From positions 6,797,909 to 6,861,908 of the forward strand of contig CM074804.1 of NCBI GenBank assembly GCA_037447605.1: 64,000 nucleotides of DNA, written 5' to 3'. The notes beneath the pieces were generated by a model that saw only the letters and a list, made by a program, of their open reading frames with translations, was not told the DNA's origin and searched no databases. Made by a program: the position numbers and the translations under genes. Of the stretch, positions 1-64,000 are shown piece after piece; position 1 is the first letter of the stretch; each line of letters begins with the position of its first letter. The DNA comes from Zygnema circumcarinatum SAG 698-1b. Its lineage: Eukaryota > Plantae > Zygnematophyceae.

Positions 1-587
1 GTGAGGCTAGTGAGGCTGCTTCCTTCCACTGTGTCGAACTTGCAACCAGAATCACCGCGTCTGCATTAGAAAAAGGCGATACTAGGCTGCATGTGCGGGT
101 CGGGCACCTGAAAATAAAACAACATCATCATCAGCCTGTGAACCTCAGTGTACATGTTGACGCCAAGTAGCAGTTTTCTCTACAAGAACTGTCCGTCTGT
201 CCGTCCGTCCGTGTCTGTGTTCTGTCCATGATAATGTCGGCTGGATTTCGTGCAGCTTAACGATAAGGATCAACATCTGAAAAATGGATTGACAGCGTAT
301 TACAAAATGTTGTGCCTCCCAAGACCATTGTTGCAGACGTCACTATTCTATGTTTTCAAGGCCTTATCTGCATTGCTACGTCTGGTTCGCTGACGATACT
401 ATTGCATGTCCCTTAGCTGCAATTGTGCTCTTTGCGTGTGTGCACAACGACGATCTTGCCGACCGCCCGAGCCTTCCCATCACCTCCAGACCCGCCAACA
501 CGCGGCGTCCCCCGTTCCGAGAATTCTCGAGCGACCGCGAGTCCAGTTCCCCGACTTTACGCGCTGCGCGCGGTGGGGGGGAGGGCG

Positions 588-806
588 TAGGGGTTTAGGG
601 TTTTAAGGTTTACAGTTTTAGGGTAGTAGGGTCAGGGTTTATAGGGTTAGGGGTTAGGGCTTCTGGCTTTAGGGTTAAGAGTTTTGGGTTGTAAAGTTAG
701 GGTTTAAGGATCGTAGGGTTGGGGTTCTAGGATTAGAGTTTTAAGGTTCTAGGGTTCTATGGCTTTGGGTTTAGGATGCAGGGCTTAGGCCCTTAGGGTC
801 AGGGTT
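588..806 (+). repeat. Degenerate interstitial telomeric (TTTAGGG-like) tract
   Basis: Many imperfect copies such as GGGTTTAGGG, GGGTTAGGG, TTTAGGGTT and GGGTTCTAGG over about 220 bp; reads as CCCTAAA/telo-box-like on the minus strand. Confidence 0.85.
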
Positions 807-1202
807 CCCAAGCCCTTCAACGTAGCGCATGAGCGTTGTGGCGCAACACGGAGGCGGTCACCTTGCGCTGGGAACTAGAATCGAGCATCGCCCAATGCCG
901 CGCCCCCTTTTGCACACGTGGCTGATCGCCATTGGAGGTTCCTGCGACTGGGTCTTGTGAATGGAGGGCGACCGCGAGCCCCCCCGCGGTCACGTCGTCG
1001 CGGCGCCCGAGGTCGCGGCCCGCCCGCTCGCCCGCCAATCGCAGGGCCCGCCGACTCCGACTCTCCGCATGCCGTATGGCACCGTACATTTGGTCGGTCG
1101 AACCTTACGATACCGTACAGTACGGACATCAAGTTTGCCCAAAAGCGTCGCGTGTTGCCCATTCGACTCTGCCAACGTTGGACGGACTGCGGACGGCTTT
1201 AG

Positions 1203-1303
1203 GAGAAGGGGGGAGGGAGAGAGAGAGAGGGAGAGGGAGTGGGAGAGGGAGAGGGAGAGGGAGAGGAGGGGGAGNNNNNNNNNNAGGGGGAGGGGGAGGG
1301 GGG
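1203..1303. repeat. Polypurine (GA/GGA) low-complexity tract containing a 10-N assembly gap (1275-1284)
   Basis: GAGAGG/GGGGA runs flank the N stretch. Confidence 0.9.
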
Positions 1304-1336
1304 CAGGTGCGGACGGGACGCAAGCCGCAGGCGGCA

Positions 1337-2116
1337 TGATTGAAGCTAACGCCCTTCCTGCAAAGCGCCCTTTGCACATAGGCAAGGTGCACAGGCGCTT
1401 CATTGCGGCCCTCACATTCATATGCGGCCTTGCTTTAGGGTTTTTCCTCGGGTTGCAAAGCTCCTCCGGCGTGACCCGGAACCTGTATATTCGGAAGAAA
1501 GCCGCTGCTTTTGCAGGGGAGCGCGCTGAGGAGCACGCAGGACTGCTGCAGTTCATGTTGGAAGCAGGGCTTGCCACCTCGGAAGATGTTGGACAGGCGA
1601 ATCTCGAACAGCGGCCTGCAACGAACGAAGCTTCAAAGGCAAGTGTCGCAGAAGGCTGTGGAAAAGGCAAAGTGGACGGAGCCAGCGATAAAACAGTCCT
1701 GTAAGACAAAGGAGGGACGGAGAGAGAGGAGCATGCAAGTGGAGAGAGCGTTTCAACGGAGAGACCGTATTGAGAGCTTTCAAGCAGAAATGCACAGCAT
1801 AGCGCAGCTCCTTAGAGGGGATGTGGATGCGCAGCCCACATCCATTCAGTGATGTTTGGCACGAAATGGACGACGAGGAACTCTTTGTACGGGCGCTTCA
1901 AATCGGGATGGGATCGCCGCAAAAGTGGGATGCCAGTTCGAAGAGGAAGCTGGCAGTTTTGTTTTTGGTTCGAGGGGATCTTCCGCTTGCGCCATTCTGG
2001 TGGCGGTTCTTCAGGGCTATAGGAGACGATATTCCATTTATATACATACCAAACCTGGCTACGAGTACACACGCACCCTTCCACGGCCGTTTCGGAGGCC
2101 TCAGATTCCAAGCCAG
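1337..2116 (+). pseudogene. Truncated, frameshifted Core-2/I-branching (GT14-like, DUF266/BC10-type) glycosyltransferase gene
   Basis: Type II membrane anchor (FIAALTFICGLALGFFLGL). Family motifs WHEMDDEELF and KLAVLFLVRGDLPLAPFWWRFFR are in one frame; GYRRRYSIYIH...RRPQIPSQ continues in another frame (one G short at 2014-2016) and ends at a GTGAGT donor at 2117. The expected downstream catalytic exons were not found before the next gene. Confidence 0.75.
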
Positions 2117-2566
2117 GTGAGTAAGGCAATGAAGGGTGAGTAGGTCGTCAAAGCTGCAAGTCTCATTTGCAACATCACACCATTGTATAGGAGGAGTGAA
2201 ACATTTCATGGGAAGAATGAATGGATCTGCTTTCGGTTTCCATGTTCATTTGCTTCTCGTGCAGACATCAGACCGCAGGGACTAGAAAAGTCGAGTCAGG
2301 TTTGCTGATTTTTTTTCCCCTTTGCCCTCTTTATTTTTTCCCCTACATGCGTTTTTCTATCGTCCTTTGTAATACGCATAGACTCCTTGTTTTATCTTTT
2401 ATTCTTTGGGGACTTTAGGGTTGATGAGATCCTAAGATGAGTTACCTGGGAAAGAGCTGCAAGATCAAGATTCGACCGGCAAGATTAGGGCTGATCCTGC
2501 ATTATTAGGTCTGGCGTGTCATATTTTGACTATGAAGGTCCTGAAATGTGCTGGTTTGGCATGCAG

Positions 2567-2680
2567 ATGGTGTGGGCGGATCCATTGTGCGGCAACGGCA
2601 TCTGCGAGTCGCCGACGGAGCTCTAACAGTTCGGACGGTTTGGCTGTTTGGCGGACTGCGGCAAGTTAGCGAATACGCCG
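2567..2680 (+). pseudogene. Isolated exon fragment resembling the Cys-rich segment of green-lineage polycystin/PKD2-like channels, with an in-frame stop
   Basis: After a TGCAG acceptor (AG at 2565-2566) the frame reads MVWADPLCGNGICESPTEL*QFGRFGCLADCGKL with TAA at 2624-2626. The DPxCGxGxCExPxE...GRFGCxADCG pattern is recalled from algal PKD2-like proteins and was not verified. Confidence 0.5.
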
Positions 2681-3541
2681 CGGGTCGTGCTCAAACTATT
2701 GAAGACTTTTCCAGGAAACCTTCCAACGAGTGCAATTGCAACTGGTATACAACGGTTACATCACTTATTTTTATTTTTTTGAATCCAGTCTGAAAAGAAT
2801 TTACATGTGATTGCTTCGGCTTCACTCAAAGAGCTAGATTGCATCAATATTATTCAAACTAAGTCGTGTACTGCGTCCAGAAGCCTCACTGTGAAGGCAG
2901 GAACGCAGACAATTTGATGATGTCATAACTTCTCAAAACAATATAAGAAAGGAGAGAGGGCGGAGGGAGTTGAAATGCTAAAGAAAGAGGTTAGAGTTGA
3001 AATAGAAGGAGAATATCCACTACAACTACAAAACGCTGGTCAACAGCGATAAGCATTTTACATGAGAACAGGTTCCAGCCTTTGCCACTACCTTCTATTC
3101 CACTCATCCGCCGCCGCACCCTCCCCTCCCCCGAACGCTCCAGTCTCCCCCCTCTCACTTGTCCCTCCGTCCAGGTACCATGCATGCCGACAGCCCACAA
3201 AAGCCTCTCAAGTGTATAATCTTCATATGCCCGACAGTCGCTTCACCCAATGGGAGGGGCAGGGGGTATTGGTTTCATGGAGCAGACAGATAAACCCCGT
3301 CGTTACATTTTTTGCGGGACTAAGCAGCCAAATTCGAAACCACCAAAATCAGAGGGCAACCCATATGCTAAAAATAGTCTCATCGCTTAATAACCGTCCC
3401 TTGCTTGCTCGCTCGCGCTTCTAATTTTGCAACCGTCTTTACAGGCCCTCCATACCATGGGACCACTACCTCGCACTATACTACGTACATGTATGATCGA
3501 ACATTTCTGCTTCACTTTGCTGAATGCTACCACTTCTCATT

Positions 3542-6500
3542 TCAATGTCCAAATTTAAGCGAGTTTAACGATGACTTCCTTTGACGCCGGTCGTAGCCAT
3601 TCTCCCAGTCTTGGCTGCTCTTGTCACTGAATCTCCGTCCACTACGTAGGCTTAGGATCTCACGAGTAAAACTTGATGTGATGCGAAAACCGCGACTCCC
3701 TCCACATCGAGCAGGGGCGAACAAAAAAATCTGAGCACGGCTGCACAGCAGCTTGTCCAATATGCCCTGCTTGCAGAACAAGGCCAGAAACATAACATAC
3801 ATAAGGATTGAAAGAGGGAAGTGGAGACGACATATATGGACATTGCCCTGTCATGAACAAAGGATAAATTCTGGAAAAGAGCAGTTACAGGCAACATCAC
3901 GCTAAAAAACGAGGACTCCTCAACACGCGCGTGACTCGCTCCATTCTTGTTCACACCTGAATCCCGGAATCCAACGCCGGCTCCATAGCTCCGCTAATAT
4001 GCCATGTCACTGGCTGCAGTCTGTCGTGAACTAACTGTACCATCCACAAGCATAAGCATGAATTTAGAGCACATCAAGGCAGGAATATTTAAAAATGCAC
4101 ACTTATATAGTGGTTAATAGTGATGTCTCGGAAACGACATAAAATGCAGAGACAAGTTCATCTAAGGGTATAGTCAGTATGCGCCCGAATCATTGAGGTC
4201 ATATACAAACGCAAATCGTGTCAGGGTCTCCAAATGTCAGTCAGATCAGAGTGGATAGAAATCCAGACTTTGCATGGATAAAAGTGCATATCTCTGCAAA
4301 GCTTCCGTTCAGAAAGAAACAAGAATTTAGCGCCTGACATCATAGACCAGCTATGCATGGATACAAACGTTCTAGGAAAATGTACCGTTATGGCATCCAG
4401 AAGCCAATTCCGCCAAAGTGGTCTCACCAGTCGCAACGAGTCTGACCAAGACCTGGGCACAAGGCATACAATGCCGTATTAGCAACCGTATGCTTTAGAG
4501 AGATACAATCAAATCATGGTCAATAGGAGGAGAGGTGTAGTTTCTCGCAAAACGTACAAATCCTGCGGGGTGATGTCTGATGCCACAAACACATGAGAAA
4601 GGTTGAGCTCCTTTGTGAATCCGCGAGCTGTCTTTATCAAGCTTTCTGCACAACTCATGAGATGTCTTCGAGAGGCTTGCCTAAGCACAGCCTTTTCCAA
4701 TCGCCAGTGTACTGCCAAAAACCTCCTGCCCAAATTTTGTTCCACAAATTTGTCGACGATATCACCCAAGTATTTTGCATACTGCACATGCCGAAGCGCT
4801 ACCTGCTTGCATGACACCCAAAAGTGCCAGTCAAATACAGATTTTCTGTTGTTGGCATGCATGAACTCCTCAATCCTCAGTTGCCTGCCCCCTAGCCTGC
4901 CTGCCCCCTGAGTTTGCCCCCCAAACTCAGCTCCCTTTCCCTCCCTCCCCCCTCCACAAATTTGACATAGAGCCTTTTCCTGCACGAGAGCGACCACTAC
5001 ATGTACACCCGCCTTGAGACTGAACATACTGTACACTTTTCACATCATCACATCACATCAAAAGAAATTCCCATACCTCATGCTCTGGACCACCGTGGCA
5101 TGGATGTGGACTAGTTTTTGAGAATGACAGGATGTTAAAACCTCTTCCGATCTCACTGATTGTGGTTGCAACCGTTTCAGTGCCAGGAAACGGTGGACAA
5201 AAAAGACAGAGTCGGTTCTGGCCCTGTAGACTTCTTGCCTTCAGTTTACCCGTACCTAAAGCGTGTCTGGCTAACCTGGCGAAAGGTTTGCTTGCGTCGA
5301 GCACCTGAAAAAGTGAGCCTGAATGATAAGTCAATAAGAGAGCAGGAATCTGCCCAGTAACCCGCAAATGCATAAGGTTTGTATGTGCACGCCATGACGC
5401 GAGGCCGAAAGTGTTCCTATTGAATCCAAAACTCCAGTCAAATGGCGTACTAAAAAACCTCACCCTTTGACATGTGGAGTTTTGCTTCCTCAAAGAGACC
5501 ATCAATATCGTCCACTTCTCTGGCCTTGGGCCAAGAATCCTTCTGAAAAAATAGTCTTCCGTTACCCAATCAACGTATTTACCGATCCGGTGAAGGTCAA
5601 AATATACGCAAAGTGAATGAGCAGGCTCGTGCCCGGGCGCAATGTGGCTGGCGCCACATGTAGGAAGTATGAGTGTCCTACTTGTTTTTTTCGCGAATAC
5701 CAACAATTCAGCAAAGTGGAGGCGTGCCTTGGTAAGTTGCTCTGATATCTGGGCGACAGCCAAAAAACTTCGGTTGTCCATCGTATCTATAGAGCACACG
5801 TGAAGGATAATGACCAATGGCCAATATAAGCTTGCATCACTCGACGGCATGACTTACGGCTGCTCATTTGTTCGTTTTTGGAATATTGTACGAGCAACCT
5901 AAAGCCTCACAGACTCCAACTCTCCCTAGGTCACCTACAAGTATTTGGATACCAGTTTGAGAGCCATCTGAACAAACGAAATGGATGGTGGGTTTCTATT
6001 GGTGAAGGAACTCACTTAACAGCTATTTGCGTGCCACACCATTTGAACGTCTCAAGAAACACACAGAGAATACTAACACGCAGGAGATTATATTCCGAAA
6101 AAAACATGCTCATACTCAGACTCTCCCACTTTCCGGCATTGATTGTCAATTAGCCTGTTCAGGGCACTGAAATGTCACAGACTACATGACCCACGACTGG
6201 AATTATTCTCTCACCAGGGTTGTATCCACTCGAATGATGCAAAAGGGCCTCCCTCCCGCACCTTCCATAATCCCCCGCAGCCACTTCCTCCAGAGATGTG
6301 CCATTGCCAATCAAATCGCTCAACGTAGCTGCCCGATAGTCTCCCTCTAAATTAACCCCTGGCCCTATCTTCGCTTCGCTTCCTGCCCCATCCTCTCTTA
6401 GGATTCTGGATCTCCTCCTCGCGAAGGCCTCGTGCAGCGCAGGCTGACGTCCATCCCCATGGCCTGCGAGACTCCTGGCCGGCTCCTTGCAGCTGGAGGC

Positions 6501-6557
6501 GCAGGTTGGGCCCCTCAGCGCCAGAAGCAGCGCTAGGAGAGCGGCAGCCATAGCCAT
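3542..6557 (-). CDS. GDP-fucose O-fucosyltransferase-like protein (O-FucT/POFUT superfamily), multi-exon
   Basis: Signal peptide/anchor MAMAAALLALLLAL (ATG at 6557). Exons encode EQLTKARLHFAELLVFAKKTSRTLILP, FLAVHWRLEK, VFVASD and DSGIQ|GILDKLLCSRAQIFL...SSFTREI. Stop at 3542. Confidence 0.75.
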
Positions 6558-7154
6558 AGCAGCAGGTGCCGCAGGAGGCCTCCTCACGCCATTCCTTCCG
6601 AACTTGCAGGCTCCTCGTCCGCCCGCCCGCCGCTGGCCTCTAAAGCAGCAGCGCTGTAACTTGCTACCTGCCTGCTTGCCTGCCCAGCAATGCAGAATGC
6701 ACAGCAATGTTCAGAACATTGCCCATTAAACAGCCCGCCCCTTTCCTCCTGCTTCCTCCTGCTGCAGCATAGCCTTCCCGCCAGCAGGCACCCGGGCAGG
6801 CCCGCCCGCCTTCAAAGCCAAAAGCGAAACCCGTCTTCTAGGGTCGCGCGCCGACATTCCGTACATTTCGTACGCAGGATCTTTTCGCACGTGGGAGCCG
6901 ACAAACCACACAGAACGGTCGAGTTAAAGCTTGCAGTTGCGTAGAGTGCCGTCGCTGCCACGCTGGCTCACCGCGGTGACCGGCGGTCGATGTCGCAGCC
7001 AACCGAGGAAGTACGGTAACCGCGGTGGGCGGTGTGCCACCGTTTCTGGTCGACCGACTCGACCGAGGCCGTCGGTGCGTGTCCGTACGGCATCTTTGTC
7101 GTGTACGGTAATGGCGCCGCTCCTCCCTGGGCTCCGCTGTGCGCCCGGCCAGCC

Positions 7155-9026
7155 ATGGCTATGGCCGCGCAGCTCCTGCTCAAGCCGGGGGCGCTGCCGG
7201 CCCCCTCCCGCCTCGCCTCTCTGCCACCATGGATGGCGGATGGTGGACATGGCTCGCGGGTTCTTGACGACCTCGCCTCGTCCAAGGGGGCGAGGAATCG
7301 TTCGTTTTGTTGTCTGACAAAGGCCGCCCGCTCGTCCAATTTGGCAGCTCGTTCGCGTTCTCTCTCGTCTCTGTGTCCTTTTCCTCAGCGCAGCTTGATT
7401 AAAGGACACGTTAATGGGAACAGATTCCCCTTCGCTCTTCTTTCGAATGATACCGGAAGTGCGGAATTGACCTCAGATGCGCATGAAGGAGACGGCAGTT
7501 CTTTTCATCCTTTCGCATTACAGTTGAGCTCAGATTTACGCCTGTATCAATACGAACCATTCGGCACATGGTTAGCGGCTCTTTTCCTGGCGATGGCTAT
7601 TACCATATTCCCTTTCTTCCAGCCGGGCACTTCGACAGCCATGGCCGCATCGATTACACCCCCTTCACAAATACATTCCCCGCTAGAGCCTGTTAGCTCG
7701 CTATTCCTGCTTTCTGATGCAGGCGCTCCGGAAGGATCGTCACGTTTCGTTATTGATGCTGCAAAAGTGCTGTCAGAGTCGAAGTTGCAGCGGCTCCGTG
7801 AGGATTTGGAAACGCTGGAGCAGGATACGGGCTGGCGTGTGCGTGTGCTGACACGTGGCAGCGGAACGCCTTCACCCACAAGAGAGGAGCTTCGAGCTTT
7901 GTGGAATGTGAGTGTTTGAAATGGCGGACGCCATTTAGAATGGAATGAATCTCAAAAGTTACCAAGGGAAGTGGAAAAGAGGTTAGTCACCTTCTGGACT
8001 CGGAAAATATGTGCATTTCACTTAAGTTCTAGTCTGCTAGGTGGACCTTGTGGCTGAAGTCTTCGTGGGTTTATTAGTTGCTGTACTCATTGATGAAACA
8101 ACGCGTGTTTCATTTTCAGTTCAAGTAGGGACAAAGACGTTAATTATGCTCCTCAGCATAGTGAGTGCATGAACGGTTACTAGCACACTTGACGCATGTT
8201 TTTTACCTTCATGGGAGGGTGTTTCGGAGGACAGCCAGACGAGAAGACAATTATTGTCCTTGAAGACATTTCTTCTCCCAACGTGCTTAACTTCAACAGT
8301 GGTGATAGTGTGCGAACAAAGCTACCTCGCCAGTTCTTCATTGAACTTCAATCCAGGTGGGAAAACTATCCTGTCAATAATTCAGCCCGCCATTGAACGC
8401 TTGGACTTCAGATGAGTCTTCAGTAGGCGCAGGTCACATAGGGTGAATCCATGCTATGGTCATTCACAGTCCATGTCTTGTTTGGCTTGGATGTAGTCTG
8501 AAATGACTAGCTGATATTTCATGTTGGCAAGAATACCACTGTTATCAGATACCAAATGAATGTTTTTCGAAGTGAGCTGACATCCGGTTATTGCGAAATT
8601 TGCTTGTGGTCGATTAGATATGGCAATCAATTTTTTGTGGCGGATGAAGGACAAGCGCAAGTGCTCTTGCAAACGGCTGGTGCATTGAGTGAGTGCCTAA
8701 GGAGATCCGAGGGATGTGTGAAGGTTCCTGGTTTAGTTGATGAGCTCTATTTCCTCACATTAATCACATCAATAGCTGGGGGGGCCGTGTTTGGTTTTGC
8801 GGCCCGCACCCCACCTGCTGGGAGAATAGATTCCTCCTGGCAGTGGATTGTCATCTTTTCACCCCTTTGGGGCATACTCTTCTTATCATTTGGCATTCTA
8901 CCCATTGTAAGTAGGACAAGCGATGTGATTCCTTTAGCGAAAAATGTTCTCGGCTTTTTAGGTGGAGCGGCTGCTTTTTACTTGACACCAATTTTTGGAG
9001 AGTCTCCCATCTCTAGGGACAGATGA
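7155..9026 (+). CDS. Thylakoid TPM-domain protein (thylakoid lumenal 15.0 kDa protein 2-like) with a C-terminal membrane tail
   Basis: Exons 7155-7907, 8235-8356 and 8618-9026 join in frame. Transit-peptide-like N-terminus, then IDAAKVLS...LEQDTGWRVRVLT, NVLNFNSGD, RQFFIELQSRYGNQFFV, CVKVPG and a hydrophobic WQWIVIFSPLWGILF region. Confidence 0.85.
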
Positions 9027-9888
9027 AGCTGAGCTTTGAATCGACGCTGTCTCTCTTCTTAAGCTGTTTCACTCGACTGCAAATCAGAGGTCTTAGAAAA
9101 AGGTAGTCTTGCAAAAGAACAAAATTAGAGAAACCTTCACCATTTCCTGCCGTGTACCGTGCCCGCCCGGAAACCTGTAAGCGCTTCCATCTGTTCAGCT
9201 TGAGGTTATTTGTTGGGGTCTGACCGTCCCAAGCTGTCTCCGCGCGCAGCAAAAGCTACATGCATAGAGCGTGATAAAACACGGCGACGGGGTCGTCTGT
9301 GTTCCATGCAGGAGGGGTGACAGCTTGCCGACTTCAAGATGACGGATGGAAGTGGTGAAGTGTGTGCTCATCATGTATCAGGATGTTTGACAATGCGCCT
9401 CAAAAGCAAGTAGTGCAGCAGAGGGAGGTCAGAACTAGAGCTGGCCATTCAGTCGCAAAAAAATGGTCGCCTAGAAAGCCTCCTAAACTAAAACACTCCT
9501 AATCAGGCGCCAATACGAAGTGACGAGTTCCTATCTGGAGGTAGTTCGTGACTTGGTAACTCCTAACCGGAGTAGTTTCTGCCAAAATGACCTAACCCGG
9601 ACCGAACCAGAATTTACTAGCGTGTGTCTAGACATTCGTTCGTAACTCATATCTCCGACTTTCACGTTAGTAAATTAGTCGATGGTACGACCTTCCACGG
9701 AGTCATGAGGGTGCGGTTTCACAGTTAAGTTGTCGGAGGATTCAGAACTCTCCGACTTAGTTTCCAACTCCACTCAACCAGTTGAATGAAGTTGCACCAT
9801 CGAAACGCATTCTCAAGTAGGGATGGATCTATAACGTCCCCTCGACTTTTTAAATTTAGATTTGTAACATTTCCAAATGAAGGGCCGC

Positions 9889-9933
9889 CTTCTAATTCAC
9901 TGTTAGAACATTGTTCTAACAGTGAATTAGAAG
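9889..9933. repeat. Perfect 45-bp palindrome (22-bp arms, 1-nt centre)
   Basis: CTTCTAATTCACTGTTAGAACA-T-TGTTCTAACAGTGAATTAGAAG; the arms are exact reverse complements. Confidence 0.95.
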
Positions 9934-10569
9934 TGATGACACCTTTCTACCGTACCGTTCTAAAAGTGTTATAATATTGTTTTTTGGCCTGACTCTTTCT
10001 TAAGTTTTCTCTGAAGACGGTTTCATAACGATTCTAAAAGTCAAAAAATATCAAACCTCAGACCGGAGCCATTTCTGGCCATAAGCCATCTGGACAAGAT
10101 CTCCATTTAATTTGAATCATGCAAGCAGGTGAATCACTGCAATCTGTACAAGGATGACCATAAGAATGACCCTCACGAGCCTTCAAACGACGTCCCTGTG
10201 GTCATAAGCAGCCGCAGTCAAAGCGCGTTGACGTACATGTCATTTATCTTTCAGCACAGCAGATTCTCCTGTTAAAGAGCCAAACACAGACCTGTTCCTT
10301 CATGGCGACCCACGGAAACACGTTTCACTTCACCCTGACGCAACCAGCCCCGTACTTGTCAGCCTTGGACGATCTCAGCTTCGAGCGACCAAAGGTAGGC
10401 GAGCAACACCAAAGAAAACGCAGTGCCTCACAACTTATGAGCCTGACAGTCACAGGCCCATGCAAAAAACAAACACAGTGCAACGCAAATTAACTTTTCC
10501 TAGACGGGAGTGAGACAGCTGCCTGCCAATCAAGGCCGTACATGTGTGCATCAAGGATGTCAACTTTGC

Positions 10570-13500
10570 TCACTCTGCTTCTTCGGGGGTTTCTTGCTCC
10601 GCAGAATGTTCTCTGCTCCTTTTTCTGTTGTACTGAACGACTTGCTCCTGCAGGCCTTCCATCCCCTCGTCCAGTTCTGAAGATGATCCTCGTGCAAATA
10701 TGTACTCTTCCCCTTCAATATGAGCAGGCGCAGGTCTACTTTCATGGCCTTCACGGTGGCTACATCCCTTTAGCAGAAAGCCATCCTTGGACTCTGGATT
10801 GTCATCCCTCTGTTCAACTTTCTTTAAAGCTCCTACTCGCATGTCCTCTGCATCCTCCTTCCTCGCCACAGCCTCATTCTCATCCATTCGTTTACCTGTT
10901 CCTTCCTTTATCTCTGCCTGTGACCCATTAGTTGGAATCTCCACCTTGCGATTCTGCTCAGCTTCTGATGCCGCGTGAGCTATCCCCAGCTTCCATGCTT
11001 CCGCTTCAAGGCTTGGCCGCTGTTTGGTCTGCCCTGCGACTCCCTCGCCGACCATCGATTCGCTCGTTCGTGCTAACCTTCGCTCTGCTTTATGTTCTCT
11101 CGCTGGACCTAGCTTTTGCGCATGTTGATTAAATGCCCGATCTGCAACTTCAACCTCCCACTTCCCCCTGTGAGCTTTGGTGCAAAACAATCCTCCGTGC
11201 CGTTCTTTCAGTAAGTACACTACGCCTTCAATCCTTTTTAAGCTCGGCTTATGCTTCCAAACAGCCATTATACAAACTTCCAAAATGGAATCAACTCACT
11301 CTTTGTTTTTGTCTTTCATCTCACCTGACCAATCTCCATTGCCCTTCTTGGCATTTCGAGCTCTCGTGTTGTGATGTTTCCCCTTGATTACCTTCCCCTC
11401 TCGCTTCTTTCGTCCAGCTAAACCCAACTTCCCATGCCCCGGTAGAGCCGAGCCAACTTTGGTGGTGTTCACACAGGAGAGGCAAAGCCATCGTCTCGTC
11501 ACCCTCCCAAGTTGTCCGCAGGAAGGATGAAGTGCCGTAGAGCAGTCCTCTCCTCCGCAGATTAGAAGGGCTTCTCCCGGGGCACTGTCTTCTGTTTTGA
11601 GGCAAATTCCGCAAGCAGGAAGTGGAGGGGGGCCGAAGGGCACTTCTTCCAGCTGGAGGCTGTTCAGGCCAAGCTCGAGGAGAGAAGATAGTTTTTGCTT
11701 CTGTTACATGACAGAGGAGAGAGACACTTAGCTAGCCTCTTCCATTATTCGGTTGTTTACTACTTCAGAGAGTTCAGCCACGTAGAGCTACACGACTCGA
11801 TTGAAGTGCCGACAAGCCCAAATGTCTGTCCGACTGTCTCGATAGCTCATGCGGCATGCAGAAGCATTCACAAAGACTTCAGTGCAAACTTCGCGTTCCG
11901 CAACAGAGGTGGCTCAAAAAGATGACGAAAGGCCAAACTCCCACTTTACACAACCTGATTGACTTTGTGTCTGAAGTCAGACTAATCATGTGCCTTTTTA
12001 GCTTGGTAGCAAGCACAGAAAGTTTCCTTACCTTCTTTTTTTTGTTGCCAGCATGCCCGTTTTCGTCTGCTTCATAGCTTTCACTTTCTCCCTCATTCCG
12101 TCCTTTCCCGTGGCTCTCTTCATCAAACCTTTTCGTTCTCTGCGCTGCAACTTCACTGACGTCACCCTCACCTAATTCAAGTGCCGATCTTTCACCCTTC
12201 CCTTTGTCGTCCGCTTCTTTGGAGAAATCAGTCCATTCCCCGTCTTCTGACTTATGATTACGTTGCGAAACTCTCCCGCGTGTCTCCTTGGTAGTCTGCT
12301 TGCTCGCCCTTTCAACTGCTCTTTGCTGCTGCACTGCCCGCTTGCGGTCTTGCTCCTTCTTTGCTTCCCACATTGCGAACAGTGGAGCAGCCCGCTCACT
12401 GTAACAGTCTCACAAGAGGAATTACGTCAGAGAGGACGGGAGAGCCTTGACTGCAACCTTTCCGCCATACAGACGAGAAGGGGCCAACTTCTCAGAAACA
12501 GAAATTTCACTCAGATGAGACGAGAAGGGATGCGCTGCCTTACATGAGAGCCATGATTGCCATCTCTGCTATTTGGAATCTCACACACACACACATACAA
12601 CAGGACCTTCTCGTGTGCACGGACCTGGAAAGGTGTATTTACGTGCTTGGGAAATCTCAGAATTCTTTCCCAACAGTTTTCAGTCTGCACTTCAAAAGCC
12701 GTGGCTGATTTTACAAAAGCCCTCTCGAGCATCCAGCATTTGAGGGAAATCCCCAGTAGCAAACATGAACGGCATCAAGCCATTCCAGCCTGCTTATAAA
12801 TTTATTTCACAGCATGCATCTAATGGCTGGTAAAGAAAGGCCAACCTACGTGCACGCAGTACCTGAATCTCTGCTTCCATCTGTTGCCCTCATACTAAAA
12901 ATCAAAGGAAATGTCCCGTAAAGGCAAGAGCTCACCTGAGAGAGCCTGCAGCATAGACAAGAGAGGGCATGGATTTCGTAGTTTCCACTTCACTCCGCCA
13001 CGCTTGGCGCACCTCCGAACTTCTCCACAGCTCCACACGTGCGGACTCAGCCGTAGGGCCGCGCTCTTCTTCTTCCAATTCCTCCACCTCACTCACAGTC
13101 AGCTTACCTTCAACTTCACCTGCCACCAGCCCCTTATCCTCTCCCTCCTTGTGTGACTCCAGTCTTCCCTCAGAATCTCTTTCCTCTGAAGGCTCCACCT
13201 GCCCCTGATTCTCTCCACCAACCCCAGGTTTCTTTCCCTCCTCTTTCTGAAGAATTTCTTCAGCAGATGTCCCCAGTTCAAATATAGACGATTCCAGTGA
13301 CAACAGGAGTGCAACATTGCGCTCGACATCATCGCCAGCATCCTCAAGATCTTTCTTCCACGAAATCCGCATATCATCCGTTTTTGGTTTGCTCCCGAGC
13401 GCATTTAACTGATCCACCATAGCAACGACTCTCTGAACAAAAGCACTCACTACGGGAGAGCACTTAGTCTTTGCCTCTACATCATCTGCGAGAGCATCTT

Positions 13501-16500
13501 TGCCAGCCCCGCGCTCGACCCCGAGCGATTCTGGCCCGGTTTCAGTTCCACTATTGTCGTATTCTATCGTAGCTTCAACCTGCGAATCTCTTAACCTCGT
13601 TGACCTAACTCTTGGAGGAGGCGCTAATTTGGGTTCATCGATTTTCTTTTTAAGCATAGCATGCGTGATTTTGGGGTATAGTCGAGTCAGGGACGAATGC
13701 AAACCTGCTTCCCTCACACCTTTCACATTGAGAGAACCCAACAGGAGATCAAGCTCTTCTTTTGTCGAATAACAACCCCATTTCGTTTGCAAGTCGCCAG
13801 TATTTGATATCTGGCCTGATTCTACAAAAATAAACTTCTTATCTCCTGAAAACCACCAGTACTTATTGTGATGCCGATCTTTCCCAAGGGCCTGCGAACG
13901 CAGCACCAATCTTGACATTTCCTTCTCAAAAGCATCCTCTCGCCTTTTCCTCGCTTCCTCTTCCTTCCGCTTCCTCTCTGCTCTCTGCAAGCAGCCATCA
14001 CAATCACAAACAAGTTAGCAGCAGAACCTGATCTGCAAATTTCCCCAATCACGCAAGCGATGGGCCTTTATGCTTCGTTAAGTGCACAAGTTCAGTTCAG
14101 CCTTCAAACTGCAGAGTCACAATGTATGCTTCTTTCCATAAAATAAATGTGAAACCTGCATCCTCCAAAAAGTAAAGGTTCCGAAATTGCAGTCTGTACA
14201 AAAGAAAACTAAAGGCTCATCAACAACATGGCAACAAGAAGGTGAAGTCCGTAACCTGCTCCAAGCAAACCTTGTCCAACAAGTTCGTTGAAAATGCAGC
14301 GTGCTTGATGGTAATCGTGCCATCCAGTTTCAAAAAAAAAGCCACAAAAAGAAGAAAACCCACCTTCGAATCCGCTTCTGCTTTGGCTCGCTCAGCCGAC
14401 CTCTGCCGAGCATCTTTCCTCCTGATATACTCCGCATGCAACCTGTTCACATGGACGGAAGGTCATGCATGCAAATGCTTCCAGCCACATGGGCCACCAA
14501 AAGTGCTTCTTTACCTTTCGCAATGGGCAGATGACCATTCACTAGCGTGTATAAACATTTCACTGATTTCCTACAATGGAACTAAGCGAAGAGGGCAAAA
14601 GGAGGACGCTTCAGCAAGACGCTTCATAAATTTGAGACGGAATTGTGTGTTCACCTGCCAAGTCGAGCCTCCTCTTTCCTAACAAACTCCTTATGTGCTA
14701 GAACCGCTTCTTGATCATTCAAATCGCCCTTATACTCCTTCACCTCGTGAGGAAGGTCAAAATTCGGTTCTTGCTCTTCCTGGACGTGTGCCTCCTCCTC
14801 CATCTCATCTTCATCCTCATCCCCCCCAGCATCTCCAGTTTCTGGACCGCCCGCCCCTCCTGCTTCAGGCCCTCTCTTTGCAAGACGCGCCTTTCTCCTT
14901 ATGTCACGCTGCCTCCTCACCTCCTCATTCTTCTCTTTCCGCCACTCCATCTCTTCATGGTATTTGATCCGTTGCAATTCGAGAGCAGTTTCCATGTTCT
15001 CATCCAGCATTTCTCTGGTTTTCTCCGCATCCAGATAATCATTGCATAGACAGAGAAGAAGTGACAGATGGCAACGGGTACTCAATTGGGTCGGAAGCTT
15101 CCTCCCCAGATCTGAACCCAAACCCTTCAGATACCTCGGAAGCTCAGGACTTCCACGCGACAAGTACCTGTTCCAAAACCAATGACGAAAAGAAACCCCA
15201 TACTTAGTCCTCCTACACACAAACCTACCAATGAAGAATGAATTTCCACAAAGACTCCAACCGCCCTTTCTGACAAAGAGAGACAAGAAGATGCCTACCT
15301 CCGCAGCACCTCCTGCCACGTGGCGCCATCAGCCAGCCTGGCCCAGCGCGCCAAGGTGCCATCACCCACCCGTCTCCCTTCTCTCCCCCCCGGACTCCGC
15401 CCTCCTCCTGCCGCAAAGAGGCCCTTCAAAAGAGAGGAGTAGAGCTCTCCCAGCAAGCGGGCAGCCCCCTCACTTTCGGCAGTCACCGCTTCCAGCAGTT
15501 GCACGAGAGTCACCTGCAGAGCGCGGGATTGAAAAAGTCCATTGTCAGTCGCATGAGCAGGCACGTGTGAGAACAGGTTTGGTCATCTTCTGAAGAAAGG
15601 GAAAGACCACATATCATCGTGGTAACTTGTGCGAATCTTGCTCTAATACTCTGTTTGCTAGTACCGACCAGCAAGGAAGCTTTCCATCTTCAGCAGTTCT
15701 TTTCCCATCCGTATCCAACCATACCCCCTGCTGTTTGCAGAAAACAATCAGCAGGAAGGTAGATTGGCTCACCTGCGGGCCCTTAGTCAACTTCCCTACG
15801 GAGTGACAGAAATCAAATATCTCCAGCACGTCTGCGAAGAGTTCTGAGTCCAAATTCTCTCCCAGTGGAGCGGCCGTAGCCAGCACTTGGAGGGGGTCCG
15901 CCGGAGGGGGGCGGACCGGCCTTGCGGGAGGACAATCCATGGCCGACTCGCCTGCCAGCCGCGCCTCCTCCCTCTCCTCCTCCTCTACCTCGAGGTCTTC
16001 AATGGGGTACTGCCGCCTCTTTTCGGCCAAACGTTTAGAGGCTTTTTTCTTTTCGACGTCCTCCATTTTCTGCTTCAGTTTCTCCTCCTTCTCCGACTGT
16101 GGGAAACAATACAGAGCATATCAGATGAGACAGACGCAGAGATTGCTCATAGTGGAGTTTAAAAGTCTTCTGTGAAACAAAGGCAGAATAGACGATAAAA
16201 AAGGAGACAAGGTTGGTAACCCGACATGGACTGATTCGTACTCGTTCCGTATCTCTATTTACAGTTGCTGTATATTCCACATTGTGATTAAGCTTCTCAA
16301 GAATTGAATGGGTTTTATTTTCTTAAATTCGACTTCATGGGCTGTTCAGTCATAGTGAAACTACAGACTCCTCTTTACAAAACCCAATGATTTTAGGAAA
16401 AGACCAACCAGCTTCTTCTTCTCGCGCTCTTCCTTCTCTTCTGCTCGCTTGCGATCCCGCTCCTGCAAGCTAAGCAGGAGATTCATCAGGTTTGGGCTAA

Positions 16501-19500
16501 GCAGCTTCACATTCCGGAACTTGCTCGTTAGGCATGTACAAACATATGGCATAGTACTGTCAGCATGGACTCATCGTACGCAAGATAGAACCATGGCTTT
16601 CTGCAGGACATAATTGACCGAAAAGCAAAAGCTCCACCAGGCTGCAGTGGTGAACAATTGGAGCCTGCTGTATCCAAACTCTTCGGACTTCAGGGATTTT
16701 GAAGTCTCGCATATTACCTCCAGAGATCTCTGAAGCTCTTCTCTTCTTCGCGCTCGCTCCTCGGCGTCAGCTAGTCTGGAAAGGTCAGCAACCATTAACT
16801 TATATCTCAGTTATGCAGCTTGCATAGGAATCAACAAGATAACGGGATATTGAAGACTAAGCACACAAAGCACACGTGCAAGCGCCTACAGCAGGCTCAG
16901 TAACTTTAGCAGACCTTCTCCTGGAATTGGCCACTTATGTCTCCATACTCTCCTCCACTTAATGGCTATCCTGTAGACTGCCAAAGGCTGTGCCTAGCTT
17001 TAGGCAAAACGGAACAAATGTGTTACCGTTTCCTGTCCAGTAATTTCGCAGAAACCAACAGTAATGCAAACAGTTGAGTGTGGGAAAGAGCTGCGCACTT
17101 CTTCAGTTGCGACTCCTTAATCTCTACGCACTTGGGACAGTGCCATTCGCCTTTGGGCACGTTTGCTACATCCTGTGAAAGAAAAGAGGGGTGCAAAAAG
17201 GAAGGGAAAACTGAGTCACAGGACAACGCGAGGAAAACGAGAACGATGGCCCAGTAAAATGAAGCATCTCCTTCACTTTGACAGCAGTTACAGCAGCCGA
17301 AAGCCGTCTCCGCGTGAGCAGACCTACCAGCGGCGGGTGGAGGCACAGCAGATGGTACGACCGCGGACAGCTGTCGCACAGGATGTAGCCGGACCCCTGC
17401 AGGTCCTCGTAGCGCTTGCACTTGCTGAGGAGGGAACAGTGCGCGTGTGAGGACAAGGAGGGAGGGATGCAAGCAAGATCTGCTACGAGTTTTGGCTAAG
17501 GAAGGAAGAGTTTTCAGTTGGGTAGACAACGAGCAGACGAGTTACAGTTTCTCATAAAATGTTGCAAGGGTGTCAGTGACAAGAGACCGTATTTGGGTCC
17601 ATTCAAACACAACCGGAAACCTTCTGGAAAAAATGTTACCTCCTAATGCAGTCTAGCTAGGTTACTTAATTTTCAGATATTCTTGTGTCGGGCCTTTCAT
17701 GCCATAGGTAAAAGCCTTATTTGATGCCTTCCAAGGCCAATGAGGCTTAAGCCCATTGCAAGGCTTTCAACTGTCCAAAAAAGAGTCTCAGTTTACACAA
17801 AAGTCCTCGATAAAGTACAATTTAGGACTGCATGATGCACCTTAGCCCAGAGTTGACATATATTTGAGAATTCTAATGCGATTTCGCAATATGGCATATG
17901 GCAGGCATATGGCATGCTTGCATAATGACCACGTGAGACAAAGTCAGTGCTTCAGGCTGGGCTGATCATGGTTTAACGACAGTAGGCATGCGGTAAAGCC
18001 ATGGTTATGCCACATACGCTGATCTTGTTGAGTGTCAGAGGACTTCACCTACCTGCATCTCGAATTGTTCACATGATCATCCCCACCGGCGGGGATCCCA
18101 TCAACCTGCAGCCCAAAAAAAAAAATTCTTCCAATCAAAATGCAGAAATTGCCTCGCAAAACTTCACAAAAGAGAAAGCCAAATGAGCAAGTACGTATGA
18201 TCTTGATCATGGAACTCAACCACACGAAAAAAGTGAGCCTCTCTCCCAACCACGAGCTTTATTCGCAGCAGATTCTGTCTCCCAGGCTGCTCTACCATTT
18301 GGGCCCCCACACCTGAGGGGATATAGGAGTTGCCCAAGACCCCTTTGCCGGCAGTGGGAACTCTCGCGCTACTTTGGTCCGGATGCCCTTCACTTTGCCT
18401 GAGCTCCAAGAAAGCGGAGAAAGCTTGTCGTTTCCTTCAATTTCCAGTGACCCTCTGGGGTCGGCTGGACCTAGGCTTTCACCGATTTTCTGGAGGACAT
18501 TTTCTAAAGCAGAATCCGACTCCGTTCCTTGCTGCTTTCTCCTTTTTGCTTTCTTATTGTGCATTTCTTTCGCCAATGGAATGCCACCATTGACAATCTC
18601 CTGTATTTTTCTCTTTAACGCTTTGGAAGCTGCCGCTGTCCTTTTCCTCTCTGCAGACCCAGTACCAATCGCATTGCCAATGGCAAGCGGCGAATGGGCT
18701 TTTTTCCGTCCAATACCGGCGTTAGTTTTGATCTCTTGCATCCTCAGCTTCTTACTGGACGAACCTTCTCCTTTGGCCCTGACCGTTCCCTTGGTAGACC
18801 CTGGAGTTGCAGGAAGCTTCTCCGCCCTCCCTGTGGCCGGTCTGGTAGCGCCGAGGCTAAGTTTGCCGTTTGAACCCCCTTTATCCGTACTCGGCGTTGA
18901 GGGTTTAGCAGTTTCTTCAGTCTCATCATGTGTGCCGTCTTTAACTCTACGTCCAAAAGCTGAGGTCTGGGCATTGCTACCTGAAGCATTGGCTTTCCTA
19001 GTAAGTTTTGCAGCGGATTTAGTTTTAGACTCCTTCCTATCTCGCCGCGCAACCTCGGCAGCAAGTTCCGCTTCTTCAAGGGTCCGGCGAAGGGTTGCGG
19101 TCAGCTTATGCTGCTGAAGAAGTTTAGGCTGCACTTGCCACGTGGCTCCCTGCATCAAAAACATGTTGAGTTATACCACAATCACAAGTTCGACAGTGCC
19201 ACATTTAGCAATTTATCGAGCTTATCATAAGAACCAAGATAATGCCAACATCACTTCCATACTGTAAAAAGCCTAGTAACACCCTCCTTGAAGTTTGGCA
19301 GTTGAACAATAAATCATTGACAACAACTTTCCAGTGATTATCACCAAATTGGATTAAAAGGAGCTTACCTTTTCTGCTGACTTAGTTGCAATTTGCGCTA
19401 GCCAGGTTCTGATAACAACCCGTGGAAGGGGGTGTTTCTTTCCTCTACACATAAAGAGAAGAAACAAACTTTAAAGTATTCAATGCTCCAACCTTCCAGA

Positions 19501-20938
19501 TCTGGAAACACTCGGCATTAGAATTAGACGCATCAGCAAAGGAAAACCGATTGGCAAGGAAGTCCCAAGCTGACCTTAGGCTGCTCTTTGGAATAAGCGA
19601 CAGTCGTCCATCTTTACAACTACCATCTAGCCATTCCACCTCATAGTCCATTTTTTTTACGCCGTCTCTAGTGGTCTGTGCTTCGGAATCATCATGGCTT
19701 AGGTGACGGACGATGCGACACGTGCTTTTCCTGTATCTCCAAATCCCACAACACAACAGCTCACTTCCCACCTTAACACGTAACCGTGCTTCTTCTTTCA
19801 AAATGCAAGCACTTGGTCAAGTTGGCATGCTCTCAGGCAGCGCAGCTTTATGCAAGTGATACGGGCAAGGCGTACTCACTTTGAACCATCTTTAGAAGCA
19901 TTTACAACCTCACCAACAATATAGACTTCTTTTCTTGCGTCAGAAATCTTTGAGACAAGTTCTTCCTGGGAGAGAGAACCTGCAGAGGGTGCAAGCCGAT
20001 AATAAAAAGAAAAACCCATGGGAGGGAACAGATCGCCATCTTTCAGTCAACCTGAATCCAAATCCTGAATCCTGATTCGGATAGTGTTCCTTTACCATCG
20101 ACCGAACGAGGGAAAGAAAAAAAACCAAGAGTGCACAACAAAGAGCTGGAGGAAGAGTTCTCACTGTTATGTATAAGCTGAAGAGCAAACGGTTTAAAGG
20201 ACTCTGGAAATTGTTTAGCCATCTCGCTACTCTCTTTCTCAGATGCCAGTGCCTCCTCAAATGTCAAGCCTGACTTCAAGGTGTTCTTGCATGTCCAAGA
20301 TTTTTGTCGATAAAGGTCAAGGACTTGCAGATAATCTCTGCGAAATGCCCGGAAGTTACAGCTGCTTGTGTGAAAACAAAGAGTTTGCCAACGCTTGCCC
20401 CGTTAATGGTGGAACACAAATTCATTTCAAATTCCAAAATTCAAATGAAAGACAAGTACAAGCATGCATGTGAAAAATGAGCGTGTTTTTGGAAATCAAA
20501 GAAGCTCTTTAAGGGTTGTGTGTTGTTGAACACTCTTTCTACAAATAGGTGGTCAACCCAGAAGGAAGTCTGGCTTGTCCAGTTGTCTTGGACTTCGCAC
20601 CAAAGGTAAGTGGCAGGCTTTAAGTGTTAGCTTGAGCCTCTATACTCATCTACAATGGATGCTACTAAGTTGTAATCAGGCGAACGGGAGACAATGACCT
20701 CTCAGAAATGGCGCCGTGAAGCCTGAGCTTAGTTTTTGGTTTGCTTGCACGCACAGCTGGAACTGGACGAGAGGAGATGTATGCTGCGCAAGCAGACGCA
20801 AGAAAGAAAGAGGAGAAAAACTTACTCGTAAATTTGAAACACTTCTCCCGTGAATCGTATGATGAAGACTTCTTCATCTGGAGGTACATCCTTCGGAACA
20901 GGCTTTAGCCTGTGAGGCGCCTTCTTCAGTAGCGGCAT
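10570..20938 (-). CDS. WAC-PHD-DDT-WHIM1-WSD-PHD chromatin protein (ACF1/BAZ1/DDW1-like ISWI partner), multi-exon
   Basis: ATG at 20938 gives MPLLKKAPHRLKPVPKDVPPDEEVFIIRFTGEVFQIYE (WAC). PHD at about 17120-17430 (ILCDSCPRSYHLLCLHPPL|..VPKGEWHCPKC). DDT at about 15780-15850 (LFADVLEIFDFCHS). WHIM1 LSLLLCLCNDYL. WSD LGKDRHHNKYWWF...LLGSLNVKGVREAGL. C-terminal PHD CGIC...LLICGGEDCSTALHPSC...WLCLSC. The 3' end is uncertain because the TGA at 10570 overlaps a possible splice donor. Confidence 0.85.
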
Positions 20939-22851
20939 TTTGTGGCACACAGCTCAACGGTTTACCGTTTGCGGCTTGTCAAAAGACCATCAGTGATCCA
21001 AAGTCCCAGCAGAAAAAAGCCCTTTCGGACAGCATAGGAAGTGGACGACTCAAACGATCTCTTGAGTACCCAATCCTTGCAACGATAATTGCCGCCTTTT
21101 CACGTCAAATTCGAGTGGCACGAGGCAAGCAATGCCAGAGAAACCTCCTCCTCGAGTGCCGACTCGCAAGTGCCAAGCAAGGGATGATGAGTCGTGGCAC
21201 CCTGCGACCCCTCGTGGCGAATGCACTCATCAGGGCACTCGAAGGTGCAAGTTTGGCCTCGCTTTTATTTGGCCTCTGGACTGGGTACCAGAGCTACCTT
21301 TCGCCTCTGCAAGTTTTAAGTGTTGACCTTGAGGTGACCACGCACGTGCATCCAAAGCCACGTCCTTCGTGTGCATAAAGAATTACAATTATGCAAAGAT
21401 GCAGTTTCATTCCTTCACGATTGGGCTTGTGGGTGTCTAGCAGAATTGACATCGTCCTGCAATAGATATCCTAATTTTTTTCTAATCCAGTGTCTTTCAG
21501 GGCACCCAACTCCATTGTTGTAGACTGGAATTGTTGCCTTTTGGGACTACCGTATTCCCCCTCTCTGTTCCACATTGGTAAGTATGTATTGCGATTTTCC
21601 TTTTCAAACACATCGGGATTGCACGGATGTTATAGGTGAAGAGGGAGGATGTGGCATCCTTGGCATGTTTTATAGGTGAAGTGTTCAAGAGTATTCAATC
21701 AATGCCAATCTTAATTCTCAAATGTCTGATAGGTCCCAACGAGGGCATCTGAAAGTGCGTCCGTGTTGCAGCCACAAGGACTAACCGCGAGGACTCACGG
21801 CATAGCCTGCCATGTGCCTCCATGAACACTCGTGGTTTCTGACATTCTTTGGGAGACTATTGCCAGAAGCTGACCCATGTAGACAACGGATGCGTGCACT
21901 CAAATAATCTGCTCATAAACGATCTTGAAGACCAGACCTGATATTTACTGCCGTAGTAGGAAACTCACAAGCGTGTGTAACTGCCTTCCCAAGACTCACC
22001 TAATGTTTCACTTGAGTACAAGATGCATCAAAGGTTGTACATCCTCAAAATTACTAGCGTAGCATGATTCTGACCATGGTTCTGTTAGGATTCAGTCTGC
22101 ATCAAATATGGCACCGATTGCCATGATCGTGAGTATGAGCGGCCCTTGCACATGGGTGTTTTGGTCTCTGGCAGCGGGAGCGCAAACGTTGACATATGTA
22201 CGAGAAGACAGAAACGCGGTTTCAACCTCAGTTTAGACATATTATATGGACCTTGACTCACAGTCCAGCTGATTACTGTACATGAGAGACATTACTATGG
22301 AAATCTGAATGTGGTCCAAAGGATTACAAGTAACACTGAACCACTCCGATGGCAAACTAAATGCTTTTGATATCCATAACACCAGTACTCCGCATTTCGA
22401 TGGACATCACATGCGATCAAGATACATTTGTTCTCTGCTTTTTCACTAGTTCTTCCACTCTTGCAGTGTAATGTAACGCATTGTTCCACTGTCAGTAAAG
22501 TACGTTACAGGATTCAAAACCACGGGGTTATCGTTAAATCTTCACATTGCCGACGAGGTATTTCTATGAATTGGATGGGAATCTCTCCCTAGCAGAATGC
22601 CGTCAATGCATTCCCAAATCTCTTTCCCCAAAACTGCACTTTGATTTCACTTACGCGAACGAACACAAAACACCTGTCTGATGATGCCGTCTTCCCTACA
22701 TCGTCACTGCAACCAATGACTCCCCATCTGAGAAAAACGCTCATCCCGTCATGCCAGGCCTGAAAAAAAAATCCCCCCTGATAAAGAAACTCACTCTATA
22801 AACCTCTCGTTATAAAAATAAGATGACAAGGAGCAGCGCTCCAACAGCAGC

Positions 22852-25800
22852 ATGAGCACTACAATGCACAGAGTCTCAGACCGGTCCCCAGCAGCACTAG
22901 CAGCAGCAGCAGCAGCCGCCGGCGCCTCCCTCCCCTCCCGGGCGGGCGCGTCCAAAACGAGGGCAGAGAGGACCTGCTTCGCGCGTCGGCCCACCAGGCG
23001 ACAAGCCAGGATGACGCCATCAGACGTCCCGCCAGAGCATACCGGTCCGTCCCCGCAGCGAGTACTACGCTCGAGGGGACCGCGCTGTCGCGGCCTCTGC
23101 TCCGCCGCTCGCTCGCCCGCTCTGTGGCGCTCTGGAAGGCCCTCCTCACTGGAGCAGGGCAGGTTGCCCTCTGGGGATTACTTTGCGAGAGGCTGGAGAC
23201 ATTATTCGAACATGTTGGGCACCTTCAAGGAGGAAGAAGACGGGGGGGAGACATATTTGTGGAAATAACTTGAGCTGAATGTCTTTACAAATGCGTCTGA
23301 TGCTTTGGGGAGCTCGTTGTAGGAGATCAAGCCCCTGAGTCAAGAAAAAACCGATCAGGCGTGCGGGCTGAAGACATGGTCTCTTTGCTGGACTGTCGCA
23401 AAACTATAGATGAAACTCTTGGGTGGGGAAGCTTGAGTGACAAAAGGTTGCTGCAGGAGTACATTCGAGAGCAATTGGAAGGTATTTTTACTGCTAGAAA
23501 GTGCCACAATATGTCTTACTTAGGCCGCACACAGAGATAAGTGCAGCATTATTTTATGATTCTTGACCAGTCGAGAAGCTGTACCAGCTACTTGAGAAAG
23601 TGGATTCATTTACTAAGGAGTGCCGTAAAACTGTGAAAAAATAAAGCAGCTGTAGGTCAAAACAGAAGCTCTTTGCATTATTTTTTTTGATTTCTACCAG
23701 CTTATGTTTATGTACATGCTTTCTCGTCATACACTTCAATGCCTTACGCTATCATTACGATCCTCTTTGATCTTTGGCACCAGGGCTGCATGGACGCATG
23801 CAGTCTCTCTCTTCACATACCGAGCTCATTCATTTTCGCTATCCTCGCAAGAAAATACTTATTCATGCACGGGAAGGCTGGAAAATTGACAGTAAAAAAT
23901 GCTTGCCAGATTTTTGTTTCTTGTCATGGATATAAAGCCCTGGTTCTGCGGGAGGTCGGGTAACCCAAAACCTAACTAACTAACTTTCGTTATTGCTTCG
24001 TCTTGGTCATTTTGCGCTAAAGATCTTTAATCATGACTTTAAGGCTTATTGTAGGATGCAATGCTTAACATTGATCTGCTGGTTAATGTAACATGTATGA
24101 TACGATTTTAGGAAGCATAATAGAACGACTGATTAATCCACATCAGTATGCTGAGTAAGTGGTGGTTCCTGATCAGCATTGCTCACGAAATTTATTTGAA
24201 TGCACAGCATTAATAGTTACCTTTGAACTGGCGATGTCACAGTGTTCCCCTTGGGTACGATGACATCTAGATCGTCAAGGTCTGAATTTTATTCAACATA
24301 ACTTTTTAATTGAAAGACTTTACTGGCACACTTTTTTATTGAATTAGGCGCTTAACAGTATCTTTAATGAAGGCTATTTATATGCATCACTTGGAACCTC
24401 GTTGGCATTGGTGAACCTTAACCCTAACCATAGTATCCAAAATTACTTGCAAGCGAGCCTTGAAAGCTTGCTTGAAGTTGGCTAGCGACAGGAAAAGTGC
24501 TTGCTTTCTCATATGCCGTCACAATCACGAAACATTGTTTTCCGAAGTCCACAGAACTCTTACCTTGATCGCAAAAATTATCCAAAGATGTTTGAATGTG
24601 CAATTTATGGAAACCAGACTGCACCACTTGCTCAGCTCTCATCCAATTATTTCATGCGAACTGTATTGTCCGATGCCACTTATTTCGACTGTATTGCATT
24701 GTCCTGCTTTTAACGTCGGATTGCAAATGAAATGCTAATGTCCGTCACTTTAAGCTTATTTGCTTTTTTTTTTTATTTCTGCAGGTCAAGATGGTGAGAT
24801 TCCCTTCGCGGATATTGACGCTGCAACAAACCACAGAACGGATGAATTGTGGGGGTTCTTGGAGGATATGCGGTCCTTGAGTTTGGAGACATCAACTTTA
24901 AAGTCGGGAGTAGCTCACCAAGATACACGCGATCCCAGCACTGGCCACGACAGAGAGTGGAAGGTAAGCTCAATAACGTGGATGCCATTTCTAAGCTGTC
25001 GCATTATTTATGTTGTGATCATGCCTCCTTTCTGATCATGGACATAACTTTTTTGAACAAAATGGACAAAATGTATTTGCCAGCGTAAGCACCTTTTTTT
25101 TGTAAGTATTGATCTTAACGAACTTTAGGATGATTGCCCTTCAGTATAAGTTGCAAGCTTGTTGAAAGGCCTGTCATTATGCTGCTCAATAACTTAGTTT
25201 TTTGCTTTGGCCCCGGCTTGCAAATTTGGCGATGCACAGTTGAAGGACGATAATGGGGTCTACAGAGTCCTGTACAGAAAAGGCCCAGAGGGCACTCCGT
25301 TCCATGTGCTATGTTTAGAAGGAATCATCGAAGGGCCTGCAACCATGGGTATGTTGAAAGACGAGCATGGGCACCAAGTGCACTTTGTAGCTCTCTTTGA
25401 TCCTGAGGCTGCTGAACGTGGTCCTGTTAAGTTTTTCACTAATTTTACTGCATTATTTCTTACACATGGATTGAAATCCCTTGTAATTACTTGTCAGAAT
25501 TTTCTGACATATTGATGGGTATGTTGCATGGCTATGGGGACAGCTCTTTGCATCGCTTGGGAGGCTCCTCACTTCAAAGAGTGGTATGGGATTTCTGACC
25601 TGACTAGCAATTTTTTTAAGTCGTGCAGCAGGTTTGATGGTCAATAGGCTCCACTTTCTGTGCCGAGGAGTCAGATGGGAACCTTTGCTGTGCATCTTAT
25701 TTCTCCAATTGCTGCTTATGTGAATATCAGCAAGTGTTTCTTGGCTTTTTTACATACACCCTGCCTCTCTGCCGTTGCTTGTTGCCAATACTGGAAGAAA

Positions 25801-28674
25801 TGACTCCAAAGGCAGGGTAACCCCACACGACTCCAAGACTAATGCAATTTTGGTACTGCACCGTCCCGAACAGGTGGCCATCGTTCTCGGTGCCGCCTTT
25901 CAAGATTATTGACTCGAAGTGGGCAAAGAGAATACGCCCGGGAAACGATGTGGCTACTATCAGGTGCAGGAATGAAGCCACCTGGCATGGTGTTGTTCTT
26001 TTTCCTGGTTCAGCTTAGCCATGGGCCCCATATCGATGTTTGCGAGCTTAGGCAATAGGCTTTGACTGTAAGGCAGGCTGCTTGTCCGTGCATGCACATG
26101 CATAATTCGAATGTATAAAATAATGGCGCATCTGATAGACGTCTGAGTTTTGTACAGTTGCCTGCTATCGTCTATATCTGCATGTGCAGACTATGGTTAT
26201 AGACAGATTTATTCATACACTCCAGGTATCGAAGTCGCTTAAAGCAGATTTCAAGCCTTGGCAAAGTTACAGGGATCTGTCCTTTGACCTTCAGTAGAGA
26301 TGAATTTTGAACCACCATCTTCATGGGCAAACCAAGAGTTTGAGAATGTGTTGATGTGCTCGCTAATTGTGAGGACCCGAGGCGATTCTTCTGGTCAATG
26401 ACAAATTCAGGCCGACGCATTCTTAGGACTATTTAATTGACACTGTCGTACGACTGAAGTGGAGGTGACCCCAGTGAAGCTCATTGTGTATCCTTCAATT
26501 ATCCTGCTCCTTCAATAATAACTTCCGGTAGCTACCTTGTGGTTTCCTGGGCCGACTCTCATGTTTCCCCGAGTGCATATCTCAGGTTTAAGGTGCCTTG
26601 GCCATTTGCAACACGGGAGATTGCAGTATCTGCATTCGAGGTGGAAGTGGCAGAACGTGGAGCAATTGTAGCCGTAATGAAATCGGTGCGTTTTTTCTAA
26701 TTTTGAAGAGTCGGAGTGTATCAAAACCTTTGGGGCATCCGAAGCTTCAATCATGGAATCCCAGTTATGCATCATTCGTTCTGCCTCAGTGTCGATTCGA
26801 AGTCACTGTGTTATGACTCTAATCACGTATATGTTAGCTGCCTATTCTCAGCCAAGGCCTGAAATTGCTGGTAGAAAGCACTGGTGACAGTTTGGTGCTT
26901 CAAAGCACCAACCTGGTGTTCATTGCGAAGGTCCTAAAGTTTGCAGTTTCCTGACATAGCTTCCCGTCATGCTGTGTGAAGGTCCCTGAAGACATTAATG
27001 AAGCAGAGGAAGGGTATGGAATTGGCGACGTACCACCACCAGGGCCACACGTGGTGCGCATGAATGTGAATGGAGGATACATTTTGCAACAGATTGATGC
27101 CAAACATTGCTTTTTCAGGTGAGAGAATAGATCTGGCACTTGAACGCAAGCATTTCATATAATGCTTTTCGTAAGATTACTGTCTCTATTTATTCTGAAT
27201 TCGTGAGATGAGAGGTTTGGCAACAATGCTTGGAATGCTGAAAGCTATTGCTGAATTATTGTTTGGACGCTCGTCATGTGCGCTTTTGACTATAATTGTT
27301 CCCTTCCCTTCCAACTCATTTTTTTTTGTTGTTTCCTTTTGGCAGGACTATTTCCAACATAGATATGAAAATTGACCTTGTTCCCCCTTGGATGATAAAC
27401 TTTCTATCTCGTCAGTTGGCCGGCAATGGTTTTGTTCTCTTCCGGGAGGTGCACTCTCTTTTAGCCAACCCAGATACTCAGGCAAAAACGTGCATCTGAC
27501 TAGGCACCTGACTGGATCTTACTGGCTATGGAAGCTAAGTTTGGTTGTGGTGAGAAAAACGAGATGCACAGTCAATTGTGTCAGAAAATTGTCCACAGTC
27601 TAACCTGACCTTCTCTTTGCCCCTCATCTTGCTACTATCTGCGACCAATATTGCTTCCTTACGTGATTGCATATGTTTATATCTGTACAGACGGTCGATC
27701 ATGCCCTGCAGAATAAGAAAGGCGGGGGCGCAGTCTTTCAGCGGCTGGTGCAGTCAGAACCTCTGTACCTGCGTGTGTCTGCTGCCCTTGAAGCTCACTT
27801 AAAGCTGCAGGAGGCTCGCCGGCTTATTGCGGCAGGCAAGGAGCCCGATGTGGCCCACTCAGGTGAAGCTTATTCCTCTGTTTTGCAAAGCAGGCAAGAC
27901 GACGAGGAAGGTCAGCTAGTGGAGGGCAAAGGAGAAGAGGAAGACATATATGCAGGTCTGGAAGGACGCGATCCAGAAGTATTTCATGCAGTACATGCAA
28001 TTGACAGGGCGATTGCTTTGCTGCGGGCAAACAATGCTATACTAGGTCGTGGACTTAGCAGATCGTCAAGTCATGCGAAGTCCGGTCATGGGAGCAAAAG
28101 GGACCTGTTTGATGAACGGACTAAATCCGCCGCCGACGCCTCTTCTAAACAACAACAGCTGGCAGCAATCATGCAACCTGGAAGCGCTCTCCAAGACGCA
28201 CCTATAAACAGCTCCGAAGGAATGGCGCAAAAAACAGGCCCGTTGCCCACTGGGAATGAGCTAGTTGCTGGAGGAAGTGGGAAGGCAGCAAACAAGTTGC
28301 ATGGGACTTTGAGCGAGATTCGCCATCCTCTGGTCTCCGTAGATGAAGCTGGTGTGACTTTCAGTGGGGCCATTGAAAGAATGCATTATCTTAAGTCCAT
28401 GTCGGGGAGACAAGGAACGGCGTCTGTAGTGGAGGACAGTAGAGTTTTTTCCCAGGATCCGAGGACCCTCGATAATTCAGGAGTTCCGACTGCAGCTGAG
28501 CAGGACAAGAAAGCGCAAAATAACTCGTCCAACGGACAAACATCTACCACTCTTGCCAACGGGGACGCTTTGGAAAATGATGGGAGGACACAGTCCGCAG
28601 TCGCTGTAGTCTCCAAAAAGAAGAAACTTTTTTCAAGCTTGTGGAAGAAGAGGTTTGCTGGAGCAAGGAAGTAA
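22852..28674 (+). CDS. START/SRPBCC (Bet v1-like) lipid-binding domain protein, multi-exon
   Basis: Spliced exons give CRKTIDETL...IREQLE, YRVLYRKGPEGTPFHVLCLEGIIEGP, CIAWEAPHFKEWWP, FKVPWPFATRE, VVRMNVNGGY and NIDMKIDLVPPWMINFLSRQL, followed by a long disordered last exon ending at 28674. The start codon is uncertain. Confidence 0.8.
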
Positions 28675-29621
28675 CTGCTTCGGCAAACTACATGATGGCT
28701 GAGTTTTGCAACGGTCTGAGTGTACCATGTCGTGGGAGGAGTGTCTATGATCTGCACCATTGACTTGCAATCAATGAACGCAAGTAGATTTTTTTTTTTT
28801 TTTTTTGTGAAATATTGCGTGCAGGAGGCAAACGTTTGTCTAGTTTGTTATTATTTGTCAATAGATCCATAAAATCCATAGTAACACGGTGTAAGATTAG
28901 TGCCTTGGCAGCAGTACGAAAATTGTGGATTGCGAATTATATGACTAGATGAATATCCCAACCCAAACTCCCACCGCCGTTTTTTTGTGATTGTTGTGGA
29001 GCGTGGCACTCTGCAGAAATATCATTCCGCAACAACAAAACTGTGTCCAGGGATGGCAAGTCTATTGGGCCTCACCAGCCCAGAACCCTGTGATGCTCAA
29101 GTGCCTACTAGTCCAAGGGACCTAATTTGGGCGCATAGGGTACAAAGGCAACCTTCACTGCTCACTACTGAACAAAAGAAAGGACTAAGAGAAGATGTGG
29201 CATAAAGGACTAAGTCATTTTGTGCGTATTAAATAAAAAACATTTAGATACAAAACAAAACGCATTTGACAGTGGTTCCGAGGACATCAGAAAACAAAAC
29301 AAAGTTGATATCAAGCTGCAAGTAAAGAGAACCAGAACCCCAGCTTGTCTCCCTAACATGACGTATCTCTTCTCCCTTGACACTGGTATTCCCGTTTATT
29401 ACAGATGGCTCAGATTATGAACTTAAACAACAGCAGATGAATATGGGCCAATAAAGGCTTGCAGAAGGAATATTGCTTCAAAAATTTAGAAGTCGCAATT
29501 TTTGAACACAACCGATGCAAAGAACAGGAAATAATGCATTCTCCGAACTCTGAGGCTGCCATTTCTATGGTACACTTCTACACAAGCAGTTAATTATACT
29601 TTTGGTACAAACAGGAACCAC

Positions 29622-32479
29622 TTATCTGTTGCTTTGCTCCTCTGCTGGCAACCTTCGTCCGCCTTCCTCCACATCGCCATTCTGCTCATGAAGGCGGCCT
29701 ACTCCAGCAGAGGCAATTAAGGGTTTGTCACCTGCGCGAGAGGAGACAGCATCAAGAATCAATCAGCCCCATGTAACTTACAAAACGTGGCACGCTTGTC
29801 ATGTTTGCAGAACTTCCTTCCACTCCAACACTGGAAAATGTCCGGGTGGCAGTGCTCCTGATTAGCTATACATGCCAACTCCAAAGATTTGGAAAATGAG
29901 GTGCACAAAGTTGATTACTCACAGAGTCCATTAGTCAAGCTCGGATAATGGAGACGATAACAAATTACAGAAAAAAAGAGGCCTGCGAATTCTCAAGCCC
30001 AACACAAGCCCATTTTCCAAACACTGTAAGGAGAACCAGGCGTGCACGTTACATTTGTAAATGGAAAAAACCATGCATGCATGGACGTGGATGACAAAGT
30101 TGATGGTACAATCAAGCCCCAAGAAGCCGGAGTCATGCTCGGCATCTTAGTCAAGCTACGCTCTGAAATTGGCTATAGGTAAAAGGGAATGGAGATCGGG
30201 ATGAATAAAGGAGATCGGGAGGGAAGGCAAATGGGAAAAGGGAGATAAGTGTGGGATGGAGACCTATAAGAGCCCCAACAAAAACGTCAGACCAGAAGTG
30301 CCAATAGTCATCCAATCGCGTCACTCCAACCACCACTGCTCCGATTAACGGGAGAGCTACTGGCACCAGCTTGTAGACATGGCCTGTATCGCTAAAGAGG
30401 TGCAGTTTTCCTGCCAAATAGAGAGAAAGGTAACCCAGACCCGAAAAGCTCCCTGCAAACCAGGAGAAGGGACACCACTTAAGAATTGCTCAATCGATTC
30501 TACAGAGCCTGGTTGACGGAGATATGCAGCAAAGGAGAAATCTTTATGCAGATTTTTTTAGGCCTCCTGAGGCCTTTGGCAGACATACGATGTCAAAGAC
30601 CAGAATTGTTGTTGGGACTCACACGAAGAATGACCACTCGGAAAACTCTTGTAGCCTTCACGAATGATGCTGGGAGAGCCGGTGCATAGAACATTCCCAT
30701 CCACAGCAAAGACCTACACGTAAAACGCAGTAACAAAGATCAAGATTGAAACTACACTAGAACATATCACAACATATCCTACACATGGAGTCCCCACTTG
30801 AGTCCCCACTATGTCCGATGAGGTGAGAGATGATAAGGTGGCATGAGGATGAGCCAAGAATGCGTTACAGGAGTTCCATCTGGGAAGCATCGCCAGAAAA
30901 AATTTGGACGCGGTCTTCCCACACCGTTTTTCAAAGAGTCCACAACAACCGCAGCTAAGAGAACGGTGTATCCAAGTCCTGCATCAGACACCATCCCATA
31001 TCAGAGCTTTTAAGAGATCCTAAACCAAAATCGGACTACGTCTGAAGCCACCCAAAGGCTTAAAGTCGGTTCATTTGAAGCAAGCAATTCAATCAAGTCT
31101 AAAGCTGCCTTACAAGAACGAGGAAAAACATTTACCAAGCACTGCTTGGTGCAGGTCTGCCTTCTCTCGCTGGCGAAAAAAAAAGACGAGAAAGACCGCA
31201 ATGGGGATACCCAATGCAATAATCTGCAGAGATAAAACGCAGCTCCAAAAGTTTTGAGCATCGTTCATCTGACAATTTTCAAACAAAAGAAGGAATGTAA
31301 AACTAATTCTTGAATGTAATCCAAACTGCAAAAATACCTGCTGTTCTAAAAAGAAGACATAAGCGCGACATCATATAAATTACTGACGGGTGCTTAACCA
31401 CTTAGAGATTCCAGTAGACTACTTGAACAGTATTCAGATGTTGGGAGACCGTCATCTGCTTTATTTTACCACCTCGTCCTGACCACGTCGTGCAAAGTAC
31501 AATGAGAACTCAATAATGACTCAAGACGATAGTGTCCAAGCCTTCTTGAAATAAGAAAGGATTATCTGCGATTTACTCATTCTAGCGATTCACGGTTTAA
31601 AGTAATCGATCACTTTGAAACAGCCTTCAAAATTTTGCTATACACAAATATGTTCTTTCTGGGATTATGCTCGAATTACACCTCAACCAATTGAGTTGTT
31701 CAATCCAATCGTGCCATTGGTATCTAGTTGTTTCAATAATCAATAAAGATTCGTCTGCTAGCGGTCTCGTTGGTAATGCAGAATGTGACAGTATTCCATT
31801 TTAAATTCCGAACTACATGCGCAAAAATAGGCTCCACTGACTCACTCGGTTGTCGTAAGTCAGCAAGACCGAAACCTGGAAAAAGTTTGAAATGCAGACA
31901 GCATGTTGACGCATTTTTCTAATCAACCGTTTGTCTACATGCATGCATCATCCTTCTGAAATCTTGATGCCAAAAAACTAGTGGGGAATCCAGCAATTAA
32001 GGCTTCTTCAGGCGCTGTAACATAGCCAAGACGAAAAACGTCTACGACAATAGAACAGAATCCGCAAGCTATGACTGTTTCTGCTCTCAAAGGCTACACC
32101 TACAATTTCTTGTCAGCTTCTCCTTTGCAGATTGTGCTACAACTTTCCCTGCTGGAAAGAACTTTCGCTTCACGCAGACTCCTGGAGAAGTCGAAGAAAG
32201 ACGCACCGGCACTGTTGCAGAAGGCACGCTATTCGACTTCAGCGGAAGCATGAGCCCCTTGAGCATCTCCTCATTGACAAACCGCCTGAACGGATGGATG
32301 ACGTTCAGTCCAATCTCAAGGGCGGCCAACGCCGCGAGGATTAGCCAGTCGAGCCGATACTCCGCAAATAACGAACGCCAGGTGAAGGATAGCGGAGCAG
32401 CGGGAGGTGCAGACCCGAACGCTCTTGTTTGATAAAGGGCAGGACCTTCCTGCGCGTCATGGTGCCTCTCATATCGCAT
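29622..32479 (-). CDS. Lipid phosphate phosphatase (PAP2 family), paralog 1
   Basis: The three PAP2 motifs are present across exons: [17 protein letters not shown] and [14 protein letters not shown]-terminal RLDWLIL...HPFRRFV. ATG at 32479, TAA at 29622. Confidence 0.92.
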
Positions 32480-34334
32480 TTCAAGCTTGAAACTGCGACC
32501 CTGAAGTACACTCCTCTGCAAGAACGACTAGCGAAGCCCTTCCTGCCTCTGACTCTCCTCGTCGTGAATTAGACAGCAGCAAATTGAGTCTTTGAAAAGC
32601 TCCAAAAACTACGAATAAAAGAATTTTTCGTAGTGAAAGTGAGAGTCTTAGATTTTACATACAAACTTTGTAAGACGTGTAGCTGACAGTAGTTAGCATG
32701 CCTAAATGAGCCCTCTAGAAGCAGCAATAGGCGAAGGAGAAGACAAAGGAGCAGGACGGCGCCGGAGGGCATCCGCCAGCAGAGCACAGGCGCACGAAGC
32801 ACAGAAACCGCAAACCACAAACTGCAAACCGCAAACCGAAGCGGACGGTTGCAAATTTGCAATTCGCTGGCGGTTAGCAAAAAGCGGAAATTTTGCAGCC
32901 ATCTAAATTGAACAAATTGTGCTGACGAACCAGTTGGCAACCTGATGACGTCATCCGCCGCGCGCACCAGTCTGCTGAAGATGAGGTCGCGGAGCATAGC
33001 GCGCAGGGACGGACTTGAGCAGGCGGAGAGAGCACATGCGGAAAACCAGCAGGGGTCAGCTCCCTCCTGCTTGCTGCAATGTTTTGGGCCTACATCTCGG
33101 ACGTTGCTGAACGCATGAAGGATGTGAAAAGAGGAAACCAGTCAATAATCATTTCACAGCATTCTTTAAAGACGAAGAAAAGGCTTACTGCATGTTTGGT
33201 TGTTCTTGGCACGTTTGGCATTCTGCATTGGCGGTCAAAGATTGAAACGACAGGAAAGAAGCTGGCTGCAATGCGTTTTTATAATAACCGCTTTGCTTCG
33301 AGGAAATGCGAAAATTTCGAAATCTGGAGTATAAGTCTTCAATCGAGCAACCAGATAACAAAACGCAAGACGATTTAAGGAAGAGCTAAGTGGCTTCTCT
33401 CCGAAAGTGCGAATTTCCGCGTGCTTCACTCGCATTCGGGGTGCGAACAAGTGATGGAGTACGAAAAGGCAACATCATCAAATATCTGTGTTTGCTGTAG
33501 AAGACACCGCTCCCTTCAAATAATTACTCCTCGTATTGCATGTTATTCTGTATAAATGGTGATTCAAGCGTGTACAATGACTCCCATAGTGATCTTGCTT
33601 TTAGCCTTTATATTCGAGTAACTCTCACCTCTTCTGGCGATTGCCACGTGCATTTGGGCAATAGTGGCTGTTTTCACTCGAGCTTGTCCAGACCTTACAT
33701 CAACCGCGTCAGTTGCAGACTTGGCCAGAGCGTATCAGTGAAATTCAAGCACGTGTCGTTGGAGAATTTTTTCTAATGTAATGGATGGTTACTTCGATTT
33801 GTAAAATTTGACGACCAGGTCCTTCGTGTGTGGCAATGCCACAGATACATTTCTAAATCCAAACTAACAAGCATGTCCGTGCACAACAGATCTACCGTCT
33901 TCTCTTCGAGAGCATAAGTCCCCAGGATGTTGTCCAAAGCAACTGAGAAGTTGAATTTAGCTCCAGTAATGAGTACTAAAATTCAAGGATCCTGGCCTAT
34001 TGAGCATCTTTGATGTGTTGACATATAATATGGCAAGATAATGAGCTGTTTGTCATTTATGGGCATCCAGCCATTTTTCAAGTTGTCGCTTTTTCTTTTC
34101 CCTGCCTACGTATTCAAATAATAAGCTTCAAATCACTGGCAGCAAAGATCCTTCACAACCATCACCGACAACCTACTTTTCACACCCACTAGTTCCCCAG
34201 CTAATACAAACAGGAAAGGTTGGGCAGTTTCAGAGGAACACTTGGTTCATTCTTTCAGTCACGCTTGATGTTTGAAGCTGATTTTTCTCGTATTGGTTTA
34301 AATCACAGGTAAAATTTCTGGTCGTGACTACAGA

Positions 34335-37300
34335 ATGCCAGTTGCCGAGCCAAATACAACCTCAGGAGAGGATCGATCTAAAGTGTCTCTTATGCATGTG
34401 CTCCGAACGTACAAGTGGGATTGGGCATGCTTGGGTTGTCTCGTTATCGTTGGGTCCTTGATTTGGGCATTGTCACCCACTTTTGAACGACGTATTTTTC
34501 AAGATCAAGTTTTGGTCTACTTGTCATATCCAACAAAACCCAACACCGTCCCCTCTGCTCTTCTTCCAGTGAGTTTATCTGACCTCTCTTTTATTCCTTG
34601 AGAGAGTCCTTTCAGCTGTTAAACATTTTTTCAACTTTGTGGAGAGTCATTTGAAAAAAGAAGCGGTTGCTCTTTGTTATGTCAACTCCCTGTGCTTCGT
34701 TCAGGAAATATGCAAGTTGATATTGTTGTCTGAGGCTTTTGGCTTGAAGAGAAAATCATTCAACTTTGTTGTACAGTTCAAGTAGAAAGCGACCCCTGAA
34801 TGAACGGCTAATCATGTCACTTGGTTTTTGCATTTGGAGTTCATCCTCACTCACCATGATCTTCCTTCCCGATAGGATGTGCACTATTGAGCTGCATCTG
34901 ATTCGAGCCTGATCCATTAATCACAATCAGTTGCTAGATATTTGAATGCACTCCTGGTATCCATTCTTTTGGTGTTGTGGGTGTCCATTGTTGGACCTGC
35001 TGCAGGTGTTTTCGCTAGTCATTCCCATCGCCGTGTTCCTAGTATTCTATTTGCACGACAAGAATGGTGAACAGTTGCACCGATCTTGCCTTGGTAAGTC
35101 CTTACACGGCCATTCTGGAACATTTGTCTGAATGTAACCTATTTTGTCTCGTCTTTTCAAAGCGTGCTAGTGTTTCCCGAAAGGTCTTCTAACCGAAGTC
35201 TCGGCTTCTTCATCTTGCTCCATTCCAAAACTCCATTGTTCATCAAACCCTCTGGTTTTGGCAATTGATATAGAAATGCAGTTATTATCTTCGACGTATC
35301 ATCCACTTTGGAAGGTTTAAGGCACGGTTTAAACTATCTCTTAATCTAGTCATTGAGATAGCGTGCAAACTACAGTCTCGTTCAGGAGCGAGCCATCCCG
35401 TCCAGCACTTGGTGTTTGCGAGAATATGACGAGTTTCGATGTACTTGACGTCCTGTTTTTTCCCCTCATGGTTGGCATCTTCACTCGTCGTTCCCTACAA
35501 GAGGCGCTAAAGTCCGCTGACGGCTCAAGTTTGCAGGATTGGTATACGCGGTCGTATTGACGTGGATCATCACCGACTCGCTGAAGAATGCTGTGGGCCG
35601 TCCTCGCCCAGATTTCAGCCACCACTGCTTTCCTGACGGTGTCATGGTGAGGCCCTCTCCTTTTGTCATCCGCCTATTGAATTTATTTTAATGCTGTTTA
35701 GCAACAGACAAACGCAACCAGTGCTCTTTGGACCCGGCAGTTGTGTTGATTACCTGCCAGTGAGGCTGCAAAGCTGAATCGCAAAGTAAGCAATCCGGTG
35801 TAGGCCAATTTCGTATCACGAACACAGTGGCAACCATACTTTAGTTTGAAATCCAACTTCATATCTTGCCCTTATTGATTGTTGCAATGCGCAATTGCAT
35901 TACAGGAGGTTATGATCTACGAAAATCGCCTAACTTTCCACGCTTTCAGTTACATTGATGTATTATTTATGTCTTTTTTTTTCTTACTCCAAACTTTTGG
36001 ATTTCGAAGAGGATTACTCAATGCTGATTCATATGAATGCTTTCTCATTGGGCGAGCAGTGAGTTGCTGGTAATTAGTATCGTTGTATGTTGTTTACTGA
36101 TGCTAATATTTAGTATAAACTGAGGCAAGGCGAGGTGGGATGAATGTACAGAAGTTCGACACAAGTGGCAATGTCCTTTGTTCTGTGCCTTCTTCGCAAC
36201 TTACGAACAGCCGCCAGAGCTTTCCCAGTGGTCATTCCTCCTGTAAGAATTTGTACAATCTTATTGATTGCAAAAAATCATGACAAATCTGCAAAACTCC
36301 GAGACGTCAGGTCAGCTGCATGCAGGACACATTTCCACGAGCCCCTAGGCCCAATTACATCCTCTTTTGTGACTGCTTGTTCTCAAATGTTGGAAACTAA
36401 ACTTCAAGAAGCCTCAGAGTTTACAGTGAAAACAGTACCAGTCGACTTCAGAGTACTAGACTATTTTGCTGCTCTCCTCTGCATGTAGTTTTTGTTTCTC
36501 CTCACCTAGCTTGCAGTTTTTTCAACTTCAAATACGTGCTACTGCTGTATGTAGAGGCCACTCCGCTGTTATGTCCACTTGCCCCCTGTTCAAGCTACCG
36601 TGCCTCCTTCATATCCAGCAAAGTCTGCATGGTATTCGATGCTATTGGTTTTGAAACTTCCTTGAATGTATCTGGAATTTACCGGGTACAAATTCAAGAA
36701 AGGCCCTTGAGAGAATGTCCTACTTTTCTGGTAAGGGTGACTGATGTTGTTAGTTGGTCTTTTCCTCTTTTTAAGGATGTTCATTTGTTACTTGAAAAGA
36801 TAAATGAAATTTTGCATTGCACAATGTGTTTGCAGATACTTTTGCAGGCATGTCGTATATGGCGCTCTATTTGGCCTGGAAGGTGCAACTCACCAGCCAG
36901 TCGGGCCACCTATGGAAGTTGACAATTGTCCTTCTACCGTTAGCGATTGCAACTTTTGTGGCTGTGTCAAGGATTTCGGATTACAAACATCATTGGGAGG
37001 ATGTTTTAGCTGGCAGCCTTCTGGGTATGTAATATCTGCCTCACCAGATAATGTTGCCACTATAAAGGAACAGATTCAGAAAGTGGGCAAATTTTGGTTC
37101 TGTCATTTGCCTGCCGATAGGGCTGTGAGAGAACTAGTTTCATCAAACTGCGGTGCTGGAGCTGTATTGGCACGGCCTTTGTCAACTTTGCTGGCCCTCT
37201 ACATATATGTGGATCCTGTGGTTGCTCAATACGATGTATGACTTGAAACTGTGACTTTTGATGCTAAGTCTCGATGCCTTTTTGTTGGTTAAGTCCACAT

Positions 37301-37474
37301 ATTAATGTGATTACCATTTTATTTATTAGGCAAAGCCGGCATTCTCATCAACGGTCACGCATGTCTGCAGGCATACTTTTTGCAGGACTGAGCTACACAC
37401 AATACCATCCATTTCCACGGTTTGTCAAAGGTAACCTCAGTTGTCCTGATGCCCTGTGTTATCTCCCAGCTCTC

Positions 37475-37547
<73 letters not shown>

Positions 37548-38304
37548 CCCCACGCATTCTGGCGAAATTAGATATTTTGTCTGTTAAGTTAGACAGAATT
37601 GGGATGTACGGCAATCCGCGATTGTGTTGATGTCAGGAGACTCAGGGCTGATGCATATCGGATTCGCAAACTAGGCTATCGCCAGTCTATTCCGTGTCCG
37701 TCAGTTTAATCACAGAAAATTGGCTTCCCTCGTGTGGAGCCCCTCGGGAGCCGCGCGAATTGGAGAAATTTGAACCCACGTGTGAAGTGCGAACGCGAGC
37801 AACACACGAGCTGTACGACGATACCGACCAGTTGACGTCATGATTTAGACCATCTCTAATCCGCCGTGTTTAGGGCGTCTCTCTCTCTTTCCTCTCCCCT
37901 TTTTGAAGGGTGCAGGAGCAAGAGAGAAAAAGGGCATTTTGTATGATTGTCCCAGATGTTGATGATCGCGATAAGTAGAATGACGTTCTACCTCGTTGTT
38001 ATCCTGTTTCTAACTCTTGCATGCACAACATCTGTATTTGTTCATATCGCATAGTTGATTTTGTCGTAATCTGGACTATGGAAGTTATCTTGCAGAATCC
38101 TTTTCAATGGCCTCTGACCCTCCTGAATCACCAAACGGTGAAGGAGACAGCGGTGCCTACCAGCCACGAGCAGAAGTGAGTCCACGTGGCCGGATGGATA
38201 TCCCCACCTCTGATGCTCCAAATTCCACTGCTCCCTTTATGGATCTTCAGAAATTAAGTCGCCGCGGAAGCTTCGGTGTAAACACTTCGGCGCAGTCAAT
38301 GTAG
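34335..38304 (+). CDS. Lipid phosphate phosphatase (PAP2 family), paralog 2
   Basis: Motifs [19 protein letters not shown] and [16 protein letters not shown]. Intron positions match paralog 1. Last exon ends at 38304. Confidence 0.92.
37470..37544. repeat. (CT)n microsatellite in an LPP intron
   Basis: About 75 bp of near-perfect CT repeat. Confidence 0.95.
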
Positions 38305-38877
38305 GGCTGTGAGGATGAATTCTTGTAACTGCTCCCAAGCCCGTTCTGTTGGGCCTTACGTGGTTGCTTGAACGTTGGATTTCAACTATTCTACTTGCAG
38401 GCTGATAAGCCACATTGATTTCGTCTTGTTATGATTCTTCTTTCTCCTTTTCTTCTTCCCTTTTTTTTTTATCGATCTCGTCCCGTCGCCATGAATCTTC
38501 ATATATTGGGCTGGACACTTGACTTTGGTAGCCACAGTCCTGTAACTCTGTAAGTGTTGATGGGGAACATGGAATCAGTGGTGTAGAAAGTGTGGCTTGA
38601 CAATTGACTGAAATGAATCCAATGGATAGAGAAGTGCCAAATTTGTGCCGTGATTTCAGTTTTACTTTGCCTTTTTGGCTTCTCCTACTCACCATGAAGA
38701 GTTCACCGTCGAGCACAGATGTCTTAGGACGATTCACATCCGAGTAACGGGAGCCTATCTCCAGTGGGCGCTATGGTGAAGCATTTCCAGTGGTGCATCG
38801 TCACATACACAAAATTGCACACCCGCCGAGAGCCATCACGGAGGCGACCCGAAGCTGACTGGCTGATAGGGCGGCGC

Positions 38878-38986
38878 GGTTCAGGCTCAGGCTCAGGCTC
38901 GGACCAGGGGCGGCCCAAGGGTTCGATCCTCGATCTGGTTCGGTTCTGGTTCTGGTTCTGGTTTCGGTTTGGTTCGGTTCGGTTGG
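38878..38986. repeat. Short tandem (TCAGGC)n and (GGTTCT/GGTTC)n tracts
   Basis: TCAGGCTCAGGCTCAGGCTC followed by GGTTCTGGTTCTGGTTCTGGTTTCGGTTTGGTTCGGTTCGGTT. Confidence 0.8.
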
Positions 38987-39867
38987 TTACTGCCTTTGTT
39001 CTTGAGTCGTCACGTCACTAGCAAGCCCTAAGCATTAGTCAGATAATGACCAATAATGATCCGTACCGCGCTTTGTTTGACCGCTCGAAGGGGACAGAAT
39101 ATTCGGCACGCGCGGGTTGAGTCAAGGGATGTCGGTGTCACACGTGGCATGATGTGCGCCCTCCACGTGTCACAAAATGCGGTCGCGTGGATCGCAGGAT
39201 GCTCGCTTGCGATTGGCGGGGCCGTGTCGGCGACCCGACCGACCCGACCCGACCCGACCCCCTGCGCCTCCACTTTTTGTCCTTTTCAACTTTTGTACTT
39301 TTGGGGAGCTGCGTGGATCCTCGGCATAATTATCCGCGGGCAGTTCAGCGGCCCCGTCAGCAGAGGTATCTGCACGGCAGCTGCCGAAGCGGCACCACGG
39401 AAAACCCCGCTTTCCACAATGCTGGCGTCATCAAATGTAGTTCATTCAATCAGAAGCCACCGACTACCCCATTGTCGTACTGCTGGCGTCATGGAAAGTA
39501 CCGAGAGGGCGGCTAGTTTTTGTCGTTTGGGATAAGCATGAATATATCGCCATATCGCCGACGTATCGTATGTTACCGACAAAAAACCTGCCGGTACCTG
39601 GCTGCCGTCGCTGTCCCCATTACCATACTTCCGCCGGTCAGCGAGCCACGCCGGCACGTTCTCTCCGGCCGTAGCCGCTACGCCGGCGATGTGCCGATAC
39701 GTCTCCGCCAGCGGACCACGACCTCTCGCGCAAGCCTACGGGTCGTCCCCTCCAGCAGCCCTGATTGGCTGCCGGTTTTTTTATTTATTTTGTCCTTCGT
39801 GGTAATAACTTTTTCTTCTGTCGTGATCGAAGATACAGTATACTGATTTAAGAACAAACCTTTCACT

Positions 39868-40026
39868 AGGGGGTGTCAGACTTAAAAAATTTCAGTACGC
39901 GTGTTCGTAAGTTTGACATCAGAACGAGTACTCCAGTATAATAGCGATCCTCCTGCGGCGGAGTACTTTCGTAACCTTTTTTTTCGTAACGCTTTTCGTA
40001 AGATTTTGTTAAGTCTGACACCCCCT
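39868..40026. mobile_element. MITE-like non-autonomous DNA transposon (about 159 bp)
   Basis: Perfect 19-bp inverted termini TAGGGGGTGTCAGACTTAA (39867-39885) and TTAAGTCTGACACCCCCTA (40009-40027). Candidate target-site duplication is ACT/ACT for boundaries 39868-40026, or TA/TA for 39869-40025. No coding capacity; TTCGTAA is repeated internally. Confidence 0.85.
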
Positions 40027-40432
40027 ACTAGGTCAACATGATTTCCTTCTAGATCCACTTCTGAGAAAAAGCCTCTCTGTGGATCCAGCTGAAACTGGGT
40101 GGACCTGCTGCGTCCCTCCGTCCGGATGGATCGCTGTCCCGCCAATAATGCCGCGCGCCCCCGCCCGTCGCTCTCCCCGCGCGCCCGCCTGCGCCTGCAC
40201 GTCGCGGCGCCTGCGCGGGGCAGGGAGAGCGACGCTCCCGCTCCTGCAATTATTTGGGCTGCTCGGGGTAGACAGGCTCAGGGCAAACTGTAGCTGCAGA
40301 TCCACGTCGCACTTTGGAAGCTGTCGGGCCGCAGCAGGAAGGGGCGAGGTTGAGGAAGACTGAGCTGCTGCTGCTACTGCTGACGCTTTAAGCTTCAGAT
40401 CTTAGCTGAAGGAGAAGAGAAACGGAGCGAGA

Positions 40433-43400
40433 ATGGGGAAGATGACTTTTTACATCACCGCTCCTCTGACCTCCAGCACTGTGGAGGGGCAGATTACGCA
40501 GTTGAAGAAGGCAGTGAATGCGGGAGCAACAGCCGTCGAATTTCAGCTCGATGCGATCTCGGACTTTGAGCTTGCATCAGATCTTCCGCAGCTTTTGAAT
40601 GCGAGAACTGTGCCTGCAATTGTTAGATACAGGTTGGTGCTGAAAGGACGTCGACTGTACATTGTCGCCCCTTGCCTTTCGATTGAGATCTAACGCAAAA
40701 CAGTTTTTTTCTTGTCGATACTTAGTTGCAGTTGTTGTTGTGCATGGAGATGACGCATCTGGTATTTGTTGCACTACGGTTGAACGAATGAAGTAACGCT
40801 TCGATAGAGCTGTAGCTGAAAGCGTTTTAAGGTGGACACTATTGGCCAGTGATCTTGCTCTTTCTCATTCGAGTTGAATTTGACATCTGTTTGACAACAA
40901 GGTGGCTTGGAGCTTGAACTTCTGACAGCTGCAACTTGACATAGTAGAAACTCACTGACGTTTGCCACTGAGTTTTTGCATCAATGTGATGAATTTTATG
41001 GACGATCAAAATGCAGGAGTGTGTTTTAGTTAATAAGAGAAATATTTGTATTGCCCATGACATGTGGTTACGGTGAAGGTAAACGGGGCTTTGATTCGCT
41101 TGTTTGCTGGACGGCGTGAAGCTTAACTTTGTGTACGGTTCCTTTGCCAAATGGCATTGTTTAACTTTGTTTAACAATTACGCTGTAGACTTGACAATCA
41201 GACAGAAATTGAAAGGCGTATTAGGATATTAGTATTGAACTGAGATTGTGTATCAACAGTCACTTTAGTCTGAATATGACATAGTCAAGTGGTATGTGAC
41301 CTCTGGAGCTTTCAGTAGTTTTACGTCTACCTTAGCAGACCCGTTATAGAAGAACACCAGTGAAAACAATGGAACATTTTCAACAGAAAGTGGAAAAGAG
41401 TCTGTTGCTCGGCATGTTCTTGCTGAGGAGAAGCGATGTGGCAAGAACTAATGCTGCTTGTTTTGATTGTTATTCTATGCGGTGTGATGCACAGCAAGGC
41501 AGGAGAAGACGTATCGTCAACATTGGCGGTATTGAAGAAGGCCTACGAACTCGGAGCAGATTTTGTCGAGGTTGGTCTTCAGGTGAGCGAAGTCTGCCAT
41601 CAGACAAGCAGACACGAACATATATATAGCTGGACACGAACATATTTGTAGCGTTCACTAATGAATTTCTATTGGCCAAAAGTTGACAAAACTGCGAGTG
41701 GAAGCGTTTTATCAAATTTAAAAACATCTTGCGAAGCGAAGACGTGCTTTTCTGCTTTTCTTTCTGATTGATATATCACAGGTCAAGCAATATGAACACA
41801 CGTTGAACCTGTTTATCTTTCATTTTATGCACGATATTTAATAGCATTTGATGGGAGGATGGCACAGCTTATGCGCTCTTTTATCACTCAATCTAGCTCA
41901 CATTTTTAAGTAGCCGACGGTGTCCTTTGACGTAGCATTTATCTGGTTTGTGTTTCTATTTTGTGTCGTAATCTGTCCAGGAAGCAGCAACGTTTCTCGC
42001 TGAGCTTCCAGCCACACCAATGCAGTCCATTTCCCTTGCAAATGGGTATAGCCCTCTCAAAACGCAAGTGATAGCTGCATCCTACAACTTGGAAGAAACC
42101 CCTGCGCTGGAGGAGTTGAAGAGTCTTGCCGAGAGCCTGGAGGCCACTGGCGCCAACATCATTAAGGTTATCACCACTGCTAAAGATATCAGCGACAACA
42201 AGCGTCTCTTTGATCTCCTCGCCGTTACTAAGGTTGGCCTCCCTCCCACCCATTATTCTAAAAAATCCTGCAAGAGTCCAGTTAATATTCAAGTTTCGTG
42301 AACGTGCTACCTCGGCATTTCTGCTTCTAAGTCAGGGCGCATTTCTGTTTTTATTTTTATTTTTTTGTCTTCCGGAATTTTATTCGCTTTGGATCTTGTT
42401 CCTTTTTATCCCACCTCTTCTTTTGGCTCGTCTTACTCTAGCTGTCAGGTCCATTTTCTCATAATATTGAACCATCATGTTTTTGAATTTGACATCAATT
42501 TTCTAGAAACGTGAAATCGTGACTTTCAACTTTTTCTGAGTATCCGTCTTCCTGTAACGTTTTCTGCTTCCCTGTTTTTGTATGATATAAAATTGGAAAG
42601 GAACCTATCTGACATTAATTAAAGTACACTCTATTGGACCCTTCCTCATAGTTACCTTTTCCTGTTTTTTCTTCTATCTGCTTGAATCTTGCTCCCTGCA
42701 GGTTCCGACAATTGCAATCGCCCTTGAGGGCCGGGGAGAGCTGAGCCGCCTGCTAGCCTCCAAGTACGGCTCGTTCCTGACCTACGCCTACCTGCCGGAG
42801 CAGCAGGAGCTGCCCACTGTGTACGATCTTGCAAAAGTGTACCAAGCGGAGCGCTTCAGCGCAGCTACCAAGGTGTTTGGCGTTATCGGCAAGCCGATCT
42901 CGCAGAGCCGAGGGTATTTGCTGTACAATGCGGCCATGATTCACAAGGGCTTCGATGGAGTGTATCTGCCATTTCTGGTGGATGACGTGGAGCTCTTCAT
43001 GACAACGTTCAAGGACTTTGCTGGATACAGGTGAGTCAGAACAAGCAAGCTACGATATGTTTGGAATTCTTCAAACCATCGTTTTGGCAAGTTTTGGCTT
43101 TTTCATTTATGAGTTTCTTGCTCATGCATAGTTGTCCGTCCTGTCCTGAATGTTCCTGATTTATCTTGAAATTCAGGTCTGACTAAATATCACTCAATCG
43201 CCAGCCATTATATCTTGTCTTGCTGCGTGTTTTTCATGTGCAATTAACCCTTGAATGCAGTAAAATTTGTGTCTAATTGAACTCATATTGTTGTCTTCCA
43301 GTGTGACGGCTCCCCACAAGCAATGGGCTATTAAGCTCATCGAGAAAGTCGACCCTGCAGCTATTGTAAGATATTTTGAGGCCTTAACCTACTGGGCTGC

Positions 43401-45500
43401 TTAATTCTATGAGCAGCTCAGATATTTTGCATGAACGATTTAGAGTTTTTCATTTACTGTCACATTCAGCGGTTCTTTGTTATAGGAGAAAGTTGCGGAG
43501 GATAGTGGCGTCTAGTTGCAGCCGTTTTTGAAGAGAACCGGTGTTTGTGGGGCGTAGGAGCAGAGCGGGCCTCATTTGCTTAAGTACTTTCTGTCCTATA
43601 GATGTCTGTCTCTTCTTAGGTATCGCTTGTCAAAGGCCTTCATTACTGAAACTTTGGGAAGCAAGAGGAAACAATACTTTGAATATGCCATCTCTATGGT
43701 TGCTGGAGAAGTGTCCTTTCTATGATGCGTTCTTGTTTCGAAGGGGTACGGCGTAGATGATGCTGCAGTGCACGGATAATGCTGCACTGCTGTCACTAAC
43801 GGGGGCTCGAATGATGGCTTGTAATCTCAGAGCATTGGAGCTGTGAGCGCCATTTTCCGCGAAACTGACGGCACCCTTACGGGGTACAACATGGATTGGG
43901 GTGCTGCCATCTATGCTGTGGAGGAGGGGCTCCGGCAGCGAGAAGGTCAGCCTTCCGAGCTTTGAGCGTTTCCTCAACCGAACTCTTTTCGCCTGGCTGG
44001 GTTGCTGAGTCGCAATTGCATGCATGAAGAGTCATAAGCGTGCAGGGTATCGTCTGGCAACGTTGTGTAGACTATCATCGTCAATTGTTGAATTCCTAAA
44101 ATGGTAACGCTTGCGCCTTCTCGGCAATAGGAAAAAATTAAGGCTCAATAAGGCTTAATTTTTTTACCATGGCCAATTCTCTCGTACGAATCTCTACAAA
44201 AGAATATTAAGGACTACAAATGACAGGTTTTAACTTCGGCCTTGCTGGACTCTGCAACCTTTTGGTGGGATGTGAGTTGCAACAGCTGAATGTTCATGAC
44301 TTAATTTCTGAATTGGCATTGGCTACTGTAAACTGGCTTCTGCAGGTCTACCGGATGACGGCAAGAGCCCTCTGGAGGGACGCCTCATGGTATTGGTCGG
44401 AGCAGGAGGAGCAGGCCGGGGGTTGGCATATGGAGTGAAGCTGTTGAGAGGAGAACTAGCAGTGGCTGACCTTGACCAATGTACGTCAGAAGTTCATCAA
44501 CTTCATACTTCAGTTACATTAAGCTATCTCATTTTACTCCATTTCCGAATAATACTTGGTTGCAAACCACTTACTGGTGGGAGGGGCTTCTCTGGCTCTT
44601 GGGAGCTAATAGCTTCCGTTCTCTTATTTGTGGTGTGTGCAGCGCGCGCCCAGGAGGTGGCGGACACATTTGGAGGCTTCACCATCAGCCTGGAGGAGCT
44701 GCGTAAACCAGGGGCGGCTGCGGCAGCTCAGGCCAAGTTCGGAGCGGGGCTAAGCAAGGCGCCAGTGCTGTGCCATGCCACGCCTGTCGGGATGAAACCC
44801 AATGTGGACGCCACGCCCTTCACCAAGGTGCATGGATGGCCTTGGATCATGCTGCTGCCCAGCTTGGGGAACTGCACTGACAGGAGAATGAGACAAGTTG
44901 GTCATGGGGGCAGGGTATCAGACTGGCATGTTAGTGTAGGAAAGTTGGTCCAGGGAATTGCATGTTGTTGGAGGAACTTCTGTGACTAGAAATACTGACA
45001 ATGTTTCCCGAGGGTGCAGGAATCTCTGGATGGCTGGGCTGTAGTTTTTGATGCCGTGTACAACCCCGCGGAAACGCGCCTGCAGCGCGAGGCTAAGGAA
45101 GCCGGCTGCACTCCCGTGAGTGGGGTGGAGATGTTTGTTCGCGAAGCAGAAGAACAGTTTACGCTGTTCACTTCCGGCATCCCAGGTAAGGTTTGGTTGC
45201 AGCTCATGTGGATGTGTACAAAACACCCTTAGCTAAGGGTCTAAAACAGACGTTTGTCTGGCTGAGTTTAAAATAGCTGTTTGAACATGCCGATGAGTTG
45301 AACAAAACCTGCCGGTACTGTTATGTGGTGCCGGTCGAGCCAGTGCAGCCCGTCTTCTTTCTCACAAGAAGGTTTGCGGTTCTTGTTTTGAGAATGGAAG
45401 TATCTAACTTTTTGTTTTTGCGTGATTTGGCAATGTGTGGTTTGCAGCTCCTGGCCAAGTGATGCGGGATGTTCTTCTGGAAAATCTTCTGACCAACTAA
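40433..45500 (+). CDS. Bifunctional-type 3-dehydroquinate dehydratase/shikimate (quinate) dehydrogenase family protein, multi-exon
   Basis: Type I DHQD-fold segments (GATAVEFQLD, GADFVEV, GANIIKV, GELSRLL) then an SDH domain (TKVFGVIGKPI, SVTAPHK, GYNMD, LVGAGGAG, ATPVGM, VFDAVYNP, SGVEMFVR). TAA at 45498-45500. No obvious transit peptide. Confidence 0.92.
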
Positions 45501-46504
45501 ACCTACGACTATCATTTTTGAAGGAAAAAAGGATAGAACATTTCATCGTGTGCTGTCCTTGCTGTACAACGTAGGCCAAAATGCAGCTTCGATTTGCTTG
45601 TGCTTCTTTCCTTCTTCGACCGCCAATAGTGTCACTTTTTTCTTAAACTATGTAGTAGGATTTGACTATGTGCTAGTCTATTAGTGTTGTAAGTTTATAT
45701 AGAGTTTCCGATTTAGCAAGGTCAAAGAATAGCGGCTTGACTACGATTCTTCTGTCCATGTCATTGTTCTAGAAAATATGTTTCTTCTTTTTGTCCAATC
45801 TACTTCAGCCATAAAACAACGTGCAGCAACCCAGACGGATTTACTTCGGACATTATCTGTCCATCGTGTTTGTTGCACGAATCATGTTTACATCGTTTCA
45901 AATCACATAATGTCCCAAATGTACAGTATTCAATATGAACGTTGTGAACGACAATTTGAAACAAACAAACACGCCACTCAAAAGCGAATGCACATGCAAG
46001 CCAATGTGCCAAACTTAACCGAATATGTCATCTCAGAATAGAACAAAGATTCATATGAACATTGGTACCATTGAGCACCATGTCTCCTCCGACCCCCTTC
46101 TTTTCACTTCCTCTCTCCCCACGTGTTCCCAACTTTGTTACCTTCAAACCAAATTGACGAAGAATTGACAGTCCAACATCGTGGCACAAATTAGCATCCT
46201 CTGACATGGTTTTTTTTCGAGCACTCCATCAAGATGAATATTCCATGTAGCTGTCACCCGTCGCCATCGAAAGTGAAGCCATATGTCGCCGGAAGCCCGC
46301 CGTCCTGTTGGGATCGGGCCGCGGCCTCATGGAGCGCGTGCGGCCGCAGCTGCAGGCCGTGCTCTGAGCGTCATTCTGCTCTCGCCGCTGCTACTCGTCC
46401 TTCTCGCCACACAACGAGGCCTACAGACCACACTCCTGATTTTGGTGTGTGCGCGAGAGGTCCAATGGCTTGAGTAGAAACTTTTTGCAGCATTTGCTGC
46501 GCCG

Positions 46505-49500
46505 ATGGCTCGGCTGCTTGTAGCTTCTTTCTCTTCCCTGGGAGCGCTTGTTGTTCCTAGTGAACGAGGTGTCGCTCTCGCGTCTGCTTCTTCCGCAGCT
46601 CCATGCCGGGTTTTTATTTCATCAGCAAGCTGCAAGGGTCGCCCGAGGAGCTGCTGCAAAACAACATGCGCTTCAGCAGATGAGCAAGCTTTGTCTTCGA
46701 TTCACCATGCGAAGTCAAAGCATGCTATTTCTGAAGCTATAGAGCGGCTCCGAGGAAGCGAAGCCGATGTGAGTATGCTGCATCTTGCCCCATGGGTTAC
46801 GCTATCTTAGAAAAGACAATTGGACGACACATATAGAGGGAACCGTCAACTTTTTCCTCCTATTGACTTATGTCAGTTCTATTAATCTCCATTCCCATAT
46901 TTTTTTTCTTATTGCAGTGTCATGTGAATTCATCAAATGTTTCAATTGTGCTTCTATTTTTAATTAACAAGGGCTCATCGTTTAAATGAAACTTCGTTTG
47001 CGAGAAGGAGATAGACCTGCGATACAAGCTTGCAAGTTTATGCGAGGCGTATTCTGCTAGAGAGACATCCATCTCTCAAGAGTGCTGGCAGTTGTGGGAG
47101 GGCTTCTGCAATGCGCTCAAAGACAACAAGCGTTTGCAAACTCTTCATCTTCAGGTTCGCACATGAGAACTTTGGCGCTTTGGCTTCTTGAATCATCCTC
47201 TGAGCACTTTGCAGTTATTCAAAAATTCTGGACACGATCCTTTGACCTCATTGCAACGAGTAGGGTGACTGAAACAATGGCACCACAACATACGCCCAGT
47301 TCTTTGTTTTTCTCCAGGAATGTGATGGTGGCACTTCATAACCCGCAGGCTTTTAGAGTCATCCTTTGCTATGTATGGCTATCGCTGTTTTTGTCGGAGA
47401 TGGTAACTATGCTGGGCTATATAAGTGAACTCCAATGCATTGATCGATTTCGCTCATTCCTAGCGTGTGAAAGTTATATGATATTAAGCGATATATTTAC
47501 CAAAGGCACTTCTGCAGACGATGGCCCCCCCCTTTAGAAGCCTTTTTTACCTCGTAACTTCACCTAAAGTGAATCCTTCCTGAATGTTAAATGCGCGTGC
47601 TAGTTTCTTTCGTTGTATTGCATAGGAAAACCAAAGAATTTAGCTGACTATTTGCCCTCTGGCTTTTATTCTCTTGGTTATTTCTTCTGATTATTGAGGA
47701 CGGGGGAAGAGGACAGGGCAATGACATGGGGCATGCTACAAACATGTCCGCGGCAGGACACGTCTCCCCCTTTATCGCTAGTCTTGCCATGGCTCTTGCT
47801 GGCAGCGAGTCCCTTCGCTTCCTGAACTTGTCAGCGAACGGATTGAGTGCAGATGATGTTGCTGCGATCAGCGATGCGTTGTGTGGGGCAAGGACGATGC
47901 GGGTAAGTCTGAGACAGAAACGTTTGGCCCCTCGAATCATGGCATTTGTTTGCAGCATTCCTTATGCTGCTGAATATTCGTGTTGCATGCTTCTCTGTAT
48001 CAGCAACTCTTATGTCTCTTCTGCTTCTATTATGTCCGTGGCTTGATGGCCTTTCGCCTATATCCATGCCTACGCGGTTGTGTAAACCAGAACTTGCGCG
48101 AAAGGTACAATTCCAGCTTTGTGCGTGTCTCCATTGTTTTTGAAAGTGCGCTTTGAACGCTAGAGGAAGCAGATTATTAGAACTAAGGAATATTCCAAGT
48201 TGTATGGAGGCAAACCGCCCATGTTGAAATCGTCACTAAATATGATCGGAGTTTGCAGATGTCTTATACAATGTGTGAACTCTTTTAGCTTGCTTCTATT
48301 TTCTGAGCCATGTGTTTCACACATCGGTTACCTATGAACGCAATTTCTTTGCCGGAATGATCAGTTATTCCTTGTCCTGTTTCGCTGATCAGTCCACGGA
48401 ATGGTTGGGCTCCCCCAGGCTCTTCACCTTTACGCAAACGAGATCGGAGATGACGGAGCAGTTGCAATCGCTAAATCAATGGCCACTGGACTCAGGTATG
48501 GCATAGCAGATTTCTATGTGTAACAATATATACCTCAGGATGCAGAATTCGGTGGGAAGTCTTCTAAAATGTATGAATAATAGGCAGGATTTATGATAGG
48601 GCTTGCTCAGGGTTGGCGAAGGCCGTTTCGAACCTGTGGTTTTGAGTTGGTCCGCGTTGATGAAGTTTTCCTGTCTACCTTCACGTTATTGGTGTAAGCA
48701 TGCAGCACATTGTACGTTCTGCGACCACCGTTAGGCAGCAGCAGGAGGTCGTTAATAGGCCGCATTCTTAAGGAAAGTAGGTATAAATCTAAGGCGTTGC
48801 TCGCAGTCCCGCTGTTCTCCACCAATCCTTGTACCAATACTATTCCTGAAGTTATGCTATGGCGGCAGACTGGAGGTCCTTGAGCTCAGTTTCAATTCGA
48901 TATCGGATAGGGGCGCTGTGGCTATTGCGAGGGCTTTGGAGCAGCAGCAAATCGAGCAGTCGAGCGCGCCCTTCTTCCTGCACCTCCGCCACAACAATGT
49001 TGGTCCAGCAGGCAGGGCTGCTCTTGCCAGAGTATACCCGCTTCGCCTTGCAATTCCATCTGCAGAATTTGCAACAGAGGAAATTCGAATTACAGAGACC
49101 AGTGGGAATGAACCGGCCATTCCAGACAGAGAAGAGTCTGAAGGAAAGGAGGTCAGTGGAAGTCCGAGATTGGAATATGCTGATGCTGATGCGGCGGTGG
49201 CTGGGCAGAATATGTCTCGAACAAGGAGTGCAGTGTTTGTAGATGGGAATCCAGGTGTAGGTTTATGGACTGAGGCATGCATTGGAGGATCTATACCTTC
49301 AGTGAGCATAGAATCTTCTGCATCAACAGGTGGTGCAAGTGTGGCGATCTCTGAGGAAGTGACAACTGAGACGGGGTCAGCCTCATTATCAGATGCCAAG
49401 CTCTCTCCCTATCTTCTCAGTGGGGAGAGTGTGGAGACTGATTTTCCTGAGGACAGCAGGATGGACGAAAATAAAAAATCTCTTACTGCTTCTGAAAGGG

Positions 49501-52262
49501 CAGGGCTCCACCACGAGGTTCTCCTTGAAGGAGCATCAACCGGTGACCCTGCGATGCATTCATTGAGTGTTCTGGTTGAGCCTCCTGCTAGCATTAAGGA
49601 CTCTCGCCTTGCCGAGCCGCCTGCTCTAACTTTGGCAGTACATGGGGAGGAGAAATTTTGTGCTCCTTCTAGTTCTGGAGAACAAGAGAGCAGTACTTCA
49701 GAGCCTGCAGTGGAAAAGGCTGATGTGGGCGCTCTGTGCACTGAGGCTGTGGATACCTCTCAGTCTCAGCCAAGTCAGCTGCTTTCAGAACCGAGGAGAC
49801 CCCTCCCTTCATTCTCACAAGCTTCATCAGACGGAGAATCTACGACATCCTTTCCCTCACAATCGCCACCTTTATCAATGAGCTTAATGCCACCTTTTGC
49901 TGACAGTGCTCAAAGCAGAGTGCCTTCCATTGAACAGGACTCTGAGCTCAACGGAGCCCTGCCTGCAACACCAAGCACCGCAGAGACTCCATACTCAGCA
50001 GCCACTGTAAGAGCGCCACCTGGCAGCCTGACAGTCAGCCAGACACCACAGCCTGCGTTTCCTGCGACCTTGCGCGAATCAGAGGGCGGTCTCACGTTCC
50101 ACATGGCGGTTGCGCTTTCGAGGAAACTGCAGACGACAAAACGAGAAGAGGAGGCTTCTCCTAGTCAACTTGGCCCCACTCGGGACATTTCCTCCCCCTC
50201 GCTTGGTTCGAACCCCTCGAGCAGCGGCGAGCTCAAGGAGGCTTTGCTACCATTGAGAGCTTCCGAGGAGAGGCAAGGGAGGGAGGTGCAGAGTGGGCAA
50301 CCGAAGCTAAGTCAGAGTGGCTGGAATCGCTACATCGAGAAGGGCCCTGCTGATCTCGGGACGCTTCTGCCCAGTGATTGGCGGGATGCGATAGCGGCGC
50401 ATGGCGGCCTGGAGGCCCTTCCGCATTTGAATGCGATGTTGGAGGGGGCATGGAAGAGGGGAGTCGAAGTCTACCCGAGGTGAGCTGCAGCAGGGAGGAG
50501 GCTCGCTGGCTGGGGTCGTAAGCAGATAGCAGAGGTTTAATAGGCGGACTGGGGGGCAAAGTGATGAGCTTGGGCGGCAGTGTTCTTAGGGCGGGTACCT
50601 TGGAAGGGGCGGGATTTGAATTTTTTGTCCCCTCAAGCCATGAACCTATATTTGGCGGTTTTTTCAGGTATGAGGACATTTTCCGAGCATTTGAACTGTG
50701 TCCATACGAGAAAATGCGCGTAGTTATTATCGGGTGAGTAATGTTCTTCCTCGGGATATCTGTCTTGACGTCGTGCAGCATGGTATTCTTGCATGTTCAC
50801 TGTTGCAAGTTCTTTATAAGGCATCAGTTCGCTCAGAGTTGTGGGCTGAGCGCGCTCCCTGTGGGGCCAGGCAAGACCCCTACCCTCGCCAAGGTGCTGC
50901 TAACGGCCTCGCGTTCTCCAGCCACCAGGTGGGCCTGAGGCTGTGCCCCCAACCTCACCCCCCCAGCACCCGCCGTCCATCTCTCGCAAAAGCTGACAGT
51001 GAGGTAGTACCGGGGGGGGGAGGGTGATTGGCAGTGGGCTCGTCGGGGCACGCATGCGCAGAGCCTCACAAACATCTTCCTTGAATTGGAGAGAAACATG
51101 AAGGCCAGCAGCATACATTGGGAAATGCCGAAATCAGGAGATCTTTCCAAATGGGCTGAACAGGTGAAGGCTGCATATGTAGACTTTGTGGCAGACTCGT
51201 CCACAGTTGGTTTTTTCTGTCGTTTTGAGCTCTCTTTTTTGTGGCTTCTAAGAAAGTTGCTTCCAGCAAATCCACACAAAGAGCATCTTAGGCACTATTG
51301 GGGACAAATCCTCACAGACTTCATGGACCAGCAGCAAATGCTTATGTGGCTGCCTGCTGCCTGGAATAGCTCCACACTCCACAGAAAGCAGGCGGAATCC
51401 ATGCAGCTTTTTACATATTCGTCCAGGAAGTCACTTAATCGCCTGCGATAGGCCGCTTCTGACTGGAAGCTGCAAGTGGCCACTGACAGGGGGTCCTTTT
51501 GCTCAACGCTTCTCTCACCATTGCCAGCCGCCCCCCCACATCAGAGGGCGGGAAGCAGGCGGGAGATGAGGCGGAGCAATCTCACAAGGAGGCTTGGCGC
51601 CCGTTCACGCAGGCGGCCGTGCAGGCGGCCTGCTTGCGGCCGGGGCCCCCCATTGTTTTCCTGCTGTGGGGGAAAGATGCTCAGGTATAGCAGCTTTTTC
51701 TGCCACTTCCTCCTTCCTCTTTCTTGTTGATTTGCCTGTCGTAGAACCTCTCCGTCTCCCAGGACCATGACAGTGGAAGAAGGGAAACGCTCGTGCGAAT
51801 GTGATTGTGGCAGACAAGGTGGCCAAGGCCCTGCTCGCCCCTGGAAGCCTCGGCTGACGTGGCGCTGCGTGCAATGTGCAGAAGCTGCAACCCTTGATCA
51901 GGGAATGGGGCCCGCAGCATGAAATTCTGACAGCTGGCCACCCGTCGCCACTCTCCGTAAAAAAGTTCGAAGGTACAAACTGAGCTTTGGATCCAAGCCG
52001 GTGCCCTCTGTGCGAATTTTCCCTTTGGAAACCTCATAGTTTGCGTGGCCTTTGGGACCCCCAGTCATGATCTTTATTTTCTGAATAACTCTATCCAACT
52101 TGTATAGTATGATGCTTCCTGCATTCATAGTCCTACTGAATACGGCTGACCCTTTTCTGTTTCGATTCTGGACCTTTCTTGGGGCTAGGCTGTAGCCACT
52201 TCAACAAAGTCAACGACTTCTTTACGAGCAGAGGACTCCCTCTTGTATCGTGGAGACTCTGA
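46505..52262 (+). CDS. RNI-like leucine-rich-repeat protein fused to a family-1 uracil-DNA glycosylase, multi-exon
   Basis: LRR exons: LQTLHLQGN, LRFLNLSANGLS, ALHLYANEIGDDGAVAIA, LEVLELSFNSISDRGAVAIA and LHLRHNNVGPAG. UNG exons: VYPR|YEDIFRAFELCP, RVVIIG|QDPY, GLAFS, SLTNIFLEL, GDLSKWAEQ|GVLLLN, VFLLWGKDAQ, GHPSPLS and GCSHFNKVN. TGA at 52260-52262. The start at 46505 is tentative. Confidence 0.85.
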
Positions 52263-53384
52263 AAGCCAATCTGTGCGCGACCCACAGGCGCAGTGGGGAG
52301 GGGCGTGAAGCCCGTTGTGTAGATACAGAAGGGGTTCGGGAGCTTGTGTCGGCATGACATTAAACCACGAGGCTGATGTACAGCATATGTAGCTTTCCTT
52401 TTCCTTCACTGAAGCTGACTCCTTCTGGGCCTTGTTTTGGGAAGCTTATTTCCTGGTGGGTTTTGAAAAGTTATGGCGATTTTTCGTTTCTGGCACGACC
52501 CACCTCGCTTTGCTCGGCGGCTTTGTGGGGGCCAGCCTGAAACCACACGCATTTCTAACCATGTGAAGGGACCCGCAGTTCCGTTATAGCGTTCCGTGAC
52601 TTGGGCAGACCATGGAACTTCAGTCCTGGTACCGTTGGGTCTGTCACGTCCGATCCCGAATCTCGTCAACTTGTATTTGTCCTGTCCGTGTCGGCACGCA
52701 TCAATGCCCGTACGGACGCCACCTGCGTGGCGCGCCCAGATAGGTGCGTTCCTCCAGAACGGACAAATTTACCGTACGCCATCTGTGACGGCCTGCGGAT
52801 TATCTTCGTTCGAAAACGTAAGAAAGTATCGTCGTCAACGGAAGTCAAAATCAGTCGCTTTGAATCTTTGTAACTCCCACTGGCGGCTGCCATGTGGCAG
52901 ATCCGGTCAACGCCACCGTCATTACGCCAACAGCCCACCGACACCGATCGTCGGCGGGAGGTTGGTCGGTCGTACGGACGGCAGGACACCTGCCTGCTCC
53001 GTAGGGCGGCGCGACGCTGGATAGGCTGGGACACGTGTCAGACGGCCAATGAAGTGGTGGCGGCCACAGAGCCCACAGGCCACCGCAGATTCTCTCTTTT
53101 GTCGTTTTGCGGATCGAGACGGGCAGATTATTGTGCGAGTTTCCGAATCGACGACACATAAATGCGGACGGGGGCGGGGGGGAGCACTCGCAAAAAAGAT
53201 TTACATGAAAAAAAAAAAAAAAAAAAAAAAACGAAAAAATGATAGAGTGTGTGCAGGTCGATGGGAGCCATCGCCTGCGAGCTCTGAGCTGCATGCGGCC
53301 CCTGCTACGGATGTGGACATTAGAACGCAGTGTCGTGTATTAGAATTCCAATCAGGAATTTTAAAAGTCGGGCGGTTTTATTAA

Positions 53385-58828
<5,444 letters not shown>

Positions 58829-60317
58829 TCGCGGCATGGCATGTGCTCTCATCTTGTGAGGGTTAGGAGATGGTTCAGTGGGGATGCTTCGCTCATGGAG
58901 AAGAAAACTGCACGCTCTGCTTTTGTTAGGCTGCATTCGTCGCATTATCTGAACGGAAAAACAGCTCAGAAGAAAGCAAGATGCTGATTTTCCAAGTCGA
59001 GAACGATGCTGTGCTTCTGCTTGCCCAGGACGGTGATTTGCGGAAGTGATTCGAGAATGACTCCTAGACATCGACTTAGGGGCAATTATTCAATTATTTG
59101 TTGAATGACCAGCCAAAGGCTCTGAGAAACTTTCATTTAGGTAAAGGATGCGACCGATTATCATGGCAGATCTATTCTGGAAGTTTGCGCTTTGCAACAC
59201 AAAGTAAGCGTATGCTGCAGGCCTTTAGTCTGCTTGCGAACTGACCAGCTTGGTCTGTGGCGCACAAGTTAGCCAGTTTCGGCCCCTCATGATGACTGGT
59301 TTTTCCCAAGGCGGGTTGTAGGCGTTTCCGTAGGCCACAGTGGCAGATCAATGTAGATACGCTAATATAAGCTCTGCAATGTACATGAGCATCCAGGGGG
59401 CTTTCCCGCCAAACTGGATGTGTTCCGAATGCTGCGTCAACGTGATGGACTTTTGCCGTGACGAGTTGACGCACCACCTCGTTGCCTGCTAGGCTTGGCC
59501 ATCCTCTAAAACCAGACTCCTCAGTTCAGGCACAGAGCCCTAACATTGGCACACGGCCCAACGTTACAAGCAGCGAGGCATGCATGCAGCAAGGGCCTCA
59601 CTCACTCCCCCCGGAGAGAGGGAGCTCCCCTCCAAATCAACCAGGACATGACCGTCAACCACAGCCGTCCGATCGGAGCAATCTTGGACAAGACCGCTTG
59701 ACACGTGTCTGCATGGAACCGCCCTATCAGCGTTGTCCCCCACATGTGGCAGTTAAACAAGCCGCTGCTAATAGTTACACGCTTGTAAAACAGCCCTTAC
59801 ATGGAAGTGCCCCCGACGCGTCCTGTCCTGTCCTGTGGCGATCGTTACATCGCTCCGATTCTGCCGAAACGGTTCGCGTCGGACGACCGTACGACTTGTG
59901 CTGTACGGCAGATTGCACGGACAGTGTACGGAGGGAGGTTATGGCGGCCGAGCATGGCCGTGCACTGGGAGGCCACGTCATCAAAAGGCCGTACGGTTGC
60001 CGTTAATTGGCCAACCTGGAGATACGACAAACGCGGCCGAACAGCTGGCGATCACTTACGGCTTCTGTGTAAAGTGCCTGCCCGCCTGCCCGCCCGCCCA
60101 GGCCGGCAGGCGGCCTGCCAGCGCGCTGCGGGGGGCGCCGGGCGGGAAGGGCTGTACGGCGGTCAGCGACTCAGCGGGCGGCCACGCTCGGTCGCCGCTA
60201 GCGACAAGCTGCTGTCGCGGCCGTACCGCCGAGGCAGGATTAGCAAAATGAAAATAATTGTTGCGAAAGCTCCAGATAAAATGCATTCAAAACTTGCACA
60301 GATCGGACCATTAGACA

Positions 60318-63300
60318 AACCAGTCGACTGGTTGGCAACCAGTGGTTGCGGACCGAAACAACCATTCGACTGGTTGCCAACCAGTGGCATCCACTGGTTC
60401 CAAACCATTCGACTGGTTGCCAACCAGTGGTTGCGGATCGAAACAACCATTCGACTGGTTGCCAACCAGTGGCATCCACTGGTCCCAAACCAGTCGACTG
60501 GTTGCCAACCAGTGGTTGCGGACCGAAACAACCATTCGACTGGTTGCCAACCAGTGGCATCCACTGGTTCCAAACCAGTCGACTGGTTGCCAACCAGTGG
60601 CATCCACTGGTTCCAAACCATTCGACTGGTTGCCAACCAGTGGTTGCGGACCGAAACAACCATTCGACTGGTTGCCAACCAGTGGTTGCGGATCGAAACA
60701 ACCATTCGACTGGTTGCCAACCAGTGGCATCCACTGGTTCCAAACCATTCGACTGGTTGCCAACCAGTGGTTGCGGATCGAAACAACCATTCGACTGGTT
60801 GCCAACCAGTGGCATCCACTGGTTCCAAACCATTCGACTGGTTGCCAACCAGTGGTTGCGGACCGAAACAACCATTCGACTGGTTGCCAACCAGTGGTTG
60901 CGGATCGAAACAACCATTCGACTGGTTGCCAACCAGTGGCATCCACTGGTTCCAAACCATTCGACTGGTTGCCAACCAGTGGTTGCGGATCGAAACAACC
61001 ATTCGACTGGTTGCCAACCAGTGGCATCCACTGGTTCCAAACCATTCGACTGGTTGCCAACCAGTGGCATCCACTGGTTCCAAACCATTCGACTGGTTGC
61101 CAACCAGTGGCATCCACTGGTTCCAAACCATTCGACTGGTTGCCAACCAGTGGTTGCGGATCGAAACAACCATTCGACTGGTTGCCAACCAGTGGTTGCG
61201 GACCGAAACAACCATTCGACTGGTTGCCAACCAGTGGTTGCGGATCGAAACAACCATTCGACTGGTTGCCAACCAGTGGCATCCACTGGTTCCAAAACCA
61301 TTCGACTGGTTGCCAACCAGTGGTTGCGGACCGAAACAACCATTCGACTGGTTGCCAACCAGTGGTTGCGGATCGAAACAACCATTCGACTGGTTGCCAG
61401 CCAGTGGTTGCGGATCGAAACAACCATTCGACTGGTTGCCAACCAGTGGTTGCGGATCGAAACAACCATTCGACTGGTTGCCAACCAGTGGTTGCGGACC
61501 GAAACAACCATTCGACTGGTTGCCAACCAGTGGTTGCGGATCGAAACAACCATTCGACTGGTTGCCAACCAGTGGCATCCACTGGTTCCAAAACCATTCG
61601 ACTGGTTGCCAACCAGTGGTTGCGGATCGAAACAACCATTCGACTGGTTGCCAGCCAGTGGTTGCGGATCGAAACAACCATTCGACTGGTTGCCAACCAG
61701 TGGTTGCGGATCGAAACAACCATTCGACTGGTTGCCAACCAGTGGTTGCGGATCGAAACAACCATTCGACTGGTTGCCAACCAGTGGCATCCACTGGTTC
61801 CAAAACCATTCGACTGGTTGCCAACCAGTGGTTGCGGACCGAAACAACCATTCGACTGGTTGCCAACCAGTGGTTGCGGACCGAAACAACCATTCGACTG
61901 GTTGCCAACCAGTGGTTGCGGATCGAAACAACCATTCGACTGGTTGCCAACCAGTGGCATCCACTGGTTCCAAAACCATTCGACTGGTTGCCAACCAGTG
62001 GCATCCACTGGTTCCAAAACCATTCGACTGGTTGCCAGCCAGTGGTTGCGGACCGAAACAACCATTCGACTGGTTGCCAACCAGTGGTTGCGGATCGAAA
62101 CAACCATTCGACTGGTTGCCAACCAGTGGCATCCACTGGTTCCAAAACCATTCGACTGGTTGCCAACCAGTGGTTGCGGATCGAAACAACCATTCGACTG
62201 GTTGCCAACCAGTGGTTGCGGACCGAAACAACCATTCGACTGGTTGCCAGCCAGTGGTTGCGGATCGAAACAACCATTCGACTGGTTGCCAACCAGTGGT
62301 TGCGGATCGAAACAACCATTCGACTGGTTGCCAACCAGTGGCATCCACTGGTTCCAAAACCATTCGACTGGTTGCCAACCAGTGGCATCCACTGGTTCCA
62401 AAACCATTCGACTGGTTGCCAACCAGTGGTTGCGGATCGAAACAACCATTCGACTGGTTGCCAACCAGTGGTTGCGGATCGAAACAACCATTCGACTGGT
62501 TGCCAACCAGTGGTTGCGGACCGAAACAACCATTCGACTGGTTGCCAACCAGTGGCATCCACTGGTTCCAAAACCATTCGACTGGTTGCCAGCCAGTGGT
62601 TGCGGACCGAAACAACCATTCGACTGGTTGCCAACCAGTGGTTGCGGACCGAAACAACCATTCGACTGGTTGCCAGCCAGTGGTTGCGGATCGAAACAAC
62701 CATTCGACTGGTTGCCAGCCAGTGGTTGCGGACCGAAACAACCATTCGACTGGTTGCCAACCAGTGGCATCCACTGGTTCCAAAACCATTCGACTGGTTG
62801 CCAACCAGTGGTTGCGGACCGAAACAACCATTCGACTGGTTGCCAACCAGTGGCATCCACTGGTTCCAAAACCATTCGACTGGTTGCCAACCAGTGGTTG
62901 CGGATCGAAACAACCATTCGACTGGTTGCCAGCCAGTGGTTGCGGATCGAAACAACCATTCGACTGGTTGCCAGCCAGTGGTTGCGGACCGAAACAACCA
63001 TTCGACTGGTTGCCAACCAGTGGTTGCGGACCGAAACAACCATTCGACTGGTTGCCAACCAGTGGCATCCACTGGTTCCAAAACCATTCGACTGGTTGCC
63101 AACCAGTGGCATCCACTGGTTCCAAAACCATTCGACTGGTTGCCAACCAGTGGTTGCGGACCGAAACAACCATTCGACTGGTTGCCAACCAGTGGCATCC
63201 ACTGGTTCCAAAACCATTCGACTGGTTGCCAACCAGTGGCATCCACTGGTTCCAAAACCATTCGACTGGTTGCCAACCAGTGGCATCCACTGGTTCCAAA

Positions 63301-64000
63301 ACCATTCGACTGGTTGCCAACCAGTGGCATCCACTGGTTCCAAAACCATTCGACTGGTTGCCAACCAGTGGCATCCACTGGTTCCAAAACCATTCGACTG
63401 GTTGCCAACCAGTGGTTGCGGATCGAAACAACCATTCGACTGGTTGCCAACCAGTGGTTGCGGATCGAAACAACCATTCGACTGGTTGCCAACCAGTGGT
63501 TGCGGATCGAAACAACCATTCGACTGGTTGCCAGCCAGTGGTTGCGGACCGAAACAACCATTCGACTGGTTGCCAACCAGTGGCATCCACTGGTTCCAAA
63601 ACCATTCGACTGGTTGCCAACCAGTGGTTGCGGATCGAAACAACCATTCGACTGGTTGCCAACCAGTGGCATCCACTGGTTCCAAAACCATTCGACTGGT
63701 TGCCAACCAGTGGCATCCACTGGTCCCCAAACCAGTCGACTGGTTGCCAACCAGTGGTTGCGGATCGAAACAACCATTCGACTGGTTGCCAACCAGTGGC
63801 ATCCACTGGTTCCAAAACCATTCGACTGGTTGCCAGCCAGTGGTTGCGGACCGAAACAACCATTCGACTGGTTGCCAGCCAGTGGTTGCGGACCGAAACA
63901 ACCATTCGACTGGTTGCCAGCCAGTGGTTGCGGATCGAAACAACCATTCGACTGGTTGCCAACCAGTGGCATCCACTGGTTCCAAAACCATTCGACTGGT
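60318..64000. repeat. Palindromic modular satellite with 42/43/44-bp units (roughly 85 units in the window; continues past the end)
   Basis: Constant core AACCATTCGACTGGTTGCCAACCAGTGG (28 bp) followed by either TTGCGGA(C/T)CGAAAC (42-bp unit) or CATCCACTGGTTCCA(A) (43/44-bp unit). Confidence 0.97.

Follow-up and report, generated by a model that had tools for sequence, protein, structure and literature searches.

A leucine-rich repeat arc joined to a family-1 uracil-DNA glycosylase with a proline-free pinch loop in the alga Zygnema circumcarinatum

A single gene of Zygnema circumcarinatum SAG 698-1b joins an arc of leucine-rich repeats (LRRs) to a domain that is, by homology, a uracil-DNA glycosylase of family 1 (UNG). 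We found no description of this combination; new here, too, are a pinch loop free of proline, two changes on the phosphate side and a 13-residue insertion. UNGs of this family are among the most conserved of repair enzymes, and their Ser-Pro pinch loop is nearly invariant; their N-terminal tails vary but have been characterised as disordered peptides for targeting and docking rather than as folded solenoids. Taken as a whole, the reading that we favour – an organellar family-1 glycosylase tethered by its LRR – has in our estimate a probability of about one half.

Results

One gene and one spliced path

Spliced contigs from four studies define an 11-exon frame of 965 codons on the forward strand (46505-52262; positions are those of the window, the whole stretch of 64,000 nucleotides that was analysed):

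Exon 1, 46505..46768, +: aa 1-88; start codon; aa 1-58 a transit-peptide-like leader
Exon 2, 47008..47154, +: aa 89-137; first LRR, degenerate, then the LxxLxL strand that opens the following repeat
Exon 3, 47717..47902, +: aa 138-199; one RNI-type LRR
Exon 4, 48419..48495, +: aa 200-224; one LRR
Exon 5, first part, 48869..49037, +: aa ~226-281; last two RNI-type LRRs, beta-alpha-beta-alpha
Exon 5, middle, 49038..50300, +: aa ~282-702; Ser/Pro/Glu-rich disordered linker of ~420 aa
Exon 5, end, 50301..50479, +: aa ~703-761; short helix and UNG N-terminal helices, to VYP
Exon 6, 50668..50733, +: UNG; TIGR00628 positions 38-57
Exon 7, 50871..50928, +: water-activating loop GQDPYP and GLAFS; 19 aa
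Exon 8, 51035..51163, +: proline-free loop in place of the proline-rich loop; pinch Ser
Exon 9, 51490..51684, +: uracil-binding LLLN, 13-aa insertion before SH, LWG loop
Exon 10, 51882..51972, +: leucine intercalation loop HPSPLS
Exon 11, 52189..52262, +: C-terminal helix, conserved Trp, stop

The earlier note had called for RNA evidence that LRR and UNG exons share a transcript, and the spliced contigs supply it: in all four runs the LRR exon passes into the UNG exons within one contig. The fusion is one gene with one spliced path; the evidence for this transcript is assembled contigs rather than single molecules, and expression level is not measurable from contigs. Exon 5 is, as had been claimed, uninterrupted (stop-free over 48869-50479, both splice joints in 4/4 runs), and since LRRs, linker and the first part of the UNG domain are all read from this single exon the fusion does not depend upon a splice guess. 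At the exon level, the contigs and the open linker rule out that two genes lie here or that the model was wrongly joined. Database searches, folding and trees were all made exon by exon.

The contigs begin at about 46373-46400, an in-frame stop lies at 46475, upstream of the start codon, and the 3' UTR extends beyond 52399. Exon 2 is entered by two acceptors, the joint being 46768-47008 in runs X4 and X5 and 46768-47015 in X1 and X2. Acceptor 47015, which the earlier note overlooked, shifts the frame to a stop at 47823 and is the assembled path in two of the four runs. Introns 2, 3, 4 and 8 are partly retained, and the depth of the 3' contig is 2-3 times that of the 5' contigs. Given that a frameshifting form was assembled in half of the runs and that depth is lower over the 5' exons, a UNG-only product may exist.

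The linker has the Ser/Pro/Glu-rich composition that had been reported, but measures about 420 aa by pLDDT rather than 450 (pLDDT<50 across exon-5 residues 57-477 of the AlphaFold model). It is acidic in its first two thirds and contains an in-frame Met at 50103, from which the protein would be about 330 aa long, the usual size of a eukaryotic UNG. No NLS-like motif, PIP-box or internal repeat was found in exon 5.

A possible, though rather unlikely, account of these features is that the gene is a young or loosely selected chimera, in which an LRR gene and a downstream UNG gene were joined by loss of a stop, the LRR is a passenger, and the working enzyme is mostly a UNG-only form produced from an internal start (for example Met 50103) or by cleavage of the linker; the gene may even be the ordinary housekeeping UNG of this alga, evolving fast. 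The frameshifted 5' form, the retained introns and the deeper 3' contig are what such a history would leave, as is the climb of GC3 along the linker (from 0.37 through 0.46 to 0.62, the last value beginning at Met 50103 and nearing those of the UNG), and no ortholog was found. However, 3' bias itself predicts loss of depth at the 5' end, and no contig of the four runs is broken within exon 5 or carries a separate 5' exon. Moreover the entire linker is open over 424 codons, where 16.6 stops are expected (chance ~6e-8), with a coding-like codon-position bias, and the consensus positions of the LRRs are intact.

A UNG with an intact pocket and an altered pinch loop

Scanned exon by exon, exons 6-10 match TIGR00628/PRK05254 collinearly (38-57, 59-76, 82-113, 114-165 and 174-192). 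The family-1 motifs GQDPY, GLAFS, LLLN and HPSPLS had been correctly located: motif A retains the catalytic Asp (50875) and the thymine-excluding Tyr (50881), the uracil pocket its Phe (50914, in GLAFS) and Asn (51505, in LLLN), and motif B, the leucine loop, HPSPLS with the catalytic His (51939-51956). All catalytic and pocket residues (Q, D, Y, F, S, N, H), which are 98-100% conserved in 282 homologues, are present. In the Gly-Ser loop (LWG-S) the LWG is followed by Lys, at a position that varies among homologues and is Lys in 13% of them.

The domain lacks the proline-rich (Ser-Pro pinch) loop, one of the five motifs of a canonical UNG. PPS has become Ala-Gln-Ser: the pinch Ser is kept (51062), both prolines are gone and the loop is three residues longer. 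Conservation of the two prolines among the 282 homologues is 98% and 81%, and none of the 270 that could be scored is without any loop proline. Exon 8 starts at 51035 in 4/4 runs, and the joint that makes the loop proline-free (50925-51032) likewise appears in 4/4. Splices restoring PPS (acceptors 50966 or 51061, or read-through of intron 7) occur in no run, and the 50966 frame stops. The loss of this loop had escaped the earlier note.

Two neighbouring phosphate-side residues are also changed, with Pro in place of His at 50884 and Ala in place of Gln at 50896. Exon 9 carries, after LLLN and before SH, the insertion that had been noticed, 13 aa in length. By published structural work (PMC3794593, PMC6912673) the changed residues, equivalent to His148, Gln152, Pro167 and Pro168, cluster at the -1 and 0 phosphates. 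Mean identity to reference UNGs is 38%, as against 51% among the references themselves. The suggestion that this is not a housekeeping enzyme had leaned in part upon GQDPYP, a weak sign of specialisation because 47 of the 282 homologues (17%) carry it; the proline-free loop and the low identity are stronger signs.

A degenerate pinch loop could also mean that the protein is weakly catalytic or has a role outside repair. The domain would then mainly scan DNA as a structural component of a replisome in the organelle, or read uracil, while the LRR held the complex. Precedent for structural roles exists in the UNGs of herpes and pox viruses (PMC5934625), but all catalytic and pocket residues are retained, which speaks for selection on excision, and we regard this alternative as quite unlikely.

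Independent of function is the origin of the domain, which might have been acquired horizontally from an accessory clade of soil-bacterial UNGs rather than inherited from the green lineage. Exon 9 matches just five UNGs in 1.84e9 representatives, all bacterial and four of accessory type (best E 7.6e-7); its tree places the gene beside the accessory clade with support of ~0.7, and clade and gene have in common GxDPYP and a similar RPGPP stretch. The other exons do not bear this signal out. Identity summed over exons is 38% to accessory, 39% to canonical and 38% to eukaryotic and giant-virus UNGs, in a reference set without any plant or algal UNG; the end of exon 5, whose branch is very long, groups with sequences from eukaryotes and giant viruses; and the clade has HPAARG or HPSGRS where the gene keeps HPSPLS. 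The tree with bacterial and viral UNGs that had been proposed as a check thus gives a divided answer, exon by exon, and a bacterial source seems improbable.

The LRR arc and the leader

Exons 2-5 encode about five RNI-type LRRs: tandem LxxLxLxxN repeats of ~28 aa with beta-alpha structure, as judged from Pfam LRR_6, PDB matches and the model. That the last two lie in exon 5 is upheld by Pfam LRR_6 (29.5 bits, cutoff 23.4), by matches to PDB LRR structures (E 1.4e-10) and by strand-helix pairs in the AlphaFold model. Exon 3 matches the LRRs of NLRP5 and DRC5 in the PDB (E 4e-4 to 6e-4), and exon 4 reaches Pfam LRR_6 at E 0.005, under the cutoff.

NLRs carry RNI-type LRRs, and accessory bacterial UNGs resembling exon 9 lie in a defence-like island; from this one might construct an immune-like sensor whose LRR would keep the enzyme closed; binding of a ligand or viral protein would then release it to attack uracil-containing foreign DNA. 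Yet no NB-ARC, NACHT or TIR domain was matched in Pfam across the ten exons scanned (the 19-aa GQDPY exon 7 lay outside the scan), LRRs of this type occur most often in proteins outside immunity, ciliary ones among them, the flexible 420-aa linker fits tethering better than tight autoinhibition, and the leader points to an organelle. The earlier suggestion of foreign-DNA sensing found no support, and such a gate is very unlikely.

The leader has the composition of a transit peptide, as the earlier note proposed from its Ser/Ala/basic-rich, acid-poor character: aa 1-58 contain 14 Ser/Thr, 11 Ala, 7 Arg/Lys and a single Asp/Glu, and the following 30 residues contain 6 acidic ones. It is without a strong amphipathic helix. 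This composition suggests import into an organelle, most probably the plastid. UNG activity has been found in maize chloroplasts, and the tail of AtUNG targets mitochondria (PMC10573277); the N-tails of UNGs are known to serve in targeting and in contacts with other proteins (PMC5934625). Neither the leader nor the LRR has a match within the window, and local duplication from a neighbour was rejected.

Discussion

Our preferred reading, the tethered organellar enzyme, runs as follows. As DNA and RNA show, one nuclear gene encodes a family-1 UNG in which the N-tail, short and variable in other UNGs, has become a leader, some five RNI-type LRRs and a linker of about 420 aa. The leader would direct import into an organelle, most likely the plastid. 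There the UNG domain would flip uracil into its intact pocket, the conserved Asp and His cutting the glycosidic bond. The changes at the equivalents of His148, Gln152, Pro167 and Pro168, together with an insertion near Ala214, probably loosen the hold of the domain on the phosphates 5' of the uracil. The LRR arc would bind some protein of the nucleoid or replisome, the long linker would let the enzyme patrol nearby DNA, and together they could compensate by tethering for weaker affinity for DNA. The more specific proposition – that the DNA-pinching grip has been partly traded for recruitment or switching through the LRR arc on the nucleoid replisome – is a doubtful one.

If true, this would be the first partner-dependent family-1 UNG, and would give a handle on the first, largely unstudied step of base-excision repair in chloroplasts. 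Since Zygnema is an algal relative of land plants, a plastid-type UNG in it would be a concrete candidate to test. A natural, expressed UNG without the pinch prolines also offers a direct test of the need for that loop. Were the gene merely a lineage-specific chimera, it would stand as a modest case of LRR shuffling.

The earlier note could recall no LRR-UNG architecture, and we found no description in the literature searched, including supplements of two Zygnema genome papers (which perhaps do not include the full domain-combination table). Exon-by-exon searches found no LRR-UNG ortholog, an absence that proves little because the databases searched lack even this gene. Word searches with the whole of exon 5 and with its UNG-start region gave no matches, exon 9 met only generic UNGs in metagenome and viral contigs (31-45%), the ESM Atlas held only generic LRR_6 clusters and UDG fragments, and no LRR stood near UNG at the 194 loci examined.

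Comparison with known systems makes the departures plain. RNI-type LRR proteins (NLRC3/NLRP, RanGAP, LRRC34, DRC5, GALA) likewise have 28-residue beta-alpha repeats of Pfam LRR_6; here there are only about five, with no nucleotide-binding domain and a glycosylase fused, and no ortholog was identified. The accessory soil-bacterial UNGs (P0001, P0003, P0005, P0006 and kin) share GxDPYP, an eroded proline loop and the best match to exon 9, but lack HPSPLS and LRRs, keep at least one loop proline, and are no closer in identity than background. Plant UNGs (AtUNG At3g18630, BvUNG; cd10027/TIGR00628) share the C-terminal family-1 domain with its catalytic and pocket residues and the helix that directly precedes it, as well as a disordered N-tail and, as a prediction for Zygnema, organelle targeting by the N-terminus (PMC12428235, PMC10573277); the Zygnema gene differs in an N-terminal part of ~700 aa with a folded LRR arc, not ~150 aa, in its proline-free loop, in the 13-aa insertion after LLN and in a much lower identity to other UNGs. 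In the fusions of UNG to giant-virus endonuclease IV (L192) and to endonuclease III (P0112) the glycosylase is also the C-terminal domain of a multidomain protein, but its partner is an enzyme of the next step in repair rather than a protein-binding solenoid on a 420-aa linker. Finally, herpes and pox virus UNGs are family-1 enzymes that carry insertions in their loops and may act in non-canonical ways within complexes (PMC5934625), as may the enzyme here, although they have no LRR; and where the gamma-herpes enzyme carries its insertion in the leucine loop and keeps the pinch residues, in Zygnema it is the leucine loop that is canonical and the proline loop that is altered.

Gene structure and expression

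The LRR-UNG gene is a real, expressed architecture with an unusual active-site loop. Contigs from four runs (X1, X2, X4 and X5, four studies), aligned over 46400-52399, are the basis of the exon model: ten introns, all GT-AG, interrupt a reading frame whose joined exon phases give 2898 nt – 965 codons and a stop, with no internal stop. The record does not label the runs as RNA, but their intron-free contigs identify them as such.

Exons of the LRR-UNG gene, each defined by spliced contigs
46505-46768, +, exon 1
47008-47154, +, exon 2
47717-47902, +, exon 3
48419-48495, +, exon 4
48869-50479, +, exon 5: two LRR_6 repeats, linker, start of UNG
50668-50733, +, exon 6
50871-50928, +, exon 7
51035-51163, +, exon 8
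51490-51684, +, exon 9
51882-51972, +, exon 10
52189-52262, +, exon 11

One contig of 2.5-2.6 kb in each of the four runs extends from exon 4 across every UNG exon to the 3′ UTR, and that of X4 already begins at the end of exon 3. The single transcript over LRR and UNG exons that the earlier note sought is thus strongly suggested, short of proof because contigs are graph paths and not molecules. The fusion itself is independent of splicing, since exon 5 alone carries, as that note had claimed, both parts without interruption: the LRR_6 repeats score above the Pfam cutoff and the exon closes with the first helices of UNG, as far as VYP. Between the two parts lie 424 codons without a stop, against 16.6 expected (P about 6e-8), while the other five frames hold 7-24; this openness, together with codon-position bias, marks the linker as coding rather than intergenic DNA open by chance.

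A minimal upstream ORF (Met-Ala-stop, 46465-46473) lies in the 5′ UTR, 31 nt ahead of the start codon. Upstream, a shikimate/quinate dehydrogenase-like gene ends near 45500; downstream, on the same strand, is a GH9 endoglucanase gene (54066-54765 and beyond).

Two acceptors, separated by 7 nt, serve intron 1. That at 47008, in frame, is the path in X4 and X5; that at 47015, the assembled path in X1 and X2 (two of four studies), shifts the frame to a stop at 47823. As contigs keep one path, both forms are probably common, and the 47015 form is possibly regulated unproductive splicing. X4 has a further minor acceptor near 47853. Introns 2, 3, 4 and 8 are covered by low-depth contigs. A pyrimidine tract is missing from several acceptors; those of introns 2 and 7 (47716 and 51034) are purine-rich (18-23% pyrimidine), yet used in spliced contigs.

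An intact catalytic centre with an altered loop

Exons 6-10 are collinear with the family-1 profile TIGR00628. Retention of the catalytic motifs was borne out against 282 homologues: Gln, Asp and Tyr (GQDPY), Phe (GLAFS), the pinch Ser, Asn (LLLN) and His (HPSPLS) are all kept, at positions 98-100% conserved, as is the Leu of the HPSPLS loop. The changes are clustered. The equivalents of human His148 and Gln152 are Pro and Ala (the same in 17% and 1% of homologues); both prolines before the pinch Ser, which homologues keep in 98% and 81%, are lost, and none of 270 scorable homologues is without any proline in this loop. The insertion reported after LLLN holds, LLN and SH being spaced 24 residues apart where 248 of 252 homologues have 11, whereas GQDPYP, offered as a sign of a specialised UNG, says little alone given the 17%.

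Human UNG touches phosphate -1 through His148 and phosphate 0 through Ser169 and Gln152 (PMC3794593); its residues adjoining bound DNA include Pro167, Pro168 and Ala214, and this 5′ side is described as the more flexible (PMC6912673); and efficient activity requires five motifs, the proline-rich loop being one (PMC5934625). From these residues we infer an enzyme that would be active with a loosened 5′-side grip. Because the profile and motifs A and B fit but the canonical proline-loop motif fails, we file the domain as a divergent variant; its mean identity to the references (38%, against 51% among them) places it on a long branch.

Intron 7 (50929-51034), read in the exon-7 frame, holds a proline-rich stretch ending PPS exactly at the protein's lost PPS loop, which may be coincidence or the remains of an intronised segment; none of the transcripts in the four runs uses it.

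Relatives and origin

Each database search took a single exon as its query. Exon 5 gave no matches in word searches. A full HMMER scan of 1.84 billion representatives with exon 9 returned five bacterial UNGs (167-354 aa, none with an LRR) and one unrelated low-complexity match; metagenome, viral and genome scans found generic UNGs only, and none of 194 fetched loci contains an LRR. The gene itself is missing from the collections, so they sample its lineage poorly and the failure to find an ortholog is weak evidence. Searches of the literature and of supplements to the Zygnema genome papers found no LRR-UNG; the architecture is, as the earlier note supposed, apparently undescribed.

Most exon-9 matches fall in an accessory clade of soil-bacterial UNGs, which at first suggested horizontal transfer of the UNG domain from that clade; however, the clade lacks HPSPLS, and summed identity to it (38%) is no higher than to canonical bacterial UNGs (39%) or three eukaryote and giant-virus UNGs (38%), in references without plant or algal UNGs. 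The UNG tree called for in the earlier note took the form of per-exon trees on these references, which conflict with one another and have low support.

The accessory clade (L002:5911-6858, P0001, P0005, P0009-P0014, P0017, P0021, P0022) has an N-terminal domain of ~110 aa that matches nothing in Pfam, and its leucine loop, HPAARG or HPSSRG, is non-canonical. One member adjoins DUF2075/SLFN helicase, MazG-like, HNH and FtsK genes, resembling a defence island, and these may be undescribed anti-phage UNGs. Divergent UNG-like genes on viral and metagenome contigs (L113, L128, L173-L175, L177, L179, L189-L191), probably large phages, have an altered loop after PYH and carry VFLG rather than LWG.

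Proposed mechanism

The first 58 residues are rich in Ser, Thr and Ala, include seven basic residues and one acidic, and form no strong amphipathic helix; an acidic stretch follows; the acid-poor, Ser/Ala/Arg-rich N-terminus noted earlier thus stands, and looks like a plastid transit peptide. The LRR arc, encoded by exons 2-5, comprises about five repeats of the RNI type; among PDB structures, exons 3 and 5 match NLRP5, DRC5, radial-spoke and LRRC34-type repeats. When exon 5 is modelled by AlphaFold from its sequence alone, strand-helix pairs span residues 1-56, pLDDT is below 50 over 57-477 and helices run from 482 onward, so the linker is long, as first read, but about 420 rather than about 450 aa. 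Neither an internal repeat nor an NLS-like or PIP-box pattern occurs in it.

To the directly shown gene structure, expression and residues we add import, activity, tethering and a partner by inference, and give a probability of about 0.5 to an organelle-imported, LRR-docked, weak-gripping but catalytically intact UNG. The precursor would enter plastid or mitochondrion, the LRR arc would dock onto a nucleoid or replisome protein, and the long linker would give the enzyme reach to remove nearby uracil. A mainly structural replisome role, by analogy with viral UNGs, seems improbable. Still less probable is an immune-like gated sensor, no nucleotide-binding domain (NB-ARC or NACHT) having been detected in the ten exons scanned.

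Depth is 11-30 in the 5′ contigs against 38-69 in the 3′ contig, although contig depth is no measure of level; an extra internal start may yield a UNG-only product, but 3′ bias would equally give this gap. An in-frame Met at 50103 would yield about 330 aa, an ordinary eukaryotic UNG size, and GC3 along the linker (49056-50327) rises from 0.37 to 0.46 to 0.62, the last step from about this Met, which may mark the start of an older stand-alone UNG. We consider unlikely, though the foremost of the alternatives, that the gene is a chimera under loose selection whose working product is UNG alone, possibly the housekeeping enzyme.

Comparison with known systems

Two other fusions were seen: endonuclease IV (AP_endonuc_2)-UNG in a giant virus (L192:1576-3318), which unites two consecutive steps of base excision, and endonuclease III-UNG in a metagenome (P0112). 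In both the partner is a pathway step, whereas that of LRR-UNG is of a different kind, a protein-binding solenoid. The docked UNG proposed here would work like plant UNG (PMC12428235, PMC10573277), with the tail for targeting and docking enlarged.
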